This document shows, in pieces, positions 1 through 43,248 of a DNA stretch of 43,248 nt. This DNA is from a virus. The notes below the pieces were generated by a model that saw only the letters and a program-made list of their open reading frames with translations, made no database searches and was not told the origin of the DNA. Positions within the stretch are counted from its first letter, which is position 1, and each line of letters opens with the position of its first letter. The translations under genes were made by a program, and so were the position numbers. The stretch lies in UHGV virus genome UHGV-0191121. One strand, 5' to 3'.

Positions 1-6
1 ATTAGT

Positions 7-276
7 ATGAAAACAGATGTAGGTTCAATCGTAAGAACAATAGTATTTATCTTAGCTTGGGTTAACCAATTTTTAGCTACTAAACACATTTCGCCTATTC
101 CAGTAGATGAAGTGACTATCAGCTCTATCATCACTGGCGCAGTGTCTTTATGGACTTGGTGGAAAAATAACAACTTCTCTCACGCAGCACAAAAAGGGCA
201 ACAAAAATTACATGAAGTTAAAGCTGGAACAAATTCTACAGGTGGTGCGCCTCAAACGAACGGAGATGATTTCTAA
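7..276 (+). CDS. Phage holin (two TM segments, Phage_holin_1-like)
   Basis: 89 aa with two hydrophobic helices ([17 protein letters not shown]; [15 protein letters not shown]) and a charged C-tail. Sits immediately upstream of and overlapping the endolysin start. Its RBS AAGGAGAT lies at the extreme 3' end of the window (43240-43247). Confidence 0.7.
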
Positions 277-1691
277 TGGTATCTGTTAGAACATATAAAC
301 AATCAATTGCATATTTAAAAAGTTTAGAGGGCAAAGCATTAAACCCTGACGGTGCTTATGGTTTTCAATGTTTCGACGTAGCTAACCAATATTGGCTTTA
401 TTTATTCGGTCATACTTTAAAAGGTGTGGGTGCTGCAGACATTCCGACATGGAACAATTTTACAGGAGAAGCTACTGTTTATGAGAATACACTATCATTT
501 TTAGCTAAGCCTGGAGACGTCGTGATATTCAATAGAAATTATGGTGAGGGTTACGGTCATGTTGGTATCGTCATTTCTGCTACTTCTAATTCTATAACGA
601 TACTTGAGCAAAATTGGCTTGGGGGTGCTTATTGGACACCTCCTGAAGTTACTACAAGACGTACACATGGTTATGACTTTCCTATGTGGTTTATTAGACC
701 GTTCTACGCTAAAGAAACGACTAAGAACAAAGTTAAAAGCAAAACTAAACCTGTTAAGAAAGCGAAAGCTAAAAAAGGTAAGAAAATCTTACTTGTTGCA
801 GGTCATGGTAAAGGCGCTTATTCAAATGATCCAGGTGCCGTAGCAAACGGATATAATGAACGTGACTTCAATAGAAAAGAAATCATACCTAGAATAAAGA
901 AATATCTTGAAAGTGTAGGAAATACAGTTGTGTTATATGGTGGTAAATCAATGAACCAAGATTTATATCAAGATACGCTATATGGACAACGTGTAGGTAA
1001 TTATTCTGACTATGGTTTATATTGGGTTAAAAAGAATGTTAAGCCTGATGTCATTGTAGAATTCCATTTAGACGCTGCAAGTCCTCAAGCAAGTGGAGGG
1101 CACGTTATTGTTAGCGATAGATACCCTGCTGATGATATCGACAAAGCGTTATCCAGTGTATTAGGTAAGACGGTTGGCAAAATAAGAGGTGTGACACCTA
1201 GAAACGATCTATTAAATGCTAACGTAACAGGACAACTCAATCTCAATTACAGATTGGTTGAGTTAGGATTTATCACTAATAAAAAAGACATGAACTATAT
1301 CAAGAAGAATTTAAATAGTTTCACTAAAAGAATTGCCGAAGCTATTAATGGCAGACAAATAAACGCGCCAAAAAGTAAACCTTCTAGCAAAAAGATAACT
1401 TGGAACTGGGGAGGTACTTTCTACCCTAACGCGCCCAAAGAAGGTGTCAGAGTTAGACGTTCGCCCGGTCTTAATGGAACAATCGTTGATACAGGATCAT
1501 GGTTATATACTAAAGACGACTGGGTTAAATTCGATCAAGTTATCAAGAAAGACGGTTACTGGTTTATTAGATTTAAATACCAAGCGCCGGGATCTAGTAA
1601 CAAACATTTCTATTGTGCAGTATGTAAAATCACTGATGAACAACAAAAGATTAAAAACGAAAGTTACTGGGGTAAAATAGAATGGAAATGA
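276..1691 (+). CDS. Endolysin: CHAP peptidase + N-acetylmuramoyl-L-alanine amidase + SH3b cell-wall binding domain
   Basis: N-terminal CHAP motifs ([12 protein letters not shown] ... GHVGIVI). Central amidase region (LLVAGHG...NDPGAV). C-terminal SH3_5-like ([27 protein letters not shown]). Classic Staphylococcus phage lysin architecture. Confidence 0.85.
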
Positions 1692-1720
1692 TATGATTAA
1701 ATTACCACGTCATTATACAA

Positions 1721-1752
1721 GGGTAGTCGCTATGGCTACCCTATTTTTTATT
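1721..1752 (+). terminator. Intrinsic terminator after endolysin (GGGTAG/CTACCC stem + T-run)
   Basis: gggtagtcgctatggctaccc hairpin followed by tattttttatt. Confidence 0.6.
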
Positions 1753-1796
1753 GTATAATAATCTTTGTCCCTAATTTCAAACTAATACTATATTCT

Positions 1797-1828
1797 AAAC
1801 CACGTTCTTATGAGCGTGGTTTTTTGTG
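1797..1828 (+). terminator. Second intrinsic terminator (aaaccacg...cgtggtttttt)
   Basis: 8-bp stem aaaccacg/cgtggttt with a 10-nt loop, then TTTTTT. Confidence 0.6.
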
Positions 1829-2009
1829 TACACGTGTCAAATACGTGTCAAAATAGTTATAATCTTTTAGTTCTATTTAGAAAATAAATCTTTGAAAACA
1901 CTGTACTTATGGCTATTTAGTTTTATTTAGAAATTTATTTTTATCCCTCCGTTTCCGTACTATACCGTTGATATGACGGGATTTCGAGAGAGTAAGTGTC
2001 AAATAAGTG

Positions 2010-3059
2010 TCAAGAGAATATTTCTCTAACACGTTGGCCTTGCTCTTTTTTATGTTCTTCTAATAAATGTGAATACGTGTCTAACGTTTGTGATATAGTA
2101 GCGTGACCTAAACGTTTACTTATATACTCGATTGGTATGCCTTTAGATAGTAAGTAAGATGTGTGCGTATGTCTGAGTGAATAGGGAGTTATATTATTAT
2201 CGTTTAATCCTATCACTTCTTTAGCTTTTCTAAATGCTTTACTTACTGATGTATGACTAACCGAGAATAACTTGCCATCAATTCTACGCGGCATTTTAGC
2301 TAATTTTGAATTTATGTGCATGATATCTTTTGAATTAACTTCTACATCACGTTTTGAATTCTTTGTTTTCGTTCCAGGCAAATGAATTATGCCATTCGCT
2401 TTGTTTAGATCTTTGTAAGTCATATTGATGACATCGCTATATCTTGCGCCAGTAATGCCTAATAGATATAGCAAAACATAACTTTCTTCATCTCTTTTCT
2501 TGAAATAATCTAGCAAGTTTAAATAGTCTTTTATCGTAATAAACTTAAATTTCTCATCTTTAGCTTTTTCAGTCCCTTTGATATTTACATTATAAGTAGG
2601 GTCTTTCTTCAAATAGCCATCGTATAACGCGTCTCTAATACATCTAGCAAGACAACCGTGAACTTTTCTTACTGTTTCATCAGTGTGACCTTGTGCGTAT
2701 TGATTTAAAAACTTTTGATACTCACTACGTGTGATATTTTTAACTAACATATTTTCTCCGAAATACTCACTGAATAATTTAATCGATCTTTCATACCAGT
2801 AGAATTGTTTGCTAGATAACTGTTTCTTGTTCTTAATTTTTATCCAGTCATCGTAGTAGTCAATGAATTTTTTATTATCTTCAATGTTGTTGCCATCTTC
2901 TAAATCTCTAATTAATTGTTGTGCTGCGTTTGTAGCCTCAGCTTTTGTTTTAAATCCAGATTTACGTTTTTTGCCAGATTTCAAACTAGGGTGTTTAACA
3001 TCGTATTGCCATGATGAGCTTGTCTTATTTTTGCGTTTTGTTACTGTAAATGTTGCCAT
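2010..3059 (-). CDS. int: Tyrosine-type site-specific integrase
   Basis: 349 aa. The C-terminal catalytic region carries R...HxxR...Y (LRHTHTSYLL...LGHATISQTLDTYSHL). N-terminal SAM-like/arm-binding region. Adjacent to attP. Confidence 0.9.
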   Translation of the reverse strand: MATFTVTKRKNKTSSSWQYDVKHPSLKSGKKRKSGFKTKAEATNAAQQLIRDLEDGNNIEDNKKFIDYYDDWIKIKNKKQLSSKQFYWYERSIKLFSEYFGENMLVKNITRSEYQKFLNQYAQGHTDETVRKVHGCLARCIRDALYDGYLKKDPTYNVNIKGTEKAKDEKFKFITIKDYLNLLDYFKKRDEESYVLLYLLGITGARYSDVINMTYKDLNKANGIIHLPGTKTKNSKRDVEVNSKDIMHINSKLAKMPRRIDGKLFSVSHTSVSKAFRKAKEVIGLNDNNITPYSLRHTHTSYLLSKGIPIEYISKRLGHATISQTLDTYSHLLEEHKKEQGQRVREIFS

Positions 3060-3093
3060 TTTCCGTGTTCCTCCTTAAAAAAAGTAAAAAATA

Positions 3094-3116
3094 ATAAGGG
3101 TAGGCGAGCTACCCAT
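3094..3116 (-). terminator. Minus-strand terminator downstream of the lipoprotein gene (GGGTAG...CTACCC hairpin + T-run)
   Basis: Minus strand reads gggtagctcgcctaccc then ttattattttttac. The stem sequence is nearly identical to the hairpin at 1721-1741. Confidence 0.5.
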
Positions 3117-3122
3117 GAAATA

Positions 3123-4112
3123 TTATATTTTTCCGTCCCACGCCTCATTTGCCACTCCATTTGTAGTTGAACGTGGCAATGGTTCGTTAAAACTTCTACG
3201 ATCTACACGTTGATTTTGATTATTTTGCGGTACTTCCTCCATTTGTGACTCATTGTGAGTAGTTGTTTTCGTTCTATTCCATTCGTCAATTTCTGATTGG
3301 GTCATGTAACCATTATTATTTTGTGTTTGTTGGTTGTTATTAGCTTGTTGCTGATTGTTGTTTTGTTGTGTTGCTTGAGTTTGTTTACCTTGTATACGTT
3401 CATTATTACCATTATTGTCTTGTGATTTGCCATTATCATTTTTAGATGTGCTTTCTGATTCGTTATTCGCAACATCTTTATTGCCTTCTTTTGAACTACT
3501 AGCAGAATCGTTTGTAATATCATCTGCTGCAGAATAATCTACGGTCTTTAGTTTACTAATATTTATTTTCTTGGTACCCAGTTTTTTACCCTCTGTGCCT
3601 TTAGTAGCTTTAAGTGTCACTTGCTTATCATTTTCTAATTCATAAGTAATAATACCTTTAGCAGTTTTACCTTTCTTAATTACATCATTGTTGTGTTTGT
3701 CCCATTCTTCGAATTTACCAGTATTAGGCGTTGGACCAACTTCAAGTTTACTTTCAGTATTTTCACTATCTTGTGTAGTCTCCATCGACGCTATCCAAAC
3801 ATTCATTGGTGTGATTTGTTCGTCCCCGTCTTTACTTTTAACTTCGTATTTAAAAGCTAATAGTTTCTTGCCATTATCCGAATCCTTATCATTAACTAAA
3901 AATGTATCTTTTATTTTTAAAACAGCTTGATCAAGGACTAAAGTATCATTAGTGAATTGTACTTTGTTTTCATCAACGGACGTCGACTTTTTTGAATCGT
4001 TATTGTTGTTGCTACATGCCGCTAAAACTAAGAAACAAGATAATAAAATAAATAAGACTTTTTTCATTTTACATTTCTCCTCTGAATAAATATTTATATT
4101 AAAGCGCCACAA
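3123..4112 (-). CDS. Secreted lipoprotein (moron) with Asn/Gln-rich C-terminal tail
   Basis: Signal peptide plus lipobox MKKVLFILLSCFLVLAAC. A ~190-aa beta-rich domain, then a ~100-aa N/Q-rich low-complexity tail. Co-oriented and contiguous with the cI gene (10 bp gap), so likely expressed in the lysogen. Confidence 0.75.
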   Translation of the reverse strand: MWRFNINIYSEEKCKMKKVLFILLSCFLVLAACSNNNNDSKKSTSVDENKVQFTNDTLVLDQAVLKIKDTFLVNDKDSDNGKKLLAFKYEVKSKDGDEQITPMNVWIASMETTQDSENTESKLEVGPTPNTGKFEEWDKHNNDVIKKGKTAKGIITYELENDKQVTLKATKGTEGKKLGTKKINISKLKTVDYSAADDITNDSASSSKEGNKDVANNESESTSKNDNGKSQDNNGNNERIQGKQTQATQQNNNQQQANNNQQTQNNNGYMTQSEIDEWNRTKTTTHNESQMEEVPQNNQNQRVDRRSFNEPLPRSTTNGVANEAWDGKI

Positions 4113-4122
4113 AGGACGCTTA

Positions 4123-4734
4123 TTAAAACAGTTTTTGACTTGCTACAACTCTACCAATTATTTTAACTTCGTCATCTTCTCCGTAAACTTGAGGTAAATG
4201 TTCTGGGTTGTTTGATTCTGGAATTAAGATAATTTGATTCTTGTTATATCTAACTCGTTTAACAGTAGCGTTATAACCATTAACCATAACGACGCCCAAC
4301 TGACCATTTTCTACTATAGAATCTTTTTCGACTACAACTACATCGTTTTCTTGGAAAATTTTATCCATGCTATCGCCAGACACTCTCAAACCAAATTCTT
4401 CTTTGTCAGAATTAAGATTTTTAGTAGCGAAGTATATGTAATCAACTAAATTTTCTTCACTATAGATAGGTAAGCCTGCAGATATTTTTGAAACAACTGG
4501 AATCTTTTTGACTGGTAGGGTTTCTAGTTGAGGTTGCTCGATATCCATAATTTCCTCTGGTTTAATATTTAACCCTTTACAAATTTTGATGACATTTTCT
4601 ACCTTAGCATTAAATACTCCTCTTTCTAAAATAGATCTAACAGTTGTATAAGCTAAACCAATTTCTTTTGAAAAAGCTTTTATACTCCCAGATTTCAATT
4701 CCATAAGTCGTTTTAAATCTTTTTCTTTAGTCAT
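4123..4734 (-). CDS. cI: CI-like prophage repressor (HTH_XRE + S24 LexA-like autopeptidase)
   Basis: N-terminal HTH (IKAFSKEIGLAYTTVRSILERG). C-terminal S24 motifs GDSM (Ser) and TVKRV (Lys). Divergent from cro. Confidence 0.85.
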   Translation of the reverse strand: MTKEKDLKRLMELKSGSIKAFSKEIGLAYTTVRSILERGVFNAKVENVIKICKGLNIKPEEIMDIEQPQLETLPVKKIPVVSKISAGLPIYSEENLVDYIYFATKNLNSDKEEFGLRVSGDSMDKIFQENDVVVVEKDSIVENGQLGVVMVNGYNATVKRVRYNKNQIILIPESNNPEHLPQVYGEDDEVKIIGRVVASQKLF

Positions 4735-4930
4735 TTTCGTTTACCTCATTTCTAATTTGTACCTATATAATACCATGCGAAAAATCGTATATCAAGTAAA
4801 AATAAAAATAAAAAATGCGAATTTTAGTGTTGAATCAGTACGAAAATTCGTATACACTTTAGTTAAGCAATCGGAAAGGTTGCTAAAAATTATAATTTGG
4901 AATACGAAAATTCGTATTAGGAGGGGTACT
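4735..4930. promoter_or_regulatory. Divergent cI/cro promoter-operator region with three palindromic operators (TACGAAAATTCGTAT)
   Basis: tgcgaaaaatcgtatat (4775-4791), tacgaaaattcgtatac (4839-4855), tacgaaaattcgtatta (4903-4919). Each is an ACGAA-NN-TTCGT inverted repeat. The third overlaps the cro RBS. Confidence 0.6.
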
Positions 4931-5146
4931 ATGTTGAAGAATTTCAACGATATTAGAAAAGAGAAAAAAGTATCTCTGGTTGATTTAGCAGACTTATTAG
5001 AAGTCAGATACCAAACGGTAGCAGATAAGATAAATGGTGTTTCTGATTTTAAATTTGGAGAGGCATTACTTATTAAAAATGAATATTTTCCAGAGTATGA
5101 CATTGAATATCTTTTTGAAAAAGAAAAAGAACGACAAACAAATTAA
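4931..5146 (+). CDS. cro: Cro-like HTH regulator
   Basis: 71 aa. RBS AGGAGGGG 6 nt upstream. HTH segment VSLVDLADLLEVRYQTVADKING. Divergent from cI. Confidence 0.7.
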   Translation: MLKNFNDIRKEKKVSLVDLADLLEVRYQTVADKINGVSDFKFGEALLIKNEYFPEYDIEYLFEKEKERQTN

Positions 5147-5159
5147 AGGAGGAATTCAA

Positions 5160-5876
5160 ATGCAAGATTTACAAATTTTCAATTTTGAAGAATTACCAGT
5201 AAGGACGTTAACAGTAAATGAGGAACCATTTTTCGTCGGTAAAGATGTAGCGGAAATCTTGGGCTACTCAAACACGAGAGACGCATTATATAGACACGTT
5301 GACGGTGAAGATAAGGACGTCGTGAAACTCGACACCCTTGGTGGTAAACAAAGTCAAACTATTATCAACGAATCAGGATTATACAGCTTAATATTCTCAT
5401 CAAAATTAGAATCAGCTAAACGTTTCAAACGCTGGGTAACATCAGAAGTTTTACCTACATTAAGAAAAACTGGAACTTATCAAATACCTAATGATCCAAT
5501 GCAAGCATTAAAACTGATGTTTGAAGCAACGGAACAAACTAAAGAAGAAATTGCAACAGTGAAAGCAGATGTTATTGATATCAAAGAAAATCAAAAGCTA
5601 GATGCAGGAGAATACGGATTGATAACAAAAACAGTTCATCAACGCGTTGCTTATATCAGACAAATTCACGGACTACCTAATAATAAAGAAGTTAACAAAC
5701 CTTTATATAGAGATATTAACAGTAACGTAAATACGATGGCTGGTATTAAAACAAGAACACAATTAAAACAAAAACATTTCGATGACGTAATGAATATGAT
5801 CACAAATTGGTTTCCATCTCAATCAACAATGTATGTCATCAAACAATTAGAAATGGACTTTGAAAACGAAGTATAA
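5160..5876 (+). CDS. ant: Phage antirepressor (Bro-N/KilA-N N-terminal + ANT/KilAC C-terminal domain)
   Basis: N-terminal motif LQIFNFEELPVRTLTVNEEPFFVGKDVAEILGYSNTRDA is typical of Bro-N. RBS AAGGAGG. Sits downstream of cro. Confidence 0.8.
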   Translation: MQDLQIFNFEELPVRTLTVNEEPFFVGKDVAEILGYSNTRDALYRHVDGEDKDVVKLDTLGGKQSQTIINESGLYSLIFSSKLESAKRFKRWVTSEVLPTLRKTGTYQIPNDPMQALKLMFEATEQTKEEIATVKADVIDIKENQKLDAGEYGLITKTVHQRVAYIRQIHGLPNNKEVNKPLYRDINSNVNTMAGIKTRTQLKQKHFDDVMNMITNWFPSQSTMYVIKQLEMDFENEV

Positions 5877-5888
5877 GGAGTGATAGCA

Positions 5889-6098
5889 ATGGAATACATT
5901 GGATTTGCGGACGCTATCGAGTTTGTGAAAATAAGTGGAATTTCTAAAAACGATTTAGAAAAGCACGTTTATAGCAATAAAGAGTTCCAAGAGAAATGTA
6001 TGTACAGATTTGGCAAGAATCATAAACGCTACATCAAGATTAGACCGGCAATTGACTTTATAGAACAAAATTTAATGGTGCCAGAAACGGCACTTTAG
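5889..6098 (+). CDS. Small hypothetical protein; possible DNA-binding/excisionase-like (weak)
   Basis: 69 aa from the ATG with RBS AAGGAG 8 nt upstream. Basic C-terminal half. No other Xis candidate near int. Confidence 0.4.
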   Translation: MEYIGFADAIEFVKISGISKNDLEKHVYSNKEFQEKCMYRFGKNHKRYIKIRPAIDFIEQNLMVPETAL

Positions 6099-6163
6099 AG
6101 GAGGTTTACCGAAGAAAGAGGATATATCGAAAAACTTTTAGAAATGAAAGGAGAGGATGATAA

Positions 6164-6340
6164 ATGAAATATCTATTAAGCTACATGACGATGTTTATCG
6201 CAATGATTATCACATTACTTTTAGGAGGTGGTTTCTTTACGGTAATAGCATTTTCAATGTTAACCCTTATTTTCAGCAGTTTCTTCTGGGAGAAGTGGCT
6301 TGAGATAACAAAAAAGACTGAAACTTGCGCCAACAAGTAA
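6164..6340 (+). CDS. Small two-TM membrane protein (58 aa), not in the supplied ORF track
   Basis: RBS AAAGGAGAGG, ATG at 6164. MKYLLSYMTMFIAMIITLLLGGGFFTVIAFSMLTLIFSSFFWEKW...: two hydrophobic helices. Confidence 0.5.
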   Translation: MKYLLSYMTMFIAMIITLLLGGGFFTVIAFSMLTLIFSSFFWEKWLEITKKTETCANK

Positions 6341-6394
6341 CAGTCAAACACTAACTAAAATATACAACTTAAATATACAAGTGGAGGAGAGAAA

Positions 6395-6670
6395 ATGCAA
6401 GAGTTAATCACAGTCAAGATGACTAGAGAAGAATACTCTCAACTAATCAAGAGCCAAACAGATTTAGATTTCTTGCAAAGCGATTACGATTATTTAAACA
6501 AACGTTACGAAGATATGTGCGATAGATATTTTGAACTTAGAAAAGATTTCAGAAAAGCTATAGAATCATGCGAAACACAAAACGAAACAATCAAAGTCAT
6601 GGATAGAACAATAGATATATTGCGTAAAGGAGTGATTGGGATTGAAAGAAACAGTGACATATCTAATTAA
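6395..6670 (+). CDS. Hypothetical coiled-coil protein
   Basis: RBS GGAGGAG upstream. 91 aa, charged and helical. Confidence 0.5.
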   Translation: MQELITVKMTREEYSQLIKSQTDLDFLQSDYDYLNKRYEDMCDRYFELRKDFRKAIESCETQNETIKVMDRTIDILRKGVIGIERNSDISN

Positions 6671-6869
6671 ACTGAAAGACGCTCCTTTTGACTTGTATAT
6701 CACTAATAAACCTAGTGCGAACTTTCCTACAATCAAATATTCAACAAGTAGTGGAGATGCTAAAGATTTTGACGGTTTAGATAAAACTGTTATTGACATG
6801 ACAAAACACATAGCAATTAAAAAGACGGTAACTGAAACAACTAAATTTGAGGAGGTTGAGTATGACTGA
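6636..6869 (+). CDS. Hypothetical phage protein
   Basis: ORF with a non-ATG start overlapping the upstream gene. Start uncertain. Confidence 0.4.
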   Translation: MGLKETVTYLIKLKDAPFDLYITNKPSANFPTIKYSTSSGDAKDFDGLDKTVIDMTKHIAIKKTVTETTKFEEVEYD

Positions 6870-7533
6870 AGAACTTAATTTATACCAAAAAATAGCTGAC
6901 GTTAAAGCTAATATCGAAGGGTTTACGAAAGACACTAAAGGCTACAACTACAGTTACGTAAGTGGATCTCAAGTATTACACAGAATTAGAAACAAGATGA
7001 TTGAACATAATCTATTACTCGTACCAAAAACATCAGATGAAAACTACAAGCAAATCGAGGTTACTAGATTTAACAAAAAAGCGTCTCGAGAAGTTACAAC
7101 ATCAGAGTTTGTTGTTGAGATGAAATTAACTTATTTATGGATCAATGCAGATAAACCAGAAGAACAACTTGAAGTGAACTTTTATTCTGTAGGTCAACAA
7201 GATGATGTATCGAAAGCACATGGTACGGCATTAACGTACGCAGAACGTTATTTCTTAATGAAATTCTTCAATATCCCAACTGATGAAGATGACGCAGACG
7301 CAAAACAAAAGCAAGAAAAGTACAACAAAGTAAGTAGTCAAACAGTCGGCGTTCTAAAAGAAGAAATACTTAAATTTGTCGACTTGATGAAATCGTTAGG
7401 AAAAGAAGTATCTCAACAACAAGCAGAACAAACTTTTGGCATACAAAACTATTCGTCAATGTCAGAACAACAAGCAATCAATACAATCAACAAAATTCAA
7501 ACAATGGCTAAAAAATATACGGAGGCGAAATAA
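6862..7533 (+). CDS. ERF-family single-strand annealing protein (recombinase)
   Basis: N-terminal pattern LYQKIADVKANIEGFTKDTKGYNYSYVSGSQVLHRIRNKMIEHNLLL matches the ERF fold signature. Immediately precedes SSB. Confidence 0.65.
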   Translation: MTEELNLYQKIADVKANIEGFTKDTKGYNYSYVSGSQVLHRIRNKMIEHNLLLVPKTSDENYKQIEVTRFNKKASREVTTSEFVVEMKLTYLWINADKPEEQLEVNFYSVGQQDDVSKAHGTALTYAERYFLMKFFNIPTDEDDADAKQKQEKYNKVSSQTVGVLKEEILKFVDLMKSLGKEVSQQQAEQTFGIQNYSSMSEQQAINTINKIQTMAKKYTEAK

Positions 7534-7946
7534 TGACTAACTTAACAATTTTGACAGGACGTATCACTAAAGATTTAGAACTTAAACAAGCAGGACAAAC
7601 ACAAGTAACTAACTTCTCTATGGCAGTGGACAATCCATCCAAAAAAGATGACACATCATTCTTTGACATCGTAGCGTTTGGCAAAACTGCACAACTATTA
7701 AACGACTATTGCGGTAAGGGAAGCAAAGTTTTAATCGAAGGCAACTTGAAGCAAGACCGTTTCCAAGATAAAGAAGGACACAATCGTTCAGTAGTACGAG
7801 TAATTGCTAACAGAATTGAATTTTTAGATAGCAAAGGTAGTAATCAACAAAATAGTCAATTTCAACAACAAAGAAGACAAGCACCAGCAGGCAATAACCC
7901 GTTTGCTAACGGCACAGACATAGATAATTCAGAATTACCGTTCTGA
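7533..7946 (+). CDS. ssb: Single-stranded DNA-binding protein
   Basis: OB-fold motifs (LTGRITKDLELKQAGQ...; VVRVIANRIEFLDS). Gly/Gln-rich linker and acidic C-terminal tip DIDNSELPF. Confidence 0.9.
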   Translation: MTNLTILTGRITKDLELKQAGQTQVTNFSMAVDNPSKKDDTSFFDIVAFGKTAQLLNDYCGKGSKVLIEGNLKQDRFQDKEGHNRSVVRVIANRIEFLDSKGSNQQNSQFQQQRRQAPAGNNPFANGTDIDNSELPF

Positions 7947-7959
7947 TTGGACTGATTAG

Positions 7960-8649
7960 ATGGTAGTAATAAAAAACTACATTACAGAAGATGATGGCAC
8001 AACAACTGTAGTCATCAAGGGAGTAGAACTAGATAACAAAACATCTTTACTTTTAGACAATGGTTACGAAGTTGAAGTGGATGTAAGGGTAATTGATCCA
8101 TTCAAGATTACAGATAAGCAACGCAGAAAAGTGTTTGCTCTCTGTAACGACATAGAAGCATATACAGGCCAGCCCCGTGACTATATGAGGTATTTATTCA
8201 TGGATTATGTAGAAGTCCTCTACGGCTATGAAAAACGCCTCTCATTGAGCGACTGCACTAGAGAACAAGCTAAACAAGTTATAGAAGTTATTCTCGACTG
8301 GGTGTTTCACAACAATATACCACTTAATTATAAGACGAGTGACTTACTCAAAAATGATAAAGCGTTCCTTTACTGGTCAACAGTCAATCGTAACTGTGTT
8401 ATCTGTGGTAAACCACATTCCGACTTAGCACATAGATTTGCGGTAGGACGTGGCAGAGATAGAACGAAGATTAATCATTTCGGAAATCAAGTGTTAGCTC
8501 TATGTAGATCTCATCACAACGAACAGCACCAAATAGGAATGGACACATTCAATAACAAATATCACCTAACAGACAGTTGGGTGGATGTGGATGAACGACT
8601 AAACAAAATGCTGAAAGGAGCTAAAAATGAATTCGAGAGTAATAACTAA
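7960..8649 (+). CDS. HNH-motif (beta-beta-alpha-Me) protein, DUF968-like
   Basis: CVICGKPHSDLAH...INHFGNQVLALCRSHHNEQH: CxxC...H...N...LCxxHH pattern. Confidence 0.5.
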   Translation: MVVIKNYITEDDGTTTVVIKGVELDNKTSLLLDNGYEVEVDVRVIDPFKITDKQRRKVFALCNDIEAYTGQPRDYMRYLFMDYVEVLYGYEKRLSLSDCTREQAKQVIEVILDWVFHNNIPLNYKTSDLLKNDKAFLYWSTVNRNCVICGKPHSDLAHRFAVGRGRDRTKINHFGNQVLALCRSHHNEQHQIGMDTFNNKYHLTDSWVDVDERLNKMLKGAKNEFESNN

Positions 8650-8857
8650 AGAAAATAAGAAAGAAATTGCTAATAGAATCAAACAAATAAGATTACAAAG
8701 AAATTTTGATATAAACGAATTCGGTGCAATCTTGTATGTATCTCCTTTCTCTATAAAACAATGGGAAGAAGGCAAAAGAATTCCTAATCTTGAAAAAATA
8801 AAATTGATAGCATTCATATTCAAAACAACACCTGAATGGCTATTGTACGGGGAGTGA
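8627..8857 (+). CDS. Small XRE-family HTH regulator
   Basis: EIANRIKQIRLQRNFDINEFGAILYVSPFSIKQWEEGKRIPNLEKI, a typical HTH_3. Confidence 0.6.
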   Translation: MNSRVITKENKKEIANRIKQIRLQRNFDINEFGAILYVSPFSIKQWEEGKRIPNLEKIKLIAFIFKTTPEWLLYGE

Positions 8858-8862
8858 AAAAG

Positions 8863-9591
8863 ATGGCGATCTTTAGAACGATAAAAGAAAGCGGGGATTT
8901 CGTAACAGTCCATAAAGCTTTTGTTTTTGATAATAAGTTGAGTGCCAAAGCAAAAGGGATACTACTTTACTTCTTAAGTAGACCTGATAATTGGCAAATA
9001 TACACATCGGAAGTAGTTAAGCATATGAACGACGGTCAGAAATCTATAAACAGTGGCATACAAGAGTTAATAAAAAGTAAGTATGTTCATAGAATACAAA
9101 AAAGGACTGACAATGGCATTTTTAATGGGTACGAATACTTAGTTTATGAAAAGCCAACCGAAATGCCATTTTCGGCAAACGGATTATCGGCAAACGGAAA
9201 AACGGAAAACCGAAAAGGGCAAACTACTAATAATAATAGTACTAATAATGATTTAACTAATAATAAAAACACTAATAATGTGACAGACGAGACATCAAAA
9301 TTATTCCAATATATTAGTAATAACTTAGAAATCATACAAAATCCATTAAAAGCACAACAACTAGAAGAAGCTATAAAGGATTTTAAAGATAACAAACTAG
9401 AGATCGTTACTGTAGCTACTGATTACTGCAGAGAAAATAGCAAAGGTGTTAACTACCTTATCAAAGTATTAGAAAACTGGAATAAAGACGGTGTCAATAC
9501 TAAAGAAAAAGCAATATCTAAGATTAAACCTAGAAACAATAAAGAAGATGATTACCTAGCTAAGAAGAAACAGGAACTATTAGGAGGTTAG
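8863..9591 (+). CDS. Replication initiation / replisome organiser (winged-helix N-terminus + DnaD-like C-terminal domain)
   Basis: N-terminal FVTVHKAFVFDNKLSAKAKGILLYFLS... C-terminal YLIKVLENWNKDGVNTKEKA (DnaB_2/DnaD-like). Asn-rich linker. Start chosen after the XRE stop. Confidence 0.7.
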   Translation: MAIFRTIKESGDFVTVHKAFVFDNKLSAKAKGILLYFLSRPDNWQIYTSEVVKHMNDGQKSINSGIQELIKSKYVHRIQKRTDNGIFNGYEYLVYEKPTEMPFSANGLSANGKTENRKGQTTNNNSTNNDLTNNKNTNNVTDETSKLFQYISNNLEIIQNPLKAQQLEEAIKDFKDNKLEIVTVATDYCRENSKGVNYLIKVLENWNKDGVNTKEKAISKIKPRNNKEDDYLAKKKQELLGG

Positions 9592-9596
9592 ACATT

Positions 9597-9950
9597 ATGT
9601 CAATGACTGAACTGGAGGCAATTGAAATATTAGAGTTAATAAATAATGTCTACGATATGAAATTCAATAAAATTAAGTACAACCTTTGGGTAGAACAACT
9701 CACACAATATGGGGATTTCGACAGAACACTACACAAAACAAAGAAATATGTTAGAGAAAGTCGTTATAAACCTACGATTGCACAAATTATTGATCGCAAA
9801 CCACCAGAAATGAAAAGCGCAGTGATACCAGAAGAACAGACTGATAAATATAGAATGCAGCACGATAAAGAGTTTAGAGAGAGAAGGCAACAATTAAGAA
9901 AACAATGGCAAAAGATGAAAGAGGATTGGGGGTTAGATGATGAGTATTGA
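9597..9950 (+). CDS. Hypothetical protein between initiator and helicase (possible helicase-loading accessory)
   Basis: 117 aa, basic C-terminus. Positional inference only. Confidence 0.4.
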   Translation: MSMTELEAIEILELINNVYDMKFNKIKYNLWVEQLTQYGDFDRTLHKTKKYVRESRYKPTIAQIIDRKPPEMKSAVIPEEQTDKYRMQHDKEFRERRQQLRKQWQKMKEDWGLDDEY

Positions 9951-11187
9951 TGTGTTGAGTACCGAAGAATCTATTATATCTAACCTTATGCGTAACCCAG
10001 AGTTACTAAGTAAATTCAGATTGAAACCTGAAATGTTTACTGATGAAAAATTAAGAGTGTTCATTGAGTATGCACTAGAGCAAGGGAAGGTCGATGTAAA
10101 CCAAATCTACTTTAAAAGTCGTGATGATAATGAATTTATATCTACTGACCGATTAGGTCGTTTATACAACTCAGATGGCACTGACAAGGCATTTTTTATG
10201 GACGACCAATTGAACCTATTACAAGAATATGTTTTGTCACAAGCTCGTGAGAAGCTCACAGAGTATCAATCAATGCCGAGTAAAGAAAATTTTAATTATC
10301 TGGTAGAGGAATTAGAGAAATTAAAAGGTATGACAATAAAAAAAGCAGACGCTACTGATAGTTTTCTAGCTGAAGTTGTAGAAAATATTTTATCTGATGA
10401 ACCAAAACAATTTGTTAAAACTGGTATTGCTTCTATAGATAACAAAATCATTGGTTTTGAACCAGGTCAGTTGAATGTATTAGGTGCAAGACCTTCGTTA
10501 GGTAAAACTTCTCTTGCATTAACGATGATGTGGAATATCGCGCAGCGTGGGTACCCTACAACGTTCTTTAGTTTAGAAACTGGAGGTAACAATATCGTTG
10601 AGAGATTAGTTGCAACAATAACAAATATTCCACTATCTAAAATTAAGCAAGGCAATGGATTAAATGATGATGAAGTTTCATCGGTAATGTCTGCTATAGA
10701 TCAAATTAAAAAATGTAATTCTTTAAAGATTGAGGACCAAGCACAAATGACACCGCAAGATGTTCGAGAAGTTGCTTCGCAGAAAACAGATAAACCTCAC
10801 GTTATATTTATTGATTATCTTACACTCATGCAATCAGATGTACCTCAACGTGATAGACGGTTAGAAGTTGAAAAGATTTCTCGTGATTTAAAAATTATAG
10901 CTAAAGAAACAGGTTGTATCATTATCGCACTATCTCAATTAAGTAGAGGTGTAGAAAGTCGTAGTGATAAGCGTCCGATGATGTCTGATTTAAGAGAAGC
11001 AGGAGGAATTGAGCAAGACGCGAATATGATTTTCTTCTTATACCGTGACGATTATTACGACCAAGACCAACAAGACAACATTACAGGCAAGTCGGAAATT
11101 GAATTCATTATTTCTAAAAATAAAGACGGAGAAACAGGGGTGGCACACCTTGATTTCTACAAGAAAACGCAGAGGTTTTATGGATGA
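9937..11187 (+). CDS. DnaB-family replicative DNA helicase
   Basis: Walker A GARPSLGKTSLAL, Walker B IFIDYL, RecA-like C-terminal domain and N-terminal DnaB domain. Confidence 0.9.
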   Translation: MMSIDVLSTEESIISNLMRNPELLSKFRLKPEMFTDEKLRVFIEYALEQGKVDVNQIYFKSRDDNEFISTDRLGRLYNSDGTDKAFFMDDQLNLLQEYVLSQAREKLTEYQSMPSKENFNYLVEELEKLKGMTIKKADATDSFLAEVVENILSDEPKQFVKTGIASIDNKIIGFEPGQLNVLGARPSLGKTSLALTMMWNIAQRGYPTTFFSLETGGNNIVERLVATITNIPLSKIKQGNGLNDDEVSSVMSAIDQIKKCNSLKIEDQAQMTPQDVREVASQKTDKPHVIFIDYLTLMQSDVPQRDRRLEVEKISRDLKIIAKETGCIIIALSQLSRGVESRSDKRPMMSDLREAGGIEQDANMIFFLYRDDYYDQDQQDNITGKSEIEFIISKNKDGETGVAHLDFYKKTQRFYG

Positions 11188-11405
11188 AAGTTTATGAGTA
11201 TCAGCAACTTTTAGGTTTTATGTATCGAGAGGATTATAAAGAAGATCCGACCATAGCCAAAATATTAATTGAGTCTGGGTGGGCAGTTAAAAGGCTGCTT
11301 GATACTAGAACCATTAAACCCTTTGACGATTATGAAGAAGTGAAAGAGTTAATCATGAATGAAACGAAGTGGAGGCAACCAGATGGGACTTATCGACGGA
11401 CTTAA
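11184..11405 (+). CDS. Hypothetical phage protein
   Basis: ORF, coupled stop/start ATGA. Confidence 0.45.
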   Translation: MKVYEYQQLLGFMYREDYKEDPTIAKILIESGWAVKRLLDTRTIKPFDDYEEVKELIMNETKWRQPDGTYRRT

Positions 11406-11628
11406 AAACCAATACACGTTATATCAGATTGACGGTTGGAAGATGTGCAGTGTAACGCCGTTAGGAGAAGATACATTCAAACTAGGTAACTATGCAGGCA
11501 TACACTTTAGAAACACATTCTCAGGAACAGTAACGAAAGATGAACTAGAAAAACTGAAACGCAAACATAAGCTTTTCAGAAAAGAAGAATTGCAACAACA
11601 GATGACAATTAACGAATTATTATTTTGA
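11383..11628 (+). CDS. Hypothetical phage protein
   Basis: ORF from MGLIDGLKNQ... Start uncertain. Confidence 0.4.
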   Translation: MGLIDGLKNQYTLYQIDGWKMCSVTPLGEDTFKLGNYAGIHFRNTFSGTVTKDELEKLKRKHKLFRKEELQQQMTINELLF

Positions 11629-11637
11629 GGTGGAGTT

Positions 11638-12054
11638 TTGAGTAAATACAATTCTAAAAAAGTTGAATATAAAGGTTTTGTGTTCGATAGCAAAATTGAA
11701 TGCGACTACTACCAATATTTAGAACGTAACTTGGGCAATGAATATGATCATATCGAATTACAACCTAGATATGAGTTGATACCTAAGTTTGATAAACAAC
11801 GTAAAACAGAATATATAGCCGACTTTGCATTATGGAAAAATAACAAGCTGCTTGAAGTGATAGACGTCAAAGGAATGCCAACAGAAGTAGCAAAGTTGAA
11901 AGCGAAGATATTCAGATATCAAAACAGAGAAGTACCACTCACATGGATATGTAAAGCGCCTAAATACACAGGTCAAGAGTGGATAACGTATGACGAACTA
12001 ATTAAGGTACGCAGAAAGCGTAAAAAGGAGAAGATGAAGAATGGCAAAGGTTAA
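11638..12054 (+). CDS. DUF1064-like phage protein (possible PD-(D/E)xK-type nuclease fold)
   Basis: TTG start with RBS GAGGTGGAG. KKVEYKGFVFDSKIECDYYQYL ... YIADFALW ... EVIDVKG pattern. Confidence 0.5.
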   Translation: MSKYNSKKVEYKGFVFDSKIECDYYQYLERNLGNEYDHIELQPRYELIPKFDKQRKTEYIADFALWKNNKLLEVIDVKGMPTEVAKLKAKIFRYQNREVPLTWICKAPKYTGQEWITYDELIKVRRKRKKEKMKNGKG

Positions 12055-12415
12055 AGTTGAGAAGAAAATGAACTTATTAGAATTGATTGATTGGGCTTGG
12101 AAGAATGGAGTTAAAGAAAAAGCATTTTATAGCAATATTGACGGAGGTTCTGTGTATTTTGACATGGTACAAACAGTTTCTGTAGAGCATTCAATTGGCA
12201 AAGATGAAACTTTCACAGTGGAAGTTGAAGAAGAGCTTACAGAAGGTACAAAAATCTCAGAAATGCTTGAGATATTTCAAGATAATAATGGAACGCAATG
12301 GTTCGGGGATTCTATTGAACAAGTAAAAGATGACTTTAGTAGAGAATTCTGGTTAAAAGACGGAGACACAATGACACTCATCTGGAAAGATGGCGAATTG
12401 GTAGGTGATGAGTGA
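12041..12415 (+). CDS. Acidic hypothetical protein
   Basis: 124 aa, highly acidic (E/D-rich). Confidence 0.45.
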   Translation: MAKVKVEKKMNLLELIDWAWKNGVKEKAFYSNIDGGSVYFDMVQTVSVEHSIGKDETFTVEVEEELTEGTKISEMLEIFQDNNGTQWFGDSIEQVKDDFSREFWLKDGDTMTLIWKDGELVGDE

Positions 12416-12607
12416 ATGGTTAACAGAGAAGAAACAATCACAGTCGAAGCAACAATGAAAGTTAGATGTAAGTATCCAGTTTGGGTAAACAATCAAATTA
12501 CTGCAAGTGATGAAAAGGAACGCATTTTAGATTTAATCAGTAACAACCCTGACAAAGAGTTGATGAACGAAGATTTTGAACTAGTTGAATTAATAGAGGT
12601 GGAGTAA
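12416..12607 (+). CDS. Small acidic hypothetical protein
   Basis: 63 aa. Start overlaps the previous stop (TGAATGG). Confidence 0.4.
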   Translation: MVNREETITVEATMKVRCKYPVWVNNQITASDEKERILDLISNNPDKELMNEDFELVELIEVE

Positions 12608-13021
12608 ATGGAATTAGCAAAGAATAGAACGATTGAATTTAAAAATAATAGATTATATTACGTTGTAAAAACTGAAGAACAGAAACACTTATTGCCAGTT
12701 GAAGATGTACACGAAGCTGAATATACAGGAACACCATGGAAACTTATTGTAAGACGTATTAAGTATTCTGGTTACAGTCCTGAAGAAGCTTTATTCGAAG
12801 ATTATAACGAACAAGATACAGAAGCAAAAGAGAGAAAACGACTATCTCAATTAGAACATGAGGACAGAATGAGGTTAGTTAGATTAGAACGACAAAAAGA
12901 ACTTAATCTAAGACGTAAGAAACCTCACTTGTTCGAAGTGCCTCAAAAACATTCTCGCAGCGAATGGTGTAAGTACCTTATGGAGAACGACATATTCCCT
13001 AGAAAGGTGGTTGGATCATGA
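12608..13021 (+). CDS. Hypothetical phage protein
   Basis: 137 aa ORF with RBS GAGGTGGAG. Confidence 0.45.
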   Translation: MELAKNRTIEFKNNRLYYVVKTEEQKHLLPVEDVHEAEYTGTPWKLIVRRIKYSGYSPEEALFEDYNEQDTEAKERKRLSQLEHEDRMRLVRLERQKELNLRRKKPHLFEVPQKHSRSEWCKYLMENDIFPRKVVGS

Positions 13022-13485
13022 GTATTAAAGATTTGAATAGAGGCGATAGAATCAGAATGCAAGAAGTTAATGGTGATGAAATTACAGTGCAAATAGAAGG
13101 TGTATATCGTTTAACTGGGTCAAAAACTGAGCCAAAAACTGGGTCAAATCTTGCTATAGATAAATGGCTTGCTGATGTAGAAGCAATTGACGGGAGAACT
13201 TGGACTATTGATGATAGTTACGATTTTTACTCATTACCTGATGAAAATGAAGAAACTAAAAAGACATTAGATGACAAGGTTAACCACCCGTCGCATTACA
13301 CGTATGGAAAAATAGAAGTAATAAATTTCATAGAACAGGTCACTAAAGATTACAAACCAGAATTATCATTTGCTATTGGTAACGCAATCAAGTATATAAG
13401 TCGAGCTAATCGTAAGAACGGAAAAGAAGATTTAGACAAAGCACGTTGGTATCTAAACAGAGCATTTGAGAAGTGGGAGGGTTAA
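13018..13485 (+). CDS. DUF3310-family phage protein
   Basis: Contains the hallmark VNHPSHYT...IEVINFIE...AIGNAIKYISRA...DLDKARWYL. Confidence 0.6.
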   Translation: MSIKDLNRGDRIRMQEVNGDEITVQIEGVYRLTGSKTEPKTGSNLAIDKWLADVEAIDGRTWTIDDSYDFYSLPDENEETKKTLDDKVNHPSHYTYGKIEVINFIEQVTKDYKPELSFAIGNAIKYISRANRKNGKEDLDKARWYLNRAFEKWEG

Positions 13486-14168
13486 TTATGGTATATATGT
13501 ACGAACCATTTAGCCACACAGTGACTAAGACAGACTTAACTCATTTGCACAACATTACAGGTATTCCACTCAACACACTGTGGTACCAAAAAGAACGTGG
13601 CACATATAACGATAAGCTAAAGTGTTTCTTTACCGACACAATGCCTAGAGTGAATAAGAAACAGGAGTTTAACGAAAGAGTTGTAACAAAAGATGAAATT
13701 TGGAAGTACAGCGAGAAGTACGATCTATACGTAAGTAACTTAGGCAGAATGAAAAGACCTGATGGAAGATACAAGTTTGCGAATGGATGTAACGGTATTT
13801 CCACAGTTATTTATAAAAACAAGAAGTATCGTGCAGCAGATATTGTATATGAAACATTTATCGGTAATTTGAGAAATGGATTACATGCATATCCTAAAGA
13901 CAGTAGATATAACAACCTTACGGCAGATAACTTATTCCAATCTACATTGCAAAAATATAGAGTGTATCGCAGAAATAAAGGCGTATCTAAACCAGTATAT
14001 CTAGTAGATAGCGACAACAAAATTGTAGAAGAATTTGCAAGTACAGTAGAAGCTGGAAAAGTATTATTCATAGACAGACGAAACATTGCTAGAAAGTGCA
14101 ACCGTAAACATGTAAGTGACGGATTGATGTATATGTGGGCAGACGAATACGAGAAGATGAACGCATGA
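13473..14168 (+). CDS. NUMOD4/HNH_3-like homing-endonuclease-related protein, apparently degenerate, with a C-terminal IENR/NUMOD1-like DNA-binding segment
   Basis: YVSNLGRMKRPDGRYKF...NGCNGISTVIYKNKKYRAADIVYETFIGN (NUMOD4-like). LHAYPKDSRYNNLTADNL in place of the canonical HHKDGNKxNNxxxNL. VYLVDSDNKIVEEFASTVEAGK (IENR-like). Confidence 0.45.
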   Translation: MGGLIMVYMYEPFSHTVTKTDLTHLHNITGIPLNTLWYQKERGTYNDKLKCFFTDTMPRVNKKQEFNERVVTKDEIWKYSEKYDLYVSNLGRMKRPDGRYKFANGCNGISTVIYKNKKYRAADIVYETFIGNLRNGLHAYPKDSRYNNLTADNLFQSTLQKYRVYRRNKGVSKPVYLVDSDNKIVEEFASTVEAGKVLFIDRRNIARKCNRKHVSDGLMYMWADEYEKMNA

Positions 14169-14350
14169 TACTATCCGACACAATCAACCAAAGATATAGA
14201 TACAACACACAAGGTAAGACACCTACAGAGATACAGCAGGAGTTACGACAGATAGGTGTTAAAGGCTTTGTGGTTAAGGTAGCAGGAAACAGAGTGACGA
14301 TGAAAGTTAGTGAGAACGATATTAAAAAGAACAGGGAGTGTTTGAGATGA
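14165..14350 (+). CDS. Small hypothetical protein
   Basis: ATGA overlap with the upstream gene. 61 aa. Confidence 0.35.
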   Translation: MILSDTINQRYRYNTQGKTPTEIQQELRQIGVKGFVVKVAGNRVTMKVSENDIKKNRECLR

Positions 14351-14715
14351 TACCTAAATTTAGAGTTTGGGATAAAACTAATAAAGAAATGCTCGAGTGG
14401 GAAGAATTAGATTTTACAAAAGAACGTGGCGAAGATGAAATAACTATATTTGAACCAACAGGACAATTTGCACATCCTATATTTTTCTATGACGCTATGC
14501 AATCAACAGGCTTGAAAGATAATGATGGTATCGAGTTTTATGAAAAAGATATTGTTAGAAATATTGATAGTGAAGAATTAGGTGTAGTTGAGTATGACGA
14601 AGGTCAATTTCGTGTGAGTTATAACGGTGTGTCAGAACAATTGTGGGAAATTGATAAAGATTTACAAATCATCGGCAACATCTATGAAAAACCAGAGTTA
14701 TTGGAGGATAACTAA
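14338..14715 (+). CDS. YopX-family phage protein
   Basis: KFRVWDKTNKEM ... MQSTGLKDNDGIEFYEKDIV ... IIGNIYEKPELLE matches the YopX signature. Confidence 0.7.
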   Translation: MFEMIPKFRVWDKTNKEMLEWEELDFTKERGEDEITIFEPTGQFAHPIFFYDAMQSTGLKDNDGIEFYEKDIVRNIDSEELGVVEYDEGQFRVSYNGVSEQLWEIDKDLQIIGNIYEKPELLEDN

Positions 14716-15060
14716 TTGGACATCAACAACTTATACACCTACAAAGCAACATGCACCAATGTAGTTGACGGGGATACTTTGGATATCTTACTGGACTGTG
14801 GCTTTGATACCTATGCTAAACGTCGCGTACGTTTGCTAGGTGTCGATACGCCAGAGAGAGGACAAGAGAATTATAAAGAAGCAACAGCATTAACTAGATC
14901 ATGTGTAGAAAATAAAGATATATACGTTCAGACCTACAAGAGCGATGTGTTCGGTAGGTATCTCGCTAATGTGTGGTACGAGGACGGGAAACGTAGTTTG
15001 AATGATGAGTTAAGAAATGCAGGGCTATTGAAAGAGAATTCTAAATGGAATGAGGGATAA
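14716..15060 (+). CDS. Staphylococcal-nuclease-like (SNase/thermonuclease fold) protein
   Basis: VVDGDTLDI...RVRLLGVDTPE...GRYLA, the SNase catalytic core motif. TTG start. Confidence 0.6.
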   Translation: MDINNLYTYKATCTNVVDGDTLDILLDCGFDTYAKRRVRLLGVDTPERGQENYKEATALTRSCVENKDIYVQTYKSDVFGRYLANVWYEDGKRSLNDELRNAGLLKENSKWNEG

Positions 15061-15063
15061 GGA

Positions 15064-15294
15064 ATGGCAGAAGTTAAGTTATCACAAGAAAGTTATGATG
15101 AATTGTTAAAAGATATAAAAGCATTGAGATTACAAGCAGATACTTATTTTGAACAATGGCAAGATGCTAAAAAGAAAGCAGAGGCGTTTGATGAGATATT
15201 GGAGATAACAGAGGAAGATTGTTGGGCGGAAGATTTTGCAGTTTATATATCTCAAGTCATCGATAAATATAAGGAGGTCGACTATGAGGGATAA
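15064..15294 (+). CDS. Small highly acidic hypothetical protein
   Basis: 76 aa, E/D-rich (EITEEDCWAEDFAVY). Confidence 0.45.
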   Translation: MAEVKLSQESYDELLKDIKALRLQADTYFEQWQDAKKKAEAFDEILEITEEDCWAEDFAVYISQVIDKYKEVDYEG

Positions 15295-15335
15295 AGATTA
15301 TAAACATGATTTATTAAGTGATTTGGAGGCTTGCA

Positions 15336-15515
15336 ATGGACAATAGAGAGTTTATCCAACGCTGCATAGTATCATCTACAGCTTTTACAGGGCATGATGG
15401 GTGTTTGTTAATCAAAGAGCTTAACGAGGTGTATCGCAAAGCAGAGTTGTACGACAGGATTGTGGAAAGTAATTCGAAAAGTTTAGTTAAAAATGGAGGG
15501 CATGTAAATGAGTAA
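15336..15515 (+). CDS. Small hypothetical protein
   Basis: ATG with GGAGG 8 nt upstream. 59 aa. Confidence 0.35.
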   Translation: MDNREFIQRCIVSSTAFTGHDGCLLIKELNEVYRKAELYDRIVESNSKSLVKNGGHVNE

Positions 15516-16011
15516 GAAATTAGAAATTAAATTATTATCAGAAAACGCGACTATGCCGAAGAGAGATAGATTAGATGCTGGGTACGATATATATTCAGCA
15601 GAAACAATAATACTTGAGCCACAGGAGAAAGCAGTAATTAAAACAGATGTAGCAGTAAATATTCCAGAGGGGTATGTAGGGCTATTAACGTCAAGAAGTG
15701 GTGTAAGTAGCAAGACACATTTAGTGATTGAGACTGGCAAAATTGATGCAGGCTTTCAGGGTAATCTAGGGATTAATATTAAGAATGATTGCCAATATTA
15801 TCACAAAGAAGATAATTATTACAAAGATATTAAAGGAGATATTAATTACTCAGATGTACGTTTTGATTTGGGCGCTTATAAAATCAACAAAGGCGACAAA
15901 CTAGCTCAACTGGTCATCGTACCTATTTGGACACCAGAGTTAAAAGAAGTAGAGGAGTTTAGTTATGTGTCAGAGAGAGGGACAGACGGGTTTGGATCAA
16001 CAGGATACTAA
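15508..16011 (+). CDS. dut: Trimeric dUTP pyrophosphatase with a phage-specific insertion (motif VI-like)
   Basis: dUTPase motifs AGYDIYS, LLTSRSGVS, GKIDAGFQGNLGINI, SERGTDGFGSTGY. A ~40-aa insertion (KNDCQYYHKEDNYYKDIKGDINYSDVRFDLGAYKINKG) lies between motifs III and IV. Confidence 0.85.
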   Translation: MSKKLEIKLLSENATMPKRDRLDAGYDIYSAETIILEPQEKAVIKTDVAVNIPEGYVGLLTSRSGVSSKTHLVIETGKIDAGFQGNLGINIKNDCQYYHKEDNYYKDIKGDINYSDVRFDLGAYKINKGDKLAQLVIVPIWTPELKEVEEFSYVSERGTDGFGSTGY

Positions 16012-16047
16012 GGACATATTAGAAAAAGTGAAAGAGGTGTTGGGGAA

Positions 16048-16362
16048 GTGACACAATACCTAATCACAACATTCACTGATTCATCAGGTATACAACACAA
16101 ACATGTAGCAAAGCTTAAGGATAATCAGACGGCAACTGTGGTTAATGCAGAGAGTAAAGAAAAGGCGATGAGGATATATGAGGAGGATAAGATGATTAAA
16201 CGAATATTAAAAATTTGGTTCACTATCGCTATGTATGAGTTAGGTAAATGGATTGGTAGAGAGTTGTATTATAAGTTAACTGCAAACGATGAGGTGGAAG
16301 TGCCTAAGGACTTCGACGAACACGACCACGCTCATTTAAATGGCATATACGGAGGTTATTAA
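16048..16362 (+). CDS. Hypothetical protein with a central hydrophobic segment
   Basis: ORF of 104 aa. IWFTIAMYELGKWIG is a possible TM segment. Confidence 0.4.
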   Translation: MTQYLITTFTDSSGIQHKHVAKLKDNQTATVVNAESKEKAMRIYEEDKMIKRILKIWFTIAMYELGKWIGRELYYKLTANDEVEVPKDFDEHDHAHLNGIYGGY

Positions 16363-16365
16363 ATA

Positions 16366-16566
16366 TTGGGTGAAATTATATATATGATTACAATTATAAC
16401 ATTGTCTATAGTCTTTGTTTTAATGGAGATATTTATAATATATCTTTTTGTTGAAGGAATTAAATACAAGGAATATGTAACGATTGGGTTTTCCGTTACC
16501 ATGTTTTTACTTTCTATCTTGCTATTTTCACACTTTTTATATTTTGGGATTTTAGGAGGTTATTAA
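16366..16566 (+). CDS. Small two-TM membrane protein
   Basis: 66 aa, almost entirely hydrophobic (ITIITLSIVFVLMEIFIIYLFV...FLLSILLFSHFLYFGILGG). Confidence 0.45.
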   Translation: MGEIIYMITIITLSIVFVLMEIFIIYLFVEGIKYKEYVTIGFSVTMFLLSILLFSHFLYFGILGGY

Positions 16567-16567
16567 T

Positions 16568-16966
16568 GTGATTTGGATAAGTTTTTCATCGGTAATAATT
16601 GTGTTAGTACTGTGTATTTTTGCTATATATAAGTGGATTAAAGCAGAGAAAAGAGTTAATGAGTTACAGGAAGATAAACATGGATTGCAATTAGATAAGT
16701 TACATTTAGAAAGAGAGGTATCTTGGTTGAAAAATAAGGATAATAAAAACAACATAGGCAAATACGTGGTTGAGTTAAAAAAAGGAGTATATTTAGTGAA
16801 AAAATATATAGGTAGTTATGGAAACACATGCATAATCACTGACAATGTATTTGAAGCTTTATCTTACGACGATTTATATTCAGCTAAAGAAGATGCATGT
16901 AGTTTTAACGGACGTGTACTAGAACACAAACCTAATTTAGAGGTGGTCAAACAATGTGGGGCGTAA
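16568..16966 (+). CDS. N-terminally membrane-anchored hypothetical protein
   Basis: GTG start. TM segment ISFSSVIIVLVLCIFAIY, then coiled coil, then a Cys-containing C-terminal domain. Confidence 0.45.
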   Translation: MIWISFSSVIIVLVLCIFAIYKWIKAEKRVNELQEDKHGLQLDKLHLEREVSWLKNKDNKNNIGKYVVELKKGVYLVKKYIGSYGNTCIITDNVFEALSYDDLYSAKEDACSFNGRVLEHKPNLEVVKQCGA

Positions 16967-17094
16967 TAGCAATCATTATATTAGTTTTACTACTATTTGG
17001 CTCTATACTTGAACAGAATGATCTAAAACATCAGTTAGAAGTGAAAGAGTATGAGGTTAAAAGACTTAAAGATAAGTTGGAGAATGGAGGGTAA
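16954..17094 (+). CDS. Small single-TM protein (46 aa), not in the ORF track
   Basis: MWGVIAIIILVLLLFGSILEQ... followed by a charged coiled tail. Overlaps the upstream stop. Confidence 0.35.
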   Translation: MWGVIAIIILVLLLFGSILEQNDLKHQLEVKEYEVKRLKDKLENGG

Positions 17095-17100
17095 TATTTA

Positions 17101-17502
17101 GTGTATTCAAAAGCATCTATATTAAACATGATTGATGGATATAAAATGAATTGTAATATCCTAGAAGATGTAGTTCCTGAATGCGACAGTAATTCTATAG
17201 CGCAATATGGGATACAAGCTACGTTACCTAAACCACAAGGAGAAAACGGCAGTAAAGTTGAAGATGTAGTAATTAGATTAGAAAGAACAAATAAAAGATA
17301 CGCACAAATGTTAAAAGAAGTTGAGTTCATCAATCAATCTCAACAAAAATTAGGGCATGTTGATTTTTGTTTTCTAGAACACCTCAAGAAAGGCAGACGT
17401 AGAGATAAGATAATAGAAAAGATGCCTAATGCTAAATTGAATAGAAATAATTTTTTAGCACGCAAAGATGAGTTAGCAGAAAAGATTTATTTATTGCAAT
17501 GA
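17101..17502 (+). CDS. ArpU/RinA-superfamily late-gene transcriptional activator (LtrC-like)
   Basis: 133 aa. Located directly upstream of terS, as for rinA/ltrC in staphylococcal phages. The C-terminal basic helix region (KKGRRRDKIIEKMPNAKLNRNNFLARKDELAEKI) resembles a sigma-70 region-4-like HTH. GTG start with GGAGGG RBS. Confidence 0.5.
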   Translation: MYSKASILNMIDGYKMNCNILEDVVPECDSNSIAQYGIQATLPKPQGENGSKVEDVVIRLERTNKRYAQMLKEVEFINQSQQKLGHVDFCFLEHLKKGRRRDKIIEKMPNAKLNRNNFLARKDELAEKIYLLQ

Positions 17503-17971
17503 CAATAATGACGAAAATGACCGAAATGACAGTATTTTTCAAAGGATATATAAATTTTATATAATGAGTGTGTAAGAATTACCTCACAAGACATAGTGCT
17601 TATCCTTTCGCACTATGGTGAGGTATTCAATATCGAAGTGATTGGATAAGTGTTTATCGTCTTTAATTAGACGTTGCGCATCCGATTGCTTAACTATCCG
17701 TCGGAGTGGCGGGTAGTTTTATTGAATCTTACAACACGGCTTCCGATAAGTTGGTATGAATACTTGACATTTAATTTTCCTCCCCTTTACATAGTTATCC
17801 GTGAGAACACACGGGTAACTTATTTTTATGTATTGATGTGACATAGAGGTGTGACATGAGTACATAAACTCAAATAAATAACAAAACATAATCATTAGGC
17901 ACTGTTTACGCAGTGTCTTTTTTATACGTCAAACAAAGGTGTTTAACCGTGAGAGTAGGTGGTAATATACG
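17503..17971 (+). promoter_or_regulatory. Long structured leader upstream of terS: candidate late promoter, hairpins, direct repeats and an intrinsic terminator
   Basis: 470 bp with no ORF of 60 aa or more. 16-bp hairpin at 17580-17625. TTGACA (17764-17769) with a poor -10 at the 17-bp spacing. TGTGACAT x2 (17837-17857). Terminator at 17898-17925. Confidence 0.5.
17898..17925 (+). terminator. Intrinsic terminator 47 nt upstream of the terS start
   Basis: ggcactg-tttacg-cagtgtc stem (7 bp, one G-U) followed by TTTTTTAT. Confidence 0.55.
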
Positions 17972-18406
17972 ATGACGAAACTGAACCTTAAACAACAAAC
18001 ATTTGTTGATGAGTACATTAAGACAGGTACTGCTTATCAATCGGCAATCAAGGCTGGTTATAGTGAGAAATACGCAAAATCAAGTAGTCATAAATTGTTG
18101 GAAAATGTTGGAATAAAAGCAGAGATAGACAAACGAATGGAAAAACTGAAAAAAGATGCAATTGCAGACCAAGACGAAATACTTCAATATCTCACTTCTG
18201 TATTACGTGGGGAAATAACAGACCAAGAACTCATACCGATTGGAATTGGTAGAGGAGAAATGGAAGTAGAGTCTTTGGAAAAACGATCAGATACTAACGC
18301 TAGAACGAAAGCTGCAGAATTATTAGGTAAACGATATATGATGTGGACAGACAAGCAACAAATCGAAACAACTGCGACGGTACAGTTCAATGACGATATC
18401 GATTAA
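17972..18406 (+). CDS. terS: Terminase small subunit (Terminase_2-type)
   Basis: N-terminal LKQQTFVDEYIKTGTAYQSAIKAGYSEKYAKSSSHKLL HTH-like DNA-binding motif typical of TerS. Directly precedes and overlaps terL. Confidence 0.85.
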   Translation: MTKLNLKQQTFVDEYIKTGTAYQSAIKAGYSEKYAKSSSHKLLENVGIKAEIDKRMEKLKKDAIADQDEILQYLTSVLRGEITDQELIPIGIGRGEMEVESLEKRSDTNARTKAAELLGKRYMMWTDKQQIETTATVQFNDDID

Positions 18407-19655
18407 TCTATCCGAACTGTTACCTAAACACTTTCATAGCTTGTGGAAAGCGACTAAAGATAGAGAGAAGCTGAACATAGTAGCTAAAGGCGGACGTGGT
18501 AGTGGTAAGTCGTCTGACATATCTATCATCATTACACAGTTAATCATGCGTTATCCTATGAATGCAGTTGTAGTACGTAAGACAGACAATACATTAGCTA
18601 CATCAGTATTTGAGCAAATTAAGTGGGCGATAGAAGAACAAAAGGTGTCGCACCTGTTCAAAGTTAAAGTGTCGCCAATGGAAATCACGTATGTTCCTAG
18701 AGGGAATCGAATTATCTTTAGAGGGGCGCAGAACCCTGAACGGTTAAAGTCGTTAAAAGATAGTCGGTTCCCTTTTTCTATCATGTGGATAGAGGAATTA
18801 GCAGAATTTAAAACAGAAGATGAAGTCACTACAATCACTAACTCTATGTTACGTGGTGAATTAGATGACGGATTATTCTACAAGTTTTTCTTTAGTTATA
18901 ACCCACCTAAACGAAAACAGTCGTGGGTGAATAAAAAATATGAAACCTCATTCCAACCGAATAACACGTTCGTACATCATTCAACGTACTTAAACAACCC
19001 TTTTATATCTAAACAGTTTATACAAGAGGCAGAGAGTGCGAGAGAACGTAACGAACAACGTTATCGTTGGGAATATATGGGTGAAGCGATTGGTAGTGGT
19101 GTCGTACCGTTTAATAACTTGCAAATAGAGAAGATACCTGACGAGTTGTATAAGAGCTTCGATAATATACGTAATGCAGTTGACTTTGGTTATGCTACTG
19201 ATCCGTTAGCTTTTGTACGTTGGCACTATGATAAGAAGAAACGTATTATCTACGCAGTTGATGAACACTATGGTGTACAAATAAGCAATAGAGAGTTTGC
19301 TAACTGGTTAAAACGTAGAGGTTATCAATCTGATGAGATATACGCAGATAGCGCTGAACCGAAATCAATCGCAGAACTAAAACAAGAACATGGTATTAAG
19401 CGTGTTAAAGGTGTTAAGAAAGGACCAGACAGTGTAGAACACGGGGAACAATGGCTAGATGATTTAACTGCTATTGTGATAGATCCTAACAGAACGCCTA
19501 ACATAGCAAGAGAATTTGAGAATATCGACTATGAAACTGATAAAGACGGTAACGTTAAACCGAGATTAGAAGATAAAGACAACCATACGATAGACGCCAC
19601 TAGATACGCCCTAGAGCGTGACATGAGGCAGAATAAACTTAGCATACTTACGTAA
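18390..19655 (+). CDS. terL: Terminase large subunit (ATPase + RNaseH-like nuclease)
   Basis: Walker A GGRGSGKS, Walker B MWIEE. C-terminal nuclease acidic residues (DxxxD...D). Confidence 0.9.
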   Translation: MTISINLSELLPKHFHSLWKATKDREKLNIVAKGGRGSGKSSDISIIITQLIMRYPMNAVVVRKTDNTLATSVFEQIKWAIEEQKVSHLFKVKVSPMEITYVPRGNRIIFRGAQNPERLKSLKDSRFPFSIMWIEELAEFKTEDEVTTITNSMLRGELDDGLFYKFFFSYNPPKRKQSWVNKKYETSFQPNNTFVHHSTYLNNPFISKQFIQEAESARERNEQRYRWEYMGEAIGSGVVPFNNLQIEKIPDELYKSFDNIRNAVDFGYATDPLAFVRWHYDKKKRIIYAVDEHYGVQISNREFANWLKRRGYQSDEIYADSAEPKSIAELKQEHGIKRVKGVKKGPDSVEHGEQWLDDLTAIVIDPNRTPNIAREFENIDYETDKDGNVKPRLEDKDNHTIDATRYALERDMRQNKLSILT

Positions 19656-19660
19656 ACGAG

Positions 19661-21097
19661 GTGATTAGCATTAACTGGCCATGGGATAAACCATATCACG
19701 AACAAGTGGTAGAACAGATTAAACCGAAGTATGAAACGCAAGAAGAAATGATATTGCGCTTAGTTAGAGAGCATAAAGAGAACATAGACAATATCACAAT
19801 GGGCGAAAGATATTATAATCATCATCCAGATATACTAGACGCTCCTCCCAAAAGAGATGTGAACGGTGACTATGATGAAACTAAACCAGACTGGCGCATG
19901 TACACAAACTATCATCAAAACTTAGTAGACCAGAAAGTAGCTTATGCAGTAGCTAATCCAGTGACATTTGGTGTAGATAACGACAAAGCGTTAAAACAAA
20001 TACAACATACACTTAATCACAAGTGGGATGACAAGTTAGTAGATATATTAACTGCTGCAAGTAACAAAGGTATCGAATGGGTTCAACCTTATGTAGATGA
20101 AGAGGGAGAATTTAAAACGTTTCGTGTGCCTGCAGAACAAGCTATTCCTATTTGGACTAATAAAGAAAGAGATGAACTACAAGCATTTATCCGTGTGTAT
20201 GAATTAGACGGAGCAGAACGTGTTGAATATTGGACTGAAGATGATGTAACGTTCTATGAATTGAAAGAAGGGCAACTTATTCCTGATTTCTATCGTAGTG
20301 ATGATCATATACAACCTCATTATTATCAAGGTAATAAATTGATGAGTTGGGGACGTGTTCCTTTTATTCCGTTCAAGAACAACCCACAAGAAGTATCTGA
20401 CCTATTCATGTACAAAACAATCATAGATGCGTTAGATAAGCGATTATCTGATACACAAAACACTTTTGACGAATCAGTAGAGCTAATCTATATCTTAAAA
20501 GGTTATGAAGGTGAAGATATGAAAGACTTCATGCATAACCTTAAATACTACAAAGCAATTAGTGTTGCAGGGGAAAGTGGTTCAGGTGTAGATACTATCA
20601 AAGTTGAAGTACCTATCGACTCTGTTAAGGAATACACGAAGATGTTACGTGATTACATTATAGAGTTTGGGCAAGGCGTAGACTTCCAACAAGATAAGTT
20701 TGGTAATAGCCCTAGTGGTATTGCACTTAAGTTTATGTACAGTAACTTAGACTTAAAAGCTAATAAATTGAAGAACAAAACACTTACTGCGTTACAAGAA
20801 TTATTGCAGTACATTATCGATTTCTACAGATTAGATGTGAAAGTGCAAGACATCGAGATTACGTTCAACTTCAATGTAATGGTTAATGAGTTAGAAAACT
20901 CTCAAATTGCTATGAATTCTACAGGGTTATTATCTAAAGAGACTGTTCTTTCTAATCATGCTTGGGTTGAAGATCCTGTAGCTGAAATGGAAAGAATAGA
21001 ACAAGAAAACATAGAACTCAACCAACAACTCCCTAACATTGAGGAGGGATTGAATGACGAGCAACAAAGACAATCCGAAAATAACCAACCAGAATGA
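19661..21097 (+). CDS. Portal protein (SPP1 gp6-like)
   Basis: 478 aa. Follows terL. Acidic C-terminus. GTG start. Confidence 0.85.
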   Translation: MISINWPWDKPYHEQVVEQIKPKYETQEEMILRLVREHKENIDNITMGERYYNHHPDILDAPPKRDVNGDYDETKPDWRMYTNYHQNLVDQKVAYAVANPVTFGVDNDKALKQIQHTLNHKWDDKLVDILTAASNKGIEWVQPYVDEEGEFKTFRVPAEQAIPIWTNKERDELQAFIRVYELDGAERVEYWTEDDVTFYELKEGQLIPDFYRSDDHIQPHYYQGNKLMSWGRVPFIPFKNNPQEVSDLFMYKTIIDALDKRLSDTQNTFDESVELIYILKGYEGEDMKDFMHNLKYYKAISVAGESGSGVDTIKVEVPIDSVKEYTKMLRDYIIEFGQGVDFQQDKFGNSPSGIALKFMYSNLDLKANKLKNKTLTALQELLQYIIDFYRLDVKVQDIEITFNFNVMVNELENSQIAMNSTGLLSKETVLSNHAWVEDPVAEMERIEQENIELNQQLPNIEEGLNDEQQRQSENNQPE

Positions 21098-22007
21098 CAT
21101 CGACAATTACATCGACAAACTGATTAATCAAGCTGATAAAGAAATAGAAACTCTATTCGCTAAACGTTTGAAAGAAATCAAACAGATTATTGCAAATATG
21201 TATGAAAAATATGATAGAGATGAACCACAAGTGACGTGGACTGAATTCAATAAATACAACAGGCTCAACAAAGAACTTAATCGTATAGGCCAAATGTTGT
21301 CACAAGACTACAGAGAAGTCGCTAAGGCTATCAAACAGTCGCAACAGAACATCTATATCGAAAAGTACATGATGAGCTTATTTTTGTATGAAGTAGCAAG
21401 TCAAACACCTATGAACTTTGATATACCAACCACACAAACGATACAGACAGCTATAGAACAACCTATTGAGTTTATTAAGTTAGTGCCTACACTACAGAAA
21501 CATCGTGACGATACATTGAAGCGTATTCGTATGCATATCACACAAGGCATTATGAGTGGCGAGGGCTATTCTAAGATAGCTAAAGCGTTAAGAGATGACT
21601 TAGGAATGGCAAAGGCACAATCAGTAAGAGTAGCACGTACAGAAACAGGACGTGCATTGTCACAAGCTGGATTAGATAGCGCAATGGTAGCTAAAGATAA
21701 CGGACTTGATATGAAAAAACGTTGGTATGCTACTAAAGATACACGCACACGTGATACACACAGACACTTAGATGGTACTTCAGTCGATATTGAAGATAAC
21801 TTTCATTCTAGTGGTTGTGTAGGTCCTGCACCTAAGTTGTTTGTAGGTGTAGCTAGTGCAAAAGAGAACATCAATTGTCGTTGTAAGCTTCTTTATTACA
21901 TAGACGAAGATGAATTACCAACAACGATGAGAACTAAAGAAGATGGCGCTATTCCATTTACTACATATCGTGAATGGGAGAAAGATAAACGGAAAGGTGG
22001 TGTTTGA
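21054..22007 (+). CDS. Minor head protein (Mu gpF / SPP1 gp7-like head morphogenesis)
   Basis: 317 aa after the portal. Conserved MxxxQxxxxARTExxRA-like segment (AQSVRVARTETGRALSQAG). Cys pair near the C-terminus. Confidence 0.75.
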   Translation: MTSNKDNPKITNQNDIDNYIDKLINQADKEIETLFAKRLKEIKQIIANMYEKYDRDEPQVTWTEFNKYNRLNKELNRIGQMLSQDYREVAKAIKQSQQNIYIEKYMMSLFLYEVASQTPMNFDIPTTQTIQTAIEQPIEFIKLVPTLQKHRDDTLKRIRMHITQGIMSGEGYSKIAKALRDDLGMAKAQSVRVARTETGRALSQAGLDSAMVAKDNGLDMKKRWYATKDTRTRDTHRHLDGTSVDIEDNFHSSGCVGPAPKLFVGVASAKENINCRCKLLYYIDEDELPTTMRTKEDGAIPFTTYREWEKDKRKGGV

Positions 22008-22216
22008 TTATGGAATTTAATGTGAAGGTTAATGTTGATGCTGATGAAGCAATTGAGAAATTAGAGCGTATCAAAAAACTATACGAAGAAATTAATCAAT
22101 TAAAGAATGATAGACCAGTTGTAAAAGTAGGAATAAGCAATGAAGCCGATGTAGAACAAATTAGAAGTTATATCAATGAGAAAAATGTTGAAAATGCAAA
22201 CTTTAACTTATTCTAG
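22004..22216 (+). CDS. Small hypothetical head-module protein
   Basis: 70 aa ORF coupled to the upstream gene. Confidence 0.4.
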   Translation: MIMEFNVKVNVDADEAIEKLERIKKLYEEINQLKNDRPVVKVGISNEADVEQIRSYINEKNVENANFNLF

Positions 22217-22248
22217 CTAACACTTAATTGTGTTGGCTATTTTTTATG
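22216..22248 (+). terminator. Intrinsic terminator within the late operon (after the head-morphogenesis genes)
   Basis: ctaacac-ttaatt-gtgttgg stem followed by ctatttttta. Confidence 0.5.
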
Positions 22249-22331
22249 CCCAAATCATGCTCAAGGCGTTAAAAGGTGCAAACTCATGGTGGAAAAGACC
22301 ACCGTAATAAAAAATGTGAGGAGTAGTAATA

Positions 22332-22928
22332 ATGAAAAGAGAATTTTTACGTGGTTTAGGTGTCGAAGAAGATGCTATTCAAAAGATTATCGACGAACAT
22401 CATGAAGGTTTGCAATCTTATAAAGAAAAAGTAGAGAAAGTTGACTCACTAAAAGAACAGTTGGAAACTGCTAACGAAGAAATTAAAAATCGTGATAATC
22501 AAATCGAAGAACTCAAAAACAATGTTGGCGATAACGATGAACTTAAACAAGAGTTAGAGAAATATAAAGAACAAAACGCCAACTACGATCAAAAACTCAA
22601 AGATGTTCAGTTGAACAAAGCTATCGAAGTATCTTTAGCTAAAGAGAAAGCAATTAAACCTGAACAAGTAATCAAACTAATCGATAAAGATAATTTAGAA
22701 GTTGATGACAATGGAAATGTCAAAGGATTAGACGATTACATGAGTGAGTTCAAAAAAGAGAATGAGCATTTGTTTGAACAATCTAAACCAAGTGGACGCA
22801 CACCAGATGACGGTAAAAACGTAAATGGTGGGATTACACAAGAAGAATTTAACAATATGAGTGTCGCAGAGAGAACTAATCTATTCGTTAACGATAGAAA
22901 AACTTACGACACTCTAATAAACAATTAG
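22332..22928 (+). CDS. Scaffolding protein
   Basis: 198 aa, highly charged and coiled-coil. Immediately upstream of the major capsid gene. Confidence 0.7.
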   Translation: MKREFLRGLGVEEDAIQKIIDEHHEGLQSYKEKVEKVDSLKEQLETANEEIKNRDNQIEELKNNVGDNDELKQELEKYKEQNANYDQKLKDVQLNKAIEVSLAKEKAIKPEQVIKLIDKDNLEVDDNGNVKGLDDYMSEFKKENEHLFEQSKPSGRTPDDGKNVNGGITQEEFNNMSVAERTNLFVNDRKTYDTLINN

Positions 22929-22945
22929 AAAAGAGGTAATAACAT

Positions 22946-23776
22946 ATGGCACAAGGAACAACAACTAAAAGTACACAAATCGTTCCAGAAGTATTAAAAC
23001 CTATGATGCAAGCAGAATTAGATAAGAAATTGAGATTTGCACAATTTGCAGACATTGACAGTACATTAGTAGGACAACCAGGCGACACTTTAACTTTCCC
23101 TGCATTTGTTTACAGTGGTGACGCTACAGTAGTACCTGAAGGACAAAAAATTCCTGTAGACAAAATTGAAACTAACAGACGTGAAGCTAAAATCCATAAA
23201 ATCGGTAAAGGTACTGATATTACTGACGAAGCTTTATTGTCTGGTTATGGTGATCCTCAAGGCGAAGCAGTACGTCAACATGGATTAGCTATTGCTAACA
23301 AAGTAGATAATGACGTATTAGAAGCTTTACGAGGTACTAAATTAACTGTAAGTGCAGATATTGGCACATTAGCAGGTTTAGAAGCTGCTATCGATACATT
23401 CGATGACGAAGATTTAGAACCAATGGTATTATTCATTAACCCTAAAGACGCTGGTAAGTTACGCTCTAGTGCTTCTGCAAACTTCACTCGTGCAACCGAA
23501 TTAGGCGACAACATTATCGTTAAAGGTGCATTTGGCGAAGCTTTAGGAGCTGTTATTGTACGTTCTAAGAAATTAGATGAGGGCGAAGCTATTTTAGCTA
23601 AACGTGGTGCAGTTAAACTTATCACTAAACGTGATTTCTTCCTAGAAACTGACCGTGATCCTTCAACTAAAACAACTGCTCTATACAGTGATAAACACTA
23701 TGTAGCATACTTATATGACGAATCTAAAGCAGTTAAGGTAACTAAAGGCGCAGGAACTACAGACTCAGGTGCATAA
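22946..23776 (+). CDS. Major capsid protein
   Basis: 276 aa. Position after the scaffold. Strong RBS AAGAGG. Confidence 0.8.
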   Translation: MAQGTTTKSTQIVPEVLKPMMQAELDKKLRFAQFADIDSTLVGQPGDTLTFPAFVYSGDATVVPEGQKIPVDKIETNRREAKIHKIGKGTDITDEALLSGYGDPQGEAVRQHGLAIANKVDNDVLEALRGTKLTVSADIGTLAGLEAAIDTFDDEDLEPMVLFINPKDAGKLRSSASANFTRATELGDNIIVKGAFGEALGAVIVRSKKLDEGEAILAKRGAVKLITKRDFFLETDRDPSTKTTALYSDKHYVAYLYDESKAVKVTKGAGTTDSGA

Positions 23777-23792
23777 AAGGAGGTAGTGACGT

Positions 23793-24083
23793 ATGTATAA
23801 AGTAATCGAATATTTCGAAGACTTACAAGATGACAACTACGAGTATAACGTAGGAAAAACGTTCCCTCGTAAAGGTTTAAATGTAAGTGATGAGCGATTA
23901 ACTGAACTATCCACAAAAGAAAACCGTCAGAATAAGCCTCTTATTGAACGTGTAGAGAGCGATAAAGACTTAAAAAGTATGAAAGTATCAGAATTAAGAG
24001 AACTCGCTAAAGAACGTGAAATAGAGGGCTTTTCTAGTATGAAAAAAGATGAACTCATTGAAGCATTAGGAAGTGTTGAGTAA
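23793..24083 (+). CDS. Small head protein with Rho-N-like domain
   Basis: C-terminal LKSMKVSELRELAKEREIEGFSSMKKDELIEAL resembles the Rho termination factor N-terminal / SAP motif. Confidence 0.5.
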   Translation: MYKVIEYFEDLQDDNYEYNVGKTFPRKGLNVSDERLTELSTKENRQNKPLIERVESDKDLKSMKVSELRELAKEREIEGFSSMKKDELIEALGSVE

Positions 24084-24397
24084 TGAACGCACAAGACGTT
24101 AAATTATTAAACAATCTCTCGCTCGATGATACTTCAAATGACGAAACAATCGAATTACTTATTGAAAAGTATCTGAATGTAGCTGAAGAATATTGTAATC
24201 AAACATTCAATAGGAAGTCATTACCTAGTAATGTAGAGAAATTCATTGCTAACTGTATTAAACAAGGTACGACTAGCAATATTTCTTCACGTACTATGGG
24301 TACTGTGAGCTACACTTTCGTTACTGATCTACCTAAGGAAACATACGGTTGCCTTAAACCATTTAGACGCTTACGTTGGACTGGTTATCATGTTTAA
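24083..24397 (+). CDS. Head-tail connector (gp6-like)
   Basis: 104 aa, position and size. Confidence 0.55.
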   Translation: MNAQDVKLLNNLSLDDTSNDETIELLIEKYLNVAEEYCNQTFNRKSLPSNVEKFIANCIKQGTTSNISSRTMGTVSYTFVTDLPKETYGCLKPFRRLRWTGYHV

Positions 24398-24719
24398 TCC
24401 ATTAAATGAGTTTCCTCATACAATCGAATTAGGCTCAAGAGAGGTTGTAGGAGAGTATCCACGTGAACAAGAGCGCTTTAAGAGCGAAAAAACAATACAA
24501 GGATTTATGGATACGCCTACTTCATCTGAACAACTCAAGTTTCATCAAATGAACCAATCATACGACAGAAACCTATATACGCCGTACAGCCTGCCAATAA
24601 CTAACACAAACTTATTTAAATACAACGGTAAAACTTACGAAGTAGTAGGAGAACCTGTCGACCAAGGCGGGCAACAAGAAATCAACTTAACAAGATTGAG
24701 AGAATGTCCTATTGGCTAA
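24390..24719 (+). CDS. Head closure / head-tail adaptor protein
   Basis: 109 aa, position and size. Confidence 0.5.
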   Translation: MFNPLNEFPHTIELGSREVVGEYPREQERFKSEKTIQGFMDTPTSSEQLKFHQMNQSYDRNLYTPYSLPITNTNLFKYNGKTYEVVGEPVDQGGQQEINLTRLRECPIG

Positions 24720-25125
24720 GGTTAAATACGGAAATTGGGATTTAGTTAAGGAGCTTGAGGAGTTCGAAAAAGAAACGATTAGATGGGCTAAAAAAGGTAT
24801 AGCCAAGACAACAACTATTATTCACAATTCAATAGTTAGTAACATGCCTGTTGACACCGGTTATCTTAGAGAAAGTGTTTCTATGGACTTTAAGAAGGGC
24901 GGATTAACAGGCGTTATTAATATCGGCAGTGAGTACGCAGTTTACGTCAACTACGGTACAGGGATATACGCAGTCGGTCCGGGTGGTAGTCGTGCAAAGA
25001 ATATCCCGTGGCGTTACAAAGACGCAGACGGACATTGGCACACAACTAAAGGGCAACATGCACAACCCTTTTGGGAACCAGCAATTGATGAAGGTAGAGC
25101 GTTTTTCAACAAGTATTTTTCATAA
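24712..25125 (+). CDS. HK97 gp10-like head-tail joining protein
   Basis: 137 aa, TTG start overlapping the upstream stop. Position. Confidence 0.5.
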   Translation: MAKVKYGNWDLVKELEEFEKETIRWAKKGIAKTTTIIHNSIVSNMPVDTGYLRESVSMDFKKGGLTGVINIGSEYAVYVNYGTGIYAVGPGGSRAKNIPWRYKDADGHWHTTKGQHAQPFWEPAIDEGRAFFNKYFS

Positions 25126-25137
25126 GGTGGTTAAGAT

Positions 25138-25575
25138 ATGTGGGTATCAGTAGAACGGTATCTGTTTAACAAGATATATAACAAATTAAAGAGCAACCCT
25201 ATCGTCAGTAAACAACTAGGCGGTAGGGTTTTTGATTGCGTTCAAAAAGACGCTGTTTACCCATATATCGTTGTGGGTGAAACAAACGTCACTAATAAAG
25301 AAACGACAACGAGTATGTTTGAAGATGTTGGCGTAACCTTACACGTGTATAGTCAAGCGAGAAATCGTGATGAAGCAGCGCAAATTATTCAGTTTTTAGG
25401 TCATGTACTTAATACTGAATTTGAAATCGAACATTACTCATTCATTAAAAGTCGGATTGATACACAAGAAGTGATAACTGACATAGATCAGTACACGAAA
25501 CACGGTATCATCCGGCTTGTTTTTAAATACAGACACAATACTTTACAAAGGAGTGTAACGAATAGTGCAGAATAA
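25138..25575 (+). CDS. Tail completion protein (gp11-like)
   Basis: 145 aa, position. Confidence 0.5.
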   Translation: MWVSVERYLFNKIYNKLKSNPIVSKQLGGRVFDCVQKDAVYPYIVVGETNVTNKETTTSMFEDVGVTLHVYSQARNRDEAAQIIQFLGHVLNTEFEIEHYSFIKSRIDTQEVITDIDQYTKHGIIRLVFKYRHNTLQRSVTNSAE

Positions 25576-26101
25576 ATACATTGCAGCGTTACAAATCGCT
25601 GACAAAGATTTAGCAAGCAAGCTGAAAGAAGAAGATGCTATTCTGTTAGCTAGTTTAGCTGAAGGTGGACACACAATCAGTAATGACTTAGCTGAAATGA
25701 TTACAGGTGGCAAAAAAGACTACGGTCGTAACTCTGTAGAAGAAGAAATCAAGTTAACTGTTGACCGTGTTCCTGGCGACAAAGGTCAAGAAGCTTTAAA
25801 AGAGTCAGTTAAAAACTTCAAGCAGTTACGTTTATGGATTTGGGAAGTTAAGAAACGTGACGGTAAACATCACGGTACTTTCGCTTATGTAATTGTAGAA
25901 GAGCACGAATGGTCATTTGATGATGAGGATGACAAAATCGAAATCACTGCAAAAGTTAAATTTAACAGTGCAGACGGTTCTGTTGATTCATTACCACCAG
26001 AATGGCTCAACCCTAGTGCTGCTGCTCCTACAGTTGAATGGGAAGATATGGGAGCTTATACAGACTCATATGAAAATCGTACACCTAGTGCTGGTGCATA
26101 A
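25565..26101 (+). CDS. Major tail protein
   Basis: 178 aa, GTG start. Immediately upstream of the chaperone pair and tape measure. Confidence 0.7.
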   Translation: MQNKYIAALQIADKDLASKLKEEDAILLASLAEGGHTISNDLAEMITGGKKDYGRNSVEEEIKLTVDRVPGDKGQEALKESVKNFKQLRLWIWEVKKRDGKHHGTFAYVIVEEHEWSFDDEDDKIEITAKVKFNSADGSVDSLPPEWLNPSAAAPTVEWEDMGAYTDSYENRTPSAGA

Positions 26102-26160
26102 CTTTACGAGGGCATTAAGCCCTCTATTTTTTTGTAAAAATAACAGAAAGAGGTTAAAGA

Positions 26161-26655
26161 ATGACTGAAAATACAATCAACCCTATTACTGAATTAGAAA
26201 TCAACGGAGAAGAAGTAGAAGCAAAAGCTACTTTCTTATTTGATAAAGCGGCCAAGAAATTCGCTAAAGACGAGCAAGATGAAAATGGTAAAACTACTAA
26301 AGTATCTGGTTTTAATGCTATTTATAACGGTATTTTAGAACGTGATCCAATCGCAATTGCAGACTTTTGGGAATGTGCAACGGCTTATTTAGGTAAAAAT
26401 GCACCTAAACGTGAAGATATCGAACAAACACTAATGGAAATTATCGATGAAAAACAAGACTCTATCGAATTGTTACAAGGTGCATTGCAAGTTTTAAATC
26501 ATAGTGGTTTTTTCAAGCAGAAATCACGTCTATTCTGGACACAAATGAACTCGGCTCCATCTATGGTCAAAGAAGAAGAGAAAGAGTCTACGAAGAACGG
26601 TATCGAGTTCATGAAGAACAATTACAAAGAAATCATGGGCGAGCTACCTTACTAG
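26161..26655 (+). CDS. Tail assembly chaperone (gpG-like)
   Basis: 164 aa, acidic. Precedes the tape measure. Contains the slippery heptamer T_TTT_TTC at 26508-26514. Confidence 0.65.
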   Translation: MTENTINPITELEINGEEVEAKATFLFDKAAKKFAKDEQDENGKTTKVSGFNAIYNGILERDPIAIADFWECATAYLGKNAPKREDIEQTLMEIIDEKQDSIELLQGALQVLNHSGFFKQKSRLFWTQMNSAPSMVKEEEKESTKNGIEFMKNNYKEIMGELPY

Positions 26656-27020
26656 ATTATTCAGAAATACGGCAGATAACCAGTCAATACATAGGCTATC
26701 TTCCTTATGATGAATTAATGAGTTTGACGCCTAATGAATGGAAAGACTGGGTTGTAGGTCGTAGATTGGCGTTACTTGATGAACAAGAAAATTTATTGTT
26801 TGGTGCTCAAGCTAACGGTCTTGTGCAAGCTGGTAAATCACTTAAACGATTACAGAAGCAGTTAGAGCGTGCAAGATACGAAGTACGTGGACAGTCAGAA
26901 GAATACGAACGTATGAAAGAACGTAAGTTAGCACATAACAAACGCATTAGAAATGTTCAGAAACAAGGTACACGACGCTTTATGAATTCATTACGCAATA
27001 CTAGTCAAAAAGGAGGTTAG
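26505..27020 (+). CDS. -1 frame extension producing the gpGT-like fusion chaperone (programmed frameshift product)
   Basis: The -1 frame is open from 26505 (just after a TAG at 26502-26504) through 27020 and overlaps the G ORF. The slippery site TTTTTTC lies at the start of the overlap. Confidence 0.5.
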   Translation, partial: WFFQAEITSILDTNELGSIYGQRRRERVYEERYRVHEEQLQRNHGRATLLDYSEIRQITSQYIGYLPYDELMSLTPNEWKDWVVGRRLALLDEQENLLFGAQANGLVQAGKSLKRLQKQLERARYEVRGQSEEYERMKERKLAHNKRIRNVQKQGTRRFMNSLRNTSQKGG

Positions 27021-27022
27021 CC

Positions 27023-30000
27023 ATGAATAAAAACTTTATGGCTCGTATATCGGCGATCATTACAGATTTCCAACGGAACATCAGAAAAGCTCAACGTATG
27101 GCAAAAACTGAAATACCCGATGAAATCGAAACACAAGTCGATGCGAATATCAGTAAGTTTAAACGAGCCTTAAACACTGCAAAAGCAATGGCTCAACGTT
27201 GGCGTGGACACACCGTTGAAATAGACGGTAACAATAACCCTATCAAACGAGCAATTGCAGTAGTTAAAGAGAAATTACAGCAATTAAGAGATAAAGAAGT
27301 AGACATAAAAGGGAATAACAATCCCTTAAAACGTTCAGTATTAGGTGCTAAGGCTATGTTGGCAACCTTACATGATAAAACGGTAAAAGTTAACTTTGAT
27401 ACAAGGGGAATGACAAGAGCTCAAGTATTAACTAGAGCTTTAAGTCAGTCTTTAGATGAATACGGCGACAAAATGGATAGATTAGCTACTCGTATTCGTA
27501 CATTTGGTACTGTGTTTGGACAACAAATCAAAGGTGTGCTAATCGCTAGTTTTCAAGGTCTTATTCCTATTATAGCTGGTTTAGTACCCGCCATCATGGC
27601 AGTAGCTAACGCATTAGGCGTAGTTGCTGGTGGTGCATTAGGTGTAGCTGGTGCATTTGGTATTGCTGCAAGTGGTGCGTTTGCATTTGGTGCTATGGCG
27701 GTAAGTGCAATTACAATGTTGAATGACGGAACATTACAAGCCACTGCACAAACAAGAAGATATCAAGCATCTTTAGAACAAGTTAAGTCAACTTGGGAAG
27801 GTATTATAAAACAAAACCAAGCTCGAATATTCAATACGTTATCTAACGCTTTAGACACTGTTAACGTAGCTTTAGGGCGTATGAAACCATTCTTAGCAGG
27901 TATTTCTAAAGGAATGGAACAAGCGTCACAGAGCGTCTTAAAATGGGCTCAAAACAGTCAAACTGCGAGTAAGTTCTTTAACATGATGAATACAACAGGT
28001 GTTAAGACATTCAACACATTATTAAGTGCTGCAGGACGCTTTGGTGACGGACTTATTAATGTATTCACTCAATTAGGTCCACTATTCTTATGGACTGCTA
28101 AAGGCTTAGATAATCTAGGTAAAAAGTTCCAAAACTGGGCTAACAGTGTAGCAGGTCAGAACGCTATTAAGTCGTTTATTGAATACACTAAAACTAATTT
28201 ACCTAAAATAGGTCAAATATTTGGCAATGTATTCATGGGTATTGGTAACTTGATGAAAGCATTTGCTCAAAACAGCTCTAATATCTTTGATTGGCTAGTT
28301 AAAATGACTGCTAAGTTTAGAGAATGGTCTGAACAAGTTGGTAAATCTGAAGGGTTTAAAAAGTTTGTTCAATATGTACAAGAGAATGGTCCAGTCATTA
28401 TGGATCTAATCGGTAATATTGTAAGAGTATTGGTTGCATTCGGCACTGCAATGGCTCCAATAGCAAGTGCGATATTAAAAGTAGTAACAGCATTAGCTGG
28501 TTTCATAGCTAAGTTGTTTGAAACACACCCAGCTATAGCTCGAATGGTTGGTATAGGTATGATACTCGGTGGTATGTTGTGGGCTTTACTAGCACCAATC
28601 ATCGCAGTAAGTACAATGCTATCTAATGTGTTCGGTGTAGGTTTAATCCAAGCTATCGGTAAAATGTTAGCTTTTGCTAGAAACACTCAAATACTTAGAA
28701 GTGCATTAAACTTAGTAAAAATAGCTTTCAGGCTCCTTATGAGCCCAATTAGTACAATTATGCGTATCTTACCTATGTTAAGTGGTGCTTTCCAAACATT
28801 GGGTGTAGCTATAGGCGCGATTTCATGGCCTGTATTGGCTATCATAGGCGTTATCGTCGCTTTAATAGGTATTATTGTTTGGTTGTGGAAAACAAATGAG
28901 AATTTCAGAAAAACTTGTGTTGAAGCTTGGAACACAATTAAAGATACGATAATGAACGCTGTAAAAACAGTGATTAACTGGTTTAATCAGTTCAGAGCGT
29001 CTATCGAACAAACGCTACAACCAATTATGCCTATCTTACAAATGTTAGGACAAGTAGCTAACCAAGTTCTTGGTTTCTTATTCATCAGCCTTATCAATGG
29101 TTTAGTAACTGCTTTCCAATTTCTTTGGACTGTGGTTTCAGTAGTATTCACTGCGATAGGTGGAATACTACAAGCTGCTACGCAATTAATTTTCGGTTTG
29201 TTTACTGCATTAATACAGCTCCTTACTGGAGATTTTTCTGGCGCTTGGCAAACATTACAAACTACGATTTCTAATGTAATGACTACGATTTGGAATACCA
29301 TATTGTCAATTTGGAACCAAATTTCTAACTTCATATTCAACGTTTTAAACAGAATACTTGGTACTAATATCACAAGTTGGAATCAAATTTGGTCTGTAAT
29401 TTCAGGCGCAGTTACTAGAATTTGGAACACGGTGTCAAGTTGGTTTTCACGTGTAGTTTCAACCGTTGCTCAAAAAATGATGCAAGCACTCAGTCGTATC
29501 ATTTCTGGTGGTGCACAATGGGTTTCAAGTATCATTTCTGCAATGAGTAGATTTTTACAAGCAGTAGTTAGTGGTTTCTTCAGAGTGGTTGGCGCTGTAG
29601 GAAATGGCATGAGAACTGCATTAAATCGAGCTCGAAGTTTTATTGGAGGTTTCTTTCAAGCAGGTGTTGATATGATAGCTGGAATGATTAGAGGTATCGT
29701 TCAAAAAGCTAAAGATTTAGCAGCAGCTGCATGGAACGCTGCAAAAGGTGCATTGAACGCTGCAAAAAGTGCTTTGGATAGTCATTCTCCTTCTCGTAAA
29801 TTCATACAACTAGGTAATGATAGTATGACTGGATTAGGTATGGGTATCTCTGAATATGCAGGAAAAGCTGCAAGAGAAAGTAAATTAGCGGCGTTAAAAG
29901 TTATGGATGCCTTCAACGCAGACTTAAAACCGGACTTTTTAGAAGAAGGATTGGCTGGTTTAGGAAACTCTTTCGATGCTCATATGAGCAAAGATGTACG

Positions 30001-30127
30001 TCATAGCATGCAAGAGAACAATAAACCTATCGTTAATGTGACTGTTCGCAATGAGTCGGATATACCAGCTATTAAATCTTACATTGAAGATTCCAACTCA
30101 AAAGACGCAAGTTTCGGATTATTTTAA
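27023..30127 (+). CDS. Tail tape measure protein
   Basis: 1034 aa. Long helical Ala/Gly-rich central repeats. Canonical position. Confidence 0.9.
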   Translation: MNKNFMARISAIITDFQRNIRKAQRMAKTEIPDEIETQVDANISKFKRALNTAKAMAQRWRGHTVEIDGNNNPIKRAIAVVKEKLQQLRDKEVDIKGNNNPLKRSVLGAKAMLATLHDKTVKVNFDTRGMTRAQVLTRALSQSLDEYGDKMDRLATRIRTFGTVFGQQIKGVLIASFQGLIPIIAGLVPAIMAVANALGVVAGGALGVAGAFGIAASGAFAFGAMAVSAITMLNDGTLQATAQTRRYQASLEQVKSTWEGIIKQNQARIFNTLSNALDTVNVALGRMKPFLAGISKGMEQASQSVLKWAQNSQTASKFFNMMNTTGVKTFNTLLSAAGRFGDGLINVFTQLGPLFLWTAKGLDNLGKKFQNWANSVAGQNAIKSFIEYTKTNLPKIGQIFGNVFMGIGNLMKAFAQNSSNIFDWLVKMTAKFREWSEQVGKSEGFKKFVQYVQENGPVIMDLIGNIVRVLVAFGTAMAPIASAILKVVTALAGFIAKLFETHPAIARMVGIGMILGGMLWALLAPIIAVSTMLSNVFGVGLIQAIGKMLAFARNTQILRSALNLVKIAFRLLMSPISTIMRILPMLSGAFQTLGVAIGAISWPVLAIIGVIVALIGIIVWLWKTNENFRKTCVEAWNTIKDTIMNAVKTVINWFNQFRASIEQTLQPIMPILQMLGQVANQVLGFLFISLINGLVTAFQFLWTVVSVVFTAIGGILQAATQLIFGLFTALIQLLTGDFSGAWQTLQTTISNVMTTIWNTILSIWNQISNFIFNVLNRILGTNITSWNQIWSVISGAVTRIWNTVSSWFSRVVSTVAQKMMQALSRIISGGAQWVSSIISAMSRFLQAVVSGFFRVVGAVGNGMRTALNRARSFIGGFFQAGVDMIAGMIRGIVQKAKDLAAAAWNAAKGALNAAKSALDSHSPSRKFIQLGNDSMTGLGMGISEYAGKAARESKLAALKVMDAFNADLKPDFLEEGLAGLGNSFDAHMSKDVRHSMQENNKPIVNVTVRNESDIPAIKSYIEDSNSKDASFGLF

Positions 30128-30142
30128 AGGAGTGATTGTTAA

Positions 30143-31081
30143 TTGATATTACATGATGTTGAAGTTTACAAAAATAAAGAACGTTTGCGTATTAGTAACA
30201 ATCGCTTTACTGGTACTGCGTTGAGAGTTGTTTCTTACGATGTTAAAGGTGCAGGCTATGACCGAAAGTTTGATGAAATCGATCGTGTTAACGGTAGATT
30301 TCATAATGCTACTAAAGAAGAAAAGAAAAGTATATCTATGACGGTTAGGTACGATGTAGAAAAGATAGCTTATGCTTCTCATTTAAAAGCGAATATACAA
30401 GCTATGCTAAGAGGTCATTTTTATCTTAGAGAATTAGCAGCGTCTGAAAGTGAAATTAAATTCGAGAATATATTCGAACCTAAGGAACAATCTTTTGAAC
30501 TAGAATATGTTGACGGCAGGCAGATACTTGTTGGCTTAGTTAACGAAGTGTCATTCGATACTACTAAAACGTCAGGTGAATTCACACTAGATTTCGAAAC
30601 GATTGAATTACCATACTTTGAGAGTATTGGGTATAGTACAGATTTAGAAAAAGAGAGTGGTAATTTGAATAAATGGGGTATTCCAGACAAAAACCCGTTC
30701 AACACATCTCATAAAGAACGTAGATACACATTCTATGACACTAAAGTGGGCGATGTATATTACGGTGGTACAGCTGAAATTAACCAATTCAACCAAGATA
30801 GTGTTGTAGAAATGACACTTGGAGAAAATGTCAGTAAAAATGATAGCGATGGTTTTAACTTCTATATGACACATAGTGACATTATGAAAATAAGTGGATT
30901 AGAATTGAGAGCCGGTGATGTTATCAAATTTGACGGCATCCATGTATATCGTAATAACTTACGCATTGATGATTACAATAAGACGAAACAACAACCTGTG
31001 TTAATGCCTGGTTGGAATACTTTCCATACTACTAAGAAACTTCAAAAAATCACGTTTAAACACAAAAGATATTACTTGTAA
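30143..31081 (+). CDS. Distal tail protein (Dit)
   Basis: 312 aa directly after the TMP. TTG start with AAGGAG RBS. Confidence 0.65.
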   Translation: MILHDVEVYKNKERLRISNNRFTGTALRVVSYDVKGAGYDRKFDEIDRVNGRFHNATKEEKKSISMTVRYDVEKIAYASHLKANIQAMLRGHFYLRELAASESEIKFENIFEPKEQSFELEYVDGRQILVGLVNEVSFDTTKTSGEFTLDFETIELPYFESIGYSTDLEKESGNLNKWGIPDKNPFNTSHKERRYTFYDTKVGDVYYGGTAEINQFNQDSVVEMTLGENVSKNDSDGFNFYMTHSDIMKISGLELRAGDVIKFDGIHVYRNNLRIDDYNKTKQQPVLMPGWNTFHTTKKLQKITFKHKRYYL

Positions 31082-31094
31082 GGAGGTTGCTTAA

Positions 31095-32951
31095 TTGCCA
31101 ATATTATTAAAAACGTTACAGGGCATTGGGCAATCCCTACCTGTAGAAACAAAATTAAACGAGAAATTAAATGAAGATGGCTCCTTAGAAATAGAAATGG
31201 TAGAAAACAAAGCTACATTTGACGCTATAGGGGCTATTACTAAAATGTGGACGATTACAGGCGTTGGTGGTGCTGATGACCTAAACGAATACCGTATCGT
31301 TATGTTAGACAAAACAACTGTAGGTCAAAAGGAAAAGTTAACAATCAAAGCGCGTCCTGTTGAATTAGACGACCTAAACAATTTAAGGGTGTACGAAGTA
31401 TATAATGGTAGTTTTACAGGAAAAAGCTACTTTGATTTAGTTTTTAAAGATACTGGATATAAGTACGAATTACACGCTAAGGTTTCATCTTCTAGGTTTG
31501 AAAATCTAGGTAACCACGACACTAATTTAGAATTATTCAAAAAAGGTTTGGAAAGATATAACTTAGAATATGAATATAACGCCAAAACAAAGACGTTTCA
31601 TTTATATGATATTGTTCAAAGAAAAGCTAACTATTACATTAAAGCAGGTGTCAATGCTAATAATGTAAAAGTTCAAGAAGATGCTTCTAAATGTTACACA
31701 TACATTAGAGGGTATGGTGGCTTTGATGAGCAACAAACTTTCAACGAAGCTAGCTTGCAATATGAGTATACACACCCCTTAGCTGACTTAATAGGCAAAC
31801 GCCATGCACCACCTGTTATAGATGGACGCATAACTAAAGGGGATACACTGAAAAAAGCTATGGAGTTAGTTATACAAGAAAGTTTAAAAACGTCTGTAAC
31901 ACTAGATTTCATTTCTTTGCAAAAACATTTTAAAGAAGCAGTACCTAGAGTTGGAGATATTGTGAATGTAGTTGACGATTTAATAGGGTTAAATGAATTT
32001 GTTAGAATTATCGAAATTACTACTCATAGAGATATTTACAATAAAATTATCAAGCAAGACGTAGTAATTGGAGAATTTAGATTACAAGATAGATATATGA
32101 AAGCAGTAAATACTGCTGCAAATTATGTTAAAGCTATTAAATCTAACAAATCTGATCCTGCGAAAGATTTACGGTCAATGCAAGCACAAACACAAGCTAA
32201 CACTAAAACAACACAAGATTTACAAAAGAAAACCGATGACATTAAAAAGAGATTAGAAAGCGCACATGCTAAAAGTGTTACAACTGCAAATGGTACGATT
32301 GTTCACGACTTTACACCTAAGTCTAAAATTAGGAAAGTTAAAACAATAGGTACTATTGGAGATTCAGTAGCTAAAGGTACTGGTGCTAAAACTAACTTTA
32401 CGCAAATGTTAGCTAAGAAGATAAAAGCTAAATCAACAAACTTAGCTGTTAGTGGTGCGACAATAAGCACAAACAAAGATAATAGCATTTATGAACAAGC
32501 AACTAAAATTAAAGGTGATTTAATCATTGTTCAAGGTACAGATGATGATTGGACAAATGATATTAAGATAGGCACTGATAAAACGGACATTAAAACGTTT
32601 TACGGTGCCTTTTATAGTGCCATTTCTAAAATTAAGAGTAATAACCCTAAATCAAAAATAATCGTCATGACACCTACAAAACAGTGTTATATAAAAGACG
32701 GTAAGGTTGTCCGAAAAGACACCACTAAGAACGATTTAGGTTACACGTTAGCTGACTATGTAGACGTTCAAATAGACGCTTGTAATGAGTTAGATATACC
32801 TGTGTATGACGCTTATCACTCAACACAATTCAAACCCAATATACCTTCATACAGAAAATCGAGCATGCCTGACGGTGTACACCCTAACGAAAAAGGGCAC
32901 GAAGTCATTATGTATGAACTAGTTAAAAACTTTTACGGTTTTTATGGCTAA
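31095..32951 (+). CDS. Tail-associated protein (Tal) with C-terminal SGNH/GDSL hydrolase domain
   Basis: N-terminal Tal-like region. C-terminal GTIGDSVAKGTG ... VQGTDDDW ... DGVHPN blocks of an SGNH esterase. TTG start. Confidence 0.7.
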   Translation: MPILLKTLQGIGQSLPVETKLNEKLNEDGSLEIEMVENKATFDAIGAITKMWTITGVGGADDLNEYRIVMLDKTTVGQKEKLTIKARPVELDDLNNLRVYEVYNGSFTGKSYFDLVFKDTGYKYELHAKVSSSRFENLGNHDTNLELFKKGLERYNLEYEYNAKTKTFHLYDIVQRKANYYIKAGVNANNVKVQEDASKCYTYIRGYGGFDEQQTFNEASLQYEYTHPLADLIGKRHAPPVIDGRITKGDTLKKAMELVIQESLKTSVTLDFISLQKHFKEAVPRVGDIVNVVDDLIGLNEFVRIIEITTHRDIYNKIIKQDVVIGEFRLQDRYMKAVNTAANYVKAIKSNKSDPAKDLRSMQAQTQANTKTTQDLQKKTDDIKKRLESAHAKSVTTANGTIVHDFTPKSKIRKVKTIGTIGDSVAKGTGAKTNFTQMLAKKIKAKSTNLAVSGATISTNKDNSIYEQATKIKGDLIIVQGTDDDWTNDIKIGTDKTDIKTFYGAFYSAISKIKSNNPKSKIIVMTPTKQCYIKDGKVVRKDTTKNDLGYTLADYVDVQIDACNELDIPVYDAYHSTQFKPNIPSYRKSSMPDGVHPNEKGHEVIMYELVKNFYGFYG

Positions 32952-32965
32952 GGAGGTCAAAAACT

Positions 32966-35632
32966 TTGAAATTAGACAATTTAATTACGAAACTTCACTC
33001 GTACTTTAGTCAAAAGTTTGTAAGTCAACTTGAAAACAACTTCGAACAAATAAAATACTGGACTAATAAAAGTGATGATAGCTTTAACGAGCATTTAACC
33101 ACTCAAAAAAATGCACATACAACTGAACAAATCAAACACAAAACTACAAAAGGTCAAGATGTTGTCTTATCCAATCATGAGAACTTTCAAGACGAACTTA
33201 TTGAACATCTTGTGTTAGGTCATAATGGCGACGGTAACAATGAATTAAAAGCAAGTCACACATCAATGGACGCTCAAAGTTTCGATTCTTTACATCAACG
33301 TCTATATCACGACTTTTTAAGAGAAAGTAATGCTAGAGAAGAACTAAGAGCAGACTTAACTAAAAAAATACAACGTATTGTTAATGTTGACGACTTTGGT
33401 GGAGATCCCACAGGTCAAAAGGACAGTACAAAAGCTTTCCAAGATGCATTAGGCAACGGTAACGTACAAGTAACCATGAGTGGTGGTACTTACCTTACAA
33501 CAGGTATTAAAATGCCTAACAACTCTCGTTTAGTTGGACAAGGTAAAGACATTACTACAATTAAATTTATGGACGAAACACCTGCAGAAAACATTGGTAT
33601 TACTAATTTAAAAATGAGTGGTAGTGCAGAGAATATCTCATTAGAAAGTTTTTCTTTTAACGGAAATAAGTTTAGACAAAACAAAACATTAAAAGCATCC
33701 GGTGGTTCTCGCTCATCTAACATTAGATTTGCAGGTGTAACTAACGGTTACATTTACAACGTTAAGTCGTATGACGCTTTACTTCACTGTATCGACGTAA
33801 CATATGCAAACGACAATTATTATTACGAGGGTGACGGCAATCGCGTACCTTACTCGTTAGAAAGTAAACATATATTCATTGATAATTGTGAGGCGTATGG
33901 TTGTGGAGATGACGGTATTACTACCCACCATTCTCGTTACATCACAATTTCTAATTCCTATGCGCACACTCCAACTGGAGGGAGCAATAATAACGGTATA
34001 GAAATTGACGACGGCTCGCAATATGTTTTCTTATCGAATAACCGAACTAAAGGCAACTTTGGTGGGTTAGAAATTAAAGCGCATAGTAACGCAAGTGCAG
34101 CAAGTGGTGTGTTTGTTAACGGCCATGTATCAATCGAAGATACAAGAGCGTACAACATTAGACATATCGGACATCATAATGCTAAAACAGATTCTAAAAG
34201 TTTAACTGCATATGATGTTTCGCTTAATAACTGTTTAGCGCTTAACCCTAAATTCAATGGCGTTTATCCAGGGTCTACTCCAAGAGCATTAGTAATCAGT
34301 GCATATAGAAATGTATCTGTAAACAACTTCACAGCTATAGGTACTAGTGATTTTGGCATATTAGAAGATGGAAAACTAGACAAAAAACAACCTGCTATTG
34401 CTGTTCAATTCATGGCAGAAAACATCTCGTTCAACAACATCAATGTTCGTAACTTTAAAAATGCAGACGTTGATATTAGATTGTTCGGTGGAAGTAATAG
34501 ACCGTCAAGAGTATCACTTAACAATATCAATATTTGGAATTCATCAAATAACATCGGTATTGGCGTAGGCGGAAGTATTAATAATACCAAAATTACTAAC
34601 TGCAACTTACATGGTAATGGTTCGGGTATCGGATTACGATTAACTAACAACCATGCAATAGTCAATGGTGTTACATCAGACAATTACTCCACACCAGCTT
34701 GGATAGCAGGTGAAAAATACGACACTGCTCCTACAGTTGGAAAAGGTGGTGCAAGTATTGCAACCACTGGTAGTGCAGGTGTAGCGAATACAAGCGCAGT
34801 TATTGCGTCAACAGGTGGTTCAAAAGCATATAGTAGTCGTAGTTTTGTCTTAGGTTCAGGTGCTAAATCTAAAGCTTATGGATCTCGTAGTGGTATTATC
34901 AACGCACTTAATTCCGAAACAGATAAGTCAGGACATACGCAACTAATCCTTAATAGTAACAGGGTTAAATCTCCAGGAAACTATCACGTTGTTGGTGGTT
35001 ATGGCTCAAAAGGTGGTCCTTCAACTTCAAATATCAAGTTTGATTTAAGCACATACTCTGGAAACCTTACTTTAGCAGGTCAACTTAAACAAGATAGTGC
35101 CGATATCGCAGAGTTATTTGAGTCACAAAATGGATTAGCAATTGATTTAGGAACTATCGTTACTTTAGACGGAGATAAAATAAGAAAAGCACAACCTAGC
35201 GACGAGCCTATTGGTGTTATTTCTGGCACTGCTGCATTAGTCGCTAATGAAAAAACATTCCACCATAAAGACAGATTCTTAAAGAACGAATACGGTGTAA
35301 CAATTACAAACAGAAAACAAGTTGAGTTTGTAGACGATGAGGGCAACGTTTCATTCGAATGGCGTGATGTACCAGTAGAAAACCCTGATTATGACGATAG
35401 CATTAGTTACGAATCTCGTTCAGAAAGACCTGAATGGAATGTAGTCGGATTATTAGGCCAAATCTACACAAACATTGAAAAAGACGTTATACCAGGTGAC
35501 TATATCAATGGTAGAGCAGGTGTGGGTTACAAAGATAATGTAAATGGTAAAGGTAGAGTCATGAAGATAACTTCTGAATACACTGAAGAACGTGGCTGTG
35601 CAATAGCATTAGTATTGTGGGGTGCTAAATAA
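32966..35632 (+). CDS. Tail fiber / tailspike with right-handed beta-helix (pectate-lyase-like) domain and Gly-rich C-terminal region
   Basis: 888 aa. Repeated N-rich beta-helix rungs (NGIEIDDGSQYVFLSNN, NIRFAGVTNGYIYN...). Gly/Ser-rich segment 590-690. TTG start. Confidence 0.7.
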   Translation: MKLDNLITKLHSYFSQKFVSQLENNFEQIKYWTNKSDDSFNEHLTTQKNAHTTEQIKHKTTKGQDVVLSNHENFQDELIEHLVLGHNGDGNNELKASHTSMDAQSFDSLHQRLYHDFLRESNAREELRADLTKKIQRIVNVDDFGGDPTGQKDSTKAFQDALGNGNVQVTMSGGTYLTTGIKMPNNSRLVGQGKDITTIKFMDETPAENIGITNLKMSGSAENISLESFSFNGNKFRQNKTLKASGGSRSSNIRFAGVTNGYIYNVKSYDALLHCIDVTYANDNYYYEGDGNRVPYSLESKHIFIDNCEAYGCGDDGITTHHSRYITISNSYAHTPTGGSNNNGIEIDDGSQYVFLSNNRTKGNFGGLEIKAHSNASAASGVFVNGHVSIEDTRAYNIRHIGHHNAKTDSKSLTAYDVSLNNCLALNPKFNGVYPGSTPRALVISAYRNVSVNNFTAIGTSDFGILEDGKLDKKQPAIAVQFMAENISFNNINVRNFKNADVDIRLFGGSNRPSRVSLNNINIWNSSNNIGIGVGGSINNTKITNCNLHGNGSGIGLRLTNNHAIVNGVTSDNYSTPAWIAGEKYDTAPTVGKGGASIATTGSAGVANTSAVIASTGGSKAYSSRSFVLGSGAKSKAYGSRSGIINALNSETDKSGHTQLILNSNRVKSPGNYHVVGGYGSKGGPSTSNIKFDLSTYSGNLTLAGQLKQDSADIAELFESQNGLAIDLGTIVTLDGDKIRKAQPSDEPIGVISGTAALVANEKTFHHKDRFLKNEYGVTITNRKQVEFVDDEGNVSFEWRDVPVENPDYDDSISYESRSERPEWNVVGLLGQIYTNIEKDVIPGDYINGRAGVGYKDNVNGKGRVMKITSEYTEERGCAIALVLWGAK

Positions 35633-37164
35633 TGGAATTAGAAAAAGTAGGTAAACTCGATTTAAATGAAGAACCATATTTACAACTGATATCTAATAGA
35701 GGTATCGGTTTTTATAATCTCGATAAAAACACCGCTAAATTTCAATTTGTAGTACAAAAAGATAACAAACCTTTGTTAATCAGTGACAAAAACGTTAAGG
35801 GTTATGCTTTCTTTAAAGCTACAAACGGAACAGAAGAAAAACGACCTAGTACATCAGGTGTATTAGACGTAGAATTCATTGATCCGATGAAAGGATTGAT
35901 AGGTGTTACGGTGCCTCAATGGTTTTTAAAAAACGTTGTCGATTCTGAAGTGTTGGGTGAAATTTACTTATCACTCAATGATGTAAACAATGTAGGAAAT
36001 GACGACACTGTTGTATTAGGTACTTTTAAATTTACAGTACGTGATAGTCTTATTAATCAAATAGAAAGTGATATCAAAGTATCTTACATTCGTATGTTTG
36101 ATGACTTACGCACAGAATTAGAAAAGAAAGTGCAACAACTCAAACAAGATATAGGCGATACACAAACGCTGATTGAATCTATTAAGCAAACAGCTGAAGA
36201 ATATCTCGTTAAAATAAACAAGGCTCAAGCAGACGCTCTTATTGCCATTACAGACGCGTTACTTACTTCTAATCAAAGTATCGATTTAGAAAGAGAAGAA
36301 GCTTTAAGACAAATAGATGCTAAACGTGACGCTATCAAGACAGATTATGATTTGGCTTCTGATACGTTCAAAAAAACTTATGATAGCAATGTAGACGCTT
36401 TTAATACAAATGTTAATCAGGCTAACACAACAATTGACGAAAAACTACAAACATTCAACGAAACTCTTGAAAGAGATGGTTTTACTACCCCTGAATATGT
36501 AGAAAATAAGTTTACAGAAAAGAATTGGCAAAAATTTAAATTAACAAATGATGATGGCACTAACTTTTATGACTCTAGCTTACAAATAGATTTCGATAAT
36601 AATGAACAATTAACTGCTTTACCTATTGGCACACGATATGTTGCTTTAACACTAAACAACCCTCCTGAAACTAACAACAATGGTTGGTTAACGAAGTTAA
36701 AAAGAGGTGATGACGCAATACTAATACGTTATCAACCTTACAATTCAACCGTTATATACCAAAAAAGATTTTACAAAACGTGGAGTGGTTGGGAGCGTGT
36801 TGGTTCAGATGTTGTAGATACTGGTTGGATTGATTTGCAACTAGTAAATAGTGCATCCCCTCATAATGATTTAGTTTCTAAAGGTGGTTTCACTAGTGCG
36901 TATAGAACAATTACTCAAAATGGTATTACTAGAAAAATGATACGCATTAATGCAACAACTATCAAACACGGTCAAACTATTGCGATGTTACCAAAAGAGT
37001 TTGTTAGAAACTTAGTATTTTTCTCAATTAGTGCACCTAGAAATAAAAATAATGGACGTATTTCGTTGAACACGTCAGGAACGGTGAACTTTGATGCTAC
37101 TGTAGATCCTAGCGCATGGACTGATACAGATTATATCTATGGTCAATACGAATGGACGGAGTGA
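35632..37164 (+). CDS. Tail fiber / putative receptor-binding protein
   Basis: 510 aa. N-terminal fibre region, central coiled coil, C-terminal globular domain. Position relative to the baseplate genes. Confidence 0.55.
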   Translation: MELEKVGKLDLNEEPYLQLISNRGIGFYNLDKNTAKFQFVVQKDNKPLLISDKNVKGYAFFKATNGTEEKRPSTSGVLDVEFIDPMKGLIGVTVPQWFLKNVVDSEVLGEIYLSLNDVNNVGNDDTVVLGTFKFTVRDSLINQIESDIKVSYIRMFDDLRTELEKKVQQLKQDIGDTQTLIESIKQTAEEYLVKINKAQADALIAITDALLTSNQSIDLEREEALRQIDAKRDAIKTDYDLASDTFKKTYDSNVDAFNTNVNQANTTIDEKLQTFNETLERDGFTTPEYVENKFTEKNWQKFKLTNDDGTNFYDSSLQIDFDNNEQLTALPIGTRYVALTLNNPPETNNNGWLTKLKRGDDAILIRYQPYNSTVIYQKRFYKTWSGWERVGSDVVDTGWIDLQLVNSASPHNDLVSKGGFTSAYRTITQNGITRKMIRINATTIKHGQTIAMLPKEFVRNLVFFSISAPRNKNNGRISLNTSGTVNFDATVDPSAWTDTDYIYGQYEWTE

Positions 37165-37168
37165 TGAA

Positions 37169-37507
37169 ATGAAAGTAGTTTATTTATGGAAAAACGGACA
37201 AGCTGTTATCGTCTATAAAAATGAAGAAGATGAATATGTTTATCCGAATGAAAAATGGACAGATAACAAGCCTCCACAAGGTATTATCTTGCCTTGCTAT
37301 TACGACGGCAAGCAATGGGTAGGTCAAACTGAAGAAGAATTAGCGAAGTCACTGCCTAAAATAGAAACTCCTGTCGATAATAAAGATATAGCTATAGCCG
37401 AACTAACAAATCTAGTAGTTGATTTACAAGAAGAAGTGAACGATTTAAAACAAACTATTGCTCGTTTGACAGAAGAACAAGCAAACCAAAAATTGGGGGA
37501 ATCTTAA
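37169..37507 (+). CDS. DUF2977-like tail-module protein (paralog of 41634..41978)
   Basis: Shares KWT..KPP.GI..PC..DG..W.G.T.EE segment with 41634..41978. C-terminal coiled coil. Confidence 0.5.
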   Translation: MKVVYLWKNGQAVIVYKNEEDEYVYPNEKWTDNKPPQGIILPCYYDGKQWVGQTEEELAKSLPKIETPVDNKDIAIAELTNLVVDLQEEVNDLKQTIARLTEEQANQKLGES

Positions 37508-37508
37508 T

Positions 37509-37649
37509 ATGGATAAAGTAGTAATCGATTTATATAAAAAAGGTTTATACACTGACGAAACTTTTAAAAAGTTTGTTAGAGTTAGATGGATTACGCCAGA
37601 ACAGTTTAAAGAAACAACAGGTAAAGATTACGAACCACAGGTTAAATAA
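37509..37649 (+). CDS. XkdX-like small protein (paralog of 41971..42117)
   Basis: KKGLYTDETFKKFVRVRWITPEQFKETTG aligns with MGLYNEEQFALFVKRGFVTPEEYLELTG. Confidence 0.45.
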   Translation: MDKVVIDLYKKGLYTDETFKKFVRVRWITPEQFKETTGKDYEPQVK

Positions 37650-37688
37650 CTTGTGGTTTCATTTTTGAGCAAAGTTGGTGGATTAACC

Positions 37689-38096
37689 ATGAGAAAAATA
37701 AATACAACAGATTTAATGTCTAATCTTTTGCTTTTATTACTTGCTGTTACAGGTGGTATTAGAAGTTTTGAATGGATTGATAAAACTGTAGATGAATTAG
37801 AAGAAATATCCCCTTTGTATACAAAAATAAGCCTTTATTTTGATATACAAACTATGGGGTGGTTTATGCTAATCGGTTCTTTCCTTTTAATTGCAGCAAT
37901 GTTTTCCGACGGTAAAATATACGCTATTTTTGTCATTTTGGGTAATAGTTTAAGCGGTTTTATTCATGTGCTTTTCGGTTTATTGTCTGTGAGTGGCGCA
38001 GAAATGTTCACTACTTATTACATCAATTTAAGCATTGGCATCATACAATTTATCTTAGTGGCAATTGGGGTTTTAATTTTATGCAAAAAACAATAG
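37689..38096 (+). CDS. Multi-TM membrane protein in the tail/lysis-accessory region (holin-like)
   Basis: Four hydrophobic helices. ATG at 37689 with GGTGGA RBS (the ORF-track GTG at 37653 is an alternative start). Confidence 0.5.
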   Translation: MRKINTTDLMSNLLLLLLAVTGGIRSFEWIDKTVDELEEISPLYTKISLYFDIQTMGWFMLIGSFLLIAAMFSDGKIYAIFVILGNSLSGFIHVLFGLLSVSGAEMFTTYYINLSIGIIQFILVAIGVLILCKKQ

Positions 38097-38527
38097 AAGA
38101 ACAAAGAATTACTAGCTTAGAAAAACGCATGGATAAAGCTGAAACTAATATAGAAAAGACATCAGAAAAGTTATACAAAGTGGATGAAAAGCATGATGAC
38201 AGATACACAGAAACTATACAAGCCATTACAGAATTAAAAGGAACATCCGCTAACACTGAAAAGAACACAGATAGAATGGCAAATAGTATTGAAGGGCTTG
38301 TAAAGGAGTTAAGACAATCAAACTCTAATACAAATAGACGTTTTGAAGAAGTCAACGGAGAAGTTAGAGATATTAGAAAAACACTAGATAGCAAAATTGA
38401 AGATAAACAATTTATATTAGAAGAAAAAAAGCTGTCTAACAAAACATTAGGTGCTTTGATTGTAGGTGCTTTCGCTTTACTTGAAACATTAAGTAAAGTA
38501 ATTGCTCCGTTGTTATTTGGAAATTAA
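38081..38527 (+). CDS. Coiled-coil protein with C-terminal TM anchor
   Basis: 148 aa, charged and helical, ending in LGALIVGAFALLETL. Confidence 0.45.
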   Translation: MQKTIEEQRITSLEKRMDKAETNIEKTSEKLYKVDEKHDDRYTETIQAITELKGTSANTEKNTDRMANSIEGLVKELRQSNSNTNRRFEEVNGEVRDIRKTLDSKIEDKQFILEEKKLSNKTLGALIVGAFALLETLSKVIAPLLFGN

Positions 38528-38555
38528 GTCGGTACATATTGTATCGGCTTTTTAT
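38527..38555 (+). terminator. Intrinsic terminator
   Basis: gtcggtaca-tat-tgtatcggc (9-bp stem with two G-U pairs) followed by TTTTTATT. Confidence 0.5.
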
Positions 38556-38578
38556 TATGCCAGAAATGAGGTGCATAT

Positions 38579-40486
38579 ATGGGATTACCTAGTCCTAAAA
38601 AAAGAAAGCCTACTGCTTCTGAAGTTGCAGCATGGGCAAGAAGTATGATTGGTAGAAGGGTTGATGTGGACGGTTACTACGGAGCACAATGTTGGGATCT
38701 ACCTAACTACATTTTTAATAGGTATTGGCGTTTTAGAACAACAGGAAACGCTATTGCTATGGCATGGTATAGATATCCTAAAGGTTTCAAATTCTATAGG
38801 AATACTAGAAACTTTGTTCCGAAACCTGGTGACATGGCAGTTTGGGGAAAGGGTTCCTTTAATAACGGTGTTGGTCACACAGCTGTTGTAATTGGTCCAT
38901 CTACTAAAAGTTACTTCACTAGTGTGGATCAAAATTGGATCGGTGCAAATAGTTATACAGGCTCGCCTGGTGCCAAAATCAAGCATAGTTATAATGGTAT
39001 AAGCGGGTTTGTCAGACCTCCTTACCACGCCGAAACAAAGAAACCATCAAAAGCAAGTAGTACACCGTCTAAACCATCTTCTGACAATACTCCTAAGAAT
39101 ACAAAAGAACAAACAAAACCTATCATCAAAGAAGTAACCAAAGTTTCTTATACTTCTTTTGCTTACGATTTAGATGACAAATTAGAATACATTTATCATT
39201 ACATGGTAGAAGGACAAAAAAGCATAGGGAAAGTAAAAGGTATTTACATCAAAGAAAGTACACATATGCGTTCTGTTGAGGAATTGTACTTACAACGTAA
39301 TAAATATGTTAACGAAGATGAATATCCACATGTTTATATAGACCGTGAGCGTGTATGGACGCCTCGACCTGATTCTGAAGAAGCACCAGAACATCCAGGT
39401 TGGCTTGTCATGGAAGTATGTGGCGGTCAAACAGAAAGTAAACGTCAATTTATGCTTAACCAAATCAGGGCGTTAATCTATGGTGTTTGGTTACTAAGTT
39501 GGAGTAAGATAAAACTTTCTGAATCATCAATTAAAGCAGATCCTAACATTTGGCGTTCTATGAAAGATTTGATTAATTATGACTTGATTAAAAATGGTAT
39601 TCCTGATGAAAGTAAGTACAAAGAAGTTGAAAAGAAAATCATCGGTTTATACCTGAATCGAGATAAATTACAAACAGAAACAATCACAACTACCACTACA
39701 AAGATGAAAATAAAAGTAAAAGGTAAAACGTCTGTAGACAATCCTACACAAAACAATACAACATCTAAAGACGGTAAATCTGTAAGCAAAACACCTACTA
39801 AACCTAGAGTAGTTGTAGAGAAAAGTAAATATACATTCCAACAAGCGCTTAATGCACAAATGGCTCATGGTATGCCTCAAAAATCTTATAGTTGGGGTTG
39901 GGGTAACGCCTCTAGGTCTCAAACAAGTAAATATATGAACCCAACTACTATATGGAATAGTTCAACCCAACGCTATCAAATGCTGGATTTAGGCAAGTAT
40001 CAAGGTATATCCGTAAGTAAGTTGAACAAGATACTTAAAGGCAAAGGTACTTTATCCGGACAAGGCAAAGCTTTTGCAGACGGTTGTAAGAAGTACAATG
40101 TAAATGAAATTTACCTAATCGCTCACGCTTTCTTAGAAAGTGGATATGGCCGTAGTAACTACGCTAGTGGACGATATGGCATTTATAACTATTTTGGTAT
40201 TTCTGCATATGATAACAACCCAGATGCTTCAATTGCATACGCTAGACGTCAAGGTTGGACTAGTCCACGTAACGGTATTATAGGTGGCGCTAAGTTTGTT
40301 AGAAAACAATATTTTAATAAAGGTAAAAACACATTATACAGAATGCGTTGGAACCCTAAAAACCCTGGTTACATGCAATACGCTACTGCGATTGAATGGT
40401 GTAACTTCCAAGCTACAACTATTAGTAGCTTATATAAAAAAGTAGGATTAAAGGGTATGTACTACATTCGAGATAAATATAGATAA
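38579..40486 (+). CDS. Virion-associated peptidoglycan hydrolase: N-terminal CHAP + C-terminal glucosaminidase (mannosyl-glycoprotein endo-beta-N-acetylglucosaminidase-like)
   Basis: CHAP: YGAQCWDL...GHTAVVIG. C-terminal YLIAHAFLESGYGRS...YNYFGISAYDNNP is the glucosaminidase/FlgJ-like signature. 635 aa, as for staphylococcal phage tail hydrolases. Confidence 0.85.
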   Translation: MGLPSPKKRKPTASEVAAWARSMIGRRVDVDGYYGAQCWDLPNYIFNRYWRFRTTGNAIAMAWYRYPKGFKFYRNTRNFVPKPGDMAVWGKGSFNNGVGHTAVVIGPSTKSYFTSVDQNWIGANSYTGSPGAKIKHSYNGISGFVRPPYHAETKKPSKASSTPSKPSSDNTPKNTKEQTKPIIKEVTKVSYTSFAYDLDDKLEYIYHYMVEGQKSIGKVKGIYIKESTHMRSVEELYLQRNKYVNEDEYPHVYIDRERVWTPRPDSEEAPEHPGWLVMEVCGGQTESKRQFMLNQIRALIYGVWLLSWSKIKLSESSIKADPNIWRSMKDLINYDLIKNGIPDESKYKEVEKKIIGLYLNRDKLQTETITTTTTKMKIKVKGKTSVDNPTQNNTTSKDGKSVSKTPTKPRVVVEKSKYTFQQALNAQMAHGMPQKSYSWGWGNASRSQTSKYMNPTTIWNSSTQRYQMLDLGKYQGISVSKLNKILKGKGTLSGQGKAFADGCKKYNVNEIYLIAHAFLESGYGRSNYASGRYGIYNYFGISAYDNNPDASIAYARRQGWTSPRNGIIGGAKFVRKQYFNKGKNTLYRMRWNPKNPGYMQYATAIEWCNFQATTISSLYKKVGLKGMYYIRDKYR

Positions 40487-40540
40487 CAAGGCTATTCACT
40501 GTCAGTGGGTAGCCTTTAATAATCAATAAGAGGTGCATTT

Positions 40541-41623
40541 ATGGTACAAAAATTACAAGATGTAGAAACAAATATTAATGTTAGTACTGTAGAAAATGGC
40601 TTTATAGGAGCTAATTTCTATACAGAAGACGACGGATCTTCATATATTCGCATTGCTATTAAAGATAACAACGAGGCCCTTAACTTCAACAACACGGATA
40701 TGACACCTCGATTAGATTTATTTAGTTCAGATGGTTCTATATTTACAAATGAACCTTTAGACATCCTTGTTCCAGAAGGAGGGGTTATCCAATATAAGGT
40801 ATCAGACAATGTTATTAAACATGCAGGTAGAATGGATGCAAAGTTATTTTTAGCTAATAGTAAAGATAGTGTGCATGTCGCTAACTTTTATTTCACTATC
40901 ACAGACAGTGGAATGACTGGACCGATTGGTAAAGAAATTCATGTAGATTCGTTACAAGATTTAGTAAAAAATGTTATGAAAGAGAATGCTATAGGATTAT
41001 TAGATGATGATTTTAAAGATAAGTTAGAAAACGATTTAAAAGTATATATGGAGGAAAATGCTGATACATTCAAAGGAGAACAGGGCGCTCAAGGCGCAAT
41101 TGGTCTACAAGGACCTAAAGGAGAGCCTTTCCGATACGAAGATTTCACGCCAGAGCAACTCGCTAATTTGAAAGGAGAGCAGGGCGTACAAGGTATTCCT
41201 GGTGAAGATGGGAAACCATTCACATATAGTGATTTCACTCAAGAGCAGTTAGAGTTGTTAAAACCTAACTGGACGGACACAGATTGGCAATCACTTCCAC
41301 TTGTTAATGGAGTTGCACAAGCCGGCATATATAACAAACCTTCTTATAGACTGGTTTCAATTAATAATGTTAACGTAATATTCATTAAAGGTGCAATAAG
41401 TGGCGTAAGTATGAAAGAAATGGCTTTTGCGAAATTCCCTAAAAACATTGGGGATATGATAAAAGATTATAAACAATACACGAAATCGAGTATTAATACG
41501 AGTCAAGCGATTATCTATAATATCACCATCGCTCAAGGTGGCGATTTAAAAATTACATTTGATCCTAAGTATGAAGTGAAGTCGTATGACATGTACTACA
41601 TTGAAGGAACAATTGTTTTATAG
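40541..41623 (+). CDS. Tail fiber protein with collagen-like Gly-X-Y repeats
   Basis: GEQGAQGAIGLQGPKGE ... GEQGVQGIPGEDGKP triplet repeats, each followed by a F-Y-DFT-EQL motif. Confidence 0.7.
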   Translation: MVQKLQDVETNINVSTVENGFIGANFYTEDDGSSYIRIAIKDNNEALNFNNTDMTPRLDLFSSDGSIFTNEPLDILVPEGGVIQYKVSDNVIKHAGRMDAKLFLANSKDSVHVANFYFTITDSGMTGPIGKEIHVDSLQDLVKNVMKENAIGLLDDDFKDKLENDLKVYMEENADTFKGEQGAQGAIGLQGPKGEPFRYEDFTPEQLANLKGEQGVQGIPGEDGKPFTYSDFTQEQLELLKPNWTDTDWQSLPLVNGVAQAGIYNKPSYRLVSINNVNVIFIKGAISGVSMKEMAFAKFPKNIGDMIKDYKQYTKSSINTSQAIIYNITIAQGGDLKITFDPKYEVKSYDMYYIEGTIVL

Positions 41624-41633
41624 GAGGTAAAAT

Positions 41634-41978
41634 ATGAAAACAAAACAAATTTATTTCTATGATGGAACTCCATATTTGGTTATAGAAAACAAAAGAGGAG
41701 ACATGGAATTCCCGAAAGGAAAATGGACAGAGATAGAACCTCCGGAAGGGATATTCACCCCTTGTCATTTTGACGGAGAAAAATGGATAGGAACATCACA
41801 TGAAGAATGGTTAAAAAAACAACCTAAAGTTGAAACAGAAGAAATTCCCGATGATAAAGATGTTTTAATATCGGATTTAACTTTACAATTAATGAAAACA
41901 CAAGATACAGTAGCAAATCTACAAAATGATATAGCGAATTTAACATTACAAGTTTTGGAGAGTGATATTAATGCGTAA
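41634..41978 (+). CDS. DUF2977-like protein, second copy
   Basis: Paralog of 37169..37507 (see that entry). Confidence 0.5.
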   Translation: MKTKQIYFYDGTPYLVIENKRGDMEFPKGKWTEIEPPEGIFTPCHFDGEKWIGTSHEEWLKKQPKVETEEIPDDKDVLISDLTLQLMKTQDTVANLQNDIANLTLQVLESDINA

Positions 41979-42117
41979 CATAGGTATCAGATACTATAAA
42001 ATGGGTTTATACAATGAAGAACAATTTGCTTTATTTGTTAAAAGAGGATTTGTAACTCCCGAAGAATATTTAGAATTAACGGGTATTGAATATGATTTGG
42101 AAAATGCACATGTATAA
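41971..42117 (+). CDS. XkdX-like small protein, second copy
   Basis: Paralog of 37509..37649. Not in the ORF track (48 aa). Confidence 0.4.
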   Translation: MRNIGIRYYKMGLYNEEQFALFVKRGFVTPEEYLELTGIEYDLENAHV

Positions 42118-42125
42118 CTAATTCG

Positions 42126-42150
42126 CCGGACTTTTTAGTCCGGTTTTTTA
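42126..42150 (+). terminator. Intrinsic terminator
   Basis: ccggact-ttttag-tccgg followed by TTTTTTATT. Confidence 0.55.
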
Positions 42151-42163
42151 TTGGAGGTAAAAC

Positions 42164-42673
42164 ATGCTAATAAATGTACTTAACTTAAATGACTCTCAAG
42201 ATGGTAATCGCATTAAACAAGGTGATTTATCACATATGCGTTATATCTTAACAGATACTAACAAAGATGATTTAAATTTAGATGGATTACCTGCAAAAGT
42301 ATTTTTGACAGATGAAACGGGTGTTAAATATATCTACGACACTACAGTTAGGCAATATGACAATTCCTATGTGTGTGATGTAGTTATCAATCAAATTATC
42401 CCTGCTAACATATACACACTAGAAATATGGGTTGATAACAAGTATGTATTCCCGTCTGATAAGAAAACGAAAATCGAAGTAACTGAAAGTGCGATTGGTA
42501 GACAATTAATCAATACACAAAACCATGATTTGTGGCAAGAGATGATTGAATACGGTGTAAAAAACGGATTGATTAAGAATCAAACTGAAAACGAAGAAAA
42601 TTTTGTCATTGGAGAGAACGCCCCTAATGACACAACTAAAATTTGGATTGATACTACTGGAGGTAATGAATAA
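42164..42673 (+). CDS. Hypothetical phage protein (pre-lysis module)
   Basis: 169 aa with RBS GGAGGT. Confidence 0.45.
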   Translation: MLINVLNLNDSQDGNRIKQGDLSHMRYILTDTNKDDLNLDGLPAKVFLTDETGVKYIYDTTVRQYDNSYVCDVVINQIIPANIYTLEIWVDNKYVFPSDKKTKIEVTESAIGRQLINTQNHDLWQEMIEYGVKNGLIKNQTENEENFVIGENAPNDTTKIWIDTTGGNE

Positions 42674-43200
42674 TGAAAGCTATTCCTAAAATTTTCGACA
42701 AAGAAAAAGGGCAATGGATTGAACTGATGGCTAAACCTATCGCCGAAGAAGTAGTTAAGATAATGAAAGATGATTGGTTATCTAATAAGAAAACAATTGA
42801 CTATTGGTTATTACAATATACAGAGGGCGTAGTCGAGCCTATACAAGTTGCTATATTTACCGATGGCAATGAAGTTGATGAAACGTTAAAAAGTAACTTA
42901 GAATGGGCATTTAAAAGCTATGTATTTAATTTACAAAACAAAAAACTTTTTAATTTACAAAGTTTTATAAATGATTGCTATAGCATAAAAATAGATTTAC
43001 CCAAACAGTTCAAAGTCAACGCTACTGTAAAATTTGATAGTTTAGATGAGCCTATTTACTTACAGGAAATAGACAATATGACTACTAATGTTGATGTAAT
43101 AGGTATGTTAGATGAATCTTCTAAAGGTTCAATTGAAGTGAAATATATTTACAATGACCACCCTATAGAAGAAAAGAAATTAATAAAAGAGAACAAGTAA
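42673..43200 (+). CDS. Hypothetical phage protein
   Basis: 175 aa, ATGA-coupled to the upstream gene. Confidence 0.45.
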   Translation: MKAIPKIFDKEKGQWIELMAKPIAEEVVKIMKDDWLSNKKTIDYWLLQYTEGVVEPIQVAIFTDGNEVDETLKSNLEWAFKSYVFNLQNKKLFNLQSFINDCYSIKIDLPKQFKVNATVKFDSLDEPIYLQEIDNMTTNVDVIGMLDESSKGSIEVKYIYNDHPIEEKKLIKENK

Positions 43201-43205
43201 TTTAA

Positions 43206-43231
43206 GTCAACGCAATGCGTTGGCTTTTTAT
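43206..43231 (+). terminator. Intrinsic terminator preceding the holin RBS
   Basis: gtcaacgc-aat-gcgttggc (8-bp stem, one G-U) followed by TTTTTAT. Confidence 0.5.
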
Positions 43232-43248
43232 ATTATCTTAAAGGAGAT

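Follow-up and report, generated by a model that had tools for sequence, protein, structure and literature searches.

The 469-nt non-coding gap between a late regulator gene and terS in a viral genome (UHGV-0191121; the whole 43-kb stretch of 43,248 nt that we analysed is referred to as the window) is best explained as the control region and 5' leader of the late operon, with its packaging, morphogenesis and lysis genes. It would consist of an LtrC-activated promoter followed by a structured leader whose terminators serve as a brake or insulator, and we regard this reading, taken as a whole, as somewhat better than even. Folding and covariation show that the first ~400 nt of the late transcript, counted from a predicted start, are an untranslated plus-strand RNA of consecutive hairpins. 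The locus is of a known type, its RNA modules are undescribed, and its architecture sharpens an open mechanistic question: since terminators sit between the late promoter and the late genes, late transcription must pass its own terminators.

The question is of interest for several reasons. The late operon governs packaging and consequently, in staphylococci, also the transduction of resistance plasmids and the mobilisation of pathogenicity islands. The published picture of its control contains an oddity, as the activators bind far upstream of the mapped start with a terminator between the two. Finally, the comparative anatomy presented below points to one architecture across staphylococcal siphoviruses, namely an Ltr promoter, a structured terminator leader and then the late genes.

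Genomic setting and regulator

An initial annotation of the window had singled out the gap as non-coding, and this is confirmed: it spans 17503-17971, with a 133-aa open reading frame (ORF) upstream and terS downstream (Table 1). By megablast, this region falls among temperate S. epidermidis siphoviruses of the genus Rockefellervirus, such as PH15, CNPH82, 456 and BE01, and by this similarity the window is a Rockefellervirus-type S. epidermidis prophage. Several entries of Table 1 are absent from the initial annotation, namely the AATGAC repeats, the TATAAT at 17560-65, T2, the T1 hairpin (17692-17718) and the module at 17635-17692.

Table 1. Features of the late control region and its flanking genes, in window coordinates.
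Feature	Position	Strand	Basis or value
ltrC, late transcriptional regulator gene (family IV Ltr)	17101..17502	+	83% identity to phi55-2 LtrC, phrog_1058
Four AATGAC direct repeats, 9-bp period, over the ltrC stop codon; putative LtrC sites	17498..17533	+	repeat search, phi55 homology
P1 core promoter (predicted): weak -35 (TTTTCA/TTCAAA), consensus -10 TATAAT 17560-65	17536..17565	+	promoter scan
H1, bulged 16-bp hairpin, ~8 nt from predicted RNA 5' end	17580..17625	+	8+8 bp, 4-nt bulge
Module X (17635-17692) and hairpin T1 (17692-17718), weak tail UUUAUUG	17635..17726	+	RNAalifold, covariance model
CU-rich tract UUUUCCUCCCCUUU, anti-Shine-Dalgarno-like, unpaired in MFE fold	17775..17788	+	
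T2, intrinsic terminator: 11-bp stem 17793-17820, tail UAUUUUUAU	17793..17829	+	terminator scan, folding
Imperfect palindrome with two TGTGACAT repeats (17837-44, 17850-57)	17825..17868	+	-19.5 kcal/mol
A-rich tract without any G, 37 nt, directly 5' of T3	17861..17897	+	sequence
T3, intrinsic terminator: 9-bp stem 17897-17918, U6 tail	17897..17923	+	terminator scan, folding
Short terS 5' UTR: CCGTGAGAG 17947-55, Shine-Dalgarno AGGTGG 17957-62	17924..17971	+	sequence
terS, first gene of the late operon	17972..18406	+	Pfam Terminase_2, E = 1.9e-30
terL, after terS	18390-19655		Terminase_3

The product of the upstream ORF aligns with phi55-2 LtrC over its full length and also matches phrog_1058, while searches of Pfam, NCBIfam and PDB returned no match. 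Judged by this homology, the upstream gene is LtrC, family IV of Quiles-Puchalt 2013. Activation of the RinA/ArpU type, which had been proposed from the first reading, does not hold up: membership of that family is ruled out by the 83% identity to phi55 LtrC and by the lack of a TIGR01636 match, in a search in which the regulator of the close relative BE01 was recognised as RinA (TIGR01636, 6.6e-12). LtrC homologues are all at least 72% identical, making this a shallow family, and the AF2 model of LtrC (pLDDT 51.5) is too uncertain for structural comparison.

Putative LtrC repeats and the predicted late promoter

The AATGAC repeat pattern gives three overlapping matches where 0.13 are expected, and occurs nowhere else in the window. 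The repeats together with the -10 region are 79.5% identical to the repeat region of phi55, and the first 82 nt of the gap are 78–80% identical to the post-ltrC region of phi55, phiETA, 80, 88, 92 and other S. aureus phages. From this close homology we infer that LtrC binds the repeats at 17498-17533, which we treat as putative sites. In phi55, reporters and a deletion establish that LtrC is needed for late transcription, purified LtrC binds a repeat-containing fragment in EMSA, and replacement of the repeats abolishes activation (PMC3753634); repeat swaps further show that the repeat region confers Ltr specificity, the published reading being that it is necessary and sufficient (PMC3753634).

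The TATAAT lies 26 nt 3' of the last AATGAC repeat and predicts a start at ~17572, 7 nt past the hexamer, relative to which the repeats occupy about -74 to -39. The activator-dependent late promoter that had been suspected in the gap would accordingly correspond to the repeats plus TATAAT at 17498-17565. The TTGACA on which that suspicion had centred (17764-17769) does exist as a motif, but we reject it as the late promoter: it has no usable -10, was not called by the promoter scan and lies inside the transcribed leader.

The same succession is seen for each of the at least seven regulator or repeat types examined: the repeats are particular to each type, a -10 comes after them, and the spacing between the two is constant across all regulator types examined. 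The repeat types are ATGAC, GGACTT..AAGTCC, TTGCACA, TGGCAGT, the Phi13 18-mers and, further, TCGTCAAA, GTGTGCATAG and GCGGAAAAA. For Phi13, a primary start site has been mapped directly 3' of the Ltr repeats by tagRNA-seq, which separates triphosphate from monophosphate ends, and mutation of the TATA box beside the repeats abolishes both late mRNAs and phage production (PMC9694928, PMC13123087).

A leader RNA of consecutive hairpins

The 404-nt plus-strand leader RNA has a minimum free energy (MFE) of -129.1 kcal/mol, against -90.7 ± 5.8 kcal/mol for shuffled sequences (z = -6.6); its minus-strand complement reaches -90.8 kcal/mol (z = -2.2). The fold is a row of hairpins comprising H1, X, T1, T2, the repeat palindrome and T3. 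The bulged hairpin that the initial annotation had placed at 17580-17625 is present as H1, with 94% of cells paired in alignment A4 compared with 25–50% in slid controls. Three of its pairs have changed on both sides, all three of them in phage SU1, and S. caledonicus carries an unrelated hairpin at the same position. H1 is probably an mRNA stabiliser.

The covariation analysis across related phages that had been suggested supports X and T1. In an alignment of 16 sequences drawn from five divergent leader types (A1), RNAalifold finds 28 consensus pairs, and at 12 of these both partners have changed in a compensatory way; the fraction of paired cells is 94.6%, compared with 34–49% in slid controls, and none of 500 shuffles reaches the observed values. 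A covariance model of this module (R1) matches each phage once, in every case within the leader and never on the minus strand. Many of the pairs switch between G-U and Watson-Crick, which identifies the structure as a plus-strand RNA. The module is common to the window and phi55 and lies elsewhere in the leader in EW-type phages, between two direct repeats, while X and H1 are missing from many leader types. Rfam searches gave no match with E under 0.76 for the window region and, for five related loci, none that reached the gathering score; a tRNA search of the region was negative, and the leader's RNA structures are not described in PMC3152322, PMC3753634, PMC13123087 or PMC9694928. We also considered riboswitch-like refolding that would break up T2 or T3, and rejected it because the complementarities for it are weak and unconserved.

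Terminators between the promoter and the late genes

Two strong intrinsic terminators, T2 and T3, would stand between the predicted late promoter and terS, in agreement with the earlier proposal that a terminator intervenes. The T2 region (17785-17835, 51 nt) folds at -16.5 kcal/mol (z = -4.6), with the 28-nt stem-loop alone accounting for -14.6 kcal/mol, and other leader types have hairpins of five or more unrelated sequences at the T2 position, all with a T-run behind them. T3, the clean terminator already recognised before terS, folds at -11.6 kcal/mol (z = -4.0), and its U-run ends ~48 nt before the terS ATG. Its stem is paired in 99.3% of cells across the alignment, its 44 distinct variants all fall between -11 and -17 kcal/mol with tails of U4 to U8, and together with the A-rich tract it is ~76–92% identical in S. 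aureus and S. pseudintermedius phages of other genera, T3-block conservation being partly circular in the wider leader sample, part of which was fetched with a T3-block pattern.

A set of 54 scorable distinct leaders was gathered via the LtrC protein and not via leader sequence. In 51 of these, terminator-like hairpins were picked up by a simple scan, one at the least and usually two to four; of the three leaders that the scan misses, one (L097) has such a hairpin by eye. The leader of 80alpha contains a hairpin with a U6 tail (L181:1036-1059), and that of Phi13 a 10-bp hairpin with tail UUAUUUUUAU (L179:1592-1616), located between the mapped start site and the first late gene. Judged from these predicted hairpins, the path from the Ltr promoter to the first late gene always includes one or more strong terminators, also in Phi13. 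Only ~16 nt separate the U-run of the Phi13 hairpin from the ribosome-binding site of its first late gene, and in the shortest leaders (L022 and L038) 8–11 nt separate the T3 U-run from the Shine-Dalgarno sequence; these phages leave no room for a promoter after the terminator, so that the late transcript must cross the hairpin. A search of the annotated phage collection with the shortest leader type, L022, found nothing, and one with the L023 leader found four matches only. That the leader terminator is active in vivo is indicated by published reporters, in which there is no Pcad read-through in phi11, phi55 and phiFL2A without Ltr (PMC3152322, PMC3753634).

These observations bear directly on the published model, according to which the terminators simply close the early ltr transcript and late transcription truly begins from a promoter 3' of T3, with a start ~23 nt before the terS ATG that would fall near 17948 in the window and be activated by LtrC-bound repeats from ~420 bp upstream. 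The model accounts for Ltr-dependent ends mapped by 5'-RACE shortly before terS, at C -23 in phi11 and G -28 in phi55 (PMC3152322, PMC3753634), and at G -24 from the terS ATG in 80alpha, where triphosphate-selective RLM-RACE was used (PMC3152322). All three lie 23–28 nt before terS and thus 3' of the terminator. The 80alpha end falls on the G directly before CGCGAGAG, and the window and several other terS leaders have a CG(T/C)GAGAG-related motif close to this position. However, no -10 or -35 is recognisable upstream of the terS-proximal end in either the window or 80alpha. Depending on the phage, such a start would lie ~100 to 500 bp from the repeats, and the sequence in between is unrelated, an arrangement ill suited to a small activator. 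The consensus -10 at its fixed distance from the repeats, the lack of room after the terminator in Phi13 and the shortest leaders, and the loss of late expression upon mutation of the Phi13 TATA box all speak for a start beside the repeats instead. The terS-proximal ends could be processing products, and we consider a promoter downstream of T3 unlikely.

Recurrent small elements and a possible small RNA

Besides its hairpins, the leader contains a set of elements that recur in other phages, comprising the CU tract, the TGTGACAT/TTGATATGA direct repeats and the G-less tract before T3. The CU tract invites a different reading, in which the leader is mainly the gene for one or two small regulatory RNAs, running from ~17572 to T2 or T3, whose CU tract pairs with phage or host ribosome-binding sites in the manner of the C-rich motifs of staphylococcal Rsa RNAs. 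UCCC motifs are reportedly known effectors in S. aureus small RNAs. The tract is rare, with only seven of its kind on the plus strand of the whole window, is left unpaired by the MFE fold and lies 8 nt before a terminator. Most leader types, 80alpha among them, carry a C/U-rich motif that either precedes the first strong terminator or sits in its loop. Against this, pairing with the terS initiation region is not preferred (rank 36 of 74) and the complement of the tract has no other site within the window; close relatives differ in the tract, and the shortest leaders lack it; and the leader RNA is not independent of the late mRNA. We judge a leader devoted mainly to small RNAs to be very unlikely. 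The discrete ~130-nt RNA that the initial annotation had envisaged finds no support, as it was based on the wrong promoter (the TTGACA): transcripts from ~17572 would be ~255 nt long if they ended at T2 and ~350 nt at T3.

The direct repeats at 17837-17857, once suggested as activator-binding sites, are likewise real. TGTGACAT occurs in exactly two copies in the window, 13 nt apart, where 1.85 are expected, so the count alone is not significant; the pair is kept, however, as two copies of TTGAT(A/G)TGA in other staphylococcal phage genera, which answers the earlier question of its conservation. As the pair is retained in phages whose regulators belong to different families and have repeats of their own, these repeats are unlikely to be LtrC sites. 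In other genera they read TTGATATGAG twice, with the second copy supplying the -35 of TTGATA-N17-TAAAAT, a near-consensus promoter-like site just before T3. A sigma-A promoter at this second repeat is convincing in S. pseudintermedius-type leaders and was set aside for the window, in which the site is degenerate (ATAAAT/TAAATA).

The minus strand has a 13-codon ORF at 17770-17729, equipped with a strong ribosome-binding site, and a Shine-Dalgarno sequence plus ATG is found at this spot in most leader types looked at, encoding unrelated peptides of 8–19 aa. We set it aside as a curiosity: the scan shows no minus-strand promoter, and other leaders carry the C-rich motif in a hairpin loop without an ATG.

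A mosaic of exchangeable modules

The leader blocks recur behind three Ltr families (LtrC, RinA and LtrA-like) and several further repeat types, and they precede both pac and cos packaging modules. Similarity to relatives with a different regulator begins at 17571, the predicted start site, and similarity to relatives with a different terS ends at ~17977. The leader therefore looks like a mosaic of exchangeable modules, whose apparent junctions fall at the start site and at the start codon of terS. The first of these junctions implies that the promoter travels with the regulator while the transcribed leader is a separate module, and the exchangeability implies that the same modules serve phages with different activators and terminases.

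This distribution also bears on two further readings, that the region is a DNA-level packaging signal (pac or cos), as the initial annotation had allowed for the direct repeats, or that it is a decayed gene. The region directly precedes terS, a location in which cos sites and certain pac sites are found, and the GenBank records of several relatives start within the gap, at the equivalents of window positions 17667 and 17730. The relatives are reported to package by a headful mechanism without defined termini (PMC8125051), which suggests that these record starts are mere convention. The same blocks stand before Terminase_2 TerS, before unrelated small terminases and before cos-type HNH+TerS modules, and the structure with its G-U pairs is strand-specific. 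As for a disrupted ORF explaining the gap, the ORFs within it have no Pfam or PHROGs match and relatives differ by indels. Blocks that recur behind several Ltr families and in front of both pac and cos modules argue against a pac site as well as a pseudogene, and we regard either as exceedingly improbable.

Proposed mechanism and passage through the terminators

On the reading that we favour, that of an LtrC-activated promoter with a terminator-bearing leader, LtrC encoded directly upstream would bind the four AATGAC repeats, as the close homology to phi55 suggests, and would activate host sigma-A RNA polymerase at P1, a promoter with a good -10 but without a real -35, so as to start near 17572. 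T2 and T3 would stop both read-through from the early ltrC transcript and basal firing of the late promoter, keeping the terminase, capsid and lysis genes silent. Full late expression would then be the product of strong LtrC-driven initiation and passage through T2 and T3, and the transcripts stopped at either terminator would be by-product RNAs.

The initial annotation had framed the matter as antitermination control or a short RNA, and we agree that this is the real open question. For the passage itself, our first choice is simple partial read-through, driven by a very strong promoter, followed by promoter-specific antitermination; a second promoter is a further option. Two or three efficient-looking terminators in series nevertheless make pure partial read-through uncomfortable for genes that are highly expressed.

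Promoter-specific processive antitermination would follow the logic of lambda Q: polymerase that has started at the Ltr promoter becomes terminator-resistant while upstream read-through stops, either because Ltr, or a protein it recruits, rides the elongation complex or because H1 and X act like the put RNA of HK022. We consider this possible rather than probable. The gene order matches that of lambda, and Pcad transcripts stop without Ltr, yet Ltr alone brings about expression through the same leader (PMC3152322, PMC3753634). The mapped Phi13 start lies upstream of a terminator-like hairpin, and the terminators look strong (U6–U8) and are arranged in tandem. No conserved alternative antiterminator pairing was found in the leader, so that any relief would depend on a factor. 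Antitermination would also explain why the activator binds far from the RACE 5' ends and, more speculatively, the -10-like TAAAAT or CATAAT just 5' of T3 in many leaders may be a site of sigma-dependent pausing. On the other side, LtrC shows no detectable sequence relationship with Q proteins or any other known family, and its structural model is of low confidence. P1 lacks a -35, and a Phi13 reporter that retains the hairpin stem without its U-tract still needs Ltr, which indicates that Ltr is at least an initiation activator. The absence of H1 and X from many leader types means that a put-like RNA is not a general solution. Our literature search found no paper linking Ltr or ArpU proteins to antitermination. 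If antitermination were true, a classic principle of lambda would extend to a large group of Gram-positive phages.

In a wider form of the same idea, which we advance only tentatively, the Ltr superfamily (LtrC, RinA, LtrA and ArpU) and the conserved leader terminators would work in the manner of lambda Q, with the terS-proximal 5' ends as processing products. Were this so, the conflicting published start sites would be reconciled, and there would be an answer to why RinA needs a site over 155 bp ahead of the apparent start. As a sub-case, module X might be a new cis-acting RNA that aids passage through the terminators.

Comparison with known systems

The closest counterparts are the Ltr loci of phi55, of the RinA phages phi11 and 80alpha, and of Phi13, which share the order ltr, repeats over the ltr 3' end, intergenic region and first packaging gene; loci of the phi55 Ltr type also have an intergenic terminator, as does the window. 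The window differs in the length of its leader (400 nt, compared with ~280 in phi55 and ~80 in Phi13) and carries two strong terminators plus T1. Its distal half, consisting of T2, the repeats, the A-rich tract and T3, is absent from phi55 and common to phages of other genera that encode RinA-like or sigma-region-4-like regulators.

At the promoter, the window resembles the Alt system of the Lactococcus phage TP901-1, whose activator, as cited in PMC3152322 and PMC13123087, binds a row of direct repeats at about -76 to -32 of a late promoter upstream of terS. The window repeats at about -74 to -39 come close to this arrangement, although Alt and LtrC are unrelated.

Likeness to the put RNA of HK022 is one of position, since the window stem-loops lie directly 3' of a phage promoter and 5' of terminators; put has no sequence or structure match in the window leader. 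Unlike the case of put, related leaders without H1 or X still carry a terminator, and phi55, which has X and T1, yet blocks upstream read-through without LtrC, something that a cis-acting put-like RNA would not allow.

For lambda, sequence searches of Pfam and PDB detect no similarity between LtrC and Q proteins, and the candidate sites differ, being upstream repeats at -74 to -39 in the window and a site between -35 and -10 for Q. The lambda PR' promoter is strong and constitutive, whereas P1 without a real -35 does not look constitutive. The lambda regulator is said to have first been described, genetically, as a late gene activator. In the Q/PR'/6S RNA/tR' system of lambda, the order is nonetheless the same as in the window: regulator gene, DNA site, promoter, short non-coding transcript, terminator and small terminase.

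Variation of the leader among related phages

The late leader, a plus-strand RNA of about 400 nt reaching up to terS, is split in ten GenBank records, whose first base corresponds to one of two positions within its structured part (see table). Because the literature describes headful packaging without defined ends in relatives of this phage (PMC8125051), we regard both record starts as a matter of convention.

In one close relative, BE21, the segment between the weak-tailed hairpin T1 and the intrinsic terminator T2, including the CU-rich stretch just 5' of T2, is swapped for an unrelated AT-rich segment of about 195 nt (L002:1836-2030), and a similar replacement occurs at three more loci (L014, L030 and L092). 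Replacement by the AT-rich segment brings the leader to about 470 nt, and a simple scan places an extra weak hairpin in the segment in some such leaders. On the plus strand of the first 20 kb of the window, only two other hairpins match the strength of T2 and the terminator T3; they lie 55 nt apart, each with 10-11 bp followed by T-runs, and are, as judged from sequence, another putative tandem terminator pair.

A further compared locus comes from 'Xanthomonas phage SU1' (OR842880.1), labelled a Xanthomonas campestris phage yet classified in Rockefellervirus. Its genes include rinB and, at the place of ltr, a regulator gene followed by repeats of the BE01/EW type (GGACTT..AAGTCC); the late leader of staphylococcal phages is present too, along with an HNH+TerS module. 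The host label looks doubtful.

Features within and outside the leader (window coordinates)
Feature	Coordinates	Strand	Remark
Hairpin	1720-1742	plus	
Hairpin	1797-1822	plus	
ORF, 46 aa	16954-17094		just upstream of ltrC; phrog_1367 match (unknown function)
LtrC repeat unit	17508-17516		
Record start	17667		first base of PH15, 456, 459, 27, 48 (equivalent position)
Record start	17730		first base of CNPH82, CNPx, phiIPLA5, phiIPLA7, E72 (equivalent position)
ORF, 13 codons	17770-17729	minus	MSSIHTNLSEAVL
T2 5' arm	17795-17806		TTATCCGTGAGA
Copy of T2 5' arm	17943-17954		TTAACCGTGAGA
terS start	17972-17980		ATGACGAAA

Shared repeats and a minus-strand reading frame

The start of terS is identical to one unit of the AATGAC repeats, the inferred binding sites of the late regulator LtrC; this match is a single 9-mer and could be of chance origin. 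The 5' arm of T2 recurs in the terS 5' UTR; this second copy sits close to the position expected from the 5' ends published for phi11/80alpha, which map 23-24 nt before the ATG. Since the arm is repeated, the T2 3' arm could pair with either copy, and such alternative pairing may be relevant to processing.

Ahead of the 13-codon minus-strand ORF, GGGGAGG at 8 nt from the ATG makes a strong ribosome-binding site; a search for a minus-strand promoter found none. A Shine-Dalgarno sequence with ATG and a short ORF (8-19 codons) occupies the equivalent spot in BE01, SU1, phi55, EW and SAP3, and also in SP44, but there with poor spacing. The encoded peptides are unrelated.

LtrC and its neighbouring reading frame

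LtrC is encoded at 17101-17502. All its homologues found (P0001-P0074) share at least 72% identity, and the family appears restricted to Staphylococcus; Pfam, NCBIfam and the PDB yielded no relative. The AlphaFold2 model of LtrC is all-helical and of low confidence (pLDDT 51.5). The product of the adjacent 46-aa ORF combines a hydrophobic N-terminus with a charged, K- and E-rich C-terminal half, and the ORF takes the place that RinB or 'rinMiddle' has in other phages of staphylococci.
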